From positions 1,760 through 65,759 of the forward strand of contig CAVOIO010000031.1 in the NCBI GenBank assembly GCA_963695915.1: DNA of 64,000 nucleotides, given 5' to 3'. Positions 1 through 64,000 of this stretch are shown piece after piece; position 1 is the stretch's first letter; each line of letters opens with the position of its first letter. The position numbers were made by a program, and so were the translations under genes. This stretch comes from an uncultured beta proteobacterium (lineage in GTDB: Bacteria; Pseudomonadota; Gammaproteobacteria; Burkholderiales; JACQAP01). The notes under the pieces were generated by a model. The model saw only the letters and a list, made by a program, of their open reading frames with translations, ran no database searches and was not told the DNA's origin.

Positions 1-87
1 AGGGGCCCCTCTTCCGCGCTCCGGCGTCCCTGGCAGTCATCCGCACCTGGCGCAACGCGCGTCGTGGGACCTAGTCAGAGCTTCCCT
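1..87 (-). mobile_element. End of a MITE/IS (family A), truncated by the window edge
   Basis: The reverse complement AGGGAAGCTCTGACTAGGTCCCACGACGCGCGTTGCGCCAGGTGCGGATGACTGCCAGG closely matches the left end of the element at 17343. It lies a few bp after the stop of the acyltransferase. Confidence 0.75.
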
Positions 88-91
88 TGAT

Positions 92-856
92 TCACCGACT
101 GAGCGCCGCGGCGATCGCCGCGTGCGTCGCGCGCGCAAGATCCCGCCGCGACTTGCCTTCGGCATCGATCGCTGGCAGGAAAATCAGTTCCGCCACGATC
201 TTGCGTTCCCGCAGGATCATCGCCATGGATTCGACCAGGCTGGTATCCCCGACATAGCTGGCGTTGACGTTCACCCCGCCTTCCTCGTTCAGATATCGCA
301 ACGCCACCGGGAACACCAACGCATGCTCGTCCACCGCGGGTTGCAGCAGAGAAGCGTGGAAGTGTTGCAGGCCGGTGCCTTCCGTGGTCGTGCCTTCGGG
401 AAACACGCCGATGGCGTCCCCGCCGAGGAATGCCTCGTGGATCGCCCGATTGATGCGCGCGGCGTGGCGGCTTTTGCCGCGCTGGATGAACAGCGTCCCG
501 GTCCTGGCCGACAGCCAGCCGATCAGCGGCCAGCGGCGCACTTCCGATTTGGCTATGAAGCGCACCTGCCACACCGAATGCACCAGCGGGATGTCAAGCC
601 AGGATATGTGATTCGCGACCAGCACTGCCGCCCGGTTTTTGCCCGCGGGAGGAGCGCCGCGCAAACGCCGCTCGACGTTGACGGCGGAGAGAACGCGCGC
701 CGACCAGCGCGCCTGGGCCAGCCGGCGGCGTGCACTTCCATAGAAAGGAAACAGCAGGGCCACGGTGGCAATGCCGGCGAAGAGGTGGAACAGAAGAAGC
801 GTTGAACGATAGAAACGGACCGGAAGCGAAGTCTGCTCTCTATCGTCGAGGGTCAT
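92..856 (-). CDS. 1-acyl-sn-glycerol-3-phosphate (lysophospholipid) acyltransferase family protein
   Basis: NHISWLD (HX4D), FIAKSE and FPEGT acyltransferase motifs; intact ORF. Confidence 0.9.
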   Translation of the reverse strand: MTLDDREQTSLPVRFYRSTLLLFHLFAGIATVALLFPFYGSARRRLAQARWSARVLSAVNVERRLRGAPPAGKNRAAVLVANHISWLDIPLVHSVWQVRFIAKSEVRRWPLIGWLSARTGTLFIQRGKSRHAARINRAIHEAFLGGDAIGVFPEGTTTEGTGLQHFHASLLQPAVDEHALVFPVALRYLNEEGGVNVNASYVGDTSLVESMAMILRERKIVAELIFLPAIDAEGKSRRDLARATHAAIAAALSR

Positions 857-900
857 GCGTCAGGAAATGGCGGCAGGGGGCGGAACGCGGTGGTTTGCGA

Positions 901-1836
901 TCACCACGGCGACCTGCCGAACGCGTCGCGGAAACGCACGCCGATTTCGGCGCGCGAGAACTGGTGATTCTGCGCGCCGCGCTCGGCGATCTTGATCGCG
1001 CCCAGCAGCGAGGCCAGCCTGCCGGTGGTCGGCCAGTCCAGATCGTTGGCGATGCCGTACAGCAATCCGGCGCGGTAAGCATCGCCACAGCCGGTCGGAT
1101 CCACCACGTTCGCCGGTTTGACGCTGGGGATCGTTTCGGACGTGCCACTGGAATACACCAGCGAACCCTGCGCCCCTTGCGTGACTACGAAAGCTTTCAC
1201 CAGTTTTGCCAGCTCTTCAACGGTCGTGCCGGTGCGTTCCTGCAGCAGCTTTGCCTCGTAATCGTTGGTCGCCACGTAGTCGGCTTGTCTGATGAAATTC
1301 AACAATTCCTCGCCGTTGAACATCGGCAAGCCCTGGCCGGGATCGAATATGAACGGGATGCCGGCCTGGTGAAATTCGCGGGCGTGCTGCAGCATGCCCT
1401 CGCGCCCGTCCGGCGCCACGATGCCCAGCCCCACGTCGCGCGCGTCGGCAATATGGTTCAGATGCGAAGAATTCATCGCCCCGGGATGGAACGCGGTGAT
1501 CTGGTTGTCGTCCAGGTCGGTGGTGATGAATGCCTGCGCGGTAAACGCGCCGGCTACCTGGCGCACGTGCGCCTGCGACAGCCGCAGCTTTTCCAGGCGG
1601 TAGGCGTAAGGCTGGTAGTCCTCGCCGACGGTCGCCATGATCAACGGATCGCCGCCCAGCATCTTCAGCGTGTAGGCAATGTTGCCGGCGCATCCGCCGA
1701 ATTCGCGGCGCATGTCCGGCACCAGGAAGGCGACGTTGAGGATGTGGATCTGGTCCGGGAGTATGTGGTTCTTGAAGTAGTCGCCGAACACCATGATGGT
1801 GTCGTAGGCGATCGATCCGCAGATCAGTGTGCGCAT
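901..1836 (-). CDS. PfkB-family carbohydrate kinase (adenosine kinase-like)
   Basis: Starts MRTLICGSIAYD; has the GGCAGNIAY and DPTGCGDAYRAG PfkB signatures. Confidence 0.9.
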   Translation of the reverse strand: MRTLICGSIAYDTIMVFGDYFKNHILPDQIHILNVAFLVPDMRREFGGCAGNIAYTLKMLGGDPLIMATVGEDYQPYAYRLEKLRLSQAHVRQVAGAFTAQAFITTDLDDNQITAFHPGAMNSSHLNHIADARDVGLGIVAPDGREGMLQHAREFHQAGIPFIFDPGQGLPMFNGEELLNFIRQADYVATNDYEAKLLQERTGTTVEELAKLVKAFVVTQGAQGSLVYSSGTSETIPSVKPANVVDPTGCGDAYRAGLLYGIANDLDWPTTGRLASLLGAIKIAERGAQNHQFSRAEIGVRFRDAFGRSPW

Positions 1837-1858
1837 GCCCGGCAAGACCCCCGTCAAC

Positions 1859-2696
1859 TCAGCGTTTCAGCACAAAGGGCGTGAAACCGAGTTCCTGCCG
1901 GATGCGTTCGGCGGCGCGCTCAGCCTCTCCGCGATTGGGGTAAGGCCCCGCGTGCACCTTGTACAGGCCGTCGCCACGGTACAGTTTCATCGAACCGGCA
2001 AGCCACCCCAGGTCCATGCGCATCTTGCGCAGGAATGCATCGGCGTTTTCCTCCACCGAGAAGGCGCCGAGCTGCACGAAGATGCCGCCGGCCTCGCTGC
2101 TCACCGGCGCCGCAACCGGCGCGGGTAGAACTGGCGTGCTCGCAACCACCGGGGTTTCGCCGTTGCCGGGAATGATGGTTTCCACTTCCACAATTGCGCT
2201 GCCCTGGCCGATGATGTCGATGCGGTGCGCTGCGGCGTAGGAAAGATCAATCAACCGGTCCTCATGGAACGGGCCGCGGTCGTTCACGCGCACGACCACG
2301 GATTTGCCGTTGGCGACGTTGGTGACGCGGGCGTAACTCGGCAGCGGCAGCAGGGTGTGCGCCGCACTGAGCGCGTACATGTCGTAAACCTCGCCCGAGG
2401 AAGTCTTCTGGCCGTGGTAGCGCTTGCCATACCAGGAGGCCGCACCACGTTGCTTATACGAAGTCACCTGCGTGTGCGGCGTGTAGGTGCGGCCCAGTAC
2501 TGTATACGGGCGGCTGGTGTACTTGTTGAGCGGTTCGATCTTCGGCGTCGGTTCGGGAATCGAATCCAGATTTGCCGGTGGGTTGGCACCGGGCCCGTCG
2601 TCGAGATAGTAACCGCCGGGCTTCGACCCGGGGCGCGCAGGGAGCGCTGCCGCAACCCGCGATAATCATTGCAACGAACGTTGCGATGGCGATCAT
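1859..2696 (-). CDS. rlpA: Septal ring lytic transglycosylase RlpA lipoprotein (frameshifted in assembly)
   Basis: Lipobox IAGC; ASWYG...SAAHTLLPLPSYARVTN...VRVNDRGPF; C-terminal SPOR domain (VQLGAFS). Split over several frames. Confidence 0.9.
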
Positions 2697-2699
2697 CGC

Positions 2700-2848
2700 C
2701 GAGGGACGAGGGACGAGGGACGGGGGACGAGGGAAAGGACTTCACGTCGAGCGCAATAAGTATCATAGAATGCATTGGTTAAGTCCTGAGCTCTGCACGC
2801 ATTAAAGTCGTATTCCCCTCATCCCTCGCCCCTCATTCCTCGCCCCTA
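2700..2848. repeat. Heptamer-repeat inverted element (GACGAGG-type arm / spacer / CCTCGCC-type arm) between rodA and rlpA
   Basis: A purine arm at about 2700-2733 (GAGGGAC x~5) and a complementary pyrimidine arm at about 2813-2848 enclose an AT-rich spacer of about 80 bp. Confidence 0.8.
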
Positions 2849-3941
2849 CGTCTGAACCAGACGTCGATGCGTATGGATGCTCATCAGCAAACCGACGCTG
2901 AATAAAATCGTCACCAACGAGGTGCCGCCATAGCTGATCAGCGGCAGCGGCACGCCCACCACCGGCAGGATTCCGCTCACCATCCCCATGTTGACGATGA
3001 CGTAAGTGAAGAAGGTCAGCGTGATCGCACCGGCGAGCAGGCGGGTGAACAGCGTCGGGCCGTTGGCTGCGATCACCAGCCCGCGGCCGACCACAAGCAG
3101 AAATAACACCAACAGCACAAGATTGCCGAACAAGCCGAACTCTTCCGCGTACACCGCGAAAATGAAATCGGTGGTGCGCTCCGGCAGGAAGTCGAGATGC
3201 GACTGCGTGCCGTTGAGCCAGCCTTTGCCGAAAATTCCGCCGGATCCCAGCGCGATGGTGGACTGGATGGTGTGATAGCCCGCACCCAGCGGGTCCTGCG
3301 AAGGATCGAGCAGCGTCAGCACCCGCTGACGCTGGTAATCGTGCAGCATCGACCACAGGAACGGAAGGCTCGTCCCGCCCGCCAGCGCAAGGCCCGACCA
3401 GGATTTTCCAAGATAACCCGGCGAAAAACAGCACAAAGAACCCGGCCGAAGTCACCAGCAGCGCGGTGCCGAGGTCCGGCTGCCGCGCAATCAGCAGCAC
3501 CGGCACCAGCACCAGCAGCGCCCCGACGGCGAAGTCGCGCATTTTCAGCACTGCCTCGTAGCGATCGAAGTACCAGGCCATCATCAACGGCACCGCTATT
3601 TTCATCAGCTCCGAAGGCTGGACGCGGGTGAATCCGAGATCGAGCCAGCGTCGCGCACCATTCACGATCTCGCCGAACACCGCCACCGCGATCAGGAGCA
3701 CGAGGCCCAGGACATACAACGGCAGTGCGATGCGGGAAAGGTAATGCAAGGGCACGTTGGCGGCGATCCACATCACCACGAGCGCGATGCAGATGTTGGC
3801 GAACTGCGCCGCCACGCGCTCGAGGCTCGCCCCCGCGGCGCTGTACAGGGTGAGCAAGCCGATCACCAGCAATACAGCAACCAGCGTCATCAGATAGCGA
3901 TCGACGTGTTTGACCAGATAGGCGTACAGGCGGTTAATCAC
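2846..3941 (-). CDS. rodA: Rod shape-determining peptidoglycan glycosyltransferase RodA (frameshifted)
   Basis: [29 protein letters not shown] and PLISYGG SEDS motifs across two frames. Confidence 0.93.
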
Positions 3942-5912
3942 CTTCCTGCTCCGGTTTCAGCACGTGCTCCAGCGCCTGTTCCTGCTCCGGTGCCAGCTCG
4001 GGGACCGTTTCCTGGGCCGGTTCCTGCGCAGGTTTTCTGGTCGGCGGTTTCACCAACTGCGGCTCCTTCCCCAGCAGATAAAAATCAATCACCTGCCGCG
4101 CAATCGGCGCGGCGGTGCTGCTGCCGTGTCCGCCGTTTTCCACCAGCACTGCCAGTGCGATCTTGGGATCGTCCGCCGGAGCGTAGCCGATGAACAGCGC
4201 GTGGTCGCGGTGGCGCGCGTGAATGCGATCTTCGTCGTACTTCTGCCCTTTCAAACCGATCACCTGCGCGGTGCCGGTCTTGCCGGCAAACAGATACTTC
4301 GCGCCCATGCCTGCCCACGCCGCGGTTCCGCCCGGTTTCATCACGTCCACCATCGCGTCGCGCACGCGCTTGACGTTCTCGGGCTTCAAATGGCACTTCG
4401 CCGATCGGCTCCGGTTCGATGGTGATCAAATCGCCGGATTGGCTGTCCTGTATGTGCTGGACCACGTGCGGCCGGAAAATACGCCCGTCGTTGGCCAGAA
4501 TCGCCGTGGCGAACGCAAGCTGCAGCGGTGTAGTCAGGTTGTAGCCCTGGCCGATGCCCACCGAGATGGTGTCGCCGACAAACCACTTCTGCTGGAAGCG
4601 CCGCTGCTTCCATTCCTGCGATGGCAACAGCCCGTCGACTTCGCCCTCGATGTCGATGCCGGTCGTCCTGCCGAGTCCGAACTGGTCAATGAATTCGTGG
4701 ATGGCGTCGATGCCGAGCTCGTGCGCCAGGCCGTAGAAATAGGTATCGCAGGACTCGACGACCGCCTTGTGCAGGTTCACGATGCCGTGACCACCTGCCT
4801 TCCAGTCGCGGTAGGCGCGGCCACTGCCGCCGAGCATGAAATAACCCGGATCGTTGATGGTGAATCCGGGTTTGCGCTTTCCCGATTCGAGACCCGCCAG
4901 CGCCATGAAAGGCTTGAAGGTCGAGCCCGGCGGATACACGCCCTGCAACGCGCGATTGTTGAGCGGATGGTCGGGCGAATTGTTCAGCGCATCCCAATTC
5001 TGCGGATCGATGCCCTCGACGAACAGATTGGGGTCGAAGCCTGGCTTGGAGACCAGCGCCAGCACCCCGCCGGTGGCAGGCTCGATCGCCACCAGCGAGC
5101 CGCGGTGAGTCGCCGAACACCTGTTCCGCCACCTGTTGCAACCGCGCGTCCAGCGCCAGCCGCAGATCGTTGCCGGACACCGGCAGGATGCTGCGCAGCG
5201 TGCGTACCGACTGCCCGTTGGCATCGGTTTCCACGTGTTCGTAGCCGGTTACCCCGCGCAGGTCTTTCTCGTAGCGCTGCTCAAGGCCGACCTTGCCGAT
5301 GTAATCCGAGGCGCTGTAGTTCGCCGCCATCCCCTTGTTTTTCAGATCCGCCACGTCCGGATCGCTGATCCGGCCGATGTAACCGACCACGTGCGAGGCG
5401 ATCTCGCCGTTCGGGTAGTGGCGGAACAGACGCGCGTTCAATTCCACGCCGGGAAAACGATATGCGTTAACCGCGAAGCGCGCCACCTCTTCGTCGTTTA
5501 GCCGCGTGCGGATCGGCACGCTGGCGAAATCGTGGCCTTCCTCGAGCAGTTTCTGGAAACGCCTGCGGTCCTTGGGGGTGATGTCGACCAGTATCGACAG
5601 CCTGTTGATCATGTCCTCGAAGTTATCGACCTGCGTAGGCATGATCTCCAGGGTATAAGCGGCAAAGTTGTGTGCCAGCACCACGCCGTTGCGGTCCACG
5701 ATCAACCCGCGGTTGGGCACCACCGGGACGATGAAAATACGGTTCTGCTCGGCGAGCGTATGGTAATAGTCGTGCTGGATCACCTGTACGTAGAAAAAGC
5801 GAACAAACAGGACAAAGAAGACGAACAGTACGCCGCCGCCGGCGATTGCCAGCCGCAGCTGGAAGTTGTTGAGGTCGCGTTGAAGGTCGCGAAGCTCGAC
5901 GGCGCGGTTCAT
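3934..5912 (-). CDS. mrdA: Penicillin-binding protein 2 (frameshifted)
   Basis: YPPGSTFK (SxxK), SCD (SxN-like) and KTGTAQ motifs; N-terminal TM; lies between mreD and rodA. Confidence 0.93.
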
Positions 5913-5956
5913 CGCCGTTCGGGGGAAAGTCGCCAGGCGCATGCGCGGCGACCGCC

Positions 5957-6489
5957 TTACACTTCGTCCGGATCCCGCCGCGAGTGCAGCGGAATCGTGA
6001 ACAGGAGCCGGGTTCCCGGCCACAACAGCGCACCGACAATGCTGGGAACGAAATACCACCAGCCCGGATACACCCCGCCCGCCGCCGCCCGCACCGCGAG
6101 CACGATCACCTGCATCAGCAGCAGTATCACCAGCACGTGAAGCATCTGGTGGCGCACACCGAACATCGCCACGCGCCGGTGCAACGCGATGGCGCTGAAC
6201 ATCAGCACCGAGTAGGCCAGCGCGTGCTGCCCAAACAGGCTGCCGTCGGCCACGTCCATCGCCAGGCCGAGCAGCCATGCGGGAAGGAAACCGATCTCTG
6301 CGCGGCTGGTGGATGCCCCAGTACAGCAGCGTGAGGGCGACAAAGTCGGGACGCAGCACCAGCACCCAGCCGGTAAGCGGCGTCAGGTTCAGCAGCAGCG
6401 CCCCAAGCAGGGTCAGGGCGACGTACAACGGTCTGACCGGGCGCAGGATCTCCTCGGCCGAAAGATTAGCCGAATCCGGAGCCGCGCAT
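5957..6489 (-). CDS. mreD: Rod shape-determining protein MreD (frameshifted; start approximate)
   Basis: RPDFVALTLLYW...AWLLGLAMDVADGSLFGQHALAY; conserved synteny. Confidence 0.88.
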
Positions 6490-7392
6490 CAGCCGTCCCT
6501 CCGCGACTTGCGCGGCTTGGCCTTCTTTTGCGGGGCTGCCGGGGGATACTCGGGCAGCGGCGCCAGCCTGGCGAGAACCAGGACCTGGCGGTGGCGGTTG
6601 ACACCGGCGGCAGGAGTACAGGTGATGTGCGCAAATGGGTAGGCGGCATTGCGCTCAATGCTGGAAACCACCGCCACCGGCAATCCGGCCGGGTAGACGC
6701 CGTCGATGCCGGAGGTCACCAGCACGTCGCCGTTCTCGATGTCGGCGTTGACCGGCATGAAGCGCAGATCCAGCGCGCCGTCGTAGCCGGTACCGAAAAT
6801 TGCGGCGCGCAGGCCGTTTCTCACCAACTGGACCGGCACGACCTGTTCGCGGTCGGTGACGAGCGCGATCTCGGCGGTCCAGGGAAATGTGCGGCTCACC
6901 TGGCCGATCAATCCGGTGTCGTCAACGACTGCGGCACCTTCCTCGACCTTGTGCGACGAACCCCTGTCGATGATCACCTTGCGGCTGAACGGGTCGCGAC
7001 CGAAGTACAGAATTTCCGCCGCCGTCGAGGTCGGAACGACGCGCTCCTTCATGTCCAGGAGCTGGCGCAGGTGACCGATTTTCGGCGATCAGTTCCTGCT
7101 GCGTCTGCAACAGCGCGGCATTGAGGAAATTCTCGCGTGCCAGGCGCTCGTTCTCGCGTTGCAGGTAGGATTGGCTGACAAAGAAGCTGCCGATTCCTGA
7201 AACCAGCTCTCCCGGCACGTCCACGATTCTCTGCAGGGGATAAAGCACCACGCCGATGGCCTTGCGCATCCCTTCCGTGTAGTGAAAGCGGACGTCGGCG
7301 TACAGCAGGACCAGGGAGAGCAGCGCGAAGAATGACAGTCTGGCAAGGAGGCTGGGGCCCCGCTGGAAGAATGGCGGTGGGGTGTACTCCAT
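6489..7392 (-). CDS. mreC: Rod shape-determining protein MreC (frameshifted)
   Basis: MEYTPPPFFQRGPS start; GDVLVTSGIDGVYPAGLPVA motif. Confidence 0.92.
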
Positions 7393-7395
7393 CCT

Positions 7396-7540
7396 AGGGA
7401 CGAGGGGCGAGGGGCGAAGGACGAGCGGTGAAGCCTAAAGGAGAAAACTGGTGCCTGAAACAAGCTCTGAAAAGTGCCGACGCGATCCCGGGAGTTATCT
7501 GCCGTTCCCTCACCCCTCGCCCCTCACACCTCGTCCCTCA
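7396..7540. repeat. Heptamer-repeat inverted element between mreB and mreC
   Basis: AGGGACGAGGGGCGAGGGGCGAAGGACGAG arm at about 7396-7431 and CCCTCACCCCTCGCCCCTCACACCTCGTCCCTCA arm at about 7506-7540. Confidence 0.8.
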
Positions 7541-7548
7541 TGAAATCC

Positions 7549-10571
<3,023 letters not shown>

Positions 10572-10646
10572 AGCCGCCCACAGCGTTGGGCGCATTTCCT
10601 CGCCCCTCACTCGTCGCCCGTCACCCGTCACCCGTTAGCGTGAGCC

Positions 10647-12117
10647 ATGGACTGGGAAATCGTCATCGGCATCGAGACCCACGCGCAGCTGTCGACGCGG
10701 TCGAAGATATTTTCGTCCGCGCCGACCGCATTCGGCGCCGCACCAAATACCCAGGCCAGCGCGATAGACCTGGCCCTGCCGGGCACGTTGCCGGTGCTCA
10801 ACAAGGGCGCGGTGGAACGGGCGATCCGCTTCGGGCTGGCGGTCGGTGGAACCATCAACGCGCGCTCGATTTTCGCTCGCAAGAACTATTTCTATCCCGA
10901 CCTTCCCAAGGGCTACCAGATCAGCCAGTACGAAATTCCCGATCGTGCAGGGCGGGGAAATCGCAATAGTTTCACCGATGCGCGGCGACATCAAGGTACA
11001 ACTTACGCGCGCCCATCTTGGAGGAAGATGCCGGTAAATCTCTTCATGAAGATTTTCACGGCATGAGCGGCATTGACCTGAACCGCGCGGGCACGCCGCT
11101 GCTGGAAATCGTGTCCGAGCCGGACATGCGCTCCGCCGAGGAGGCGGTTGCCTATGCGAAGAAGCTTTACAAGCGAATCGGGTACAGTGGATCGACATCT
11201 GCGACGGCAATATGCAGGAAGGATCGTTCCGCTGCGACGCCAACGTCTCGGTGCGCCGCCCGGGCGCGCCTCTCGGCACGCGCCGCGAGATCAAGAATCT
11301 GAATTCGTTTCGATTCCTGCAGCAGGCGATCGACTACGAAGCGAAATGGCAGATCGAAACACTGGAGGACGGCGGCACGATTCGAGCAAGCCACTGTGCT
11401 GTTCGACGCGGATACCGGCAGACGCGCATGATGCGCACCAAGGAAGATGCGCATGATTACCGTTATTTTCCCGATCCCGATCTACTGCCGCTTGTGATAA
11501 CGGATGAAGACATAGAACGCGTTCGCTCAACGATGCGGAAACATCTTGAGGAACAACGTAGGGAATTCGAGACTGCTGGGATTCCGAGCCATGTTGCGGC
11601 GGTTCTAATGGCCAATCCGACTGGAAAGGCGAGAATTGTTGCTAAGGCAATCGAGATTTTGGAGCAGGACAAGAAAATTTCGCCGGAAAAGCGTGCGAAA
11701 ATTCTCATGAATACTGCAAATGCAGTAGTGAGTTCAGCTGCCTCCATATTGGAGAATTGGGGAACATCGCAATTTCAGAAGCCGAATTTGCCTAGTGACT
11801 TGGTCCAAATTCAGCTATACGTCGACGCGGGAAAGATATCAAACAGACAAGCGAAAGAAGTGCAAGACGCCGTACTAGCTGGAGAAGTTTCGGCGGAGGA
11901 AGTAATCAAGACGCGTGGTCTCGAGCAAATGTCCGACAGCGGCGCGATCGAGAAGATCGTCGATGACGTGATCGCCGCCAATCCGCAACAGGTCGCGGAC
12001 TACAGGAGCGGCAAGGAAAAGGCTTTCAATTCGCTGGTCGGCCAGGTCATGAAGGTAACCAGGGGCAAGGCCAATCCCGCCCAGGTGAACGAGATTCTGA
12101 AGAAGAAACTGGGCTAG
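10647..12117 (+). CDS. gatB: Asp/Glu-tRNA amidotransferase subunit B (frameshifted; divergent internal segment)
   Basis: [52 protein letters not shown] and a C-terminal GQVMK..GKANP. Confidence 0.95.
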
Positions 12118-12127
12118 AACGCGCTGG

Positions 12128-12765
12128 CTATTTGCCGGCCGTTTTCAGTTCACGGTAACGTAGTTTGTCGGCCTCGTACTTCGCGCGCACCGATTCGGCG
12201 TAGCTTTTCCTTTGTTGAAACTCGGCCTCGATCGCCGATAGTTCCTTCTGCTTGATGTCAATCTCTTCAAGCAGTTGCGGCGGGATCGCTTTCTGCTGTC
12301 CCGCCAGGCGGTCTGCCTGCGTCTTCAGGTCGAAGAGTTGCTGGTTCACCTTGGTCAGCCGGTTTTCGGCCGTCTTGACCGTTTGCAAGCGGCATTACCA
12401 GGCTGCGGTCACGGGCGACGTCGATTTCCTCCTCCGACGTGTAGGTCGCGGTCAGCGCACGATCGCGGCGTTGCTTTTCCGACGATATCCTTGGTCCCGA
12501 CCTTCCCGTCCTCCGCCAAGGGCTTGGTCGCCGGGCCAGGTTTGGTGGTTTCAAGCTTCTTCACCACCCTGCCGTGACGATTCATCTCTTCGACCTGGTT
12601 ACATTCCGGCGCCAGTTTGTCCGAGTAATAGGCCCTGCCGCGGTCGTCCAGGCACTTGTACATGACCGTGCCGGAAGCGCCGGGTTTGGGCGTCTGCTGC
12701 GCCAGCGCCGGACCCGCGAGTGCCGCGGCGACGGTCAGGCTTACAAGCGTTCGAATCACACTCAT
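12128..12765 (-). CDS. Secreted DUF4124-like coiled-coil protein (frameshifted)
   Basis: Signal peptide, [15 protein letters not shown] motif, [20 protein letters not shown]; overlaps the pyrE stop. Confidence 0.7.
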
Positions 12766-13408
12766 GCAGATACCCCGTACTGTTTGCGGTACTGTTCAAC
12801 TGACTGCAACTGCCGTGCCATATCCGCCCGCCTTCGCAAGGTACGCGGTAAGGTCCTGGAGCGTGGCGATGCTGATGACGGGGATGCCGAACTGACTGCG
12901 GACTTCCTGGGCGGCGGACTGCGAACCGCTGCCGCGCTCCATCCGGTCGAGCGCAATCACCACGCCGCAGGGCGCAGCGCCGGCCGCTCGAATGATCTGC
13001 ACCGATTCGCGCACCGACGTGCCGGCGGAAATGACGTCGTCCACGATCAGTATCCGCCCGGAGAGCGGGGCGCCCACCGTGATGCCGCGCTCGCCGTGGT
13101 CCTTGGTTTCCTTGCGATTGAAGCAGAATGGCACGTTTCGCCCAATTTCGGCAAGGGCAACGGCGGTGGCTGAAACCAGCGGAATGCCCTTGTAAGCCGG
13201 ACCGAACAGCATGTCGAAGGCAGTATCGGCGGCGACGATGGCTTTCGCGTAGAATTGTCCCGAGTTTTCGCAGCGCTTCGCCGTCGTTGAACAGACCGGC
13301 GTTGAAGAAGTAAGGCGACAGACGCCCGGCCTTGGTCTTGAACTCGCCAAAGCACAGAACACCGCGGGCCAAGGCAAATTCAATAAACTCCTGCCTGAAA
13401 TTTTTCAT
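12762..13408 (-). CDS. pyrE: Orotate phosphoribosyltransferase (frameshifted)
   Basis: [28 protein letters not shown] and the [13 protein letters not shown]-binding motif. Confidence 0.94.
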
Positions 13409-13416
13409 TGCCCGTC

Positions 13417-14194
13417 GTGCGAATTGTCTCTCTCAATCTAAACGGCATACGGTCGGCAGTCAACAAAGGCTTTCTCGAGTGGATGTCCGCGCAGGATGCC
13501 GACGCAATTTGCGTCCAGGAGATCAAGGCGCAGAACCGCGACATCGGTGACGCGATCCGCAATCCCGACGGATACCGCGGCTACTTTCATTGTGCGGATC
13601 GGCCGGGCTACAGCGGTGTCGGCATCTACTGCCGCAAAAAGCCCGATCGCGTGATCGAAGGCCTCGGCATTCCCGACATCGACGCCGAAGGCCGTTACAT
13701 CGAGACACAGTTCGGCAACCTCAGCATCGTGTCGGTGTACGTGCCCTCGGGTTCCAGCTCCGCGGAACGCCTGGCGATCAAGTTCAGCTTCATGGAGCGA
13801 TTCATCGCGCCGCTGCACAGGCTTGCGCAAAGCGGACGCGACGTCATTTTCTGCGGCGACTGGAATGTCGCGCACAGGGAGATCGACCTCAGGAACTGGC
13901 GCTCCAACCAGAAGAACTCCGGCTTCCTGCCCGAGGAACGCGAGTGGTTCTCCGGGGTGCTCGACAAGCTCGGGTACGTGGACGTGTTCCGCCGCGATCA
14001 ACCAGGAACCGGAGCAGTACACCTGGTGGTCCAATCGCGGCCAGGCCTGGGCCAAGAACGTGGGCTGGCGCATCGACTATCAACTCGCCACGCCCGGCAT
14101 CGCGGCCAAAGCCAGAAGCGCTGCCATCTACAAGGCGCAGCGTTTCAGCGACCATGCGCCTCTGACCATCGACTATGACTACCCGCTGGTTTAG
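13417..14194 (+). CDS. xth: Exodeoxyribonuclease III / AP endonuclease (frameshifted)
   Basis: [38 protein letters not shown] and FSDHAP. Confidence 0.92.
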
Positions 14195-15472
14195 CGGGCT
14201 GCCGGAAGGCATCCGCCCCTATTTTGAAGCCGCGCCCCTCGCGGCGCTGTTCCTGGGCATCTCCTCCGGCTTCGGCTTCGCGATGATCGGCGCGACTCTG
14301 ACCACGCGCCTCGCCCAGCACGGCATCACCAAGGGCGCGGTGACCGCTTTCGCGCTCACGTTCCTCGCCTACAACTTCAAGTTCCTGTGGGCGCCGATCG
14401 TCGACAACGTTCGGCTGCCGGTGATCGGCAGGTTCGGGCAGCGGCGCAGCTGGCTGTGGCTGGTCGGCGTGCTGGTGATGGCCGCCGTCGCGTTCCTCGG
14501 AATCGCCGATCCGGACGAAGCGCTTTATGTCGTCGCGATCGCCGCGATCACCGTGGGCGTTGCCGGCGCCACGTTCGACATCATCATCGACGCCTACCGC
14601 ATCGAGCTGCTCGAGCCGCGCCAGCTCGGCGTCGGCTCCGGCATGTCGCAGTACGGCTGGCGCATCGGCGCCGCGGCGGCCGGCGCCCTTGGCGCTGGTC
14701 ATCGCCGCGCGTCTCGGCTGGAGCGCCGCCTATCTCGCCTGCGCCGTGTTCGCGCTTCCCGCGAATGCTGGTCGGCGTGGTGATGGGCGAGCCAGAGCGG
14801 CACCGCGAGCCGGCCAAGCCGCGCGGCGTCGTCGAGGCGATCGTCGCCTATTTCAGCCCGTTGCTCGAGTTCCTCAAGCGCCAGGGGGCGCTGGTGGTGC
14901 TGCTGTTCGTGCTCATCCACAAGATCGGCGACACGCTCGCCAACCTCACGCTCAGGCTGCTCTTCAAGGACCTCGGCTTCAGCAACGACGAGGTGGCCTT
15001 CTACGACGTCGGCGTCGGCTTCATCACGCTGCTGATCGGCATTTTCGTCGGCGGCATTCTCTACGCGCGCCTGGGGATGAAGCGCGCGGTCCTGGTCAGC
15101 CTGGTCCTGATGGCGGTGTCGAATTTCAGCTTCGCCGCGCTGGCGGCGGCCGGCCATACCAACTTCGGCATGGCGGCGGCGGTCGGCTTCGAGAATTTCG
15201 CGAGCGGCATAGGCGGCGTGACGGTGGTCGCCTATCTCTCCGCGCTGTGCAACCTGCGCTTCACCGCGACCCAGTACGCCCTGCTCTCCGCGCTGGCGAG
15301 CATCGCCGGCCGCTTCCTCACCGGTACGAGCGCCGGCGCGCTGATCGAGGCCATCGGCTACGTAAACTTCTATCTGCTCACCACCGTCATCGCGTTCCCG
15401 GGCGTGATCCTGTTCTGGTTCATGATCCGCTCCGGGCTTGCCGACCTGTCGATCGGCTCGGCAGGCAAGTAG
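14175..15472 (+). CDS. ampG: AmpG-family muropeptide MFS transporter (frameshifted)
   Basis: KFLWAPIVD, GQRRSW, ATFDIIIDAYRIE and FTATQYALLS. Confidence 0.85.
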
Positions 15473-15535
15473 GGCAAAGTTGACGCGTGCGCTGACAAGG
15501 CGGCTGACGCCTAATGGCAATCGGCTAAAGCAAGA

Positions 15536-16157
15536 TCATGCGCGCGAACCCGCGTCAAAGCGGAAGACCGCGAGCGCACCCAGCAGATTGGGCAGCACTT
15601 CTACCGGCTTGGCATCGTCCATTACCAGGCGTTCGAGAATGCGCACGCCGTGGGTTCTGCAGTAAGCCTCGAAGTCCCTGATGGTGAACAGGTGGATGTT
15701 CGGGGTGTCGTACCACTCGTATGGCAGGTCCTTCGACACCGGCATGCGCCCGGCCAGAATCTGCAGCCGGTGGCGCCAGTAGCCGAAATTCGGAAACGTG
15801 ACGATTCCCTCGCGGCCGACCCGAAGCATTTCCTTCAGGATGCGTTCCGTGTGGCGCACTGCCTGCAGTGTCTGCGACAGGATCACGTAATCGAAGGAAT
15901 TCGACTCGAATCCCGAGAGCCCCGACTCCAGGTCGTTCTGCAGGACGTTCACGCCGTTGCGGACGCAGGCCAGCACCCTGGCATCGTCGATTTCGATGCC
16001 GTAGCCGGTCACGCCGCGCGCCTGCTTCAAATGGCGCAACAGCGATCCGTCGCCGCATCCGAGGTCGAGCACCTGCGCATTCGGCTTGATCCACTTCGCG
16101 ATCGCGGCAAAGTCGGAACGGCCCGACCGCGTGGCGCGGGGTAGCGGAAGCGCTCAT
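15536..16157 (-). CDS. metW: Methionine biosynthesis protein MetW (frameshift near N-terminus)
   Basis: [20 protein letters not shown] and WYDTPNIH; follows metX. Confidence 0.92.
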
Positions 16158-17296
16158 ATGCCCGGGCCCTGCAGGACGATGTTGCTGAAGTAGGTGTGGA
16201 TCAGGTCGTGATAGCGCGGATCGTCCATCAGGAAGGCGTCGTGGCCGTGCGGCGCATCGATTTCCGCGTAGCTCACGTTCAGGCGGTTGTCCACCAGCGC
16301 CTTGATGATCTCGCGCGAACGCGCCGGCGAAAAACGCCAGTCCGAGGTGAACGACACCAGCAGAAAGCCCGCCTTCGCCGGTTTCAGGGTTGCGGACAGG
16401 TCGCCGCCGCAGACTGCAGCCGGGTCGAAGTAGTCGAGCGCCTTGGTGATGCGCAGGTAGGTGTTGGCATCGAAGCGCTCGGCGAATTTGTCTGCCTGGT
16501 AGCGCAGGTAAGACTCGATCTGGAACTCGACGTCGAAGTTGAACTTGAACGCGCCTTCGCGCAACTCGCGGCCGAATTTCTCAGCCATCACGTCGTCGGA
16601 CAGGTAAGTGATGTGTCCAATCATGCGTGCGATGCGCAGTCCCCGCCTTGGTACCACGCCGTACGAGTAGTAATTGCCGCCGTGGAAATCCGGATCGGTG
16701 GTGATCGCCTGGCGCGCCACCTCGTTGAAGGCGATGTTCTGCGCCGAAAGTCTCGGCGCGGCGGCGATCACGATTGAATGGCGCACGCGCTCTGGCTGGC
16801 TGATCGCCCACTGCAGCGCCTGCATCGCGCCCAGGCTCCCGCCCATCACCGCGGCGAAGCGCTCGATGCCCAGGCGGGTGGCCAGCCGCGCCTGCGCCTC
16901 CACCCAGTCGTCCACCGTCACCACCGGAAAATCGGCACCCCATGGCCTGCCGGTTGCGGGATTGATGCTCGCAGGCCCGGTGGATCCGTGGCATCCGCCC
17001 AGGTTATTGACGCCGACGACGAAGAATCGGTTGGTGTCCACCGGCTTGCCCGGGCCGATCAGGTTGTCCCACCAGCCTACGTTTTCCGGATCGTCGGCAT
17101 AGACGCCCGCGACGTGGTGCGAGGCGTTCAGCGCATGGCAGACCAGGATCGCGTTGTCGCGCGCGGCATTGAGCGTGCCGTAGGTTTCGTACGCGAGTTC
17201 GTACGACTCGAGGCGCGCGCCGCTCTTGAGCACGATCGGCTCGTCGAAGTGCGCGAGTTTCGGGCTGACGACGCCGACGGAACCTTCGGGTGGCAT
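16154..17296 (-). CDS. metX: Homoserine O-acyltransferase MetX
   Basis: [17 protein letters not shown] nucleophile elbow and HGHDAFL; intact 380 aa. Confidence 0.95.
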
Positions 17297-17342
17297 GCGA
17301 ATTCAGGGGCCTTGTTTGCGCGGATTATATCCGCCGGCCGCA

Positions 17343-17640
17343 AGGGAAGCTCTGACCAAGTTCCGCGACGCGCGATTGCGCCAGGTGCGGGATGACTTGC
17401 CAGGCGCCGCTGACGCAAGTAGCGGCTGAAACCCCAGCAAGGAGCGTAAGCAACACAGGCGCCGCACTCGGCACAACCCAATCGACATTTCGACTGCCTT
17501 CGAGGGACCGGGCGATTCGGGCCGATGTCAGCGTCGGCTCCTCCTTATGTCAGGCCGGCTACGGAGCGGCGTCCTCGCCGTCTCTGCCCTCGACCCGAAT
17601 CGCCGCGTTCGCGCATATGAAACCTGGTCAGAGCTTCCCT
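17343..17640. mobile_element. MITE family A (about 300 bp, non-autonomous)
   Basis: Terminal inverted repeats AGGGAAGCTCTGACCAAGTT (left) and the reverse complement AGGGAAGCTCTGACCAGGTT (right). No transposase. A second copy end lies at 1-87. Confidence 0.85.
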
Positions 17641-18183
17641 AGGTCGCGGGTCTCGCCACCGAGAGCCGCCGCAGCATCTGCCGCACCGCGTCGGTCCGCA
17701 TGTCGCGAAACAGCAGCTGCTTCCTCCGACTCCTTGGCGAGCACCACGGTATCGTCGTAGGTCATGTCGCGGCGAAGAACGATTTCTCCCGGCGACGCCA
17801 GATCGGTGCCGGCGCGATCGGTCAGCCGGTAGGCGACGCGATAACGCAATTCGAATTCCCGCACCTTGCCGCCGCTGGACAGCGACAGGATGATGTTTTT
17901 CCTGCGACTCTCCGACGATCTGAACCACCGCGTCGGCTTGGTCACGGCTGTCGACGATCCTGGTCTTGCTGCCTGGAGCGGATGGCGCGCTCGAGATCGT
18001 TGGCGAACGCCGAGAATGCCGGGGTCTCGACACGCGCACGGTCTGAAACGGAATGGCAGCCTGCCCGCGCAACTGGAAAGCCACAGGCAGAGAGCGTCAT
18101 CGCGATGCAAGAGCGTCGCAATGATGAGGGACGAGGGACGAGGGGCGAGGGACGAGGGAAAATCTCTGCAAGAATCTGTTCAT
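17639..18183 (-). CDS. lptE: LPS assembly lipoprotein LptE (frameshifted; start approximate)
   Basis: LSAC-GFQLRG lipobox, ILSLSSGGKVREFEL, RRDMTYDDTVVLAKESEE; downstream of leuS. The TAG stop is at 17639-17641. Confidence 0.85.
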
Positions 18184-18274
18184 CGCCTTCCTCGAGCTCC
18201 AGGAGCGCTGGCGCATGTCGGTTTTCATTCGCCCTTCATCCCTCACCCCTCGCATCCCTCACGTCCCTCGCTCC

Positions 18275-18277
<3 letters not shown>
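18121..18277. repeat. Heptamer-repeat inverted element between leuS and lptE
   Basis: TGAGGGACGAGGGACGAGGGGCGAGGGACGAGGG arm at about 18124-18158 and CCTTCATCCCTCACCCCTCGCATCCCTCACGTCCCTCG arm at about 18232-18275. Confidence 0.8.
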
Positions 18278-21859
<3,582 letters not shown>

Positions 21860-21917
21860 GTCTCTTTAACGCGCGCCACTAACGTCGCATCAACTGGTCG
21901 CGCGTGTCTAGTTTTTC

Positions 21918-21964
21918 GTCTCCCTCTCCACCCTTCAGGGAGGAGAGGGCCGGGGTGAGGTGGG
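21918..21964. repeat. REP-like GC-rich palindrome
   Basis: TCTCCCTCTCCACCCTTCAGGGAGGAGAGGGCCGGGGTGAGGTGGG; a related element lies at about 56243-56301. Confidence 0.6.
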
Positions 21965-21970
21965 TATAAT
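21961..21970 (+). promoter_or_regulatory. Putative sigma70 -10 element for uvrD
   Basis: Perfect TATAAT at 21965-21970, 32 bp before the uvrD ATG. Confidence 0.45.
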
Positions 21971-22002
21971 CCAGCGTTGAAACCGCCACGTCCCGTTGCC
22001 GA

Positions 22003-24194
22003 ATGCCGATTCTCGAAGGTCTGAATCCCCAGCAGCTCGAAGCCGTCACGCTCCCGCACCAGTCAGCGCTAATTCTTGCCGGCGCCGGCTCGGGAAAGAC
22101 CCGCGTGCTCACCACCCGCATCGCCTGGCTGATCCAGACCGGCCAGATCGGTCCGCTCGGCATCCTGGCCGTGACCTTCACCAACAAGGCCGCGCGCGAG
22201 ATGCTCACCCGCATTTCCGCGATGCTGCCGATCAACACCCGCGGCATGTGGGTCGGTACTTTCCACGGACTGTGCAACCGCATCCTTCGCGCGCACCATC
22301 GCGACGCCGGATTACCGCAGACCTTCCAGATTCTCGATTCCGCCGATCAACTGGCGGTTATCAAGCGGGTGATGAAGGCAATGAACGTGGACGACGAAAA
22401 GTACCCGCCGCGGCAGGCCCAGAACTTCATCAACTCGGCCAAGGAGCAGGGCTTGAGGGCGGCGCAAGTGGACGCGCCCGACGACTTTTCGCGCCGGCTG
22501 CTGACGGTTTACGAAGCCTACGAGGCGCAGTGCAATCGCGAAGGCGTGGTGGATTTCGCCGAACTGCTGCTGCGCTGCTACGAACTTGCTCGGCAGAAAC
22601 GAACTGCTGCGGGATCATTACCGCGGGCGCTTCAAGCACATTCTTGTTGACGAGTTCCAGGACACCAACCGGCTGCAGTACCACTGGCTGAAGCTGCTGG
22701 CCGGCCCGAACAACACCATTTTCGCCGTCGGCGACGACGATCAGTCCATCTATGCGTTCCGCGGTGCGCACGCCGGCAACATGCTCGATCTGGAGAGAGA
22801 CTTCCGTATCGAGAAAGTCATCAAGCTCGAGCAGAACTACCGCAGCCACGGCAACATCCTCGATGCGGCCAACGCGCTGATCCGCCACAACCGCACCCGG
22901 CTGGGCAAGAACCTGTGGACCTCGGAAGGCAGTGGCGAGCCGCTGCGGGTGTACGAGGCCATGACCGACATCGAGGAGGCCGGCTACGTCGTCGAAGAAG
23001 CGCGCCAGCTTAACAACGAGGGCGTGGCGCTGTCCGATATGGCGCTGCTGTACCGCTCGAACGCACAGTCCCGCGTGCTCGAGCATGCGTTGTTCACTGG
23101 TGGGATTTCCTATCGCGTGTACGGGGGGTTGCGCTTTTTCGAGCGCCAGGAAATCAAGCACGCGCTCGCCTACTTGCGCCTCATCGCGAATCCCGACGAT
23201 GACGGCGCATTTCCTGAGGGTGGTCAACTTCCCCACGCGCGGAATCGGCAACCGCAGCCTCGAACAACTGCAGGAAGCCGCCGCCGCGCGCGGCACGTCT
23301 CTGTGGCAGGCCGCGTGCGCCAATACGCTAAGCGGCAAGGCCGGCACCAGCATTGCCGCTTTCGTCCAGTTGATCGAAGCAATGCGCAAGGCGTGCGAGA
23401 ACCTGCCGCTGCCCGAGATCGTCGATCACGTGGTTGCAACCAGCGGTCTGATCGCGCATTACCAGACCGAGAAGGAGGGCGCGGACCGGATCGAGAACCT
23501 CAATGAATTGACCAACGCGGCGACGGCGTTCGTCGGCCAGGACGGCCCGATCACATTGATCAGCGCGGAAGGCGAGATCAGGTCGGAAGGTCTGGACCCG
23601 CTGAAGTGCGTTCCTGGCGCACGCGGCGCTGGAAGCCGGCGAGCACCAGGCGGGCGAGGGCACCGACGCACTGCAATTGATGACCGTGCATTCGGCCAAG
23701 GGCCTGGAGTTTCACACGGTGTTCATCAGCGGCCTGGAGGAAGGCCTGTTTCCGCACGAGAACAGCCTGTCGGAGACAGGACGGCCTGGAAGAGGAACGG
23801 CGGCTGATGTACGTCGCGCTCACTCGCGCACGCCGCAGGCTTTACCTCACCCGCGCGCAGACGCGCATGCTGCACGGGCAGACCCGTTACAACGTGCCCT
23901 CGCGCTTTTTCGACGAGGTTCCCGACGAGTTGCTGAAACGGATCAACACCACGAAATTCTCGGGATTCGTGGCTGCCAGGGGATATGAATGCCGGTTCCG
24001 ATACCGGGACACCGAAGTCCGAAAGCGGCGCGCCAGGCTGGCGCATCGGGCAGAACGTGGTGCATCCGAAGTTCGGCGCCGGAGTGATCGTCAACGCCGA
24101 AGGCCGCGGCTCGGACGCGCGGGTGCAGGTCAACTTCCGCGACGCAGGACTCAAATGGCTCGCGCTGGACTACGCCAAGCTTGTTCCCGCGTAA
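22003..24194 (+). CDS. uvrD: DNA helicase II UvrD (frameshifted)
   Basis: [44 protein letters not shown] and a C-terminal HPKFG Tudor-like domain. Confidence 0.95.
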
Positions 24195-24205
24195 GCCGGG
24201 GCGTC

Positions 24206-24949
24206 TCAGGCCGTCGCCTGGCCGACAGCCGCGGAAGAGACAAATACGTCGCGATAGCTGGTGTAGATCGTCAGCAGCATGACCGGGATCCAAAGGATCA
24301 GCCCAAGGCCGAAGGGAATTACGGCGAGCAGGAGCAGGACGGAACTTACGATGCTGTAGATGCAGTAGCGGCATGGCGTTGCGCAGGCAGGCCAGCAGGC
24401 TGATCCACAGCGCCCGGAAACCGGGCTGGTCGTCGAGGATTACCAGAGCAGGCGCGAACCAGACCGCCATCGCCAAAGGCAAGAACAACACTGTGCCCGC
24501 CAGCATGGCCTGCAACACGCGCCTTGCGGCCTCGGGCGTGAGCGCCGAGGCATCGAGCGCACCAATGCCCTGCTTCACCGCTTCCTGGAATTCCGGACCG
24601 CCGACAGTCAGCATCACGCCGGAGATCAACACCTGTCCCACCAGATACACCCCGCCGACCGTCACCAGGTGCGCGGCGTTGTGGCGAAATCCGCGGAACA
24701 GGTGTGCGATTTCGATGTCCTGCCCGGTTTCGAGGTCCTTCGCGGCCACCATGATCCCGCCCAGGAACACCGGGGTAAGCAGATACAGCACGATAGGCGC
24801 CGATAACCGGCAGCACGCTCAGCCCCACTCCGATCAGCATCAGCGCCATGTTGAGCACTACCCATATCACCGGGTTTTTGCGGAACAGTTGAAAGGCGGC
24901 AACGATCCATTGCCAGCCGCGGCCGGGCGCAACGCTTCCGGATATTCAT
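24206..24949 (-). CDS. BPSS1780-family integral membrane protein (frameshifted)
   Basis: Multiple TM segments, MAVWFAPALV and IYTSYRDVF; typically found downstream of thrB in Betaproteobacteria. Confidence 0.7.
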
Positions 24950-25918
24950 GAAGATTGCCCCGGGTTTATACGCGTCAGCCGCTGCGACCGGTCCGCGGCC
25001 TTGCGGTGATTGATCAGTATGCGGCGGAAACGCTCCGGATCGTGGGCGTGGGTGAGTTCGCCCGGACGCGGCAGATGAAAATCGTAAAGCCGCGAAACCC
25101 AGAATCGCAGCGCGCCCGCGCGCAGCATCCATGGCCAGGCGTCGCGCTCCTGATCGGTGAACGGCCGCACCGCGGTGTACGCCTTCAGCAGCGCCTGGGT
25201 GCGTGCCGGGTCGAGAGTGGCGTCCGCGTTGGTGCACCAGTCGTTCACGGTGATCCCCACGTCGTACACAAAGCAATCGACGCAGGCAAAGTAGAAATCG
25301 ATGAAGCCGCCGACGTGGTCGCCATCAAACAGCACGTTGTCGCGAAACAGGTCGGCATGAACCACGCCGCGCGGCAGGCCTTCGCGCACCTGCCGCGCCT
25401 GAAAGCGGATTTCCGACTCGAGCAGTTCCGCGTCCTCTGATGCGAGGAACGGATAAATCTCCGGCGCGCAGGCGGTCCACCACTTCTCGCCCCGCAGAGT
25501 TGTCGAGATGGCCTTTGAAAGTCCGGCCCGCGAGATGCATGTCCGCCAGCACCCCGCCGACCCGCGCGCAATGCTCCGGCGTCGGCTCGTTAACCGGTTG
25601 GCCTTCGAGGCAGGTGACGATCGCCGCCGGCTTGCCGTTGAGTTCGCCGAGCAGTTCGTTCTGCAGGTTGGCGATCGGCTTCGGGCAGGGCAGGCCGTGA
25701 CTGGAAAGATGCGCCATCAGGTTCAGGTAAAACGGCAGTTCCTGGCGGGTGAGCTTCTCGAACAGGGTCAGCACGAACTTGCCGTGCGTGGTGGTGACGA
25801 AATAATTGGTGTTCTCGATGCCGGACAGAATGCCCTGCAGTTCGGTGAGCACGCCGATCGAGTAATTGCGGAGCCAGGCCGAGAGCTGTTCCGGCGTAAC
25901 GGTGGTGAAGACGGACAT
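24946..25918 (-). CDS. thrB: Homoserine kinase type II (frameshifted)
   Basis: [26 protein letters not shown] and RFWVSRLYD. Confidence 0.93.
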
Positions 25919-25925
25919 GAACGGG

Positions 25926-26171
25926 CTAGCCTGGATAATTCATGAAGGACTCGGGATGATGGCGAGTCGAGTTCGAGCCAGTTGCGGCTCGACTGCCGCA
26001 GCCGATAGACCACTCTATCGGCGAGGCAGGCATGCCGCAAATGGCCGGAAATCGGCCGCCAGCGCCCGAGTAGCCCGACGCGACACACTGTACCGCGCAA
26101 GAGCTTGCTCATAGACACGGCACGCCAGCAATTATCCGCACACGGGCGTCTTCATGAATTATCCGGGCTAG
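25926..26171. mobile_element. MITE family B (about 245 bp, non-autonomous)
   Basis: Inverted ends CTAGCCTGGATAATTCATGAAG and CTTCATGAATTATCCGGGCTAG; internal hairpin GCCGATAGA-CCAC-TCTATCGGC; no transposase. Confidence 0.85.
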
Positions 26172-26897
26172 AGATTCAGTTGCGCTTCGCGCTCGGCGGC
26201 GGACGGCTCGAAGCCGCGCTTCTCGTAATGGTTGAAGATCGCCTCGACCACTTGCCTGGGTTCGTCGATCACCTTGATCAGGTCCATGTCGGCCGCGTCG
26301 ATCATGCCTTCGCTGATCATGCGATCCTGCATCCAGTCGAGCAGGCCGCGCCAGTAGGATTCCTGCACCAGAATGATCGGAATGCGTCGGATCTTCTGCG
26401 TCTGCACCAGCGTCAGCGCCTCCATCAGTTCGTCCAGGGTGCCGAATCCGCCCGGCATCACCACGTACGCGCAGGCGAATTTCACGAACATGACCTTGCG
26501 CGCAAAGAAGTGGCGGAAGGTCTGGCTGACGTCCTGGTACTGGTTCGAGATCTGCTCGTGCGGCAACTGGATGTTGAGCCCGACCGACAGCGAGCGGCCG
26601 AAAAAGGCACCCTTGTTGGCCGCCTCCATGACGCCCGGGCCGCCGCCGGAGATGACGCTGAAGCCGGCATCCGAAAGCTGGCGCGCAGATTTCCTCGGTG
26701 AGGCGGTAGTAGGGATGATCGGCAGCGACCCGCGCGCTGCCGAATATGCTGACCGCGGGCCGGACGTTGGCCAGGCGTTCGGTGGCCTCGACGAATTCTG
26801 CCATAATCCCGAACACCCGCCAGGATTCGCGCGCCGACCACGCTTTCTCGACGAACTCGGGGGCGAGCGGTACCGGAATCTTCTGCTTTTCGCTCAT
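26168..26897 (-). CDS. LOG-family (TIGR00730) nucleotide phosphoribohydrolase (frameshifted)
   Basis: SIFGSAR, SGGGPGVMEAANKGA and MPGGFGTLDEL. Confidence 0.9.
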
Positions 26898-26922
26898 GCT
26901 GGATTTTCCGCGCTGATCATCG

Positions 26923-29692
26923 ATGAAAACGCTCTTGCTGGTCGACGGCTCTTCCTACCTTTACCGCGCATTCCACGCGCTTCCCGACTTGCGCAACAGG
27001 AACAACGAACCGACCGGCGCCATCTACGGCGTGCTCAACATGCTGCGCCGGCTGCGTAAGGAAACTGCGGCGGATTATATCGCTTGCGTATTCGACGCAA
27101 AAGGAAAGACCTTCCGCGACGACTGGTATGCCGAGTACAAGGCCAACCGCCCGCCCATGCCGGAGGACCTGGTCGCGCAGATCGAACCCCTGCACCAGAG
27201 CGTACGCGCGATGGGCTGGCCGCTGCTGATGGTCGAAGGCGTCGAAGCCGACGACGTGATCGGCACGCTGGCGAAGCAGGCCGAAGCCAGGGGCGTGCAC
27301 ACCGTCATCTCCACCGGCGACAAGGACATCACGCAACTGGTCAACCCGACGGTCAGGCTGGTGAACACCATGTCCAACGAGAACCTCGACGAAAAGGGCG
27401 TCGAGGAGAAGTTCGGCGTCAAGCCGGAGCAGATGGTGGACTATCTCACGCTGATCGGCGACAGCGTGGACAACGTGCCGGGCGTGGAAAAGGTCGGGCC
27501 CAAGACCGCGGTGAAATGGCTGAAGCAGTACGGGACGCTGGACCAGGTGGTCGCGCACGCCGACGAAATCGCCGGCGTGGTCGGCGAGAACCTGCGCAAG
27601 GCGCTGGACTGGCTGCCGCAGGCGAGGAAACTGCTCACCATCAAGTGCGACGTCGAGCTGCCGCTGACGCTCGATGACCTCACGCCGCAGCCGCAGGACA
27701 CGGCGAAGACTCTCGCGAACTCTTCGATCGCCTCGAATTCAAGACCTGGAAGCGGGAACTGGAGGACCGAGGGCCGAGCATCGAGGGCCGAGATCGAGGC
27801 GACAGCGTGAATTCCACTCGAACCTCGGACCACGGACCTCGGAACTCGTCACCCCTCACGCCTCACGCCTCACGCCTCACCTGAACGCAAATACGATACC
27901 GTCCTAACGGAGGAACAGCTGAGCGCGTGGCTGTCGCGAATATCAGCCGCGCCGCTGGTATCGTCGACACCGAAACCACCGGCCTCGATCCCCTGACCGC
28001 ACGACTGGTCGGCATCTCGTTGTCGGTCGAGCCTCATCACGCCGCGTACATACCGGTCGGGCACAACTACGCCGGCGCGCCGGAGCAGCTTCGCGCTGGA
28101 TCGGGTGCTTGCGATACTGAAGGACTGGATGCAGAGCCCGAAGCACCACAAGGTCGGTCAGAACCTGAAGTACGACAAGCACGTGTTCGCCAATCACGGC
28201 GTGCTGCTGTCCGGCATCGAGCACGACACGCTGCTGCAGTCCTACGTGCTGGAAAGCCACCAGTCGCACGACATGGACAGCCTCGCGGCACGGCATCTGG
28301 GCGTCAAGACCATCAGCTACGACGAAGTGACCGGCAAGGGCGCGAGCCGCATTCCCTTCGAACAGGTCGCTGTGGAACGCGCCACCGAGTACTCGGGCGA
28401 AGATGCGGACATGACGCTGCAACTGCACCGGACGCTGTACCCGCAGGTCGAGCGCGACGAGAAACTGGATCAGCGTCTACCGCAGCATCGAAATGCCGGT
28501 GATGGAAGTGCTGTTCACGATGGAACGCCAGGGCGTGCTGCTCGACTCCGCGCTGCTGGAGCAGCAGAGCCGCGAACTTGGGCGAAAAGATGATCGAACT
28601 TGAAAACAGGGTGCATCAGGAAGCCGGGCAGCCGTTCAACCTCAATTCGCCCAAGCAGCTCCAGGAGATCCTGTTCGAGCGCAAGGGCCTGCCGGTGAAG
28701 AAAAAGACGCCGGGCGGCCAGCCTTCCACCGACGAAGATGTCTTGCAGGAACTCGCGCTCGATCATCCGCTGCCGAAGCTGATACTCGAGTACCGCGGGC
28801 TGGCAAAACTCAAGTCCACGTACACCGACAAGCTGCCGAAGATGGTGAACCCGGCGACGGGCCGCGTGCATACCAACTACGCGCAGGCGGTGGCGGTGAC
28901 CGGGCGGCTGGCGAGCAACGATCCGAACCTGCAGAACATACCGGTGCGCACCGCGGAAGGCCGCCGCATCCGCGAAGCCTTCATCGCGCCGCCGGGATCG
29001 GTGATCGTGTCGGCGGACTATTCGCAGATCGAACTGCGCATCATGGCGCACCTGTCGCAGGACAAGAGCCTGCTCAAGGCCTTCGCCGCCGGCGAGGACG
29101 TGCATCGCCACACCGCGTCGGAAGATATTCGGCGTCGAGTCGGCAGCCGTGACCAGCGAGCAGCGCCGCTACGCCAAGGTGATCAACTTCGGGCTGATCT
29201 ACGGCATGTCCGCGTTCGGACTGGCCTCGCAGCTCGGCATCGAACGCAGCGCCGCGCAGCAATACATGGACCGCTACTTCCAGCGCTACCCGGGCGTGAA
29301 GGACTACATGGAGCGCACCCGCGAGGCGGCGCGCGAGCATCGGCTACGTCGAGACCGTGTTCGGACGCCGGCTCTACCTGCCGGAGATCAAGAGCGGCAA
29401 CGGCGCACGCCGCCAGGGCGCCGAGCGCGCGGCGATCAACGCGCCGATGCAGGGCACCGCGGCGGACCTGATCAAGCTGGCGATGATCGCCGTGCACAAC
29501 TGGATCGCGACATCGCGAGGCAAGAGCCGCCTGATCATGCAGGTGCATGACGAACTGGTGCTCGAAGTGCCGGAGGGCGAACTCGATACGGTGAAAAGGG
29601 AACTGCCGAAGCTGATGGGCAGCGTGGCGAAGCTCGATGTGCCGCTGGTGGTGGATGTCGGTGCGGGTCCAAATTGGGAAAAGGCGCACTGA
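26923..29692 (+). CDS. polA: DNA polymerase I (frameshifted; repeat insert in the interdomain linker)
   Basis: [14 protein letters not shown] (5' nuclease), DTETTGLD (3'-5' exonuclease), [19 protein letters not shown] and QVHDELV. Confidence 0.96.
27764..27881. repeat. Heptamer-repeat inverted element inside polA
   Basis: GGACCGAGGGCCGAG...GAGGGCCGAG arm, then CTCGGACC...CTCGG, followed by (CCTCACG)3CCTCACC. Confidence 0.75.
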
Positions 29693-29952
29693 TCTGGCGG
29701 GCAAGGCTACCTTGTCTCATGCGTCAGATCGTCACGACCGTCACGGCTTTTTTGGTGCCGGCCCTAATTGAGAAAAGGCGGACTGAGCTGCATTAGACGT
29801 AAACCTCACGCAAAGATTCTTTTCAATACCCCCTTGAGGGGTGCGCAAAGGACGCAAAGAAAGCCCAGGGCAAACGTGAGATTCTTGTCGTTCTGTGGGT
29901 GCCGACACCGGTTGAAGCCGCCACGTTGAGCAACAGTTTCCAGGAAAGGCTC

Positions 29953-30441
29953 GTGATAAACGTTGACCAGTTGATCTTCGCCTTGACGCTTCTCGCCGCT
30001 TTGGGCTGCGGGCTGATCGCGGGAGTTTTCTTTGCGTTTTCGTCTTTCGTGATGAAAGCCCTTGCCCGGCTTCCCGCCGGCGCGGGGATTGCCGCCATGC
30101 AATCCATCAATATCGTTGTTCTGAGGTCGTGGTTCATGGCGGCGTTTCTGGGAACGGCCGCGGTCTGCGTCCTTGCGTCGATATACGCGTTGCTCCGATT
30201 GCACAAACCGGGCGCTATTTACCTTTTGGTCGGCAGCGTGCTCTATCTCGTCGGCAGCTTCCTGGTAACGATCGTATTCAACGTACCCAGAAACGAAGCG
30301 CTGGCAAAGCTTGCGCCAACCGATCCCAACGGCGCGAGGCGTTGGTCTGGCTATGTCGCCAGTTGGACGGCCTGGAACCATGTCCGGACCCTCGCGGCCC
30401 TTGCGGCTGCCGCATCGTTCACCGTCGCGCTCGCATGTTGA
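29953..30441 (+). CDS. DUF1772 / anthrone oxygenase-family membrane protein (start approximate)
   Basis: GLIAGVFFAFSSFVMKAL, GIAAMQSIN, FNVPRNEAL and WTAWNHVRT. Confidence 0.85.
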   Translation: MINVDQLIFALTLLAALGCGLIAGVFFAFSSFVMKALARLPAGAGIAAMQSINIVVLRSWFMAAFLGTAAVCVLASIYALLRLHKPGAIYLLVGSVLYLVGSFLVTIVFNVPRNEALAKLAPTDPNGARRWSGYVASWTAWNHVRTLAALAAAASFTVALAC

Positions 30442-30619
30442 TCATGCGACTCGATCCTTAAGGGGATGTCACTGACGCACTCTGAGAACCGAACCGTCGA
30501 AGCCTCTCAACACAAAAGCGCCAAGGGCGCAGCACACAGGGTCCATACGCGTCAAGGGGTGCGCAGCTCCGGTTCCCGCTTTTTACCAGTCACTTGTCTC
30601 CCGTTACTCGTCACCGCCC

Positions 30620-30706
30620 CTAAAGCATCACGTGCGTCCCCAGCTCCACCACATGATTCTGGGGAAGATTGAAGCAAGTAGCCGCACCTTTCGCCTTCAA
30701 CATCGT
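30620..30706 (-). pseudogene. Relic 3' end of a Kup potassium transporter gene (copy 1)
   Basis: The minus strand reads ..AATCFNLPQNHVVELGTHVML*, resembling the Kup C-terminus (F.LP.NRVVELG.Q...). Recognised from memory of the family. Confidence 0.55.
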
Positions 30707-30717
30707 GTTCTCGGGGA

Positions 30718-31287
30718 TCAGCCCCCTTTGGAATAAGTCATCTTGTCGTGATTGCGGGTGATCATCCCACATGCCAGGCGCGCTCCGGGGTTACCGGCAG
30801 GTTGCGACTTCAGGTCGTCCTTGTCGGCATGCACCACCAGCCCGCGGCCGATGATGCTGTCCATTCCCGTACCGAAGGCGACATCGCCAATCGTGAAGGT
30901 AGAGTAAATAACCCCCTTCGAATCCGCGGTAATGTTGCCGAGATCGCCGCTGCGCCGCGACGAGTCGTTCGGCCCGCCGTTTTGGGAAGACGTCGGATTG
31001 AAATATCCGCCTGCGCTCGAGCCATCCCGCGCCGTGCAATCACCACTTTCGTGAATGTGCAGGCCATGCGTACTGTTCGGTTCGAATCCCGTCATGTTTA
31101 CCTGAACCAGCGCGACCCCGCCCGTGCGCACGAACGTCACTGCACCGTGCACCAAACTCCCCTGCGTTGGCCCAAGCAACGCCATCGCCGACGGATCTTC
31201 ATATATCGTGCCGCCCTTGTGCGCTGCACACGCCGGCAGCATGATGGCGCACAATCCCATCGTAATAAGCTTGCTGGAACTGGTCAT
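30718..31287 (-). CDS. sodC: Cu/Zn superoxide dismutase-fold lipoprotein with degenerate Zn site
   Basis: Lipobox LPAC; HGLHIH, GDLGN, VVHADKDD and GARLACG. Zn-site His positions read Y/N/R. Confidence 0.85.
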   Translation of the reverse strand: MTSSSKLITMGLCAIMLPACAAHKGGTIYEDPSAMALLGPTQGSLVHGAVTFVRTGGVALVQVNMTGFEPNSTHGLHIHESGDCTARDGSSAGGYFNPTSSQNGGPNDSSRRSGDLGNITADSKGVIYSTFTIGDVAFGTGMDSIIGRGLVVHADKDDLKSQPAGNPGARLACGMITRNHDKMTYSKGG

Positions 31288-31456
31288 TTGTCGCTGTCCT
31301 TTCCGGAATGTCCATCGATGACGCCGCGAACAGTTCAAAAAAAGCCGATCGACTTTGCATTGTAGACCCCCCCTCAATCCGAATGGTATTGTTGAATTGC
31401 TTTCCGCAAGTTCTTTCATCCCGGCCTTTTCCGCATCACCAGATCTCGCTCTTTAC

Positions 31457-31530
31457 CGAGCGCCGAGTCCTGAGCCCTGAGTCCCGGGTCTTGTGCCCTT
31501 GCCCTTCACCAGTCACTCGTCACTGCCTCT
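31457..31530. repeat. Heptamer-repeat element (GAGTCCT/GAGCCCT arm and AGTCACT/CGTCACT arm)
   Basis: GAGCGCCGAGTCCTGAGCCCTGAGTCCC...CCAGTCACTCGTCACT; a partial relative lies at 30572-30620. Confidence 0.55.
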
Positions 31531-31579
31531 AAAGCATCACCTGCGTACTCAATTCCACCACGCAGTCCAGCGGTAATCC
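31529..31579 (-). pseudogene. Relic 3' end of a Kup gene (copy 2)
   Basis: The minus strand reads GLPLDCVVELSTQVML*. Positions 31515-31561 match 30606-30652 at 40/47 nt. Confidence 0.45.
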
Positions 31580-31630
31580 CCATCCTGCAGCAACGCAGCT
31601 TTTACGCGCCGTTTAGTGCCGGCACTCAAA

Positions 31631-31650
31631 TCTTTACGCCCTCTTTACGC
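31631..31650 (+). promoter_or_regulatory. Putative KdpE (OmpR-family) binding site
   Basis: Direct repeat TCTTTACGC at 31631 and 31642 (11-bp period) upstream of the kdp operon; an extra TTTACGC lies near 31601. Confidence 0.65.
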
Positions 31651-31772
31651 AACGACCCGTACATTTCCATTCGTCCTTCGGTGGGGATCGCTACGGCCGT
31701 TTGATCCAAGTCAACAGCTCGAGTCGCCGACGGTACAGAGTCAGTCAAGTTTCGATTTGCGCGAGGTGAACC

Positions 31773-31865
31773 ATGGATCTGCTCTACATCTTGCTTGCCG
31801 TGGCGTTCTTTGCCCTGAGCGTTGCGCTCGTCTACGGTTTCGAAAAACTGAGGGGGCCGCAATGA
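31773..31865 (+). CDS. 30-aa hydrophobic peptide preceding kdpF
   Basis: RBS GAGGTG, then [30 protein letters not shown]; its stop overlaps the kdpF start (ATGA). Confidence 0.7.
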
Positions 31866-31951
31866 ACTGGGTCTATGTTCTGAGCGCTGCGCTTGCGGTC
31901 GCAATTTTCATCTATCTGTTCGTCGCGCTTCTTTGGCCGGAGAAATTCTGA
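31862..31951 (+). CDS. kdpF: K+-transporting ATPase subunit F
   Basis: [29 protein letters not shown]; YL..AL..PEKF signature; overlaps the kdpA start. Confidence 0.9.
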
Positions 31952-33762
31952 TGAGTGCCAATGGATACCTGCAACTGGCGTTCTACGTCGCGGTCCTGCT
32001 TGCACTGGCTAAACCGCTCGGCGCCTACATGGCGCGCATCTACGAGGGCCAGCCGGCATTCCTGAACCGGCTGGGCGCGCCAATCGAGCGCCTCGTGTAT
32101 CGCCTGTGTGGTGTGGGCGCGGAGCAGGAAATGCGCTGGACGCAGTATGCCCTGGCCGCGCTCTGGTTCAGCCTGGCCGGGTGCCTGACGGTCTATGCCT
32201 TGCAGCGCTTCCAAGCCTGGCTGCCGCTGAATCCGCAGGGCCTCGCGGCAGTGTCGCCCGACTCGTCGTTTAACACCGCAATCAGCTTCGCCACCAACAC
32301 CAACTGGCAGGGCTACGGCGGCGAGTCCACCATGAGTTATCTGACGCAGATGCTCGGCCTTACGGTGCAGAACTTCGTCTCCGCGGCCACCGGCATGGCG
32401 GTACTCGTTGCGCTGATCCGCGGCTTCGTTCGCCAGAGCGCGGGAACGATCGGCAATTTCTGGGTAGATCTGACGCGCAGCACCCTTTACATACTGCTTG
32501 CCGCTCTCGCTCATCCTCGCGCTGCTGCTCGTATCACAGGGCGTGGTGCAGACTTTCTCCGCCTATCAAACGGTGCCGCTGGTCGAGTCGGTCGAATACG
32601 ACACGCCGAAGCTCGACGCCGCCGGCCAGCCGATAAAGGACGACAAGGGCAACGCCGGTCACCGAAAAGATCACGCAGAAGGAGCAGGTCATCGCCGTCG
32701 GCCCGGCCGCCTCGCAGGTCGCCATCAAGCAGCTCGGCACCAACGGCGGCGGTTTCTTCAACGTCAATTCCGCGCACCCGCTCGAGAACCCGACGCCGCT
32801 GTCGAATTTCCTCGAGGTGCTCGCCATCCTGCTGATCCCGGCGGCACTGTGCTACACGTTCGGGCGCATGGTCGGCGATACCCGTCAGGGCTGGGCGATC
32901 CTTGGGGCGATGACCATCGTGCTGGTAGTCCTGCTCGCCCTTTGCGCCGGCGCCGAGCAGGCCGGCAATCCTGTGCTCTCGGGGGCAGGCGCTGACCAGA
33001 CGGTTTCGGAAACCCAGTCCGGCGGCAACATGGAGGGCAAGGAAACCCGTTTCGGAATCGCCAACTCCGCGTTGTGGGCGACTGCCACCACCGCCGCTTC
33101 CAACGGATTCGGTCAATTCCATGCACGATTCCTTTACGCCGCTCGGCGGTCTGGTGCCGATGTGGCTCATGCAACTCGGCGAAGTGATCTTCGGCGGCGT
33201 CGGCTCGGGGCTCTACGGCATGATCGTGTTCGCCATCGTCGCGGTGTTCGTCGCCGGTCTGATGATCGGCCGCACGCCCGAATATCTCGGCAAGAAGATC
33301 GGGGCCTTCGAAATCAAGATGTCGGCGATCGTGCTTCTGATTCCTCTTTTCATGGTGCTGGGCGGCACTGCGATTTCGGTCATGCTCGATGCCGGCAGGG
33401 CCGGCGTGGCCAACCCCGGGGCGCATGCTTTCTCGGAAATCCTTTACGCCTTCTCCTCGGCGGGCAACAACAACGGCAGCGCCTTTGCCGGGCTGTCCGC
33501 GAACACGCCTTTCTACAACACCATGCTGGGCGTCGCCATGTGGTTCTCGCGCTTCTGGCTGATGGTGCCGACGCTCGCCCTCGCCGGCGCGCTGGCGGCG
33601 AAGAAGAAGGTGCCCGCGGGCGTCGGCACGCTGCCCACGCACACGCCGCTGTTCGTCTTTTTCCTGATCGGCGTGGTGCTGGTCGTCGGCGCGCTGACTT
33701 TCTTCCCGGCGCTCGCGCTGGGTCCGGTCGTCGAGCACCTCATGCTCTACGGCGGCAAGTAG
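31951..33762 (+). CDS. kdpA: K+-transporting ATPase subunit A (frameshifted)
   Basis: [32 protein letters not shown] and NNGSAFAG. Confidence 0.95.
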
Positions 33763-33805
33763 TTCCATCCGGCTGCCGAATCCGCAACACAGGAGTCCAC
33801 TCGAC

Positions 33806-35901
<2,096 letters not shown>

Positions 35902-35927
35902 TCAGCAATTGTTCGAAGGAGAAATCG

Positions 35928-36505
35928 ATGTTGACCGATATCAGACGTGCAGTGACGATGTTGGCCGTGATGACGCTGATCACCGGCCTGGTGTACCCGC
36001 TGGTGGTAACCGGAATCAGCAGCGCCGCGTTTCCCGGGAAAGCAAGAGGCAGCTTGATCGAGCGCGAGGGCAAGGCGGTCGGCTCGGTGCTCATCGGACA
36101 GCCGTTCAGCGATCCGAAACACTTCTGGAGCCGGCCGTCGGCAACCGGTCCGGTGCCGTACAACGCAGGGGCCTCGAGCGGTTCGAACCAGGGTCCGCTC
36201 AATCCGGCGCTCTACGATGCAGTCGCGGCGCGCGTCAAAGCCCTGCGGGACGCCGATCCGGACAAACACGGCGCCGGTGCCGGTCGATCTGGTGACCGCC
36301 TCCGCCAGCGGGCTCGATCCGCACATCAGCCCGGCGGCGGCCGACTACCAGGTCAATCGCGGGTCGCCAGGGTGCGCGAACCTTCCCATCCGCGAAGGTC
36401 CGCGCGCTGGTCGCGGACGCCACGGAAGGCCGGCAACTCGGTTTCCTCGGCGAACCGAGGGTCAATGTGCTCAAGCTCAACCTCGCGCTCGATGCGCGAC
36501 AGTAA
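35928..36505 (+). CDS. kdpC: K+-transporting ATPase subunit C (frameshifted)
   Basis: [28 protein letters not shown] and [11 protein letters not shown]. Confidence 0.93.
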
Positions 36506-36609
36506 CGAACATACCGCCGGCGTAGCCGGGAAGGGCTCGCTCCAGCGGTGATTCGCGGCAGACCATGCGGGTGCCCTGTGGCAGAATGCACTCGCAGCCT
36601 GCAGGCACG

Positions 36610-39342
36610 ATGACCGACATCCGACAAGACCCCGATGCGCTGCTCGCCAAAGTCCAGCGCGAGGAAGCGCAAACCGGCCGCGGCCGGCTGAAGATCTTTT
36701 TCGGCGCCTCGGCCGGCGTCGGCAAGACTTATGCGATGCTGTCCGCGGCACGCGAGTTGCGCGCCCAGACCGTGGACGTCGTGGTCGGCATTGTCGAGAC
36801 CCACGGCCGCAAGGACACTGCGGCGCTGCTCGAGGGATTGGAAGTATTGCCCGCGCGCTTTGTCGAATACCGCGGCACGCGCCTCGCGGAATTCGATCTC
36901 GACGGCGCACTGGCGCGGCGTCCCGCGGTTATCCTGGTGGACGAACTCGCGCACAACAACGCCGCCGGTTCGCGGCACCCCAAGCGCTGTCAGGACGTCG
37001 ACGAACTGCTCTCAGCCGGAATCGACGTCTATACCACCGTCAACGTCCAGCATCTCGAAAGCCTCAACGATGTGATCGGCGGCATCACCGGCATCAAGGT
37101 CTGGGAAACGGTTCCGGACCAGGTATTCGATCGCGCCGACGAGGTGACGCTGGTAGACCTGCCGCCCGATGAACTGCTGCAGCGACTGCGGCAAGGCAAG
37201 GTCTATCTGCCGGCGCAGGCCGAGCGGGCGGTCCGCAATTTCTTCCGCAAGGGCAATCTGATCGCGCTGCGCGAGCTGGCGCTGCGGCGCACCGCCGATC
37301 GCGTCGACGACCAGATGCTCGCCTATCGCCACGACGAGGCGATCCGCACGGTCTGGCATACGCGCGAATCGCTGCTCGCCTGCGTCGGGCCCGAACCCGG
37401 CGCGGAGAAACTGGTGCGCAGCACGGCACGGCTGGCCAAGCAGCTCGAAGTCGAATGGCATGCGGTATACGTCGAAACGCCGAAGCTGCAGCGGTTGCCG
37501 GAGGCACAACGCGAGCGCGTCCTGCGCGTGCTCACGTTGGCCCAGGAACTGGGCGCGCAAACGGCGACCATTCCCGGTCAGTCGCCCACCGAGGAGATTG
37601 TCGCCTACGCCCGCAGCCACAACCTGGCCCGCGTGGTGATCGGCCGAGGCCACCGGCGCCGGCTGCCGCTGGCCCGATCCTTTTCCGATCGGATCGCCGC
37701 ACTGGGCACCGACCTCGAGGTGGTCCAGGTCGGTCTCGGAGAAGGCCCTGCGCCGCGCCGCGCCGGCTCCGCCGCCGACGAGGACGGCGGTGCAATGCAG
37801 GGCGGCCTGCGCGCGGGCTATCTGTGGGCGGCCGTAACTTGCGCGCTCGCCACGCTGGCTGCCCTGCCGCTGGTTCCGTATCTGGATCTTGCCAATATCG
37901 TGATGCTGTTCCTGCTCGCGGTGGTACTGGTGGCCGTACGTTTCGGCCGCGGCCCGGCCATCCTGGCGGCGTTTCTCAGCGTGGGTTCGTTCGATTTTTT
38001 TTTCGTTCCGCCACGCTTTACCTTCGCGGTCTCCGACGTCCAGTACGTTGTCGTGTTCGGCGTGATGCTGGCAGTGGCGCTGATCATCGGCCATCTGACG
38101 TCGGGGCTACGCTATCAGGCGCGCGTTTCTGCCCACCGCGAAACACGCGCACGCGCGCTTTATGAACTGGCGCGCGAACTGTCGGGCGTGCTCGTGCGCG
38201 ACGAAGTCATCCGTATCAGCGACCGCCACATCGAGGCAAGTTTTCATGCGAAGACGGTCATCTTGTTGCCGGATGCGAACGAGAAGTTGCGCCAGCCTGG
38301 CGCGGACGAGGTGGCCAGCGCGCCGGCGATGGATCTGGCTGTCGCCCAGTGGGTATTCGACAACGGCAAGCCCGCCGGCTTCGGCACCGATACGCTGCCC
38401 GGCACCCGCGTGCATTATGCGCCGCTGCCTTCGCCGATGCGCACGCGCGGCGTGCTTGCGCTGGAGCCGGAAATGGCGAGATTGCTGCTAATTCCCGGAG
38501 CAGCGCCGGTTGCTGGAGACGTTCGCAGCGCTGATCGCGATTGCGCTGGAGCGCGTGCACTACATCGAGGTTGCGCAGGACGCGCTGGTGAAAATGGAGT
38601 CCGAACGCCTGCGCAATTCCATCCTGAGCGCGCTTTCGCACGATCTGCGCACGCCGCTCACCGCGCTGCTCGGCCTGGCCGAGTCGCTGGCGCTGACCAA
38701 GCCCGGATTGAGCGGCGTACAGCTGGAGTTGGCTGCGGCGATCCGCGACGAGGCAGTGCGGATGAATGCGCTGGTGAACAACCTGCTCGACATGGCGCGG
38801 CTCGAGGCCGGCGAAGTTCGGCTCAACCGCCAGTGGCAACCGCTGGAGGAAGTGGTCGGCAGCGCCGATCAAGGCACGCGAGCATCTGCTCGCTTCGCAC
38901 ACTGTCAGCATCGATCTGCCCAAGGCCTTGCCGCTGGTCGAATTCGACGCGGTACTGATCGAGACGGGTGCTGTGCAACCTGTTGGAGAACGCGGCAAAG
39001 TACACGCCGGCGCAGAGCGAGATTCGCATCGAGGCGAAAACGCAGGGAGCCGAAATGCATGTCAGCGTCGCCGACAACGGACCGGGTCTGGCGCCCGGGA
39101 GCGAAGAAACGATCTTCGAGAAATTCACCCGCGGCGCGCGCGAATCGGCGACACCGGGCGTGGGTCTGGGTCTGACCATCAGCCGCGCCATCGTCGAGGC
39201 GCACCGCGGCAGGATCTGGGCCGAAAACGACCCAGCCGGAGGCGCCCGGTTCGTGTTCGCGCTGCCACTCGGCACACCGCCGGCGATGCCACGCCTGCCG
39301 GAAGAACTGCCGGCCGTGGCTGCGCGAAAAGCAGTGACGTGA
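36610..39342 (+). CDS. kdpD: Sensor histidine kinase KdpD (frameshifted)
   Basis: GASAGVGKT, VDELAH, USP domain, 4 TM segments, SHDLRTPL H-box and GLGL G2 box. Confidence 0.95.
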
Positions 39343-40029
39343 CCGAACCCGTCCCCGTCGTCGTCGTGGTCGAGGACGAGAAGCAGATCCGTCGCTTCGT
39401 GCGCACCGCCCTGGAATCGGAAGGCTGCCGCGTGTTTCGAAGCACAGAGCGGACGACAGGGCCTGACCGAAGCCGCCACCCGCAAGCCGGACCTCGTGAT
39501 TCTGGACCTGGGACTGCCCGATCTCGACGGTGTCGAATTCATCCGCGACCTGCGCACCTGGAGCGTGCTTCCGATCATCGTGCTGTCGGCGCGCACCGAT
39601 GAGAACGACAAGATTGCGGCGCTGGACGCCGGCGCGGACGACTACCTGACCAAGCCGTTCGGTGTCGGCGAGTTGCTGGCGCGGGTGCGCGCCGCATTGC
39701 GCCGCGGAGCGACCGGAAGCGGTGGCGAGCCGGTGGTTGCGTTCGGCGACATTCGCCTGGACCTTGCAAACCGCAGCGTGCTGCGCGATGGTTCAACGGT
39801 CCACCTCACCCCGATCGAGTATCGCCTGCTGTCACTGCTTGCAGGCAACGCCGGCAAGGTGCTGACCCACCGGCAGCTTCTACGCGATGTTTGGGGCCCG
39901 TCGCACGTGGAGCATTCGCATTACCTGCGCATCTACATGGCACAACTGCGCCAGAAACTCGAAGCCGACCCGGCTCGACCACGCCACTTTCTCACGGAAC
40001 CCGGTGTGGGCTACCGGTTCGTGCCTTAG
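39339..40029 (+). CDS. kdpE: Response regulator KdpE (frameshifted)
   Basis: VEDE, LDLGLPD, GADDYLTKPF and YLRIYMAQLRQKLE winged helix. Confidence 0.93.
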
Positions 40030-40129
40030 CCCTTCAATCACAATCGACGCGTGCTCCTGGGCGCGAGGTCACTTGCTGCGCGGGCGGCCCCTCCCGGTTC
40101 GGCAACTGCGAGCAGCAATGAAATCCGTG

Positions 40130-41679
40130 CTAGCTCGCCTTTTCCGGCGCCAGTCCCAGCTTCTGGGCAAGCCCGATGCGCTGCAGCTTTCCGGTCGCGC
40201 CCTTGGGAATCTCGGCAACGATGAGTATCTTGCGCGGGACCTTGAAGTCCGCCACGCGCTTCGCGGCGAACTCCCGCAGGTCCTTCTCGCTGGCCTGCAC
40301 GCCCTCCCGCAGACACCACGGCCGCGGCAACGTCTTCGCCCAGCTTGTCGTGCGGAACGGCAAACGTGACGCACTGCTGAACTGCCGGGTGATCCATGAG
40401 TACCTCGTCCACTTCGCGCGGCGAGATCTTCTCCCCGCCACGATTGATGATCTCCTTCAAGCGGCCGGTGATCGTAAGATACCCGTCCGCATCCATCACG
40501 CCCTGGTCGCCTGTGCGAAACCACCCTTTGGTAAACGCCTCGGCGTTGGCCTTCTGATTGTTCTCGTAGCCGGACATAACGTTCTCGCCACGAATTGCGA
40601 TTTCTCGCCCGGACGCCCGGCGGGTAACGGATTGCCGTCCAGGTCGATCACGCACACCTCCGGCCCGGCATGCACGCCCACGGTTCCGGGCTTGCGCACG
40701 TCCGGCGGCAAGCGGATTACTCGCCATCTGATGCGCGGCCTCGGTCATGCCGTAGGATTCGATGACCGGTGCGCCGAACACCGCTTCGAGCTCCTTGATC
40801 ACCTGGGTCGGCATGGACGACGACGACGAACGGATGAAGCGTAGCGGATTGGCCTTGATCACATCGACGTTGTTCGCGGCGCGGGACAGTATCGCCTGGT
40901 GCATGGTCGGCACGGCCGTATACCAGGTGGGACGCACCTCGGCCATCCAGGAAAAGAATTTCAGGGCGTTGAACCCGGTTGTGCAGCACACTTCGCCGCC
41001 GGCCGACAGCGGGGCCAGGATGCCCGCGATCAGGCCGTGGATATGGAACAGCGGCATGATGTTCAGCCCGCGATCCGATGCGGCAAAGGCCAGAGTCTGC
41101 CGAACGTTGCGCGCCGAAGCACACACGTTGCGCTGCGCGAGCGGCACGATCTTCGGGCGCGAGGTCGTTCCGGAGGTGTGCAGGACCAGCGCGATGTCGT
41201 CCACGGACGCCGCGCCCGAGCGTGCCGGCGGCAGCGCAGCTTGTCTTTCGGGAAAAATGAGCGTGAAGCCGCCCGCGCCGTGTTCGCGCGTGGCGGCAAC
41301 CCGTGCGATCGGAATGCCAAGCTTGTTCGCGACATCGATGGCAGGGGATGCTTTGTCTCGCTCGATAATCAGCAGCCTGGCATTCAAGTCCCGCAAGTAG
41401 AACTCGAATTCGTCGGCCCTATAACCGGGGTTCAGAGGCGCGGCGGTCGCGCCGGCCGCGACGCTCACGAACGCGGCGGCCATCTCGGGACCGTTGTCGA
41501 GCACGATCGCGACGCGGTCATTGCGACCGATCCCCATCGCATTGAGCGTGCTCAGCGTATCGCGCGCGAGTTGGCGCAACGCCCATACGTCAGCGGCGCG
41601 CCACCGGGCGTGCTCAGGGCTGTCGCGCCGGGCGCTCCCGCTTCCAAAAGTTGGAGCACCGTTGTAGGCAACTGCTCAT
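40130..41679 (-). CDS. Acyl-CoA synthetase, oxalate-CoA ligase-like (frameshifted)
   Basis: LHTSGTTSRPK, MPLFHIHGL, YTAVPTMHQ, ESYGMTEAAHQ and PKGATGK, typical of the Oxs/Pcs60/AAE3 group. Confidence 0.8.
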
Positions 41680-41723
41680 GTCGACGATCCTGTGGTTGGT
41701 TCGAAATCTGAAACGGGGTAAAC

Positions 41724-42728
41724 CTAGCCTTCGAGCGTGAGCTTCGCGTGCCGGGCATTCAGCGACTTCGCCAAAAGGCTGGCACACGCGTACACGGCAC
41801 TGATGTGAGGCGTCGGCGTCTGGGTCAATCTGCCCAGTTCGACCACCGAGCCGGCCAGCGCCTCGATCTCGATCGGCCGTCCCTGCTCGACGTCCTGCAG
41901 CATCGAAGTCTTGTGCGCGCCGACCTTCTCCGCGCCGGCAATCCTGCGCTCAATGCTCACGCGGAAGGTAACGCCGAGCTTTTTGGCGATGGCCTCGGCC
42001 TCAGCCATCATCTGCATCGCCAGATCGCGCGTAAGCGGGAACTGACAAATGTCCACCAAGGTGGCGTGCGTCAGCGCGCTGACCGGATTGAAGCTCAGGT
42101 TGCCCCAGAGCTTGAGCCAGATCTCGCTGCGGATGTCTTGCGCTATCGGCGCTTTGAAACCAGCCTTGGTGAAGCTCGCCGCGATGGCCTGGACCCGCGG
42201 CGTAGTCGAGCCATCCAGTTCCCCGAGCGTAAAGCGGTTGCCCTCGACGACCTGGACCACGCCGGGCGAGACGAGATTCGCCGCCGGATACACTACGCTG
42301 CCGATCACTCGCGCGGCATCGATGCTGCGCGCAATGCTGCCGTCGGGGTCGGCGGAGACAATCGGCGTTCCCTCGTACTGCCCGCCGTGCTTGTGAAAGT
42401 ACCACCAAGGAATTCCGTTCTGCATCGTAACGACGCTGGTCGTCCCGTGGCAAAGTTGATTCAGATCGGGAGCAACGGCGGCGACCTGGTGCGCTTTGAG
42501 CGTCAACAGCACGACGTCCTGGAGACCCACATCGCTCAATTTTTCGAACGCACGCGCGCCCTCGGCACGCAGTTCGCTGCCGTCCTCCAGGATCAGCTTC
42601 ATCCCGCCGGCGCGAATGGCTGCGAGATTGGCGCCGCGGGCGATGAACGTGACGTCCTCGCCCGAATGAGCCAGCCTGACACCCAGGTAGCCTCCGATCG
42701 CGCCTGCGCCGACGACGGCGATCTTCAT
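41724..42728 (-). CDS. Ketopantoate reductase-family protein (PanE2 / oxalyl-CoA reductase-like)
   Basis: GAGAIGG, MQNGIPWWYF, WLKLWGN and TSMLQD; directly upstream of the oxalate-CoA ligase-like gene. Confidence 0.8.
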   Translation of the reverse strand: MKIAVVGAGAIGGYLGVRLAHSGEDVTFIARGANLAAIRAGGMKLILEDGSELRAEGARAFEKLSDVGLQDVVLLTLKAHQVAAVAPDLNQLCHGTTSVVTMQNGIPWWYFHKHGGQYEGTPIVSADPDGSIARSIDAARVIGSVVYPAANLVSPGVVQVVEGNRFTLGELDGSTTPRVQAIAASFTKAGFKAPIAQDIRSEIWLKLWGNLSFNPVSALTHATLVDICQFPLTRDLAMQMMAEAEAIAKKLGVTFRVSIERRIAGAEKVGAHKTSMLQDVEQGRPIEIEALAGSVVELGRLTQTPTPHISAVYACASLLAKSLNARHAKLTLEG

Positions 42729-42891
42729 GATGCCTTGCGTGAAAGTCGAGTCATATATAACGGTTGGAGAACTGGCCCGAAGCCGTCGAAGCTCTTGGCC
42801 CGCGTCCATTGAACGACGGATCGGTTTTCAACAGCTCCGCTGCGATGATGTCGTTCACGCGAGTGTAGCCGAAGACAGAGCGCTTCGACGC

Positions 42892-43389
42892 TCATTGCGC
42901 ACGCCGCCCGACAATGATCAGGTCGCGTTCCACCCCATCCAGCAGCGCGACTTTCGGCAACTCGCCCCAGCGCGCGAAGCCGAACTTGTCGAACAGCGCC
43001 AGGCTGTTCAGGTTGTGACCGAATATGAATCCCAGCAAGGTATCAATACCGAGACCCGGCGCCTGAGCGAATGCCTGGGTAAGCAAGTACGAGGCGATGC
43101 CGCGTTTCCTGAAGTCGGCGTGAACGTACACGCTGAGTTCCGCCGTCTTGTTGTAAGCAGGGCGGCCGTAGAAAGAGGAAAAGCTCAGCCAGCCGGCGAC
43201 CTGTCCCTCGGCCTCGACCACCCACAGAGGTCGAAAGTCGGCCGAATGCTCCTCGAACCAGCGCATCCGGCTCGCCACGGAGACAGGTTCGAGATCGGCG
43301 GTGACCAAGCGCGAAGGAATGGTTGCATTGTAGATCGCGACGATCTGCGGCAGGTCTTCGCGCCTTGCAATCCGGTGTGAGAACGCCAT
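42892..43389 (-). CDS. GNAT N-acetyltransferase (phosphinothricin acetyltransferase-like)
   Basis: IYNATIPSRLVTAD, FYGRPAY..TAELSVYV and RKRGIA. Confidence 0.88.
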   Translation of the reverse strand: MAFSHRIARREDLPQIVAIYNATIPSRLVTADLEPVSVASRMRWFEEHSADFRPLWVVEAEGQVAGWLSFSSFYGRPAYNKTAELSVYVHADFRKRGIASYLLTQAFAQAPGLGIDTLLGFIFGHNLNSLALFDKFGFARWGELPKVALLDGVERDLIIVGRRAQ

Positions 43390-43412
43390 GGCTGCACATT
43401 CAGTCGTCGAAG

Positions 43413-44891
43413 TCACCTGCCACCGGACGGCGGTTTCCAGGGATCGCGCACCTGCGGCACTGCTTCCATCAGGAGTTCGAGCGCGCGCCGCAGGGATTTC
43501 TCGCCGGCTTGCGCTCCCTTGTAGTGGCCAAGGCGCACGACCACCAGGTCGTGCGTCGGAATGATGATCGTGTACTGTCCGCCGGCGCCCGCCATGAAGT
43601 ACGCGTCCTCCGGCACCGGCCATCTCCCGGTGCGATTGAGCCAGAAGAACCCGCCGTACACCGGCTTCGACCATGCCGGTGCCGGCGTACGCACGAAGTC
43701 GGCCCACCCCTCGGGCAGCAGCCGTTCGCCGTTCCAGACGCCGTCCTGCAGATACAGCAGTCCCAGGCGCAACCAGTCGCGTCCCGATCCCAGGTCATAA
43801 CCCTGAAAAGCAAGGTTGCCATACGCGTCGGCCTCCACAACCATGTTGCGGATTCCGAGCCGGTCGAACAGATGCCGCTGCGGATACGAAAGATATTCCT
43901 GCTTGCGTGCGACGACTGCCTTCTTGATCAGATAGTTCACCACCAGCGGATCGGAGTTGCGGTAACGCCCGACAGTATTGGCCGGCCACTGCGGCGGGCG
44001 CGTGACCGCCCAGCGAACGGAATCGATCGCGCCGGTATAGATGTAGAGGTGATCGGGATAGCCGCGCGCGGGATCGTAGTCCGGGTCCTGCGGAGCGACG
44101 AAACGCAGCCCGCTCGACATCCGCAGCAGGTCGGCAATACGGATGGCGCGCCGTGGATCGTCCGGCCGCTGCCATTCGTCCACCGGTGCGGGCGCCCACA
44201 GGTCATAAACGCCTTCATGGATGAGCTGGCCCATGAGCGTCGCCGGCGATGCTTTTGCCCATCGACCAGCTCGGTAGCCTCGTGGTGTGGTCGAGGCCAC
44301 GCTGGTAGCGCTCGGCGATGATGCGTCCCTTGTACGCCACCACGAACGCCGCGGTGAGCGCTTCCAGCAGGATCGAAAGCGGCTTCGACACCCGACAGCC
44401 ACTTTCGCCGCATCGATTGCGCGCGGAAGCGGCGTATCGGGGAGCCGGTCTCCCATAGGCCACGGTTGCGTTGCCGGGTCGGGCAGCGACGACCCGATTT
44501 TCGCCGGGGTGAAAAACACCGAGTCCGCGCCGCGCGGCAGTGTGACGCATCCCTGGTCGGGAAGAAGCCTGGCGGTGCGCGTAACCCCGTTGGGCAATGT
44601 CAGGTGCACGGCGTGCGCCTTCTGATCCACGACCGTTTTCGTAACCAGGCGCCGCTCGGCACGAGGCGACACGAAGAACCCGTCTTCGTCGGCAGCCGTT
44701 GCGAGATCGCGGCCGGTGATGAACAGCGCCGAGCACAGAATCTTCGCGTAGCCCGCGGTCATGTGTTCTACGGGATCTCCGGGCGGCACCTCCCACGCGG
44801 TTGGGTACTCTTCCGGCGCGGTCCGCTGCTGCGCGCTGCACACGCCGACTGGCATCAGAAGCACGCCGAAAATCATCAGGCGTCGTAGCAT
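43413..44891 (-). CDS. Secreted serine hydrolase, beta-lactamase class C / aminohexanoate-dimer hydrolase family (frameshifted)
   Basis: SMGK (SxxK) in an alternative frame, LLRMSSGL, YRN, RDWLRLGLLYLQDG and AGAGGQ. Confidence 0.8.
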   Translation of the reverse strand: MLRRLMIFGVLLMPVGVCSAQQRTAPEEYPTAWEVPPGDPVEHMTAGYAKILCSALFITGRDLATAADEDGFFVSPRAERRLVTKTVVDQKAHAVHLTLPNGVTRTARLLPDQGCVTLPRGADSVFFTPAKIGSSLPDPATQPWPMGDRLPDTPLPRAIDAAKVAVGCRSRFRSCWKRSPRRSWWRTRDASSPSATSVASTTPRGYRAGRWAKASPATLMGQLIHEGVYDLWAPAPVDEWQRPDDPRRAIRIADLLRMSSGLRFVAPQDPDYDPARGYPDHLYIYTGAIDSVRWAVTRPPQWPANTVGRYRNSDPLVVNYLIKKAVVARKQEYLSYPQRHLFDRLGIRNMVVEADAYGNLAFQGYDLGSGRDWLRLGLLYLQDGVWNGERLLPEGWADFVRTPAPAWSKPVYGGFFWLNRTGRWPVPEDAYFMAGAGGQYTIIIPTHDLVVVRLGHYKGAQAGEKSLRRALELLMEAVPQVRDPWKPPSGGR

Positions 44892-44937
44892 TTCGCCTCC
44901 CGAATTCATTTCAACGCAGCCCCTCGGCGTTTCATGG

Positions 44938-45327
44938 CTAGAACATCGTATTGGAGTGTGCCGCCTTACCCGGGACAACTTGGAGCACATCCCAATGCTC
45001 GACAATCTTCCCGTTTGCATCGAGCCGGAAAATGTCGATGCCGGCCCAGTCGCGGTCCTCGAAAGTGGGCCACTCCTGATGGCAATGCAGCACCACGTAG
45101 TTTCCTTCCGCGATAACTCTCTTGAATGAAACCCGCTTGCCCGGATACTCCCTGGCCATTCGCTCGAAATAGGCGATGAAGGCATCCTTTCCATCCGCCA
45201 CTTCCGGATTGTGCTGGATGTACTCTTCGCCGGCATATTTCTCGATCGCCTCTCGCGGCCGGTTCTGATTGAACATCAGGTCGTAAAAGGCGGTTACCGT
45301 TTTCTTGTTCTGATCGAGCTGGTTCAT
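44938..45327 (-). CDS. SnoaL-like / NTF2-fold protein
   Basis: [17 protein letters not shown] and KIVEHWDV; may be an old distal cassette. Confidence 0.85.
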
Positions 45328-45370
45328 CGGCGACGCCCTCCGTGGAAGTAGAAAACGCTACTTGTTGGAC

Positions 45371-45440
45371 GCTTAAGGTTACGCAAAACGGCGCGTGCGA
45401 CGTCGCCGTGCGCGTCCGTGTTGCGCAGTGGGGGTTAGCT
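45371..45440 (-). other. attC site (degenerate, distal)
   Basis: Minus strand AGCTAAC..ACGGACGCGCACG..CGCACGCGCCGT..CTTAAGC. R' is mutated; R'' contains the stop of the upstream ORF. Confidence 0.65.
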
Positions 45441-46502
45441 TCCATGGCCGGTCCGGTTGCGAGTTCCCAAGACCCTGAACAACAGCTCCAAGGGGTAACT
45501 GGCGAGAATGAAGCAGGCAGTCATGCCAAACGCAACGGCACACCAGAGCCCCAGAACGTATACATAGACGATAGCAGGCGGGTGGCCTCCTCCTCCGGCG
45601 GACAGCGCAGCGAGCGCCGCAAGGACAATAGCCACCCCGCCGAACGAGATCAGGTGCCATCGCCACAAGCGCTTGCGCTTGCGCAAGACCTCTTCGGTCG
45701 CAGTTGCCCGGGCGAGCAACCATCCCCAGAAGAGCACACCGAGCAGGCTGGCGGCAACGATGAGTCCGGTGATGAACACCGGCAGGTTGTTTAACGCGGA
45801 ATAACGCGCCAGGAGCGGCGCCTCATACCAGAGTTCCGCGTCAGTCAACGGACGATCGACTTCGCGCGAGGTGATCTCCACGAAATGCAGCACATCTTCA
45901 TCCTTGAGCCGCTCGAATTTGACGATCGACCGGTTTGCGTTGAGCACCCAAAGGCGCTCGCGCCAGACGATCTTGACGTTCGCGCTGTTGGTGAGCGTTT
46001 CGGAGCGTTCGAATACGGTGTACTGCGGAGTCGAAAGCGCGCTGTTGGCCGCATATGACTGCAGGTAGCGGGCTCGTTCGGCTTCATCGCCAAGGCGACG
46101 AGGATCGGCAGAGAACAATTTGAACACGAACACGGGAAAGATCTGGCTGCGGTCCCGGTAGTGGCCAAAAAGGAACGGGTCGTCAAACGACAATTCCTGG
46201 TAACGCCTGCCATGCGGGAGGTAGCGGTAGTACTGCTTCGAATCCGACCAATTCACCAATATGGCGCCCTGCTCGCGCTTTTCGACATACTTGAAGCGGC
46301 CGTCGCGGCGCGCGCACCGTTCGAAGAGCTCCTCGGTATACCGTTGGCCGGGCTCGTCACGACGGCCCCACTTCCCGGCGTCGCAATAGCTGATTGCGCT
46401 GAAATAGCCCGCTGCGATGGACTCGATCGAGATTGGTTCTTCCCCCACGCCGGACAAAGGTACAAGGACTAAGGCCACGAGGACAAGACGATGCATCGGC
46501 AT
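45435..46502 (-). CDS. Cassette ORF: hypothetical protein with signal peptide and three C-terminal TM helices
   Basis: Intact 355-aa ORF exactly filling the space between two attC sites; its stop lies inside AGCTAAC. Confidence 0.75.
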   Translation of the reverse strand: MPMHRLVLVALVLVPLSGVGEEPISIESIAAGYFSAISYCDAGKWGRRDEPGQRYTEELFERCARRDGRFKYVEKREQGAILVNWSDSKQYYRYLPHGRRYQELSFDDPFLFGHYRDRSQIFPVFVFKLFSADPRRLGDEAERARYLQSYAANSALSTPQYTVFERSETLTNSANVKIVWRERLWVLNANRSIVKFERLKDEDVLHFVEITSREVDRPLTDAELWYEAPLLARYSALNNLPVFITGLIVAASLLGVLFWGWLLARATATEEVLRKRKRLWRWHLISFGGVAIVLAALAALSAGGGGHPPAIVYVYVLGLWCAVAFGMTACFILASYPLELLFRVLGTRNRTGHGS

Positions 46503-46515
46503 GGATGCTCGGGAA

Positions 46516-46576
46516 AGCTAACGCTGGCGCTCAGCCGCGCCGCGCTAGCGGTGTCGGCAGGAGCGAATTGTTGGTC
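46516..46576 (-). other. attC site
   Basis: Minus strand GACCAAC...imperfect palindrome...GTTAGCT, 61 bp. Confidence 0.85.
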
Positions 46577-47028
46577 TATCGACTGGTTTCAGAATCATAT
46601 TTCGACTTTTTCGACTGATAGACGCCTTGTTCCGGGCCATGAGAAACGATGAAGCATTGGTACCAGGTTTTTCTCAATAGAAACGTCCTGCCTTTGTTGG
46701 TTACCAGAAAGGCAGCCCAAAGCCGGTTGTTGGCAGCAACATGAAGTTCGCTGATCAACGTTGTACTAATTTCTCCATCCAAAATACTCTTGATCTCTGA
46801 GCTAACTGTATCTTTGTCTCCACGATTTAGCGAATAGACCAAATGAACTTCCTTTACGGCATCGTCCTTGAAAAGATCCTGGAGTGAGGTGCCGCTCCAT
46901 CCACTGCTCGTCTTGAGGTTGATATCGTCCTGATGGATGATGATCTCGGACTCCGAGATTGCAATTGCCCATTGAGGGCAGAATAGAACTGAAATCAGAA
47001 CGACCAAATTGAGTAAATGTTTCATCAT
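46576..47028 (-). CDS. Cassette ORF: low-GC secreted hypothetical protein
   Basis: Signal peptide MMKHLLNLVVLISVLFCPQWAIA; visibly AT-rich; bounded by attC sites. Confidence 0.75.
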   Translation of the reverse strand: MMKHLLNLVVLISVLFCPQWAIAISESEIIIHQDDINLKTSSGWSGTSLQDLFKDDAVKEVHLVYSLNRGDKDTVSSEIKSILDGEISTTLISELHVAANNRLWAAFLVTNKGRTFLLRKTWYQCFIVSHGPEQGVYQSKKSKYDSETSR

Positions 47029-47034
47029 TTTCCG

Positions 47035-47113
47035 GGCCAACGCCGACCATCAGGGGCCGACGAAAGCAAGCGAGGCGCCGCTTTCGTCGGTCCCCTGCAT
47101 GGTCTTGTTGGGC
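47035..47113 (-). other. attC site
   Basis: Minus strand GCCCAAC..CAGGGGACCGACGAAAGC..GCTTTCGTCGGCCCCTG..GTTGGCC, 79 bp. Confidence 0.9.
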
Positions 47114-47123
47114 GTCATTTCGT

Positions 47124-48116
47124 TTATCGGATCACCTCGTTGGCCCGCAGTAGGATTGACTCTGGGATCGTGATACCGAGCGCCTTGGCGGTCTTGAGGT
47201 TAACGACGAGCACGTGCTGCATCGGCTGCTCGATGGGCAGATCTCCGGGCCTGGCCCCCCTGAGGATCTTGTCCACATAGTCGGCTGCCCGACGGAACAT
47301 CACAGCAAAATCTGGCCCGTACGTGATGAGGCCGCCAGCCTCGACGTAATCGCGCGAAGGGTAGATCGCCGGGAGACGTTGCCGGGCGGCGAGCGCCGTG
47401 ACTTGCCCTCGATGTGAAAAGAATACGGGATCGGGAAGCACTAGTACCGCCTGAGCCTTTCGCCCCGCCTGCTCGAAGGCGCGGTCGAGCGCTGCGGGTT
47501 CGCGCACCTCGATGAGACGGAGCTTCAGGCCCTGCGCGGGGGCAATGGCCTTAAGCTCTTTCGCCAGGTCTCTGTCTATCGCGGTGGTTGGGTTCGCGAT
47601 AACGGCGAGGGTTGAAAGCCGCGGGACCATGTCCTTTAGCAGTTCCACCCACTTGCTCGCCAGCCCTTGAGCAAGCCCTACCGAAAGCCCGGTCAGGTTG
47701 CCCCCGGGCCGGGCCAAGCTGGCCACGAGCCCACTGCCGACCGGGTCTCCCATCACTGCGGCGACAATTGGGATTGTGCTGGTCGCATTCTTAGCTGCGA
47801 TCGCTGCTGACGTGCTCCAAGTGACAAGCACGTCGACATCGCGCTCAACCACCTCGTTCATAAGCCCGGGCAGCCGCTCGGGCCGGCCCTCGGCAGAGCG
47901 CGCCTCCACGATGAGGTTCTGACCGTCGACGTAGCCCAGTTCGCGCATGCGTTCCCAGAACGCACTAAGGCCACGCGGGCCGGTGGAGGCCGATTGCGGG
48001 TCGACGAAACCCACTCGCACGACCTTCTGCACTGGCTCTACGGCTCGCGAGGGTTGGGTCCCTAGCGCTGCCACAGTCAGACCAGCGAGGAGGAGCAAAA
48101 GACCGCGCCGTTTCAC
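47124..48116 (-). CDS. Cassette ORF: orphan ABC transporter substrate-binding protein (putative Trp/Tyr-type family), paralog 1
   Basis: GYVDGQN, DPVGSGLVASLARPGGNLTG, GGLITYGPD, YVDKILRGARPGDLPIEQP and NLKTAKALGITIP..LLRANEVIR. Confidence 0.88.
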   Translation of the reverse strand: MKRRGLLLLLAGLTVAALGTQPSRAVEPVQKVVRVGFVDPQSASTGPRGLSAFWERMRELGYVDGQNLIVEARSAEGRPERLPGLMNEVVERDVDVLVTWSTSAAIAAKNATSTIPIVAAVMGDPVGSGLVASLARPGGNLTGLSVGLAQGLASKWVELLKDMVPRLSTLAVIANPTTAIDRDLAKELKAIAPAQGLKLRLIEVREPAALDRAFEQAGRKAQAVLVLPDPVFFSHRGQVTALAARQRLPAIYPSRDYVEAGGLITYGPDFAVMFRRAADYVDKILRGARPGDLPIEQPMQHVLVVNLKTAKALGITIPESILLRANEVIR

Positions 48117-48179
48117 GCGATCACCTGATCCGCACGAAGCACGCGCGCATGACTCGGTTCCACTTTGCTCCCTGATAAC

Positions 48180-48276
48180 GCCCAACGCAGAGCTAACCGG
48201 GCGCCGACGCGCGGCACGCACGGCGGGAACCCAACGGCGACGCCGTTGGGCGCTCGGGTTGAGCGCCGGGTTGGGC
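48180..48276 (-). other. attC site
   Basis: GCCCAAC...GTTGGGC, 97 bp, with an internal CCCAACGGCG-A-CGCCGTTGGG hairpin. Confidence 0.85.
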
Positions 48277-48545
48277 TGTGATTGAAGGCATTGACGCTAG
48301 CATACCGCGACCTTTATGAGACAACATCGCCTGCAGGAAACCACCACTGCTCGCATGACCACGAACCCACGGCTTGCGTCACGCGAATCGTGATCGCAGG
48401 CGCGAGCTTACGCGTACCGACCCTGCGACAAGATCAGTGCCGCTCGCTACGTGACGCAAACGGATCCGGCGCTTGCACACGGAAGCCAGTTCGGTAGGCG
48501 AGCATCTGCGAATTCGACGAACGATTCCAGATTCACCCGAGAGCA
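48277..48545. other. Apparently gene-less integron cassette
   Basis: About 270 bp between two attC sites with no convincing ORF; its core sites are complementary (GTTGGGCTG / CAGCCCAAC). Confidence 0.6.
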
Positions 48546-48634
48546 GCCCAACGTGTTGTTCAGCCGCGCCGGCCACAAATCTTACAGAAAACTCTGCGGC
48601 GCTTCACAGCGTCGGCTGGAACAACGGGTTAGGC
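48546..48634 (-). other. attC site
   Basis: Plus strand GCCCAACGTGTTGTTCAGCCG...CGGCTGGAACAACGGGTTAGGC, 89 bp. Confidence 0.88.
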
Positions 48635-48640
48635 TGCTGG

Positions 48641-49552
48641 TGGGTACGGTCCAGACACATCGGTAACAGAATAGTCCGGGGACATAGGTAACAGTTTATC
48701 CATACTGCGGGCACCGAACGAGGTGCCCATGCCTTGGAGTGAAACTACACCTATGGACCAGAAGACGCAGTTCATTGCCGATTACCTCCGTCAAAGCCTG
48801 TCGATGAGTGAGCTGTGCGAGCTCTACCGCATCAGCCGCAAAAAAAACCGGCTACAAGCTGGTGGATCGCTACCTCAGGCACGGGCCTTCGGGGTTGGAG
48901 GAGCGCTCGCGAAGACCATCGAGCAGTCCCAATCACACACCCGAACACATCGTCGAGGCCATTGTCGCGCTACGCCAACGGCATCCGTCCTGGGGCGCGA
49001 AGAAGCTGCTGCCGATCCTCGAGGGGCGTCACCCGAACTGGGAGCTGCCCGGGCGCAGCACGGTGTGCGACATCTTGAGCCGCCAGGGGTTGGTGCTCAG
49101 GAAACGCAACCGGCGCCACATCGGCCACCCGGGCAAGCCCACCAGCCAGATCCTTGGCCCCAATGATTGCTGGAGCGCGGACTTCAAGAGCCAGTTCAAA
49201 ACCGGCAATGGCCTCTACTGTTATCCGCTCACCGTGACCGATGGCTTCAGCCGCTATCTGCTCGGCTGCCAAGGGCTGGCATCGACCAGCGTGGCAGAAT
49301 CTAAACCCGTGTTCACGCGCCTGTTTCGCGAGTACGGTCTGCCCAAGCGCGTCCGCACCGACAACGGGGTGCCCTTCGCGACCAATACGCTCGCGAGGCT
49401 CTCGCAGCTCTCCGGCCTGGTGGGTGCGTCTAGGGGTGCTGCCCGAGTTGATTGAGCCGGGCAAGCCGCAACAGAACGGGCGCCACGAGCGCATGCACCG
49501 CACGCTCAAAGCCGAGACCACGCGCCCGCCGGCTAACAGCTGCCGCGGCCAG
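48641..49552 (+). mobile_element. Truncated IS481-family element (transposase from 48729, frameshifted, 3' part missing)
   Basis: MPWSETTPMDQK, HPSWGAKKL, WSADFK, RTDNGVPF and PQQNGRHERMHRTLK (DDE). The left end has tandem ACATCGGTAACAG / ACATAGGTAACAG repeats. Confidence 0.85.
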
Positions 49553-49589
49553 CGCTGCCAGGCACGCACGGCTGGCCAGCGTGGCGTCG

Positions 49590-51131
49590 TCACCGACCCA
49601 TCTCCTTCCACAGTCGGGGTTCGATCGATGCGGCTGCCAAGAATCCGCCCATGAATGCGCCCTGAATTCCCGGGCTGACGACGTCCTGCCCGGCGAGCAG
49701 CAACCCGAGCACCGGCGTGCGGACCTTGAGTGAGCTGTGGCTCATGCGCTCAGCTGACATCTCAAGCCCGTACATTGCACCCCGATCGGCCACGACGAAT
49801 GACGCCTGCGATAGAGGGGTCGAGAGTTCATGGAAATCGATCATTGGCGCGAGCTGCGGAAAGTGGCGCTTGAATTGCGCAAGCAGGCTTTCGGCGATCC
49901 AGGCTTTGGTTGCCTCGTACTCCTCGGGCCGATCTCCCGGCGCACCACGTGTCCACGCCGAGAACGGTTCCCAACGACAGATCGCTATGACCTCGGCGGT
50001 ATGGTGTTCAGGGTCTCGATGAGCGGCGTCCTTGAGCGAAGGGAATGACACGAACATCGCCGGCGCGTCTTCGTCCGCGGGGCGCTCCCACACCCGGCCA
50101 ACGTCGTCGCTCTCGTATATCCAAACGTTCGCTGCCGTGGCTCCACGCTGGCGAATATCACCGCGGAACCCCAAATATAGACTCACGTATGAGAGGCCCG
50201 ACTTGAGCGACTCGACTGCGTCACGCCATTCCGGCGCAACGCCTTCAGGAAGCGCTGCGGCCGTGTTGTGCGCGCCCATGGCCGAAAAAACTATGGGCGC
50301 GTCGATCGACTCGCCGTTTGCCATGCGTACGCCGGTCACTCGGCCAAGTGCGACGCGGATCTCCGCAACCGTGGAACGAGTACGCAATTCGCCACCAGCG
50401 CCGATAATGGTTTCTCCCAGGGCCTGGGCAAACTTCGCCGGGCCGCCGAGGGGGTAGTAGGCGCCGGCAAAGTAGCTGCCCGTTACGAGGGCATGTATCG
50501 CGAATGGTGACTGCGCTGGCACCATTCCGTAATCGCCCCAACGCGCAGTGAGCAGCGCTGCCAGGCGTTTATCGCCAATATCACGCACCACTTCGGCAGT
50601 CGTAGTGCCAAGGGCCCGGCGCACGTGTCGCGCGTTGAACCAGCGCATGGGCACCGCGAGAAGGGCGGGAAGCGCTTTGGCTGCGAATAGCGCCCGGCTC
50701 GCTTTTCGCGCCTCGTCCAAGGCCGTGAAATACCTTTCGATGGCTGCGACCTCGTTGGGGAAAGTGGCCTTCAGCCGCGCGATGTATGCCGCTCGCGGTG
50801 CCTCGATCGGGAACTCGAACCCGGGGAGTCGCACGATGTCGTAGGGCGACCCCAGGGACGCGAAGCGTAATCGGCCGTCTGTTAGCCAACGCAGCATGCG
50901 ACCGAACTGGTCCTCGGATCCCGGCGTCTCGCCAAGGCCCCCGATGTAATGCACTCCGGTCGCAAATGTGTATTCACCGCGGATGAAAGTCTGTGTGAGG
51001 CCGCCGAGCTGGAGATGCTGTTCGAGCACGAGAACGCGCCGACCGCGCTTCGCCAACGCCGCCGCAGCCGTAAGTCCACCGATTCCCGAACCGATGACAA
51101 TCGCGTCGCATCTGCGCTCGTTGAAACTCAT
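49590..51131 (-). CDS. Cassette ORF: FAD-dependent oxidoreductase, phytoene dehydrogenase / retinol saturase family
   Basis: IGSGIGGLTAAA Rossmann motif, FATGVHYIG, YYPLGG, STPLS..F, GAMYGL and LLLAGQD. Confidence 0.85.
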   Translation of the reverse strand: MSFNERRCDAIVIGSGIGGLTAAAALAKRGRRVLVLEQHLQLGGLTQTFIRGEYTFATGVHYIGGLGETPGSEDQFGRMLRWLTDGRLRFASLGSPYDIVRLPGFEFPIEAPRAAYIARLKATFPNEVAAIERYFTALDEARKASRALFAAKALPALLAVPMRWFNARHVRRALGTTTAEVVRDIGDKRLAALLTARWGDYGMVPAQSPFAIHALVTGSYFAGAYYPLGGPAKFAQALGETIIGAGGELRTRSTVAEIRVALGRVTGVRMANGESIDAPIVFSAMGAHNTAAALPEGVAPEWRDAVESLKSGLSYVSLYLGFRGDIRQRGATAANVWIYESDDVGRVWERPADEDAPAMFVSFPSLKDAAHRDPEHHTAEVIAICRWEPFSAWTRGAPGDRPEEYEATKAWIAESLLAQFKRHFPQLAPMIDFHELSTPLSQASFVVADRGAMYGLEMSAERMSHSSLKVRTPVLGLLLAGQDVVSPGIQGAFMGGFLAAASIEPRLWKEMGR

Positions 51132-51158
51132 GCTCTTTCGCCTACTGGGTTTTCACCC

Positions 51159-51237
51159 GCCCAACAATACGCATCACTGGCCGGAGCCGGCGGGCGAAGC
51201 CCGCTGGTGACGGTCCGAGTGCAGGCGCGGGTTGGGC
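51159..51237 (-). other. attC site
   Basis: GCCCAAC...GCGGGCGAAGCCCGC central hairpin...GTTGGGC, 79 bp. Confidence 0.85.
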
Positions 51238-51294
51238 GGCACTCTCGCTACTCCTTCTCCGGCCGGGCCCAGAGGGCGCGCGAGCCCGTGCGGT

Positions 51295-52269
51295 TCATCG
51301 GACTACCTCGTCGGCGCGGAGCAGTATCGATTGAGGGATTGTCAGCCCAAGCGCCTTAGCGGTCTTAAGATTGACGACCAGCCTGAACTTTGAGGCTTGC
51401 TCCACTGGCAGATCGCTGACCTTTGCACCCTTGAGCAATCGATCGATATAGTAGGCGGAGCGGCCAAACATTTCGGCTAGAGATGGTCCATAGGACATGA
51501 GGCCCCCGGCCTTGACCGGGATCTCCTCTTGATACATGGTCGGCATCTTCCTCTCGAGAGCCAGGGATGCGATCTGAACACGCTGCTGTGTGAACATCGG
51601 GGAAAACAGGAGGACCACAGCTTGTGCCCCTTGCTTCCTCGCCGCACTGAATGCGGCCGCGTAGTCATAGGAACCGCGCAGCTCAATGCGCTCCAGGTCC
51701 AGTCCCAGGGCGCGGGTGCTTGGCTCTACCGCTGCGAGTTGCCGGGCGCTGGCCGAGTCCCAGAAGACCGCCACCCGCGAAGCGTTGGGCAAGGCTTCCC
51801 TTAGCAACTCTAGGCGTTTGCCAACGAGCTCGGACGTGCGGGAGAAGACTCCAGTCACGTTGCCGCTTGGGCGGCTGAAGCTGTCTATCAACCCGGATGC
51901 TACGGGGTCGTGGTCGAAAGATATGATGATGATCGGAAGCGTGCTGCTCGCTTGCCTCGCGGCTCGTGCCGTGGGCTCTCCACCCACCACAATAACGTCT
52001 GCCCCGAGGTCCACGAGTTCTCTCGCAAGGGCAGGCAGCCGATCCATGTGGTTCTGCGCGGCCCGGCGCTCGATCCTGATGTTGCTCCCGTCAACGTAGC
52101 CGAACTCGCGGAGTCCTTCACGGATTGCCGGAAGAACCGGATCCTCTGGTAGCGCTATGACCATCAGGACGCCCACGACTGGAACCTTGGCGCGTTCCTG
52201 CGCAGCGACGGGAAGGGACAAGGTCATGAAGCACAAGACGGCCGTTCCGAGGCAGCAGCGCGTTTTCAT
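51295..52269 (-). CDS. Cassette ORF: orphan ABC transporter substrate-binding protein, paralog 2
   Basis: GYVDGSN, DPVASGLIDSFSRPSGNVTG, GGLMSYGP, DLPVEQ and NLKTAKALGLTIPQSILLRADEVVR. Confidence 0.88.
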   Translation of the reverse strand: MKTRCCLGTAVLCFMTLSLPVAAQERAKVPVVGVLMVIALPEDPVLPAIREGLREFGYVDGSNIRIERRAAQNHMDRLPALARELVDLGADVIVVGGEPTARAARQASSTLPIIIISFDHDPVASGLIDSFSRPSGNVTGVFSRTSELVGKRLELLREALPNASRVAVFWDSASARQLAAVEPSTRALGLDLERIELRGSYDYAAAFSAARKQGAQAVVLLFSPMFTQQRVQIASLALERKMPTMYQEEIPVKAGGLMSYGPSLAEMFGRSAYYIDRLLKGAKVSDLPVEQASKFRLVVNLKTAKALGLTIPQSILLRADEVVR

Positions 52270-52334
52270 CGGATCACCTTGCACCGCCAACTATCACGGA
52301 CTTGTCCATACTCCTTGCCTGTCTCCTATGTGAC

Positions 52335-52393
52335 GCCCAACGCCTGAATTCAGCGGCGCGCTTCAGCGCGTCCGCTGGAATGAGAGGTTAGCC
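52335..52393 (-). other. attC site
   Basis: Minus strand GGCTAAC..CAGCGGACGCGCTGAAGCGCGCCGCTG..GTTGGGC, 59 bp. Confidence 0.9.
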
Positions 52394-52949
52394 ATTCGAT
52401 CACCCGACCCGCATCTGCATCGGATGGGAAGACAGGGTAAAGCACCTCTTCGATCCGCCCCGCATGGACAATCATAGTAAGACGTTTGATGAGCTGGAAA
52501 CCGGCGAAAGCGAACGTTGGCAGCCGTAAGAGCCGTGCGAAGTGAAGCTGTGCATCGCTTAGAAGGGGAAACGGTAGATGAAGCCTTTGAACAGCCTCCG
52601 ATTGATACTCAGTATCTTGCGTACTCAGGCCGTACACCGTTGCGCCCAAGGCGGCAAGCTCCGCGTAGTGGTCCCGATAGGCACAGGACTGCGGCGTACA
52701 ACCACGTGCGCCCGGGATGGCGTTCCACGCTGCCGCACCGCCTGGCGGTTCCTGATCAGGTCGTCCGGTTCGAGGGTAACAATAGACAACTAGCCAAGGT
52801 CGACCTTCCTTGGACAAATCGACCGTTAGTCCGGAAGTAGCCCTCAAGCCAATTGACGGCAGCATTGACCGACGAAGGTGATCACACGCCCCGTCGTCTT
52901 CTGGGGCGGGCAGGTTCTCGGGAAGAGAATAGAGATTGTCCGTTCGCAT
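52350..52949 (-). CDS. First cassette ORF: peroxiredoxin (BCP/PrxQ-like)
   Basis: YPRTG..IPGARGCTPQSC, GLSTQ, FPLLSD and KRLT; the ORF reads through into the attC. Confidence 0.88.
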   Translation of the reverse strand: MRTDNLYSLPENLPAPEDDGACDHLRRSMLPSIGLRATSGLTVDLSKEGRPWLVVYCYPRTGRPDQEPPGGAAAWNAIPGARGCTPQSCAYRDHYAELAALGATVYGLSTQDTEYQSEAVQRLHLPFPLLSDAQLHFARLLRLPTFAFAGFQLIKRLTMIVHAGRIEEVLYPVFPSDADAGRVIEWLTSHSSGRAEARR

Positions 52950-52953
52950 AGAT

Positions 52954-53010
52954 GGCTAACTGGAAGTAGCAATCCCATTGACGGAATATTTTTCGTCAAT
53001 TTGACGAATA
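52954..53010 (-). other. Putative attI site
   Basis: Core GTTAGCC with no attC palindrome upstream. AT-rich, with an inverted repeat ATTGACG-N10-CGTCAAT at 52977-53000. Lies between the first cassette and the intI relic. Confidence 0.65.
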
Positions 53011-53111
53011 AACTGGTCGAGCGCATCGCAACTAATTGATATTTGAACAGTTGGCATCTCGGGACTCCTCCCAATAGGCTATCAAGACGCCCGACAAGCC
53101 GGCTCGACGAA

Positions 53112-53215
53112 AAGCCTACGCTCGGACCGAATCCGGAACAAGTTCGCCTGAAGCATCGAAGCGTCAGGATGGGGCCGCATACGTCGATTGGACAGGCGGG
53201 TTCGTCACCTTCAAC
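53112..53215 (+). pseudogene. intI: 5' relic of an integron integrase
   Basis: With small frameshifts it reads KPTL-DRI-EQVRLKHRSVRM..AYVDWTGGFVTFN, matching the IntI N-terminus (P.LLDQVR..IRLKHYS.RTE.AYV.WI.RFI.FH). It diverges from the array. Confidence 0.7.
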
Positions 53216-53295
53216 CGGGATTCTCAGTTCCATCCGGGAATACAATAAGGAACCGCGGCAATCTGGCCGTTCGCGGCATGAAAAAGGGAGGCCTC

Positions 53296-54402
53296 ATGAG
53301 TTCTTCTTTGACACGTCGCGAGTTTCTGGCCCGTGCTGGAATTGCGGTTGCGGGCATCCAGACTTTCGAGCACCTTGACCCCTGCTGTGCCTTTGCCGCC
53401 GATGCCAAGACATCGGACAAGGAACTCTTCGAACTCAAACCCGTGGCCGACGGCATCTATGCCGCTATTGCCGCGCCCCGCTACAAGGTCAATTCCAACG
53501 CCGCGGTAATCGTCACCAACGACGGCGTGATCGTGGTGGACTCGCACTCCAAACCTTCCGCCGCGTATGCGCTGTACCGGGAGATCCAGTCGATCACGAA
53601 GCAACCGATCAAAAAGATCATCAACACCCATTTCCACTGGGATCACTGGCAGGGCAACCAGGTCTATGCCGAAGCCAACCCCAACCTGGAAATTATTTCC
53701 TCACAGCGCACGCTGGAGAACATGACCGATCCCGATGCCGGAGGCGGCGGCCTGCCGTACATCGAGAAGCAGTTGGCGAACTTGCCGAAAGAAATCGAGG
53801 CGCTGAAGGCCGACATCCTGCGGGCGGCCGACTCCGGACAGAAAGCCCGACTCGAGGCGAACCTGCAGCAGACCGAGGCGTACCTGGAGGAACTGAAGCA
53901 TATCAAGCCGCCGCTCCCAAACAGGACAGTCGCCAATACGGTTACGCTCAACGAAGGCGGGCGCGAAATTCAGATTCTGTTGCTGGGACGCGGCCACACC
54001 GACGGCGACATCTTCATCCACTTGCCGAAGGAAAAAGTGGTCGTGACTGGGGACGCGGTGATCGACTGGATGCCGTTCATGAATGACGGCTTTCCGGAGG
54101 AGTGGGTGCAAACCCTCGATGCGCTGGAGAAATTCGACTTCACACAGATCATTCCCGGGCACGGCGAAGTCGCGTCCAAGGCTCATCTGGGATTCTTCCG
54201 GGGCTATCTCGCCGATCTCGTCGCCGCGGTCAAGTCGGCGCACGCCGACGGGGCCAGCCTGGATGAAATGAAGAAAGTGATCCCGGATCAACTCGCTGCG
54301 AAATACGAGCGGGGAATGTCGAAGTATCCGCTGGGCCAGTTTCGCGATCGCATAGGACTGAATATTGAAGCGGCCCATCGAAAAGTCATCAGGAAATCCT
54401 GA
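53296..54402 (+). CDS. Tat-exported metallo-beta-lactamase-fold hydrolase
   Basis: TRREFL Tat motif; THFHWDH (HxHxDH), GHTDGD, TGD and PGHG. Confidence 0.88.
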   Translation: MSSSLTRREFLARAGIAVAGIQTFEHLDPCCAFAADAKTSDKELFELKPVADGIYAAIAAPRYKVNSNAAVIVTNDGVIVVDSHSKPSAAYALYREIQSITKQPIKKIINTHFHWDHWQGNQVYAEANPNLEIISSQRTLENMTDPDAGGGGLPYIEKQLANLPKEIEALKADILRAADSGQKARLEANLQQTEAYLEELKHIKPPLPNRTVANTVTLNEGGREIQILLLGRGHTDGDIFIHLPKEKVVVTGDAVIDWMPFMNDGFPEEWVQTLDALEKFDFTQIIPGHGEVASKAHLGFFRGYLADLVAAVKSAHADGASLDEMKKVIPDQLAAKYERGMSKYPLGQFRDRIGLNIEAAHRKVIRKS

Positions 54403-54435
54403 CGATCGGATTCACCGGCGCGAGCGCATCGTTCT

Positions 54436-56214
<1,779 letters not shown>

Positions 56215-56242
56215 AGCGGGAAGATAACACACCACCACCCCG

Positions 56243-56301
56243 CCACCTCACCCCTTGCCCTCTCACCCGCAAGCGACGGATAGGGTAAGGGGTGAGGTGG
56301 C
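56243..56301. repeat. REP-like palindrome
   Basis: GCCACCTCACCCCTTGCCCT...AGGGTAAGGGGTGAGGTGGC long inverted repeat; related to the element at 21918-21964. Confidence 0.65.
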
Positions 56302-57728
56302 TATCCGAAGTTCACCATCACGTGCCGGGTGACGGTGTAGTCTTCAAGACCATACATGGACATATCCTTGCCGTAACCCGACATCTTCATCCCGCCGTGC
56401 GGCATTTCGTTCACCAGCATGAAGTGGGTGTTGATCCAGGTGCATCCGTACTCCAGCCGGCCTGCCACTTTCATCGCCCGGCTCACGTCCCGGGTCCACA
56501 CCGACGAAGCAAGGCCGTATTCCGAGTCGTTGGCCCAGGCGATCGCCTCGTCGGCATCCTTGAAGCGGGTCACCGACACCACTGGGCCGAATACTTCCTT
56601 GCGCACGATTTCGTCGTCCTGGAGCGCGCCCGCCACCACGGTGGGCTGATAGAAAAAGCCCTTGCCCGCCGCGACCGCACCGCCGGCGACCGCTTCCATG
56701 TGCTTGGTTGCGATCGCACGCTCGACGAAACCGGACACGCGCTCACGCTGTGCGGCACTGATTAGCGGCCCGATCTCGGAGTCGTCCTTGTCGGGCTGAC
56801 CGAATTTGATGGTCTTTACCGCAGCACCGAGATCGGCGACCAGCTTGTCGTAGATTTTCGCGCCGGCGTAGATGCGGCACGCGGCGGTGCAGTCCTGCCC
56901 GGCGTTGTAATAGCCGAAAGTGCGCAGCCCGCCGACCACGGCTTCGAGATCGGCGTCGTCGAACACGATCACCGGCGCCTTTCCACCGAGTTCGAGATGG
57001 GTACGCTTGAGCGTGGCCTGCGCTGCCTGCAGGACTTTGCGCCCGGTGGCGATGCTGCCAGTCACCGACACCATTCGCACGGCGGCGTGATTGATCAGCG
57101 GTGAACCGACCGTGTCGCCGCGGCCGTTGACGATGTTGATCACGCCTTTCGGAAAAATCTCGGCAAGGAGCTCGCCGAGTTTGAGTGTGGTGAGTGGCGT
57201 CATTTCCGAAGGCTTGAGTACCACCGTGTTGCCCGCGGCCAGCGCCGGCGCGATTTTCCACGCCGCCATCATCAGCGGGTAATTCCACGGCGTGATCTGC
57301 GCCACCACGCCGACCGGATCGCGGCGGATCATGCTGGTGTGGTTCGGCAGATACTCGTCGGCGGCGCTGCCGTGCAGGCAGCGCGCGGCACCGGCGAAGT
57401 AACGGAAACAATCCACGATCGCGGGCATTTCGTCGCCGAGCGCACGTGCCCTGGGCTTTCCACAGTTGAGCGACTCTAGATCGGCGTAGCCTTTGGCGTC
57501 CTGCTCGATGCGATCGGCAAGCTTCAGCAGCAGCAGCGAACGCTCTTGCGGCGTAGTGCCGCCCCAGCTCCTGAACGCTCTGCCCGCAGCCTCCACCGCC
57601 TGGTTGACCTGGTCCGCCGAGGCTTCACGAATCTTCGTGATCGCTTCGCCGGTGGCCGGATTGAGGACTTCGACTTCGGCGCCCGCCCCCGCGATCAGTT
57701 GTCCGTCGATGAGCAGTTTGATTTGCAT
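56301..57728 (-). CDS. patD: Gamma-aminobutyraldehyde dehydrogenase
   Basis: [30 protein letters not shown] and EMPHGG; lies in a ydcSTUV-type operon. Confidence 0.88.
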
Positions 57729-57742
57729 GGTATGCCTCCTTG

Positions 57743-58576
57743 TTATTTGCCGCTGCCCGCCACTTCGTGGGTATCGCGAGTGAGATAGAACGCCAGCAGG
57801 ATGGGAATGAAGGTCACCGCGATGACGAACACCGCGACCACGTTGGTGACCGGTCGCTGGCGCGGTCGCACCAGCTCGGAGAGCATCCAGATCGGCAGGG
57901 TTGTCTGTTGCCCGGCGGTGAATGTGGTGACGATGACCTCATCGAAAGACAATGCAAAGGCGAGCATGCCGCCGGCCAGCAACGCGGTGGCGATGTTCGG
58001 CAGCACCACATGGCGAAAAGTCTGAAAGCCGTCGGCGCCGAGATCCATCGAGGCTTCGATCAACGCCGGCGAAGAGCGCCGGAAGCGCGCCAGCACGTTG
58101 TTGTAGACCACCACTACACAGAATGTGGCGTGGCCGATGGCGATGGTCCAGAAGCTGAACGGAATACCCGCCAGGTTGAGCGCGGAACGCAGGCTGATGC
58201 CGGTGATGATCCCCGGCAGAGCGATCGGCAGGATCAGCAACAGGGAAATCATCTCGCGGCCGAAGAATTTCGAACGCCATACCGCAGCCGCGGCCAGCGT
58301 GCCGAGCAGAATCGCGACCAGCGTTGAAATCGCGGCGACCTGCAGCGAAAGCAACAACGCGGAATGAATGTCTTCACGGGCCCAGGCTACCGCGAACCAT
58401 TTGAGGGTCAGGCCTGGTAACGGAAAGACGAAACTTTTCTCGTCCGTGCTGAAGGCATAAAGAATAATGAATGCCAGCGGCACATGCAGGAAAGCCACGC
58501 CGATAAGCGCGCCAGCCCTGAGCGACAGCCCCGCTTTGGCCCCGTGGCGCACGGCTCCCCGGGCCTCAGAGGGCAT
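57743..58576 (-). CDS. Polyamine ABC transporter permease (YdcV/PotC-like)
   Basis: [11 protein letters not shown] motif; LSFDEVIVT. Confidence 0.88.
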
Positions 58577-59498
58577 CGAAAGCTCCCAGCCGTCTCGCGA
58601 TCGTGAGATAGATTGCCATGACCACGATGGGCACGATGGTGAAGGCTGCAGCGAGCGGGATGTTGCCCGCCGTGCCCTGCAACTGGTACACCGCCTGGCC
58701 GATGAACGGGCGCGAGTTGCCGATGATGCCCGGAATGATGTAGTCGCCGAGCGTTAGCGAAAACGTAAAGATCGAGCCCGCCACCACACCCGGAAACGCC
58801 AGCGGCAGGATCACCTTGCGGAAGGTCTGTTTCGGCGTCGCCCCGAGATCGGCGGAAGCTTCGGTGAGCGAGGCCGGCACGCGCTCCAGTGCCGCCACGA
58901 TCGGCAGGATCATGAACGGCAGCCAGATATACAGAAACACCAGGAAGCTTCCGATGTAGGAAATCGACAGGGACGGGCCACCGATCACCGGGATCGCCAG
59001 CACCAAGTCGAGGAGCCAGGTGAGATGCAACTGCGCGGCGAACCAGGTGACGATGCCTTCCTTGGCCAGAATCAGCTTCCAGGCGTAAACACGCACCAGG
59101 TAACTCGACCATAGCGGCAGCATCACCGCAAGGTACAGCGCCGCCTTCATCTTCATCGAGGCATAGCGCACCATGTAGTACGCGATCGGGAAGGCGATCA
59201 GCGCTGCGGCGATGGTGACGGCCGCGGCCATCACCGTGGTACGGATGAAAACGTCGGCGTTGGCGCGGGTGAACAACTGCTCGTAGGTAGCGAGCGAGAA
59301 TTCGCGAACAATGTTACCGGAGAATTCGTCGATGTAAAAAAAACTCTGCAGCAGCAGCGCGAACAACGATCCGAGGTAGATGATGCCCAGCCAGAGCAGC
59401 GGCGGGCCAAGAAGCAGAATCAGCAGAAGCTTCGGATGCAGGTAGAGCGCGGTGGAGATCCGCGAGGACAGGGAGGGCTGGGCGTAGGCCGCGCTCAC
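58566..59498 (-). CDS. Polyamine ABC transporter permease (YdcU/PotB-like)
   Basis: [22 protein letters not shown] and SLTLGDY. Confidence 0.88.
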
Positions 59499-60532
59499 GC
59501 GTCCTCCGCAAGCGGCTGGTTGAGGTGGCGCGGCCAGGCAAGCCTGACGGCCTCATCCGTGTGTACGGCGTATCCGCCGTCGCCGGCATTCTGGCGCATT
59601 ACCGCCAGTTCGCCGCCACTGTCGAGCGCGACCGCGTAACGGGTAGTGGCGCCGTGGTAAGTCACCGAGCGTATGCGGCCGGTGACGGAGAGCCAGCCGT
59701 CAGGCCCCTGCTCGGATGCCCCGATCATGGCGATTTTCTCGGGGCGAATCGCGAAGGCCTGCGCCGATCCGGTAAGCCGGCGGGCCAGCTCGCCGTTGCA
59801 GATATTCGACACGCCTACGAAGCCGGCGACGAAGACGGTTGCCGGATGCTCGTAGATTTCCGCCGGCGCGCCAATCTGCTCGATGCGGCCATGGTTGAAC
59901 ACCGCCAGCCGGTCGCTCATCGCCAGCGCTTCGCCCTGATCGTGGGTCACATAAATGAAGGTGATGCCGACCTGGCGCTGCAGGGCCTTGAGTTCCTCCT
60001 GCATCTGTTCGCGCAGCTTGAGGTCAAGCGCACCCAGCGGCTCGTCCAGCAGCAGCACGCTGGGCCGGTTGATCAACGCTCGCGCCAGCGCGACGCGCTG
60101 GCGCTGTCCTCCGGAGAGTTGGTTGGGCTTTCGGGCGCCCAGGGTTTCGAGTTTCACCAGCCCGAGCATCTCCTGCGAGCGCCGGCGCCGCTCGGCCGCT
60201 GCCACCCTGCGGATCATCAGTCCGTACTCGACGTTCTCCATCACGGTCATGTGCGGAAACAGGGCGTAGTCCTGAAACACCGTGTTCACGTCGCGCTGAT
60301 AAGGCGGCACACCCTCGACATTAACGCCATGAATCACGATATTCCCGGCGTCCGGCTGCTCAAACCCGGCAATCAGCCGCAAACAAGTGGTCTTGCCCGA
60401 GCCGGAGGGGCCGAGCATGGAGAAGAATTCTCCGTCCTGAATTTCGAAGCTGACGCCGTCCACCGCACGGACCTCGCCGAAGTGGCGCGAGACGCCGGCG
60501 AATCGGACGGCGATTCCGGATGGCTTTGTCAT
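59495..60532 (-). CDS. Polyamine ABC transporter ATP-binding protein (YdcT/PotA-like)
   Basis: GPSGSGKT, LSGGQRQR, LLLDEPLGALD and a C-terminal TOBE domain. Confidence 0.9.
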   Translation of the reverse strand: MTKPSGIAVRFAGVSRHFGEVRAVDGVSFEIQDGEFFSMLGPSGSGKTTCLRLIAGFEQPDAGNIVIHGVNVEGVPPYQRDVNTVFQDYALFPHMTVMENVEYGLMIRRVAAAERRRRSQEMLGLVKLETLGARKPNQLSGGQRQRVALARALINRPSVLLLDEPLGALDLKLREQMQEELKALQRQVGITFIYVTHDQGEALAMSDRLAVFNHGRIEQIGAPAEIYEHPATVFVAGFVGVSNICNGELARRLTGSAQAFAIRPEKIAMIGASEQGPDGWLSVTGRIRSVTYHGATTRYAVALDSGGELAVMRQNAGDGGYAVHTDEAVRLAWPRHLNQPLAEDA

Positions 60533-60548
60533 GGACGGAAGATGCCAC

Positions 60549-60580
60549 ACAAAGAACGGGCCGCAAAGAGCGGCCCGTCT
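60549..60580 (-). terminator. Intra-operon stem-loop / putative intrinsic terminator
   Basis: ACGGGCCGC-TCTTT-GCGGCCCGT followed by TCTTTGT on the minus strand, between the binding-protein and ATPase genes. Confidence 0.55.
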
Positions 60581-60640
60581 TGTTGGTTCTTACGGAGTGT
60601 GACTGTTCAGCAAGTCGTGGGCATTTTCAATGGCGCTATC

Positions 60641-61810
60641 TTACCGGCCGCCCAGGACAGCGATGTAATCCGTCACCCAGCGGTAGTAGGGTACGCAGGT
60701 ACGCCCCGCGCCGCAGTTGGTAACCGGGGTGCGCCAGAACCAGATGCGGTCGAATTCCTTCATGCCGTTGGTCTCACAACCCTTATCACCGAGAAGCGGA
60801 TTGCCCTTGCAGGCCTCCGGGACTACCGGCACTGAACCGAACCAGGCCGACAGGTCACCCTGCAGCTTCTTGTTGATGGAATGTTCCATCCACATGTACG
60901 AGCAGTTCGGGTGTGGCGCATCCGCGTGCATCATGGTGGTGTCGGCCCAGCCGGTTGCGCCTTCCCGCGGAACGACGCTGGCGATCGGCTTCTTCTCGCC
61001 CTGCAGCAGGTTGACCTGGAAGCCCCATGAGGACGACGCGACCACACCTTCGTTTTTGAAATCGTCGATCTGCACCATGGCGTCATGCCAGTAGCGCGAC
61101 ACCAGCTTGCGTTGTTCCCGCAGCAGCGTCAGTGCCGCCTTGTATTGCGCTTCGTCGAGTTCGTACGGGTTCTTGATGCCAAGCGCAGGCTGGGAATGCA
61201 TCAGGTACAGCGCCGCGTCGGCGATGTAGATCGGGCCGTCGAAGGCCTGCACCCGTCCCTTGTTCGACTTGCCGTCGTCCAGCTTCATTTCCTTGAATAC
61301 GACTTCCCAGCTTTGCGGCGGCTTCTTGAACACCTTGGTGTTGTAAGCCAGCACGTTGTAGCCCCACTGGTAGGGCACGCCGTAGTGTTTGCCGCCGACA
61401 TGGTGCCACGGCGCCTTCTGCAGGCGCGGGTCGATGCTGTTATAGCTGGGGATGAGGCTGACGTTGACCTCCTGCACCCGCTTGCCGGAAACCAGGCGCA
61501 AGCTGGCGTCTCCCGAAGCGGTCACCAGGTCGAAGCCGCCTTCATTCATCAACGCCACCATTTCGTCCGAAGTGCCGGCGGTCTTCACCCGGACCTTGCA
61601 ACCGCTTTTCTTCTCGAAATCGGTGACCCAGTTGTAACTCTTGTCGGTGTCGCCGCGCTCGATATATCCAGGCCACGCGACGATATCCACGACACCCTCC
61701 CCTTTGCCGATTTTTTCCATCCTGGCGATGGCCGGCGAGGCGCACAGCGCCACGGTGGCCAGAGCCATCACCAGAAAGCTACCCGTCAAGCGAAGTCTGC
61801 GATGCGACAT
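60641..61810 (-). CDS. Polyamine ABC transporter substrate-binding protein (YdcS-like)
   Basis: Signal peptide; VAWPGYIERG, DLVTASGDAS and EGATGWADT; RBS GGAGG. Confidence 0.88.
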   Translation of the reverse strand: MSHRRLRLTGSFLVMALATVALCASPAIARMEKIGKGEGVVDIVAWPGYIERGDTDKSYNWVTDFEKKSGCKVRVKTAGTSDEMVALMNEGGFDLVTASGDASLRLVSGKRVQEVNVSLIPSYNSIDPRLQKAPWHHVGGKHYGVPYQWGYNVLAYNTKVFKKPPQSWEVVFKEMKLDDGKSNKGRVQAFDGPIYIADAALYLMHSQPALGIKNPYELDEAQYKAALTLLREQRKLVSRYWHDAMVQIDDFKNEGVVASSSWGFQVNLLQGEKKPIASVVPREGATGWADTTMMHADAPHPNCSYMWMEHSINKKLQGDLSAWFGSVPVVPEACKGNPLLGDKGCETNGMKEFDRIWFWRTPVTNCGAGRTCVPYYRWVTDYIAVLGGR

Positions 61811-61958
61811 AACGCCTCCTTGTTGTTGGTTCCCGGCCGCGTCCCAGCGGCCGAGAATCACCAGGGAGCGTACCCGTTGGCGCGCTGGCCGGCAAGCATC
61901 CGTCATATCGGCGGGGCCGGGCAAGCGCCTCGTCCGCCCCGGGGACCAACACCGTCCG

Positions 61959-63950
61959 CTAGCGTCCGAAGCGGTACTCGGCGGAGAAAAAGAAGCTGCG
62001 CTCGGCCGCGGGATAGGCGTTATAGGAGTCCCCAGCATTGTTGCGTATGCCGTAGCTGAAGTAGTCTTCGGCAAATAGATTATCGACCTCCGCGCTGAAC
62101 CGCCATTGGCCGACCGCGCGTGTGGCCTTGAGGTCGACCACGGTGTAGGCCGGCATCTTGCTGGGAAAAGTGTTGCTCTGGTCGTTGTCGAAACGCTGAT
62201 CACCGACATAGCGCACTGCACCGGTCAGGTTCCAGTGCTCGGCCGGTTGCCACGCCGCCAGCAATGAGGCCAGGTGCTTTGGGACTAGCGGAATTTCGTT
62301 GCCGCTCACGTCGACGCCACCGAACACGCCTTCGCGGAAGCGCGCGCGCAAATATTCGTAACGTGCCTGAAGTTGGACATTGGAGGCTGGACGCAAACGC
62401 CCTTCGAGTTCGATGCCCTCATGGCTGGTCGGGGGCAGGTTCACGTTCGAAAAGAACGCCGCGAAGGGTACGCCGGGGATGACCATCAAATGGATTTCGT
62501 TGGCTACGTCGAGGCGATAGCCCGACAGGCGCACGTTACCGTTGGCATCGCCGTATTCGAGGGCGATCTCACGGTCGTGAGATGTCTGCGGCTCCAATGG
62601 CGTGGACTTGCCCCGATTCTCATCCACTGTTGCCACGCGGAAGCTGTTTCCCGCTTTGAGGTAAAGGTTCAGTCCTGCGGTCAATGCCTGCCGCAGTGCG
62701 ATCTCATAGGCGTTCGGATGGACCGTCTTGCTCGTCATCGACGCGGGTATGAAAGTGTCACCACGCTCCTCGATTTGGGTGCGGCTGCGTTGCGTCCGCC
62801 CGCCAATAGTGACCGCGGTGCGGCTGCCCAAGTCAAACGTATCCTGGACGAAAAACGCCGCGTTTTCCTGCGTCGAGGTGGCATCCGAATCGAATCCGGG
62901 AAATTCCGGGAAAACCACTGACGAGTCAGAATCCCAGTCCTCCCAGTCACCGCCGACGACGAGTGAATTTCGCTGGCCGAAAATCAAGCCGGTGATTCTC
63001 GCGCGCGGCGAGAACAACACCGTGCGGCCTGTGGTCTGATTGCGTCCACCCGAGACGCTGCCGGAATTTTCTCGCTCCCGGTAGGAACCGTCGGCGCTGA
63101 ATTCGACACCTTCCAGCGTGCGTGTCCAGGCAAGGGACGCATATTCGGTGTCAAGGGACCCATTGTCATTAGGAAAAACCGTCTGGCGGCGGTTCACGGC
63201 AATTTGTGCAGCGGATAGTGCGCCGGGAAGCCGGGCGTCCTGCGAGTCGGTGCCGAAACCCAGCGTCACCCGGTCGCGCTCCCCCGAAAATCGGACGCTG
63301 CCGGCCACGGTGTCTTGGCGCAGAGCATTGTTGTCGCGGTAATTCTCGGTGTCGTAGCGGCGCGCGCTGATGTCGAATCCGAGTGTTTCGCCGGCGATTC
63401 CCAATGCCGCCTCCACGGCATATGCGTCGTAGCTGCCCCCGCCGAAGAGCAGGCGTCCGGAGTGGCTGCCAGGATCCTGGCTGCGAGTGATGATGTTGAT
63501 GGTTCCGCCGGTGGCCCCGCCGCCGTAGAGCACTGCACCTCCACTGCGAAGGATCTCGATACGGTCCACTGAGGCAAGCGGAATAGCAGCGATGTTCGCG
63601 GGCTGAAGTTCGTTTTCGCTAATGCGCTGCCCGTTGACCAGCACCAGGGTGTTCTGGTCGCCGCTGACGCCGAAGCCACGCAGGTCGAGCTGCGGATTGG
63701 GTTGCCCGCTGCTGTCGCGGACATGAACACCGCCAATCGAGGTTAGAACGTCCGCAATGCTGCGGGCGTTGCTGGCTTCGATCTGGTCTCGGGTGATCAC
63801 CGTCACGCCGATCGGCTGGTCGCTTTGCTTTTCCTCGAATCGCGAAGCCGTTACCACCACTTCATCGGTAACGATGTCCGAGGCAACCTGCGCATATGCG
63901 TTTGCCGAACCGGCCAGTCCGGCAAGAAACAAAAAATTCCCTATTCTCAT
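61959..63950 (-). CDS. TonB-dependent receptor (BtuB-like; substrate uncertain)
   Basis: TonB box EVVVTASR, plug domain RIEILR..GAVLYG and a C-terminal AEYRF. Confidence 0.85.
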   Translation of the reverse strand: MRIGNFLFLAGLAGSANAYAQVASDIVTDEVVVTASRFEEKQSDQPIGVTVITRDQIEASNARSIADVLTSIGGVHVRDSSGQPNPQLDLRGFGVSGDQNTLVLVNGQRISENELQPANIAAIPLASVDRIEILRSGGAVLYGGGATGGTINIITRSQDPGSHSGRLLFGGGSYDAYAVEAALGIAGETLGFDISARRYDTENYRDNNALRQDTVAGSVRFSGERDRVTLGFGTDSQDARLPGALSAAQIAVNRRQTVFPNDNGSLDTEYASLAWTRTLEGVEFSADGSYRERENSGSVSGGRNQTTGRTVLFSPRARITGLIFGQRNSLVVGGDWEDWDSDSSVVFPEFPGFDSDATSTQENAAFFVQDTFDLGSRTAVTIGGRTQRSRTQIEERGDTFIPASMTSKTVHPNAYEIALRQALTAGLNLYLKAGNSFRVATVDENRGKSTPLEPQTSHDREIALEYGDANGNVRLSGYRLDVANEIHLMVIPGVPFAAFFSNVNLPPTSHEGIELEGRLRPASNVQLQARYEYLRARFREGVFGGVDVSGNEIPLVPKHLASLLAAWQPAEHWNLTGAVRYVGDQRFDNDQSNTFPSKMPAYTVVDLKATRAVGQWRFSAEVDNLFAEDYFSYGIRNNAGDSYNAYPAAERSFFFSAEYRFGR

Positions 63951-64000
63951 TGTTAGCTCCCGAATACACATGCCCGCCGCATGCAGGTTTATGAATGGGA

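Follow-up and report, generated by a model that had tools for sequence, protein, structure and literature searches.

Integrons are best known for the spread of antibiotic resistance, and most of them are chromosomal, with an obscure role. Half of the attC clusters found in genomes have no integrase, and where these clusters come from is a matter of debate (PMC4889954). The locus described here raises the question of how such a cluster comes about, and whether its cassettes are still exchanged once its own integrase gene has died. We analyzed a 64-kb stretch of DNA (hereafter, the window) from an uncultured soil Burkholderiales, whose 4.28-Mb genome assembly (G000) is 76.8% complete, with about 23% of the genome unassembled. 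Positions 44938-53215, flanked by a serine-hydrolase gene on one side and a metallo-beta-lactamase-fold (MBL) gene on the other, are read here as a degenerate chromosomal integron, with a probability of roughly 0.85. The features of the locus are listed in Table 1.

Table 1. Features of the degenerate integron, ordered from the integrase side to the distal end of the array (window positions).
Feature	Positions	Strand	Remarks
intI stub	53081..53215	+	about 135 nt, approximately the first 43-47 codons; ATG start now ATC, three indels, remainder of gene deleted
33-codon ORF across attI	52956..53057	-	GGGAGG Shine-Dalgarno motif
Putative attI	52954..53017	-	crossover core GTTAGCC (52954-52960) and, towards the integrase, 60 conserved nt
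Cassette 1 ORF	52350..52949	-	199 aa, AhpC/TSA-Redoxin family; Pfam PF00578 1.8e-12, PF08534 3.6e-12
attC1	52335..52393	-	59 nt, peroxiredoxin-like cassette; R'' GGCTAAC, R' GTTGGGC; R2 38.4 bits, E 1.8e-7; weight model 42.9 bits, second best in genome
Cassette 2 ORF	51295..52290	-	331 aa, ABC transporter substrate-binding protein; Pfam PF04392 1.7e-44
attC2	51159..51237	-	79 nt, first ABC substrate-binding-protein cassette; R2 72.7 bits; weight model 27.8 bits; R box 7/7 paired
Cassette 3 ORF	49590..51131	-	513 aa, FAD-dependent oxidoreductase, phytoene-desaturase/CrtI type; Pfam PF13450, PF01266, PF01593; NCBIfam TIGR02730 5e-37, under that family's cut-off
IS481-family transposase remnant	48723..49654	+	frameshifted, within cassette 3; three overlapping ORF pieces: PF13565, PF00665, PF13011, PF13683
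attC3	48546..48634	-	89 nt, closes the cassette with the FAD oxidoreductase gene and IS481 remnant; R2 39.0 bits, E 1.2e-7; weight model 38.2 bits on minus vs 27.9 on plus strand
Cassette 4 body	48277..48545	-	gene-less; 366-bp cassette
attC4	48180..48276	-	97 nt, gene-less 366-bp cassette; R2 33.3 bits, E 3.4e-6; weight model 30.2 bits
Cassette 5 ORF	47124..48221	-	paralogous ABC substrate-binding protein; Pfam PF04392 2.6e-51; true start probably further in, since the listed ORF start overlaps attC4
attC5	47035..47113	-	79 nt, second ABC substrate-binding-protein cassette; R2 72.0 bits; weight model 31.5 bits
Cassette 6 ORF	46576..47040	-	154 aa, no family; low G+C (0.48); homolog in G001 array (84% aa)
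attC6	46516..46576	-	61 nt, 154-aa ORF cassette; R2 28.4 bits, E 5.9e-5; weight model 34.0 bits
Cassette 7 ORF	45435..46502	-	355 aa, no family; absent from G001 array
Degenerate attC7	45371..45440	-	R'' AGCTAAC (45434-45440, overlaps stop codon) and hairpin (45384-45429), no R' GTTRRRY
SnoaL-like ORF	44938..45327	-	129 aa; Pfam PF12680 2e-16; distal end of inserted segment

To delineate the array, we used two attC models built for this analysis as stand-ins for that of IntegronFinder. For the covariance model R2, whose E-values are rough, 14 attC sites from other genomes served as the training set; these training sites had been picked with a model, R1, seeded on two window sites, and all 14 R1 matches in other genomes fell on the strand expected from the adjacent intact intI. 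Scanning the window with R2 returned exactly six significant matches, each of them on the minus strand, with scores of 28.4-72.7 bits and E-values of 6e-5 to 4e-16, and the next-best match scored 15.1 bits (E 0.13). The R2 scores of attC2 and attC5 are inflated, as the training sites were picked via a model seeded on these two sites. The same six sites scored 27.8-42.9 bits with a position-weight model whose training set was 23 candidate sites adjoining intact intI genes in relatives; genome-wide, that model gave 67 real versus 4 reversed-sequence decoy matches at 25 bits or more, and 31 versus 0 at 30 bits or more. A preliminary description of this DNA had proposed seven attC sites, six of which (46516-52393, minus strand) were thus recovered by both models. 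The seventh (45371-45440) is degenerate, scoring 6.8 bits with the weight model and being absent from the R2 matches at E<=5 in the 64-kb window.

All six sites have both cores, RYYYAAC and GTTRRRY, together with an imperfect stem. Among the seven proposed sites, the R'' (RYYYAAC) and R' (GTTRRRY) cores were present and mutually pairing in six, with 4-7 of the 7 R-box positions in Watson-Crick pairs. Bulged bases were commoner in the 5′ arm (minus orientation) of five sites, whereas the sixth, attC4, folds branched; this fits the expected L box with extra-helical bases on the R''/L'' arm, the feature that sets the strand. The six sites range from 59 to 97 nt and bear little similarity to one another. 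A shared motif, AAC-N8-[CG]CAGC[CG]GAC, was read by eye in window attC and in the sites of relatives. Diverse donors had been proposed from the heterogeneity of the sites; at least one attC type, attC4, is part of a cassette family with eight copies in the G000 genome. Furthermore, the upstream core was the complement of the cassette's own R'' in five of the seven cassettes, with a single mismatch in each of the remaining two (P=0.0095, all 5040 permutations), in agreement with the own-core matching that had been described for most cassettes.

On the integrase side of the array, the putative attI lies by the 5′ end of intI and has a GTTRRRY crossover core, the position and core expected of such a site; its earlier designation is supported by homology to the attI of the congener G021, whose integron is intact. 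The intI stub diverges from attI, and no integrase can be made at this locus. Together, attI and the stub matched the region upstream of the intact G021 intI (which scores 478.5 bits) with 78% identity over 170 nt (blastn, E 4e-35), and a pairwise alignment to the G021 integron was identical at 194 of 252 positions (77%; window 52958-53205). A nucleotide profile covering 240 nt at the start of intI in 11 congeners matched positions 53122-53214 (nhmmer, E=0.0015 over the 4.28-Mb genome, fourth-best match). Single-frame protein HMM scans of the window stub gave no match, and the suggested check by tblastn was marginal on its own (sum E about 0.1). The orthologous stub of G050 is unbroken and aligned by tblastn with 69% identity over 39 aa (E 6e-12), and the window and G050 diverge from the intact gene at the same base. 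The integrase ghost previously placed at 53112-53215 is consequently homologous to intI, but its start had been set too far in, the former ATG lying at 53081.

The stub was the only trace of intI in the 64-kb window. TIGR02249 had no match in the window and none above its cut-off anywhere in the 76.8%-complete assembly, consistent with the loss of the integrase that had been proposed. The array is probably static at present in G000, as no intact intI was found, with approximately 23% of the genome unassembled.

With about 135 nt of intI left and no TIGR02249 match over the cut-off, a complete integron, comprising intI, attI and a cassette array, is ruled out. A sedentary chromosomal integron, with a large, homogeneous array, for which more than 19 attC sites or presence throughout a species, and similar attC sites, are given as criteria (PMC4889954), does not match the six dissimilar sites (59-97 nt) or the absence of the locus from three of eight close species. 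The locus can be classed as a CALIN or as a degenerate chromosomal integron of the sort documented in Xanthomonas. Cury et al. 2016 used IntegronFinder to define CALIN, clusters of attC sites without an integron integrase, in which at least two attC sites lie within 4 kb of each other and the neighborhood has no integrase gene (PMC4889954); by our stand-in attC models, the window cluster has six attC sites, a largest gap of 2.5 kb (48634 to 51159; limit 4 kb) and no integrase gene. Like the CALIN of that survey, it holds cassettes of mostly non-resistance or unknown function, and an IS remnant lies inside the array. One origin given there for CALIN is integrase loss from a once complete integron (PMC4889954). 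The window locus differs in retaining attI and a 5′ intI stub, so that its origin by intI decay is visible. The survey's search for intI pseudogenes used a C-terminal profile with more than 50% coverage and found them near 15 of 279 CALIN (PMC4889954); because of this design, an N-terminal stub of about 45 codons would escape it. Decay by loss of intI is a well-known process, of which this locus adds an ordinary example; it shows one clear origin of CALIN, in-place decay of intI that left a short 5′ stub, which pseudogene searches of the usual C-terminal kind would miss.

A close parallel is provided by the chromosomal integrons downstream of ilvD in Xanthomonas, which underwent lineage-specific intI inactivation (Gillings et al., in PMC12444791). 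As here, the locus is fixed within the genus; many lineages have a truncated, frameshifted or deleted intI, and arrays of mostly unknown function are retained, according to the same source. In contrast, the present host belongs to an uncultured soil genus of Burkholderiales and the flanking genes differ.

To trace the history of the locus, we compared it among relatives. The stub and attI are shared at this position by five species (the window species, G001, G050, G002 and G052), with a common stub end point in those loci where it is readable. The first cassette is visible in four of the five (all except G050) and differs in each, with no mutual blastn similarity at E<=1e-5. Across six sequences, mean pairwise identity was 0.90 in attI (52958-53017), 0.72 in the stub and 0.39 on the cassette side, and the drop from 0.90 to 0.39 falls exactly at the crossover point. 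In the three close species without the locus (G051, G046 and G043; MBL protein 93-94%), the serine-hydrolase gene adjoins the MBL gene across a clean 170-bp spacer homologous to both insert flanks, with about 20-40 nt in G051 and G046 that have no clear counterpart in the window. This empty site represents either loss of the array or the state before insertion. The SnoaL-like ORF at the distal end, found in G001 (95% aa) and missing from the empty-site relatives, is probably an old cassette without a recognizable attC.

The five-species comparison constitutes a natural test case of whether an integrase encoded elsewhere can keep servicing an integrase-less array. We propose that the truncation of intI would be old, the same stub heading the locus in five species, and that the array may still have been remodeled at attI by an integron integrase encoded elsewhere after the death of its own. 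The preliminary description had left open whether the integron was frozen or serviced in trans; the comparison tips the balance, with some reserve, towards past servicing in trans, because the first cassettes differ in all four visible species, with breaks exactly at the G|TT crossover, and because the 60 nt of attI remain 90% identical while the stub decays.

Several other histories were weighed against this proposal. An array static in every lineage since the death of the integrase, its differences pre-dating the truncation or stemming from whole-locus replacement across conserved flanks, seems a less likely account, though one to be taken seriously: G000 (77% complete), G001 (98% complete), G051 and G043 yielded no intact intI; the attC sites of the G001 array look eroded, a single site reaching 18 bits or more with the weight model; and Xanthomonas strains with a common intI lesion usually have identical arrays (PMC12444791). 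Here, however, four different first cassettes in four species are joined exactly at G|TT to one common, already truncated platform, whose end point is the same in the window and G050. Likewise at odds with stasis, the six window attC sites are still well formed, attI is better conserved than the stub (0.90 vs 0.72), and G052 has two intact intI genes elsewhere in its genome. Differences among the arrays could nonetheless derive from whole-locus exchange by homologous recombination, or from pre-truncation events if the stub allele spread later, and the conservation of attI could reflect instead the small ORF that overlaps it.

It is improbable that an already truncated fragment, carrying the array, attI and the 5′ part of intI, was inserted into the serine-hydrolase/MBL spacer or spread between species, such that no complete integron ever worked there. 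The clean spacer in the closest relatives by MBL protein would fit such an insertion, as would the location of the most similar intact attI/intI, that of G021, on a different contig from the G021 MBL gene. Conversely, the more distant G050 (86% MBL identity), together with G001, G002 and G052, has the stub at the same locus; a single loss in the G051/G046/G043 group is simpler than several gains, as judged by MBL identity; and inspection of the borders by eye showed neither transposon ends nor a target duplication. Finally, Rfam returned no match for the window palindromes, a loose AAC...GTT hairpin scan gave as many matches in the reversed decoy as in the real genome, and the single-frame scans of the stub were empty, as would be expected if ordinary intergenic repeats or terminators lay beside a chance resemblance to integrase. 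That explanation retains almost no probability and is ruled out by the two attC models, which, trained on other genomes, pick exactly these six sites on the ORF-compatible strand, and by the alignment of attI and stub to the intact G021 integron.

The 33-codon ORF ends in a TAG stop that forms positions 3-5 of the crossover core GTTAGCC and lies 6 nt ahead of the first-cassette ATG, and the ORF is open with its Shine-Dalgarno motif in four of six homologous loci and broken in the other two. The arrangement resembles ORF-11 in attI1 of class 1 integrons, a short ORF that likewise has its own Shine-Dalgarno motif, lies in attI, crosses the crossover point and ends in a TAG stop at positions 3-5 of the cassette GTTRRRY core (PMC8876359). 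By analogy, translation of the first cassette may be coupled to the attI-spanning ORF, although this ORF has 33 rather than 11 codons, bears no sequence relation to ORF-11 and is broken in two of six loci. No sigma-70 consensus that could serve as a Pc promoter for the cassettes was detected on the minus strand at 52800-53400, nor at a looser 8-of-12 threshold. More speculatively, and with the odds against it, attI, the ORF across it and the 5′ stub of intI might persist as a functioning pad for the landing and expression of cassettes, on which the integrases of other integrons in these multi-integron genomes would act. Three observations fit this idea: one truncated platform is followed by a first cassette that differs among all four species; attI is 90% identical while the stub drifts; and the distance from the crossover to the stub end, about 257 bp, slightly exceeds that of Pc in class 1 integrons (223-252 bp from the crossover; PMC8876359). 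If true, many CALIN would be live satellite arrays, not debris.

All cassette ORFs of the window array read away from the attI/intI platform, and there were no recognized resistance genes among them. Beyond this locus, assembly G000 contains at least 45 attC sites across seven contigs and further intI stubs, two of them clear (contigs C34 and C19) and one weak (C21). The dead integron on C34 is separate from the window locus, with an attI/intI of a different lineage, closest to the G010 type, and a far longer array (20 R2 matches). Cassette 4 showed no conserved ORF across its eight copies and no Rfam match at E<=1; seven paralogous cassettes on C34, 84.6-89.6% identical, make up this eight-copy family in the same genome together with cassette 4 and its attC4.

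The locus is the remnant of an integron. Every substantial ORF between 44938 and 52949 lies on the minus strand, and the ORFs are separated by six minus-strand sites, attC1 to attC6, each of which starts with RYYYAAC, ends with GTTRRRY and forms a single imperfect stem. An IS481-family remnant lies in the array, and its last piece shares ~60 nt with the 3′ end of the oxidoreductase ORF. The 154-aa cassette (46500-47000) has a G+C content of 0.48 against ~0.62 in its surroundings, which fits a foreign origin.

Features of the integron remnant and of related elements in the same genome (window positions unless a contig is named; bits are position-weight model scores)
Feature	Position	Strand	Description
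Flanking gene	43413-44879	-	beta-lactamase-family serine hydrolase
Cassette-region ORFs	44938-52949	-	AhpC/Redoxin-family protein (first after attI); two paralogous ABC substrate-binding proteins (PF04392); 513-aa FAD oxidoreductase; 154-aa and 355-aa ORFs without family; SnoaL-like protein
Hairpin upstream of SnoaL-like ORF	~45337-45355	-	perfect 6-bp hairpin AAGTAG-N6-CTACTT
Seventh site	45371-45440	-	6.8 bits
attC6	46516	-	34.0 bits
attC5	47035	-	31.5 bits
attC4	48180	-	30.2 bits
attC3	48546	-	38.2 bits
attC2	51159	-	27.8 bits
attC1	52335	-	42.9 bits
Gene-less cassette	48180-48555		member of an eight-copy family
Gene-less cassette paralogs	C34:79631, 80856, 81222, 81586, 84629, 87364, 93599		family includes three copies in tandem
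Promoter-like TTGACG-N18-TATGAG	near 48287-48316	+	opposite to cassettes
IS481-family transposase remnant	48723-49654	+	pseudogenised, three frames; between oxidoreductase gene and attC3
attI crossover core GTTAGCC	52954-52960	-
ORF spanning attI	53057 to 52956	-	33 codons
intI stub	~53081-53215	+	5′ remnant
Flanking gene	53296-54402	+	Tat-signal metallo-beta-lactamase-fold (MBL) protein
Second dead integron	C34:78402-105811		minus-strand intI stub and attI, then at least 20 R2-positive plus-strand attC sites
intI stub	C19:38901-39022		5′ stub without attI
Weak intI match	C21:241432-241543		5′ part
intI fragment	C40:30011-30106		3′ part, family-model positions 283-314, internal TAA

To score the attC sites, we built two models from other genomes as stand-ins for that of IntegronFinder; attC is not an Rfam family, and Rfam returned nothing relevant for the whole window at the gathering threshold or for 45300-53300 at E<=1. 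Sampling covered 41 genomes, the one under study and 40 relatives; 20 of them had an intI above the cut-off of TIGR02249, the IntI family model, and the array-side flanks of eight of these genes served as training material. The position-weight model, spanning a 28-nt 5′ arm and a 26-nt 3′ arm, drew on 23 candidate sites that fitted generic criteria, with no window sequence among them. Applied to the genome under study, it yielded 67 matches at >=25 bits, where reversed-sequence decoys gave 4; with the threshold raised to >=30 bits the counts were 31 and 0. The six sites scored 27.8-42.9 bits in minus orientation; the mirror image of each scored lower or fell below the list, and the sole extra match at >=18 bits in the rest of the window was a weak one at 39791. 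A loose hairpin scanner (AAC...GTT plus folding energy) was rejected as a genome-wide detector, as it was unspecific and found more in reversed decoys than in the real genome; it was retained only for nominating training sites beside intact intI genes.

The first covariance model, R1, was seeded on attC2 and attC5 and served only for selecting and aligning sites in relatives' arrays, where it found 14 at E<0.06, each of them on the strand that the adjacent intact intI would predict. Among the other window sites, this model, being too specific, recovered attC3 alone (E 0.025). R2, built solely from those 14 sites, produced exactly six window matches of 28.4-72.7 bits, every one of them on the minus strand, and the runner-up scored 15.1 bits; the two highest scores belong to the seed sites of R1 and are inflated for that reason, and the E-values of both models are rough. 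Bulge asymmetry between the arms of attC sets the recombining strand, and in five of the six sites the 5′ arm carried more bulged bases in the minus orientation, in agreement with the ORF direction. With MAFFT and RNAalifold, the attC sites were alignable in their R boxes only. The covariance check with R2 upheld six of the seven attC sites claimed in the preliminary description.

The seventh site proved degenerate: an R′′ core, AGCTAAC, overlaps the stop codon of the 355-aa ORF and is followed by a hairpin, with no GTTRRRY after it, and the site was absent among R2 matches at E<=5. The R′′ exactly complements the upstream core of its own 355-aa cassette, and the sequence is therefore best read as a decayed attC. 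Such own-core matching is the mark expected of cassettes that were once circular. The complement of a cassette's own R′′ equals its upstream core in five of seven cassettes, with one mismatch in the remaining two (P = 0.0095 over all 5040 permutations), which bears out the original claim that this holds for most cassettes. In the hairpin upstream of the SnoaL-like ORF, the 3′ half with its neighbouring bases (CTACTTCCA) repeats the nine bases preceding the attI crossover; the motif is not conserved in the relative G001, and is either a chance occurrence or the relic of an older attI.

Beyond attI, an nhmmer search of the whole genome with a nucleotide profile made from the opening 240 nt of 11 congeneric intI genes matched 53122-53214 (E 0.0015), the fourth-best match behind those on contigs C34 (4e-22), C19 (2e-13) and C21 (1e-3). 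The stretch 52958-53125 is 78% identical over 170 nt (E 4e-35) to the region immediately upstream of the intact intI of the relative G021, which scores 478.5 bits in an integrase profile search. Pairwise alignment with G021 from the crossover to 53205 gave 194 identical positions of 252 with three indels, and placed the former start, ATG changed to ATC, at 53081-53083. Weak intI similarity may continue to ~53215. The frameshifted IntI N-terminus initially assigned to 53112-53215 is therefore real and ends, as in the nhmmer match, where described, but its start lies further out, at the former ATG. When IntI was compared with the window alone by tblastn, as had been suggested, three colinear pieces in three frames appeared, but with a sum E of only ~0.1; against NCBIfam, hmmscan returned no integrase for either of the two reading frames of the stub taken singly. 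G050 has an unbroken orthologous stub, which shares 69% identity with IntI over 39 residues (E 6e-12). No intI above the TIGR02249 cut-off was found in the genome assembly (4.28 Mb in 47 contigs, rated 76.8% complete), consistent with the proposed loss of the integrase; the best matches below the cut-off lack the model stretch between positions 182 and 237 and look like general tyrosine recombinases. In the intact G021 integron, inspection by eye revealed CTGG-N8-ACAG between attI and intI, and other intact relatives have CTGT-N8-ACAG, boxes that we take to be LexA-box-like. At ~53030-53050 of the window the left half of that box reads TTGA, also by eye, so that the element looks degraded.

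The locus was also compared between relatives, as originally proposed. Of 37 genomes from the genus, 28 have an ortholog of the MBL-fold gene, a tally that counts in the unpublished G049, on which no result here depends. In G001, G050, G002 and G052 (MBL identity 86-92%), attI and the stub lie at the same place (the duplicate loci L045, L043, L041, L042, L039, L040 and L038 being counted once), whereas in G051, G046 and G043 (93-94%) the serine-hydrolase gene lies ~170 bp from the MBL gene and neither array nor stub is present at that locus. The empty-site spacer matches both insert flanks, apart from ~20-40 nt without a clear window counterpart; the empty site in these three species is either array loss or the original state. 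The window and G050 cease to match intact intI at the identical base, and the junction sequence is common to G002; further changes, an ~85-nt deletion and an insertion, lie inside the stubs of G001 and G052. Given the shared end point, parsimony suggests that the truncation is older than the split of these species. In nine congeners (G043, G002, G052, G009, G041, G016, G042, G004 and G007) the contig ends 0.2-2.3 kb upstream of the MBL-fold gene; such breaks would be expected if repeat-rich cassette arrays there fail to assemble.

The preliminary description had left the array as either frozen or serviced in trans. Behind the shared lesion, the first cassettes of the window, G001, G002 and G052 are mutually unrelated (no blastn match at E<=1e-5), and the G050 contig stops at the crossover; the window and G001 share only the distal SnoaL and 154-aa cassettes. 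Across six aligned sequences, namely five stub-bearing loci and the intact G021 locus, mean pairwise identity was 0.90 in attI (60 nt by the crossover), 0.72 both in the spacer and in the stub with gaps, and 0.39 immediately beyond the crossover. Because four cassettes are joined exactly at G/TT to one dead platform whose attI is better conserved, we favor, at a probability of about 0.55, servicing in trans after loss of the local intI: site-specific recombination at attI would have continued via an integrase made elsewhere. Intact intI genes exist elsewhere in G052 (two, on other contigs) and in G046 (one); the G002 copy contains an in-frame TGA.

On the other hand, G001 (98% complete), G051 and G043 have no intact intI, and the G001 array has a single recognisable attC, both of which weigh against servicing in trans. 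So does homologous recombination, which may have exchanged whole loci and would then have produced different arrays with no integrase acting in trans. A static, fossil array is the less probable reading, against which the divergent first cassettes and the conserved attI speak. A simple excision footprint of the 355-aa cassette in G001 was sought and dismissed, the junction being degenerate and uninformative.

By the definitions set out in Cury et al. 2016 (PMC4889954), the locus is a CALIN, differing from the CALIN described there in that it still displays its origin, because attI and the 5′ stub persist. With a C-terminal profile and a required coverage of 50%, that study recognised intI pseudogenes close to just 15 of 279 CALIN; a 45-codon N-terminal stub would escape such a test. 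Repeated lineage-specific intI loss with arrays retained is described in Xanthomonas (PMC12444791), so the locus is of an already documented kind. Only one feature is less ordinary: the arrays here differ behind a common lesion, the opposite of the pattern given for Xanthomonas in that source.

As for expression of the array, the 33-codon ORF spanning attI has GGGAGG 7 nt before its ATG and ends in a TAG formed by positions 3-5 of the core GTTAGCC, so that its stop codon comes from the cassette core. The ATG of the first cassette lies 6 nt past that TAG, without a ribosome-binding motif of its own. The ORF is open and the motif kept in four of six homologous loci, including the intact G021 integron. 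The same geometry is described for ORF-11 of class 1 attI1 (PMC8876359), and by analogy the first cassette may be translationally coupled to the ORF. Consensus scans, by a tool over the minus strand of 52800-53400 and by a looser script, found no promoter for the array, nor a Pc promoter inside the stub.

The array is not the only one in this genome. With 150 of 3812 candidates scored, R2 detected at least 45 attC sites at E<=0.01: at least 6 on C31, the window's contig, 20 on C34, 8 on C21, 5 on C26, 4 on C42, and one apiece on C17 and C1. Seven paralogs of the window's gene-less 366-bp cassette, 84.6-89.6% identical, lie in the C34 array; hence, not all attC sites here indicate outside donors. 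Identification of this cassette as a known RNA was abandoned, there being no Rfam match, and no ORF is conserved across all eight copies. Among the blocks with strong conservation is a 10-bp long-range inverted repeat (TTGCGTCACG / CGTGACGCAA, window plus strand). A promoter-like element runs against the cassettes, on the plus strand; the family may encode a small RNA.

The larger dead integron on C34 has an attI core reading CCTAAC/TAGAAGTAG, and its intI stub contains an in-frame TAG, with homology ending near codon 58. Truncation of the four stubs at one hot spot was considered and rejected, as the end codons differ (~43-47 in the window, ~47 in C19, ~58 in C34, with C21 weak), and their near-coincidence is expected by chance because the profile spanned only the first 210 coding bases. 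N-terminal intI stubs were also observed in the relatives G043 (model positions 1-42) and G051 (3-43).

Follow-up and report, generated by a model that had tools for sequence, protein, structure and literature searches.

The window analysed here, a stretch of 64,000 nucleotides from the genome of an uncultured beta proteobacterium, carries on its minus strand two genes, paralog 1 and paralog 2, whose products belong to the PF04392 family of substrate-binding proteins (Table 1). Solved members of this family bind L-Trp, L-Tyr or L-Phe (PMC10443332). Against a Pfam cut-off of 25.9 bits, paralog 1 scores 175.5 bits over model positions 20-293 of 293 and paralog 2 scores 152.8 bits over positions 19-293. 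The family is represented by 27 matches in this genome, of which 25 exceed the cut-off; the assembly is a metagenome bin of 76.8% completeness and 2.4% contamination in which repeats may be misassembled, and gene starts were assigned by eye. In a tree of the family, paralog 1 is sister to C47_b (support 100/100) and paralog 2 groups with C32_g (support 80/72), a member of an array of PF04392 genes on contig C32.

Table 1. Features of the two substrate-binding protein genes and their surroundings (positions in the window).
Feature	Coordinates	Strand	Details
Attc-like hairpin closing the predicted paralog 1 cassette	47035..47113	minus	GCCCAAC...GTTGGCC; 79 nt; 1 mismatch; about -0.67 to -0.68 kcal/mol per nt
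Paralog 1	47124..48116	minus	GTG start; 330 aa; N-terminus signal-peptide-like; PF04392 substrate-binding protein, Pfam 1.8e-51
Upstream ORF of paralog 1	48113..48163	minus	16 codons, MEPSHARVLRADQVIA*; TGA overlaps main GTG
Predicted ORF-less cassette	48186..48545	minus	about 360 nt; includes attC-like site 48276-48180
AttC-like hairpin	48546..48634	minus	GCCTAAC...GTTGGGC; 89 nt; 1 mismatch; -45.2 kcal/mol
IS481-family transposase, inserted in array	48723..49654	plus	degenerate, frameshifted, 3'-truncated; Pfam HTH_32, rve, LZ_Tnp_IS481 on 48808-49455
FAD-dependent oxidoreductase, predicted cassette gene between both paralogs	49590..51131	minus	Pfam NAD_binding_8, DAO, Amino_oxidase
AttC-like hairpin closing the predicted paralog 2 cassette	51159..51237	minus	GCCCAAC...GTTGGGC; 79 nt; 0 core mismatches; -42 kcal/mol
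Short ORF 3' of paralog 2	51248..51298	minus	begins in ATGA overlap of paralog 2 stop; MNRTGSRALWARPEKE*
Paralog 2	51295..52269	minus	324 aa; N-terminus signal-peptide-like; PF04392 substrate-binding protein, Pfam 1.6e-44
5' leader of the predicted paralog 2 cassette	52270..52340	minus	TTGGGCGTCAC, then AAGGAG, then 11-codon upstream ORF; tail-like AAGGTGATCCGATGA runs into start
AttC-like hairpin upstream of the predicted paralog 2 cassette	52335..52393	minus	59 nt; 2 core mismatches; -0.47 kcal/mol per nt; regex-plus-fold scan

Among the neighbours scanned with Pfam (about 40 to 57.7 kb), no ABC permease or ATPase partner was found for either paralog, in keeping with the initial annotation, which had described both genes as orphans. 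These neighbours comprise the FAD oxidoreductase, the degenerate IS481 transposase (the remainder of which lies in a second frame at 49241-49654), an AhpC/redoxin gene, two ORFs without a match and a metallo-beta-lactamase-fold protein, and the sole ABC gene nearby (54436-56238) is of the exporter type, with ABC_membrane and ABC_tran domains. PF02653 has 45 matches in the genome and none in contig C31; two of these matches precede the C32 array but are flanked by Peripla_BP_6 genes. An Rfam scan of 46-54 kb with E up to 1 returned three chance-level matches only, none near the gathering score, and scans of 46.9-53.3 kb identified one sigma-70 promoter site against 1.4 expected and 3 terminator-like sites against 5.5 expected.

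The proposed location of both genes within integron cassettes agrees with the attC-like sites that surround each of them. Five such sites are found on one strand within 5.4 kb (47035-52393). Their lengths (59-97 nt) fall within the range of about 55-140 nt for attC hairpins, their cores have 0-2 mismatches, and folding gives -0.47 to about -0.68 kcal/mol per nt; they were identified by our own regex-and-fold scan and not by IntegronFinder or a published covariance model. A relaxed scan gave 435 matches genome-wide, a background of about 1 per 10 kb, and stricter settings were therefore applied, under which clusters were found in contigs C34, C31 and C26 only, all three containing family genes. 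Of 15 family genes tested, 5 have a strong attC-like site on their downstream side, compared with 13 of 400 random windows. R''-like boxes also follow the stops of C26_127, C26_129 and C21_252, but these candidates failed the fold and complementarity test. At the site upstream of paralog 2, the R'' box (GGCTAAC) falls inside the 3' end of the AhpC/redoxin gene and the R' box (GTTGGGC) at 52341-52335, with the predicted crossover G|TT at 52341/52340. In a contig from run X5, similarity breaks off precisely at 51164, where the cassette boundary downstream of paralog 2 is predicted; the public runs, all seen as Logan contigs, covered at best a share of 0.33 of the stretch, none reaching half. About 265 nt of the ORF-less cassette recur in seven copies on C34 at 89-92% identity and in one partial copy (blastn and alignment), with a further copy preceding the PF04392 cassette of C34 itself, and in the alignment the conservation of this repeat stops at GTTRRRY. 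The ORF-less cassette had no match in Rfam.

From these sites, each window gene is predicted to form an integron cassette by itself, bounded by attC-like hairpins, and no integrase lies in the vicinity. Contig C31 has no match to the integron integrase model TIGR02249, for which the best match in the genome reaches 80.8 bits against a cut-off of 265, and a 44-residue N-terminal integrase piece containing a stop lies beside the C34 array. The arrangement resembles a CALIN, a cluster of attC sites lacking an integrase as described in the account of Cury et al. 2016 (PMC4889954): at least two attC-like sites, here five, are spaced less than 4 kb apart on one strand, each of the co-oriented genes has an imperfect hairpin with RYYYAAC...GTTRRRY cores behind it, an insertion sequence lies within the array, and the larger array on C34 sits by the integrase remnant. 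It departs from the standard in that account in one R' box (GTTGGCC) and one R'' box (GGCTAAC), both from our own scan, and in that the genes on the cassettes are paralogous to those of a chromosomal operon in this genome.

Ahead of each paralog lies a family-specific copy of the family's 3' tail, GAGGTGATCCGATGA. In the minus-strand reading, paralog 1 ends in GCCAACGAGGTGATCCGATAA and is preceded by GTGCTTCGTGCGGATCAGGTGATCGCGTGA (48142-48113), which codes for VLRADQVIA* and whose TGA (48115-48113) overlaps the GTG start of the gene (48116-48114), all of which had been pointed out initially and was confirmed. Paralog 2 ends in GCCGACGAGGTAGTCCGATGA, followed by ACCGC, and the repeat reported in front of it, AAGGTGATCCGATGA (52280-52266), is indeed present, matching the end of paralog 1 at 13 of 15 positions and its own end at 12 of 15; the similarity upstream of this gene is limited to 13-15 nt. 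The region 48143-48119 matches a profile built from the last 90 nt of 21 paralogs (model positions 60-84) with a genome-wide E of 0.98, which is weak alone but falls exactly at the start. At 13 or more of 15 positions, GAGGTGATCCGATGA occurs at 26 sites in the genome, 23 of which touch family genes, whereas five mononucleotide shuffles gave 6-11 sites. The 4.28-Mb genome contains 15 exact copies of AGGTGATYCGRTGA. Fourteen lie either at the tail of a family gene or gene fragment or immediately ahead of a family start, and the remaining one is antisense inside an ORF-less cassette. The motif in front of each gene is real, far from chance and more than a generic Shine-Dalgarno sequence.

The synonymous codons of the tail are biased towards GAGGTGATCCGATGA. 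Across 21 genes, CGA encodes the final Arg in 13 of 15 cases and CGG in the other 2, compared with an internal Arg usage of 17% and 26%, respectively (n = 461); Val at position -4 is encoded by GTG or GTA in 18 of 19 cases (43% internally), Glu at position -5 by GAG in 12 of 13 (64% internally), and the stop is TGA in 18 of 21 genes. The last codon together with TGA yields ATGA or GTGA. Since the 16S gene ends in ...GGATCACCTCCTT, GAGGTGATCC within the tail is a perfect 10-nt complement of the 3' end of this genome's 16S rRNA.

In tandem arrays of this genome, of its genus and of many phyla, the next gene starts in the tail overlap. The C32 array comprises two blocks, each with four of its eight copies; behind the array come a dCache-HAMP-GAF sensor and, next to it, a GAF-HisKA ORF. 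Successive paralogs overlap by 4 nt (ATGA or GTGA) at five junctions, and a 4-nt overlap is also found between C32_d and an ORF of no assigned family and between C32_h and the sensor. In other phyla, 41 of 84 adjacent same-strand pairs (77 loci) overlap by 4 nt. The head-to-tail units envisaged in the initial annotation do exist: one operon of this genome contains eight of them, and further arrays are seen throughout the genus and in other phyla. Its suggestion that the tail also provides the next copy with a ribosome-binding site and start is supported by the 16S complementarity, the 4-nt array overlaps and the codon bias. Translational coupling by means of overlapping stop and start codons (ATGA or GTGA) is well known from operons. 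The four-base overlap and the placement of the Shine-Dalgarno sequence inside the end of the upstream gene are shared with such operons; unlike them, the coupling sequence here is a protein C-terminus conserved in all paralogs, and each gene would therefore carry an initiation region for any other.

The tail pieces in front of the window genes are probably a form of translational coupling that was kept after release from an array, the genes now being integron cassettes. Both genes would belong to a strongly expanded periplasmic PF04392 family whose native arrangement is the head-to-tail array. The last codons, Asp-Glu-Val-Ile-Arg-stop (GAT GAG GTG ATC CGA TGA), would be dual-coding, with GAGGTGATCC pairing with the 16S rRNA 3' end and the A or G of the last codon forming, together with the TG of the stop, the ATG or GTG of the next gene seven bases after GAGG. 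A terminating ribosome could restart on the next gene because the tail supplies both the 16S pairing and the overlapping start. The window genes would since have left the array and become single cassettes, each enclosed by attC hairpins within an integrase-free cluster, and a piece of the former upstream neighbour's tail would have been kept because it is the translation-initiation region of the gene. For paralog 1, this piece would be the 16-codon upstream ORF, placed directly after the 5' boundary of the cassette, with its own Shine-Dalgarno sequence and with its stop overlapping the main start; for paralog 2, the upstream ORF would have been frameshifted to 11 codons, but the tail-like Shine-Dalgarno sequence and the start of the gene remain. 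Ribosome coupling and translation of the upstream ORF are suggested by this layout, and we infer that the cassettes derive from arrays and not the reverse. What looked like a new mobile element would become explicable as a C-terminus whose nucleotide sequence is under selection to provide the ribosome-binding site and start for any gene that follows it, and a gene dependent on translational coupling could survive moving by taking a piece of its neighbour with it as a mini-ORF.

At the sequence level, both paralogs display the architecture expected of a coupling upstream ORF, with its own Shine-Dalgarno sequence and start and an end at or near the main start. In paralog 1, GGGAG placed 4 nt ahead of the GTG of the upstream ORF serves as its putative Shine-Dalgarno sequence, and the last 9-10 codons of this ORF are similar to the PF04392 family tail. 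In paralog 2, AAGGAG is followed after 1 nt by an ATG at 52309 that opens an 11-codon frame (MDKSVIVGGAR*), out of frame relative to the tail, which ends with a TGA at 52274, 4 nt ahead of the main ATG. The main start lies 70 nt from the G of R' in paralog 1, 72 nt in paralog 2 and 73 nt in C47_a, and the length class and 5' motif of the paralog 2 leader are common to the leaders of other paralogs. The arrangement is comparable to ORF-11, ORF-17 and ORF-18 of class 1 integrons, described as short ORFs that bring their own initiation region and, through coupling, enhance the translation of cassettes, in that an ORF of 11-18 codons with its own Shine-Dalgarno sequence lies just upstream of the cassette gene and ends at or near its start (PMC8876359). 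In contrast to these, the ORF here lies in the cassette's own 5' leader and not in attI, resembles the C-terminus of the same protein family, and has a putative role only (PMC8876359).

A tail stub ending at the start is found in at least 9 of 14 non-array copies, plus C32_e, with upstream homology that varies by copy (about 13, 19, 25-29, 65, 90 or more, and ~350 nt); the short stubs are parts of a common leader of roughly 70 nt containing the upstream ORF. Judged by eye, an intact 16-codon ORF after an AAGGAGG- or GGGAG-like site is present in six leaders (paralog 1, C47_a, C47_b, C47_c, C21_230 and the C10 remnant), an open frame of 15 codons in GC-rich DNA being weak evidence of constraint, and shortened versions are present in C34 (12 codons) and paralog 2 (11 codons). 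Besides paralog 1, at least six further copies have a leader of this type. Within the same genus, 20 fetched loci contain 12 short profile matches, six of which are stubs ending exactly at the start, such as MVLWSVLIRADVVIR* in L049. In L070, a gene 61% identical to paralog 1 immediately follows a complete paralog, the two overlapping by GTGA. A stub is not indispensable, since a 66%-identical relative in L059 starts with an ordinary GGAGG and without a stub. The L059 gene would suit an origin of the upstream pieces as neutral debris of deleted neighbours, of which only leftover Shine-Dalgarno-like bases are used and which have no role in translation, as would the wide variation in stub length, the truncation of two upstream ORFs, the intact ORFs before two dead genes (C21_230 and the C10 remnant), and leader folds that, in six leaders, are no more stable than shuffles (z-scores -1.36 to +1.56). 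Such an origin is nevertheless considered unlikely: every stub ends precisely at the start, stubs are still present in copies whose proteins share only 40-55% identity, several retain 16 codons and have gained their own Shine-Dalgarno sequence and start, and the codon bias points to nucleotide-level selection on the same motif in intact tails.

Two minor points concern the leaders themselves. A pairing of a 5' GCGUCAC with the tail GUGAU(C/G)C recurs in two of the six leader folds, for which no claim is made. The leader GTTGGGCGTCAC was considered as a descendant of the family GGCATCAC (Gly-Ile-Thr codons) and dropped, the spacing being off by ~18-20 nt and the similarity weak.

The initial annotation had gone further and proposed that the genes move or amplify by recombining at AGGTGATC, a second mobility system that is not supported here. 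A distinct site-specific system of this kind, nested in the integron and moving the genes as cassettes via AGGTGATC, would account for the direct motif copies that flank each gene, for a motif nearly exclusive to the family and for the tandem arrays, but direct tail repeats around one gene are expected, because any unit from a head-to-tail array would carry them, and the motif is accounted for by the protein C-terminus together with its Shine-Dalgarno and start function. The upstream homology runs past the motif by variable lengths without a single fixed end, the tails show no recent homogenisation, and in contigs from other metagenomes the break falls at an attC boundary and not at the motif. 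The co-occurring recombinase that would go with such a system was not found in the scanned ORFs around C32, C47, the start of C34 and the window, where the degenerate IS481 of the window is the sole transposase. Taken with these observations, a dedicated system at AGGTGATC is highly improbable. Apparent joints between the paralogs that skip ~4.2 kb had sides of 24-25 nt separated by 35-37 additional letters, at 90% likeness, and were read as paralogs of other organisms mapping to both genes.

The conserved tail could also be a preferred site of ordinary homologous recombination, by which whole genes are gained, lost and reordered in arrays or cassettes without a dedicated recombinase. The number and type of members in arrays before the same sensor differ among species of the genus, PF04392 copy number ranges from 0 to 17 across 24 other genomes of the genus, homologous leaders are found on genes of different clades, and the last 30 codons are the most conserved part of the genes (58-65% amino acid identity versus 41% elsewhere). 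The share of identical codons is however only 0.48 in the last 10 codons versus 0.38 in the rest, and this barely raised synonymous identity indicates no recent exchange or conversion of tails; unequal crossing-over anywhere in the genes would moreover give the same unit-wise changes, and tail-directed recombination is regarded as improbable.

On the downstream side of paralog 2, ATGAACCGC (MNRRE...) also occurs in a C34 cassette, and MNRR is the N-terminus of the array member C32_d, suggesting that the short ORF at this position is probably the N-terminal stub of the next gene in the ancestral array. Tentatively, the cassettes may be footprints of cassette birth, cut from the lineage's own binding-protein operon and carrying on one side the tail-derived upstream ORF as a stub of the upstream neighbour and on the other ATGAACCGC ('MNR...') as a stub of the downstream one, in which case the tail-derived ORF would be a portable initiation region that keeps the cassette gene translatable behind any attC hairpin. 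With clear operon paralogs in the same genome and stubs on both sides, the locus may bear on how integron cassettes are made, and cassette birth, if it occurred in this way, would offer a rare opportunity to see where a new cassette has its boundaries.

Lineage-specific expansions of orphan solute-binding proteins have been described for the TTT/Bug family in Rhodoplanes and Bordetella (PMC5994714). The PF04392 genes are similar to these in consisting of many paralogous binding proteins without membrane components of their own and in a copy number that varies strongly among relatives, and different in belonging to another Pfam family, in standing head to tail and in being partly located on predicted integron cassettes (PMC5994714). 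Solute-binding proteins can also feed sensor kinases (PMC8050422), and the eight-gene array, with the overlapping start of the sensor behind it and the GAF-HisKA ORF beyond, is suggestive of such a system as read from the genes alone, whereas no sensor lies beside the two window genes (PMC8050422). With 0-27 Pfam matches per genome within one genus, these orphan binding proteins, partly wired to a sensor kinase, are a candidate ligand-sensing repertoire. The last array gene before the sensor is of the g-type in G001 and of the h-type in G000, G021 and G013.

The two PF04392 substrate-binding-protein genes of the window, paralogs 1 and 2, have signal-peptide-like N-termini (by eye) and lie among attC-like sites (Table). 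The initial annotation reported that neither is accompanied by a permease or ATPase, and this holds for importer types among the Pfam-scanned neighbours; the sequence strings it quoted are all present. Paralog 1 ends in ...GAGGTGATCCGATAA and is preceded by 30 nt (48142-48113, minus strand) encoding VLRADQVIA*, the TGA of which overlaps its GTG start. Paralog 2 ends in ...GAGGTAGTCCGATGA, followed by ACCGC, and is preceded by AAGGTGATCCGATGA (52280-52266), identical to the end of paralog 1 at 13 of 15 positions.

Table. Features of the window, followed by repeats elsewhere in the same genome
Feature	Position	Strand	Remark
ORF	45435-46502	-	no match in Pfam scan
ORF	46576-47040	-	no match in Pfam scan
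attC-like site	47113-47035	-	closes paralog 1 cassette
Paralog 1	48116 (GTG) to 47124 (TAA)	-	PF04392, 1.8e-51
attC-like site	48276-48180	-	within ORF-less cassette, upstream of paralog 1
attC-like site	48634-48546	-	before ORF-less cassette
IS481-family transposase	48723-49654	+	Pfam; degenerate, frameshifted near 49440, 3'-truncated
FAD oxidoreductase	49590-51131	-	Pfam
attC-like site	51237-51159	-	closes paralog 2 cassette
Paralog 2	52269 (ATG) to 51295 (TGA)	-	PF04392, 1.6e-44
attC-like site	52393-52335	-	upstream of paralog 2 cassette
AhpC/redoxin	52350-52949	-	Pfam
Metallo-beta-lactamase-fold protein	53188-54402	+	Pfam
Exporter-type ABC protein	54436-56238	-	Pfam
Second upstream region, ~200 nt	C47:60100-60330, C47:61490-61760, C21:230236-230450, C35:187737-187893, C10:237583-241615		
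Heptamer-like repeats, examples	C21:230545-230600, C21:53322-53479, C5:15173-15336, C19:27607-27733		blastn

The attC-like sites were called by our own scan for RYYYAAC...GTTRRRY pairs that fold with the cores paired. Strict settings gave 49 matches genome-wide, clustered only in contigs C34 (13 places), C31 (the contig of the window; 4) and C26 (3), each of which holds family genes. In the available text of PMC4889954, a CALIN is defined as two or more attC sites less than 4 kb apart with no integrase nearby; with five attC-like sites and no neighbouring integrase, the window holds a CALIN by this definition, and the initial assignment to integron cassettes is right, both subject to our home-made caller. 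The assembly yielded no intact integron integrase (top score 80.8 bits, cut-off 265). The C34 array (~79.5 to 96.5 kb) lies beside an integrase remnant (C34:78391-78525, minus strand) with a 44-residue N-terminal match to the integron integrase model (29 bits, one TAG), located ~1 kb before the first attC-like site. An ORF-less cassette of ~360 nt (48545-48186, minus strand) sits immediately 5' of a PF04392 cassette both in the window, ahead of paralog 1, and in C34, where ~265 nt of it recur in seven copies at 89-92% identity and one partial copy (C34:79761-93974), three of them in tandem at 80968-81959; the similarity ends at GTTRRRY. This cassette has no Rfam match and no convincing promoter, and contig depth at 48209-48395 is very high (~1000) in public run X3. 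A contig of run X5 that matches the oxidoreductase cassette departs from the window precisely at 51164, where the G|TT crossover is predicted (contigs only). The degenerate IS481 gene lies within the cassette array and overlaps the end of the oxidoreductase gene. Downstream of paralog 1, degenerate attC-like boxes follow the first unannotated ORF (GACCAAC...GTTAGCT, 46503-46575, minus strand) and the second (GCTAAC..., 45330-45436, minus strand), and the cluster may extend towards 45 kb, where a SnoaL-like gene is located (44938-45327).

The tail motif AGGTGATYCGRTGA is present at 15 positions in the 4.28-Mb genome: 14 are the tail of a family gene or fragment or lie immediately 5' of a family start, and one is antisense in an ORF-less cassette that no family gene follows. 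With up to two mismatches, GAGGTGATCCGATGA has 26 sites, 23 of them family-linked, and 6-11 in five shuffles. The motif is therefore family-specific; the match is neither chance nor merely a Shine-Dalgarno sequence, the explanation that the initial annotation had set against its own proposal. The 16S gene (C15:456-1994, minus strand) ends in ...GGATCACCTCCTT, therefore GAGGTGATCC is a perfect 10-nt Shine-Dalgarno; the last codon and TGA form ATGA or GTGA, placing the start 7 bases past GAGG. Tail codons were compared with the internal codons of the same 21 genes, which include C21_148 (internal TAG) and the frameshifted C34 copy and exclude pseudogene C21_230. The final Arg codon is CGA in 13/15 tails and CGG in 2/15 (internally 17% and 26%, n=461), Val at -4 is GTG or GTA in 18/19 (43%), and Glu at -5 is GAG in 12/13 (64%); the stop, not compared internally, is TGA in 18/21. 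P-values are not given because the paralogs are not independent. This bias shows that synonymous sites in the tail are under selection and, together with the 16S complementarity and the array overlaps, gives good support to the earlier proposal that each tail also serves the next copy as ribosome-binding site and start.

PF04392 has 27 Pfam matches in this metagenome bin, which is 77% complete. Contig C32 carries eight copies in two blocks of four, downstream of a Liv-type binding-protein and permease cluster and upstream of a dCache-HAMP-GAF sensor with an adjoining GAF-HisKA ORF. Four-base overlaps join copies a-b, b-c, c-d, e-f and f-g, as well as C32_d to an unknown ORF and C32_h to the sensor. 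In this region (C32:19369-31000; L033, L136) an ATGA overlap leads from the eight genes to a dCache-HAMP-GAF-GAF protein of 797 aa, which together with the overlapping GAF-HisKA ORF may represent a single split sensor kinase. Arrays in genomes G001, G021, G015 and G007 are followed by the same sensor start, which suggests binding-protein-fed signalling. Two ORFs lacking a Pfam match (245 and 231 aa; L033:9786-10523 and 10510-11205; C32:23285-24704) split the array; the first begins in the ATGA overlap of C32_d, and C32_e, which comes next, carries the upstream-ORF leader in shortened form.

Among 24 other genomes of the genus, 15 have at least one match (range 0 to 17). In 20 fetched regions most genes end in GAGGTGATYCGRTGA and four to five stand in tandem ahead of the same sensor, with gene types and order varying between species. 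A wider pattern search, limited to a single genome from each species, yielded 77 loci in Methylomirabilota/Rokubacteria, Binatia, Beta-, Alpha- and Deltaproteobacteria, Acidobacteria and Actinomycetota. In these, 128 near-full-length genes have the C-terminus [EKRQ]VI[EKQR]*, 76 of them terminating in ATGA or GTGA, and among 84 adjacent same-strand pairs 41 show a start within the four-base overlap. The head-to-tail overlapping arrangement is thus general beyond this genome. It was not found among the six listed papers mentioning PF04392, including the available part of PMC10443332, which does not show it to be unpublished.

Outside such overlaps, several starts are preceded by leaders or tail stubs, with upstream ORFs and starts assigned by eye. 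In the paralog 1 cassette, GGGAG lies just past the G|TTGGGC boundary and is followed, after a 4-base spacer, by a GTG (48163) that opens a 16-codon ORF (MEPSHARVLRADQVIA), whose TGA overlaps the main GTG. The shared build, namely GTTGGGCGTCAC, AAGGAGG, 5-6 nt, GTG and 16 codons ending xDEV(I/T)(R/G) with the stop overlapping the start, recurs before C47_a (MELNYLGVLHSDEVIR), C47_b, C47_c, C21_230 and a truncated C10 remnant. A GAG-to-TAG change shortens the C34 ORF to 12 codons, and the ORF in the paralog 2 leader is in another frame, runs for 11 codons and terminates 4 nt short of the ATG. From the G of the R' core box to the main start there are 70 (paralog 1), 72 (paralog 2) and 73 nt (C47_a). 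Predecessor tail pieces measure ~117 codons before C21_227, at least 90 nt before C32_a, 65 nt before C21_148 and 19 nt before C32_e. In relatives, 6 of 12 short profile matches are stubs whose end coincides exactly with a start, in one case that of the sensor gene. A gene 61% identical to paralog 1 (L070) directly follows a full-length paralog, the two overlapping at GTGA, and an attC-like site lies downstream of the pair; another, 66% identical (L059), has an ordinary GGAGG and no stub. After the stops of paralog 2 and the C34 cassette, ATGAACCGC (MNR...) is kept and resembles the C32_d N-terminus.

The initial annotation had proposed a second mobility system, in which the genes recombine as head-to-tail units at the tail motif, nested in integron cassettes. 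A fixed crossover at AGGTGATC would end upstream homology there, which instead runs for variable lengths. Recent exchange at the tail would raise synonymous identity, and the share of identical codons among identical residues (19 genes, all pairs) is only slightly raised: 0.48 for the 10 terminal codons, 0.45 and 0.44 for the next 20 and 30, against 0.38 elsewhere in the genes. Apart from the degenerate IS481 gene of the window, scans around C32, C47, the head of the C34 array and the window revealed no recurrent recombinase. In a 20-row tree leaving out C21_230, C34 and all fragments, deep forks are weak and stub-bearing copies are scattered, each beside a type of array member: paralog 2 groups with C32_g (80/72), C47_a and C47_c with C32_d (100/100), C21_148 with C32_b and C32_f (91/90), and paralog 1 with C47_b (100/100). 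Homologous leaders occur on genes of different clades. This scatter would fit either array members having been released more than once or whole units having been reshuffled by ordinary recombination.

Given the sequences, arrays, 16S complementarity and codon bias observed, the repeat is probably the family's translation-initiation module, kept as a remnant in released copies; we infer translational coupling and a direction from array to cassette. Within arrays the repeat is the C-terminus of the preceding gene; in released copies, including both window cassettes, it would be a remnant. For paralog 1 this remnant would be the upstream ORF, which with its own Shine-Dalgarno may load ribosomes just beyond the attC boundary and pass them to the overlapping main start. 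Such loading is expected by analogy with ORF-11, ORF-17 and ORF-18 of class 1 integrons, as described in the available text of PMC8876359.

Leader folds are no more stable than shuffles. An 8-pair hairpin, GATCGCG...GCGCGGTC (48101-48122, minus strand), surrounds the overlapping upstream-ORF stop and paralog 1 start and might keep the start inaccessible until ribosomes translate the upstream ORF. The second conserved upstream region, with the palindrome TCCGCACTATCATTACATATGCGGA and a TTGACC box, lies ahead of three family leaders and elsewhere. C47_a and C47_c are followed by GTTGAACGTCCGTTTCGAA, so the region itself may constitute a promoter-bearing cassette without an ORF. Tandem heptamer-like repeats of the GAGGGGC/GAGGGAA type, evident as a flood of blastn matches, are scattered over many contigs.
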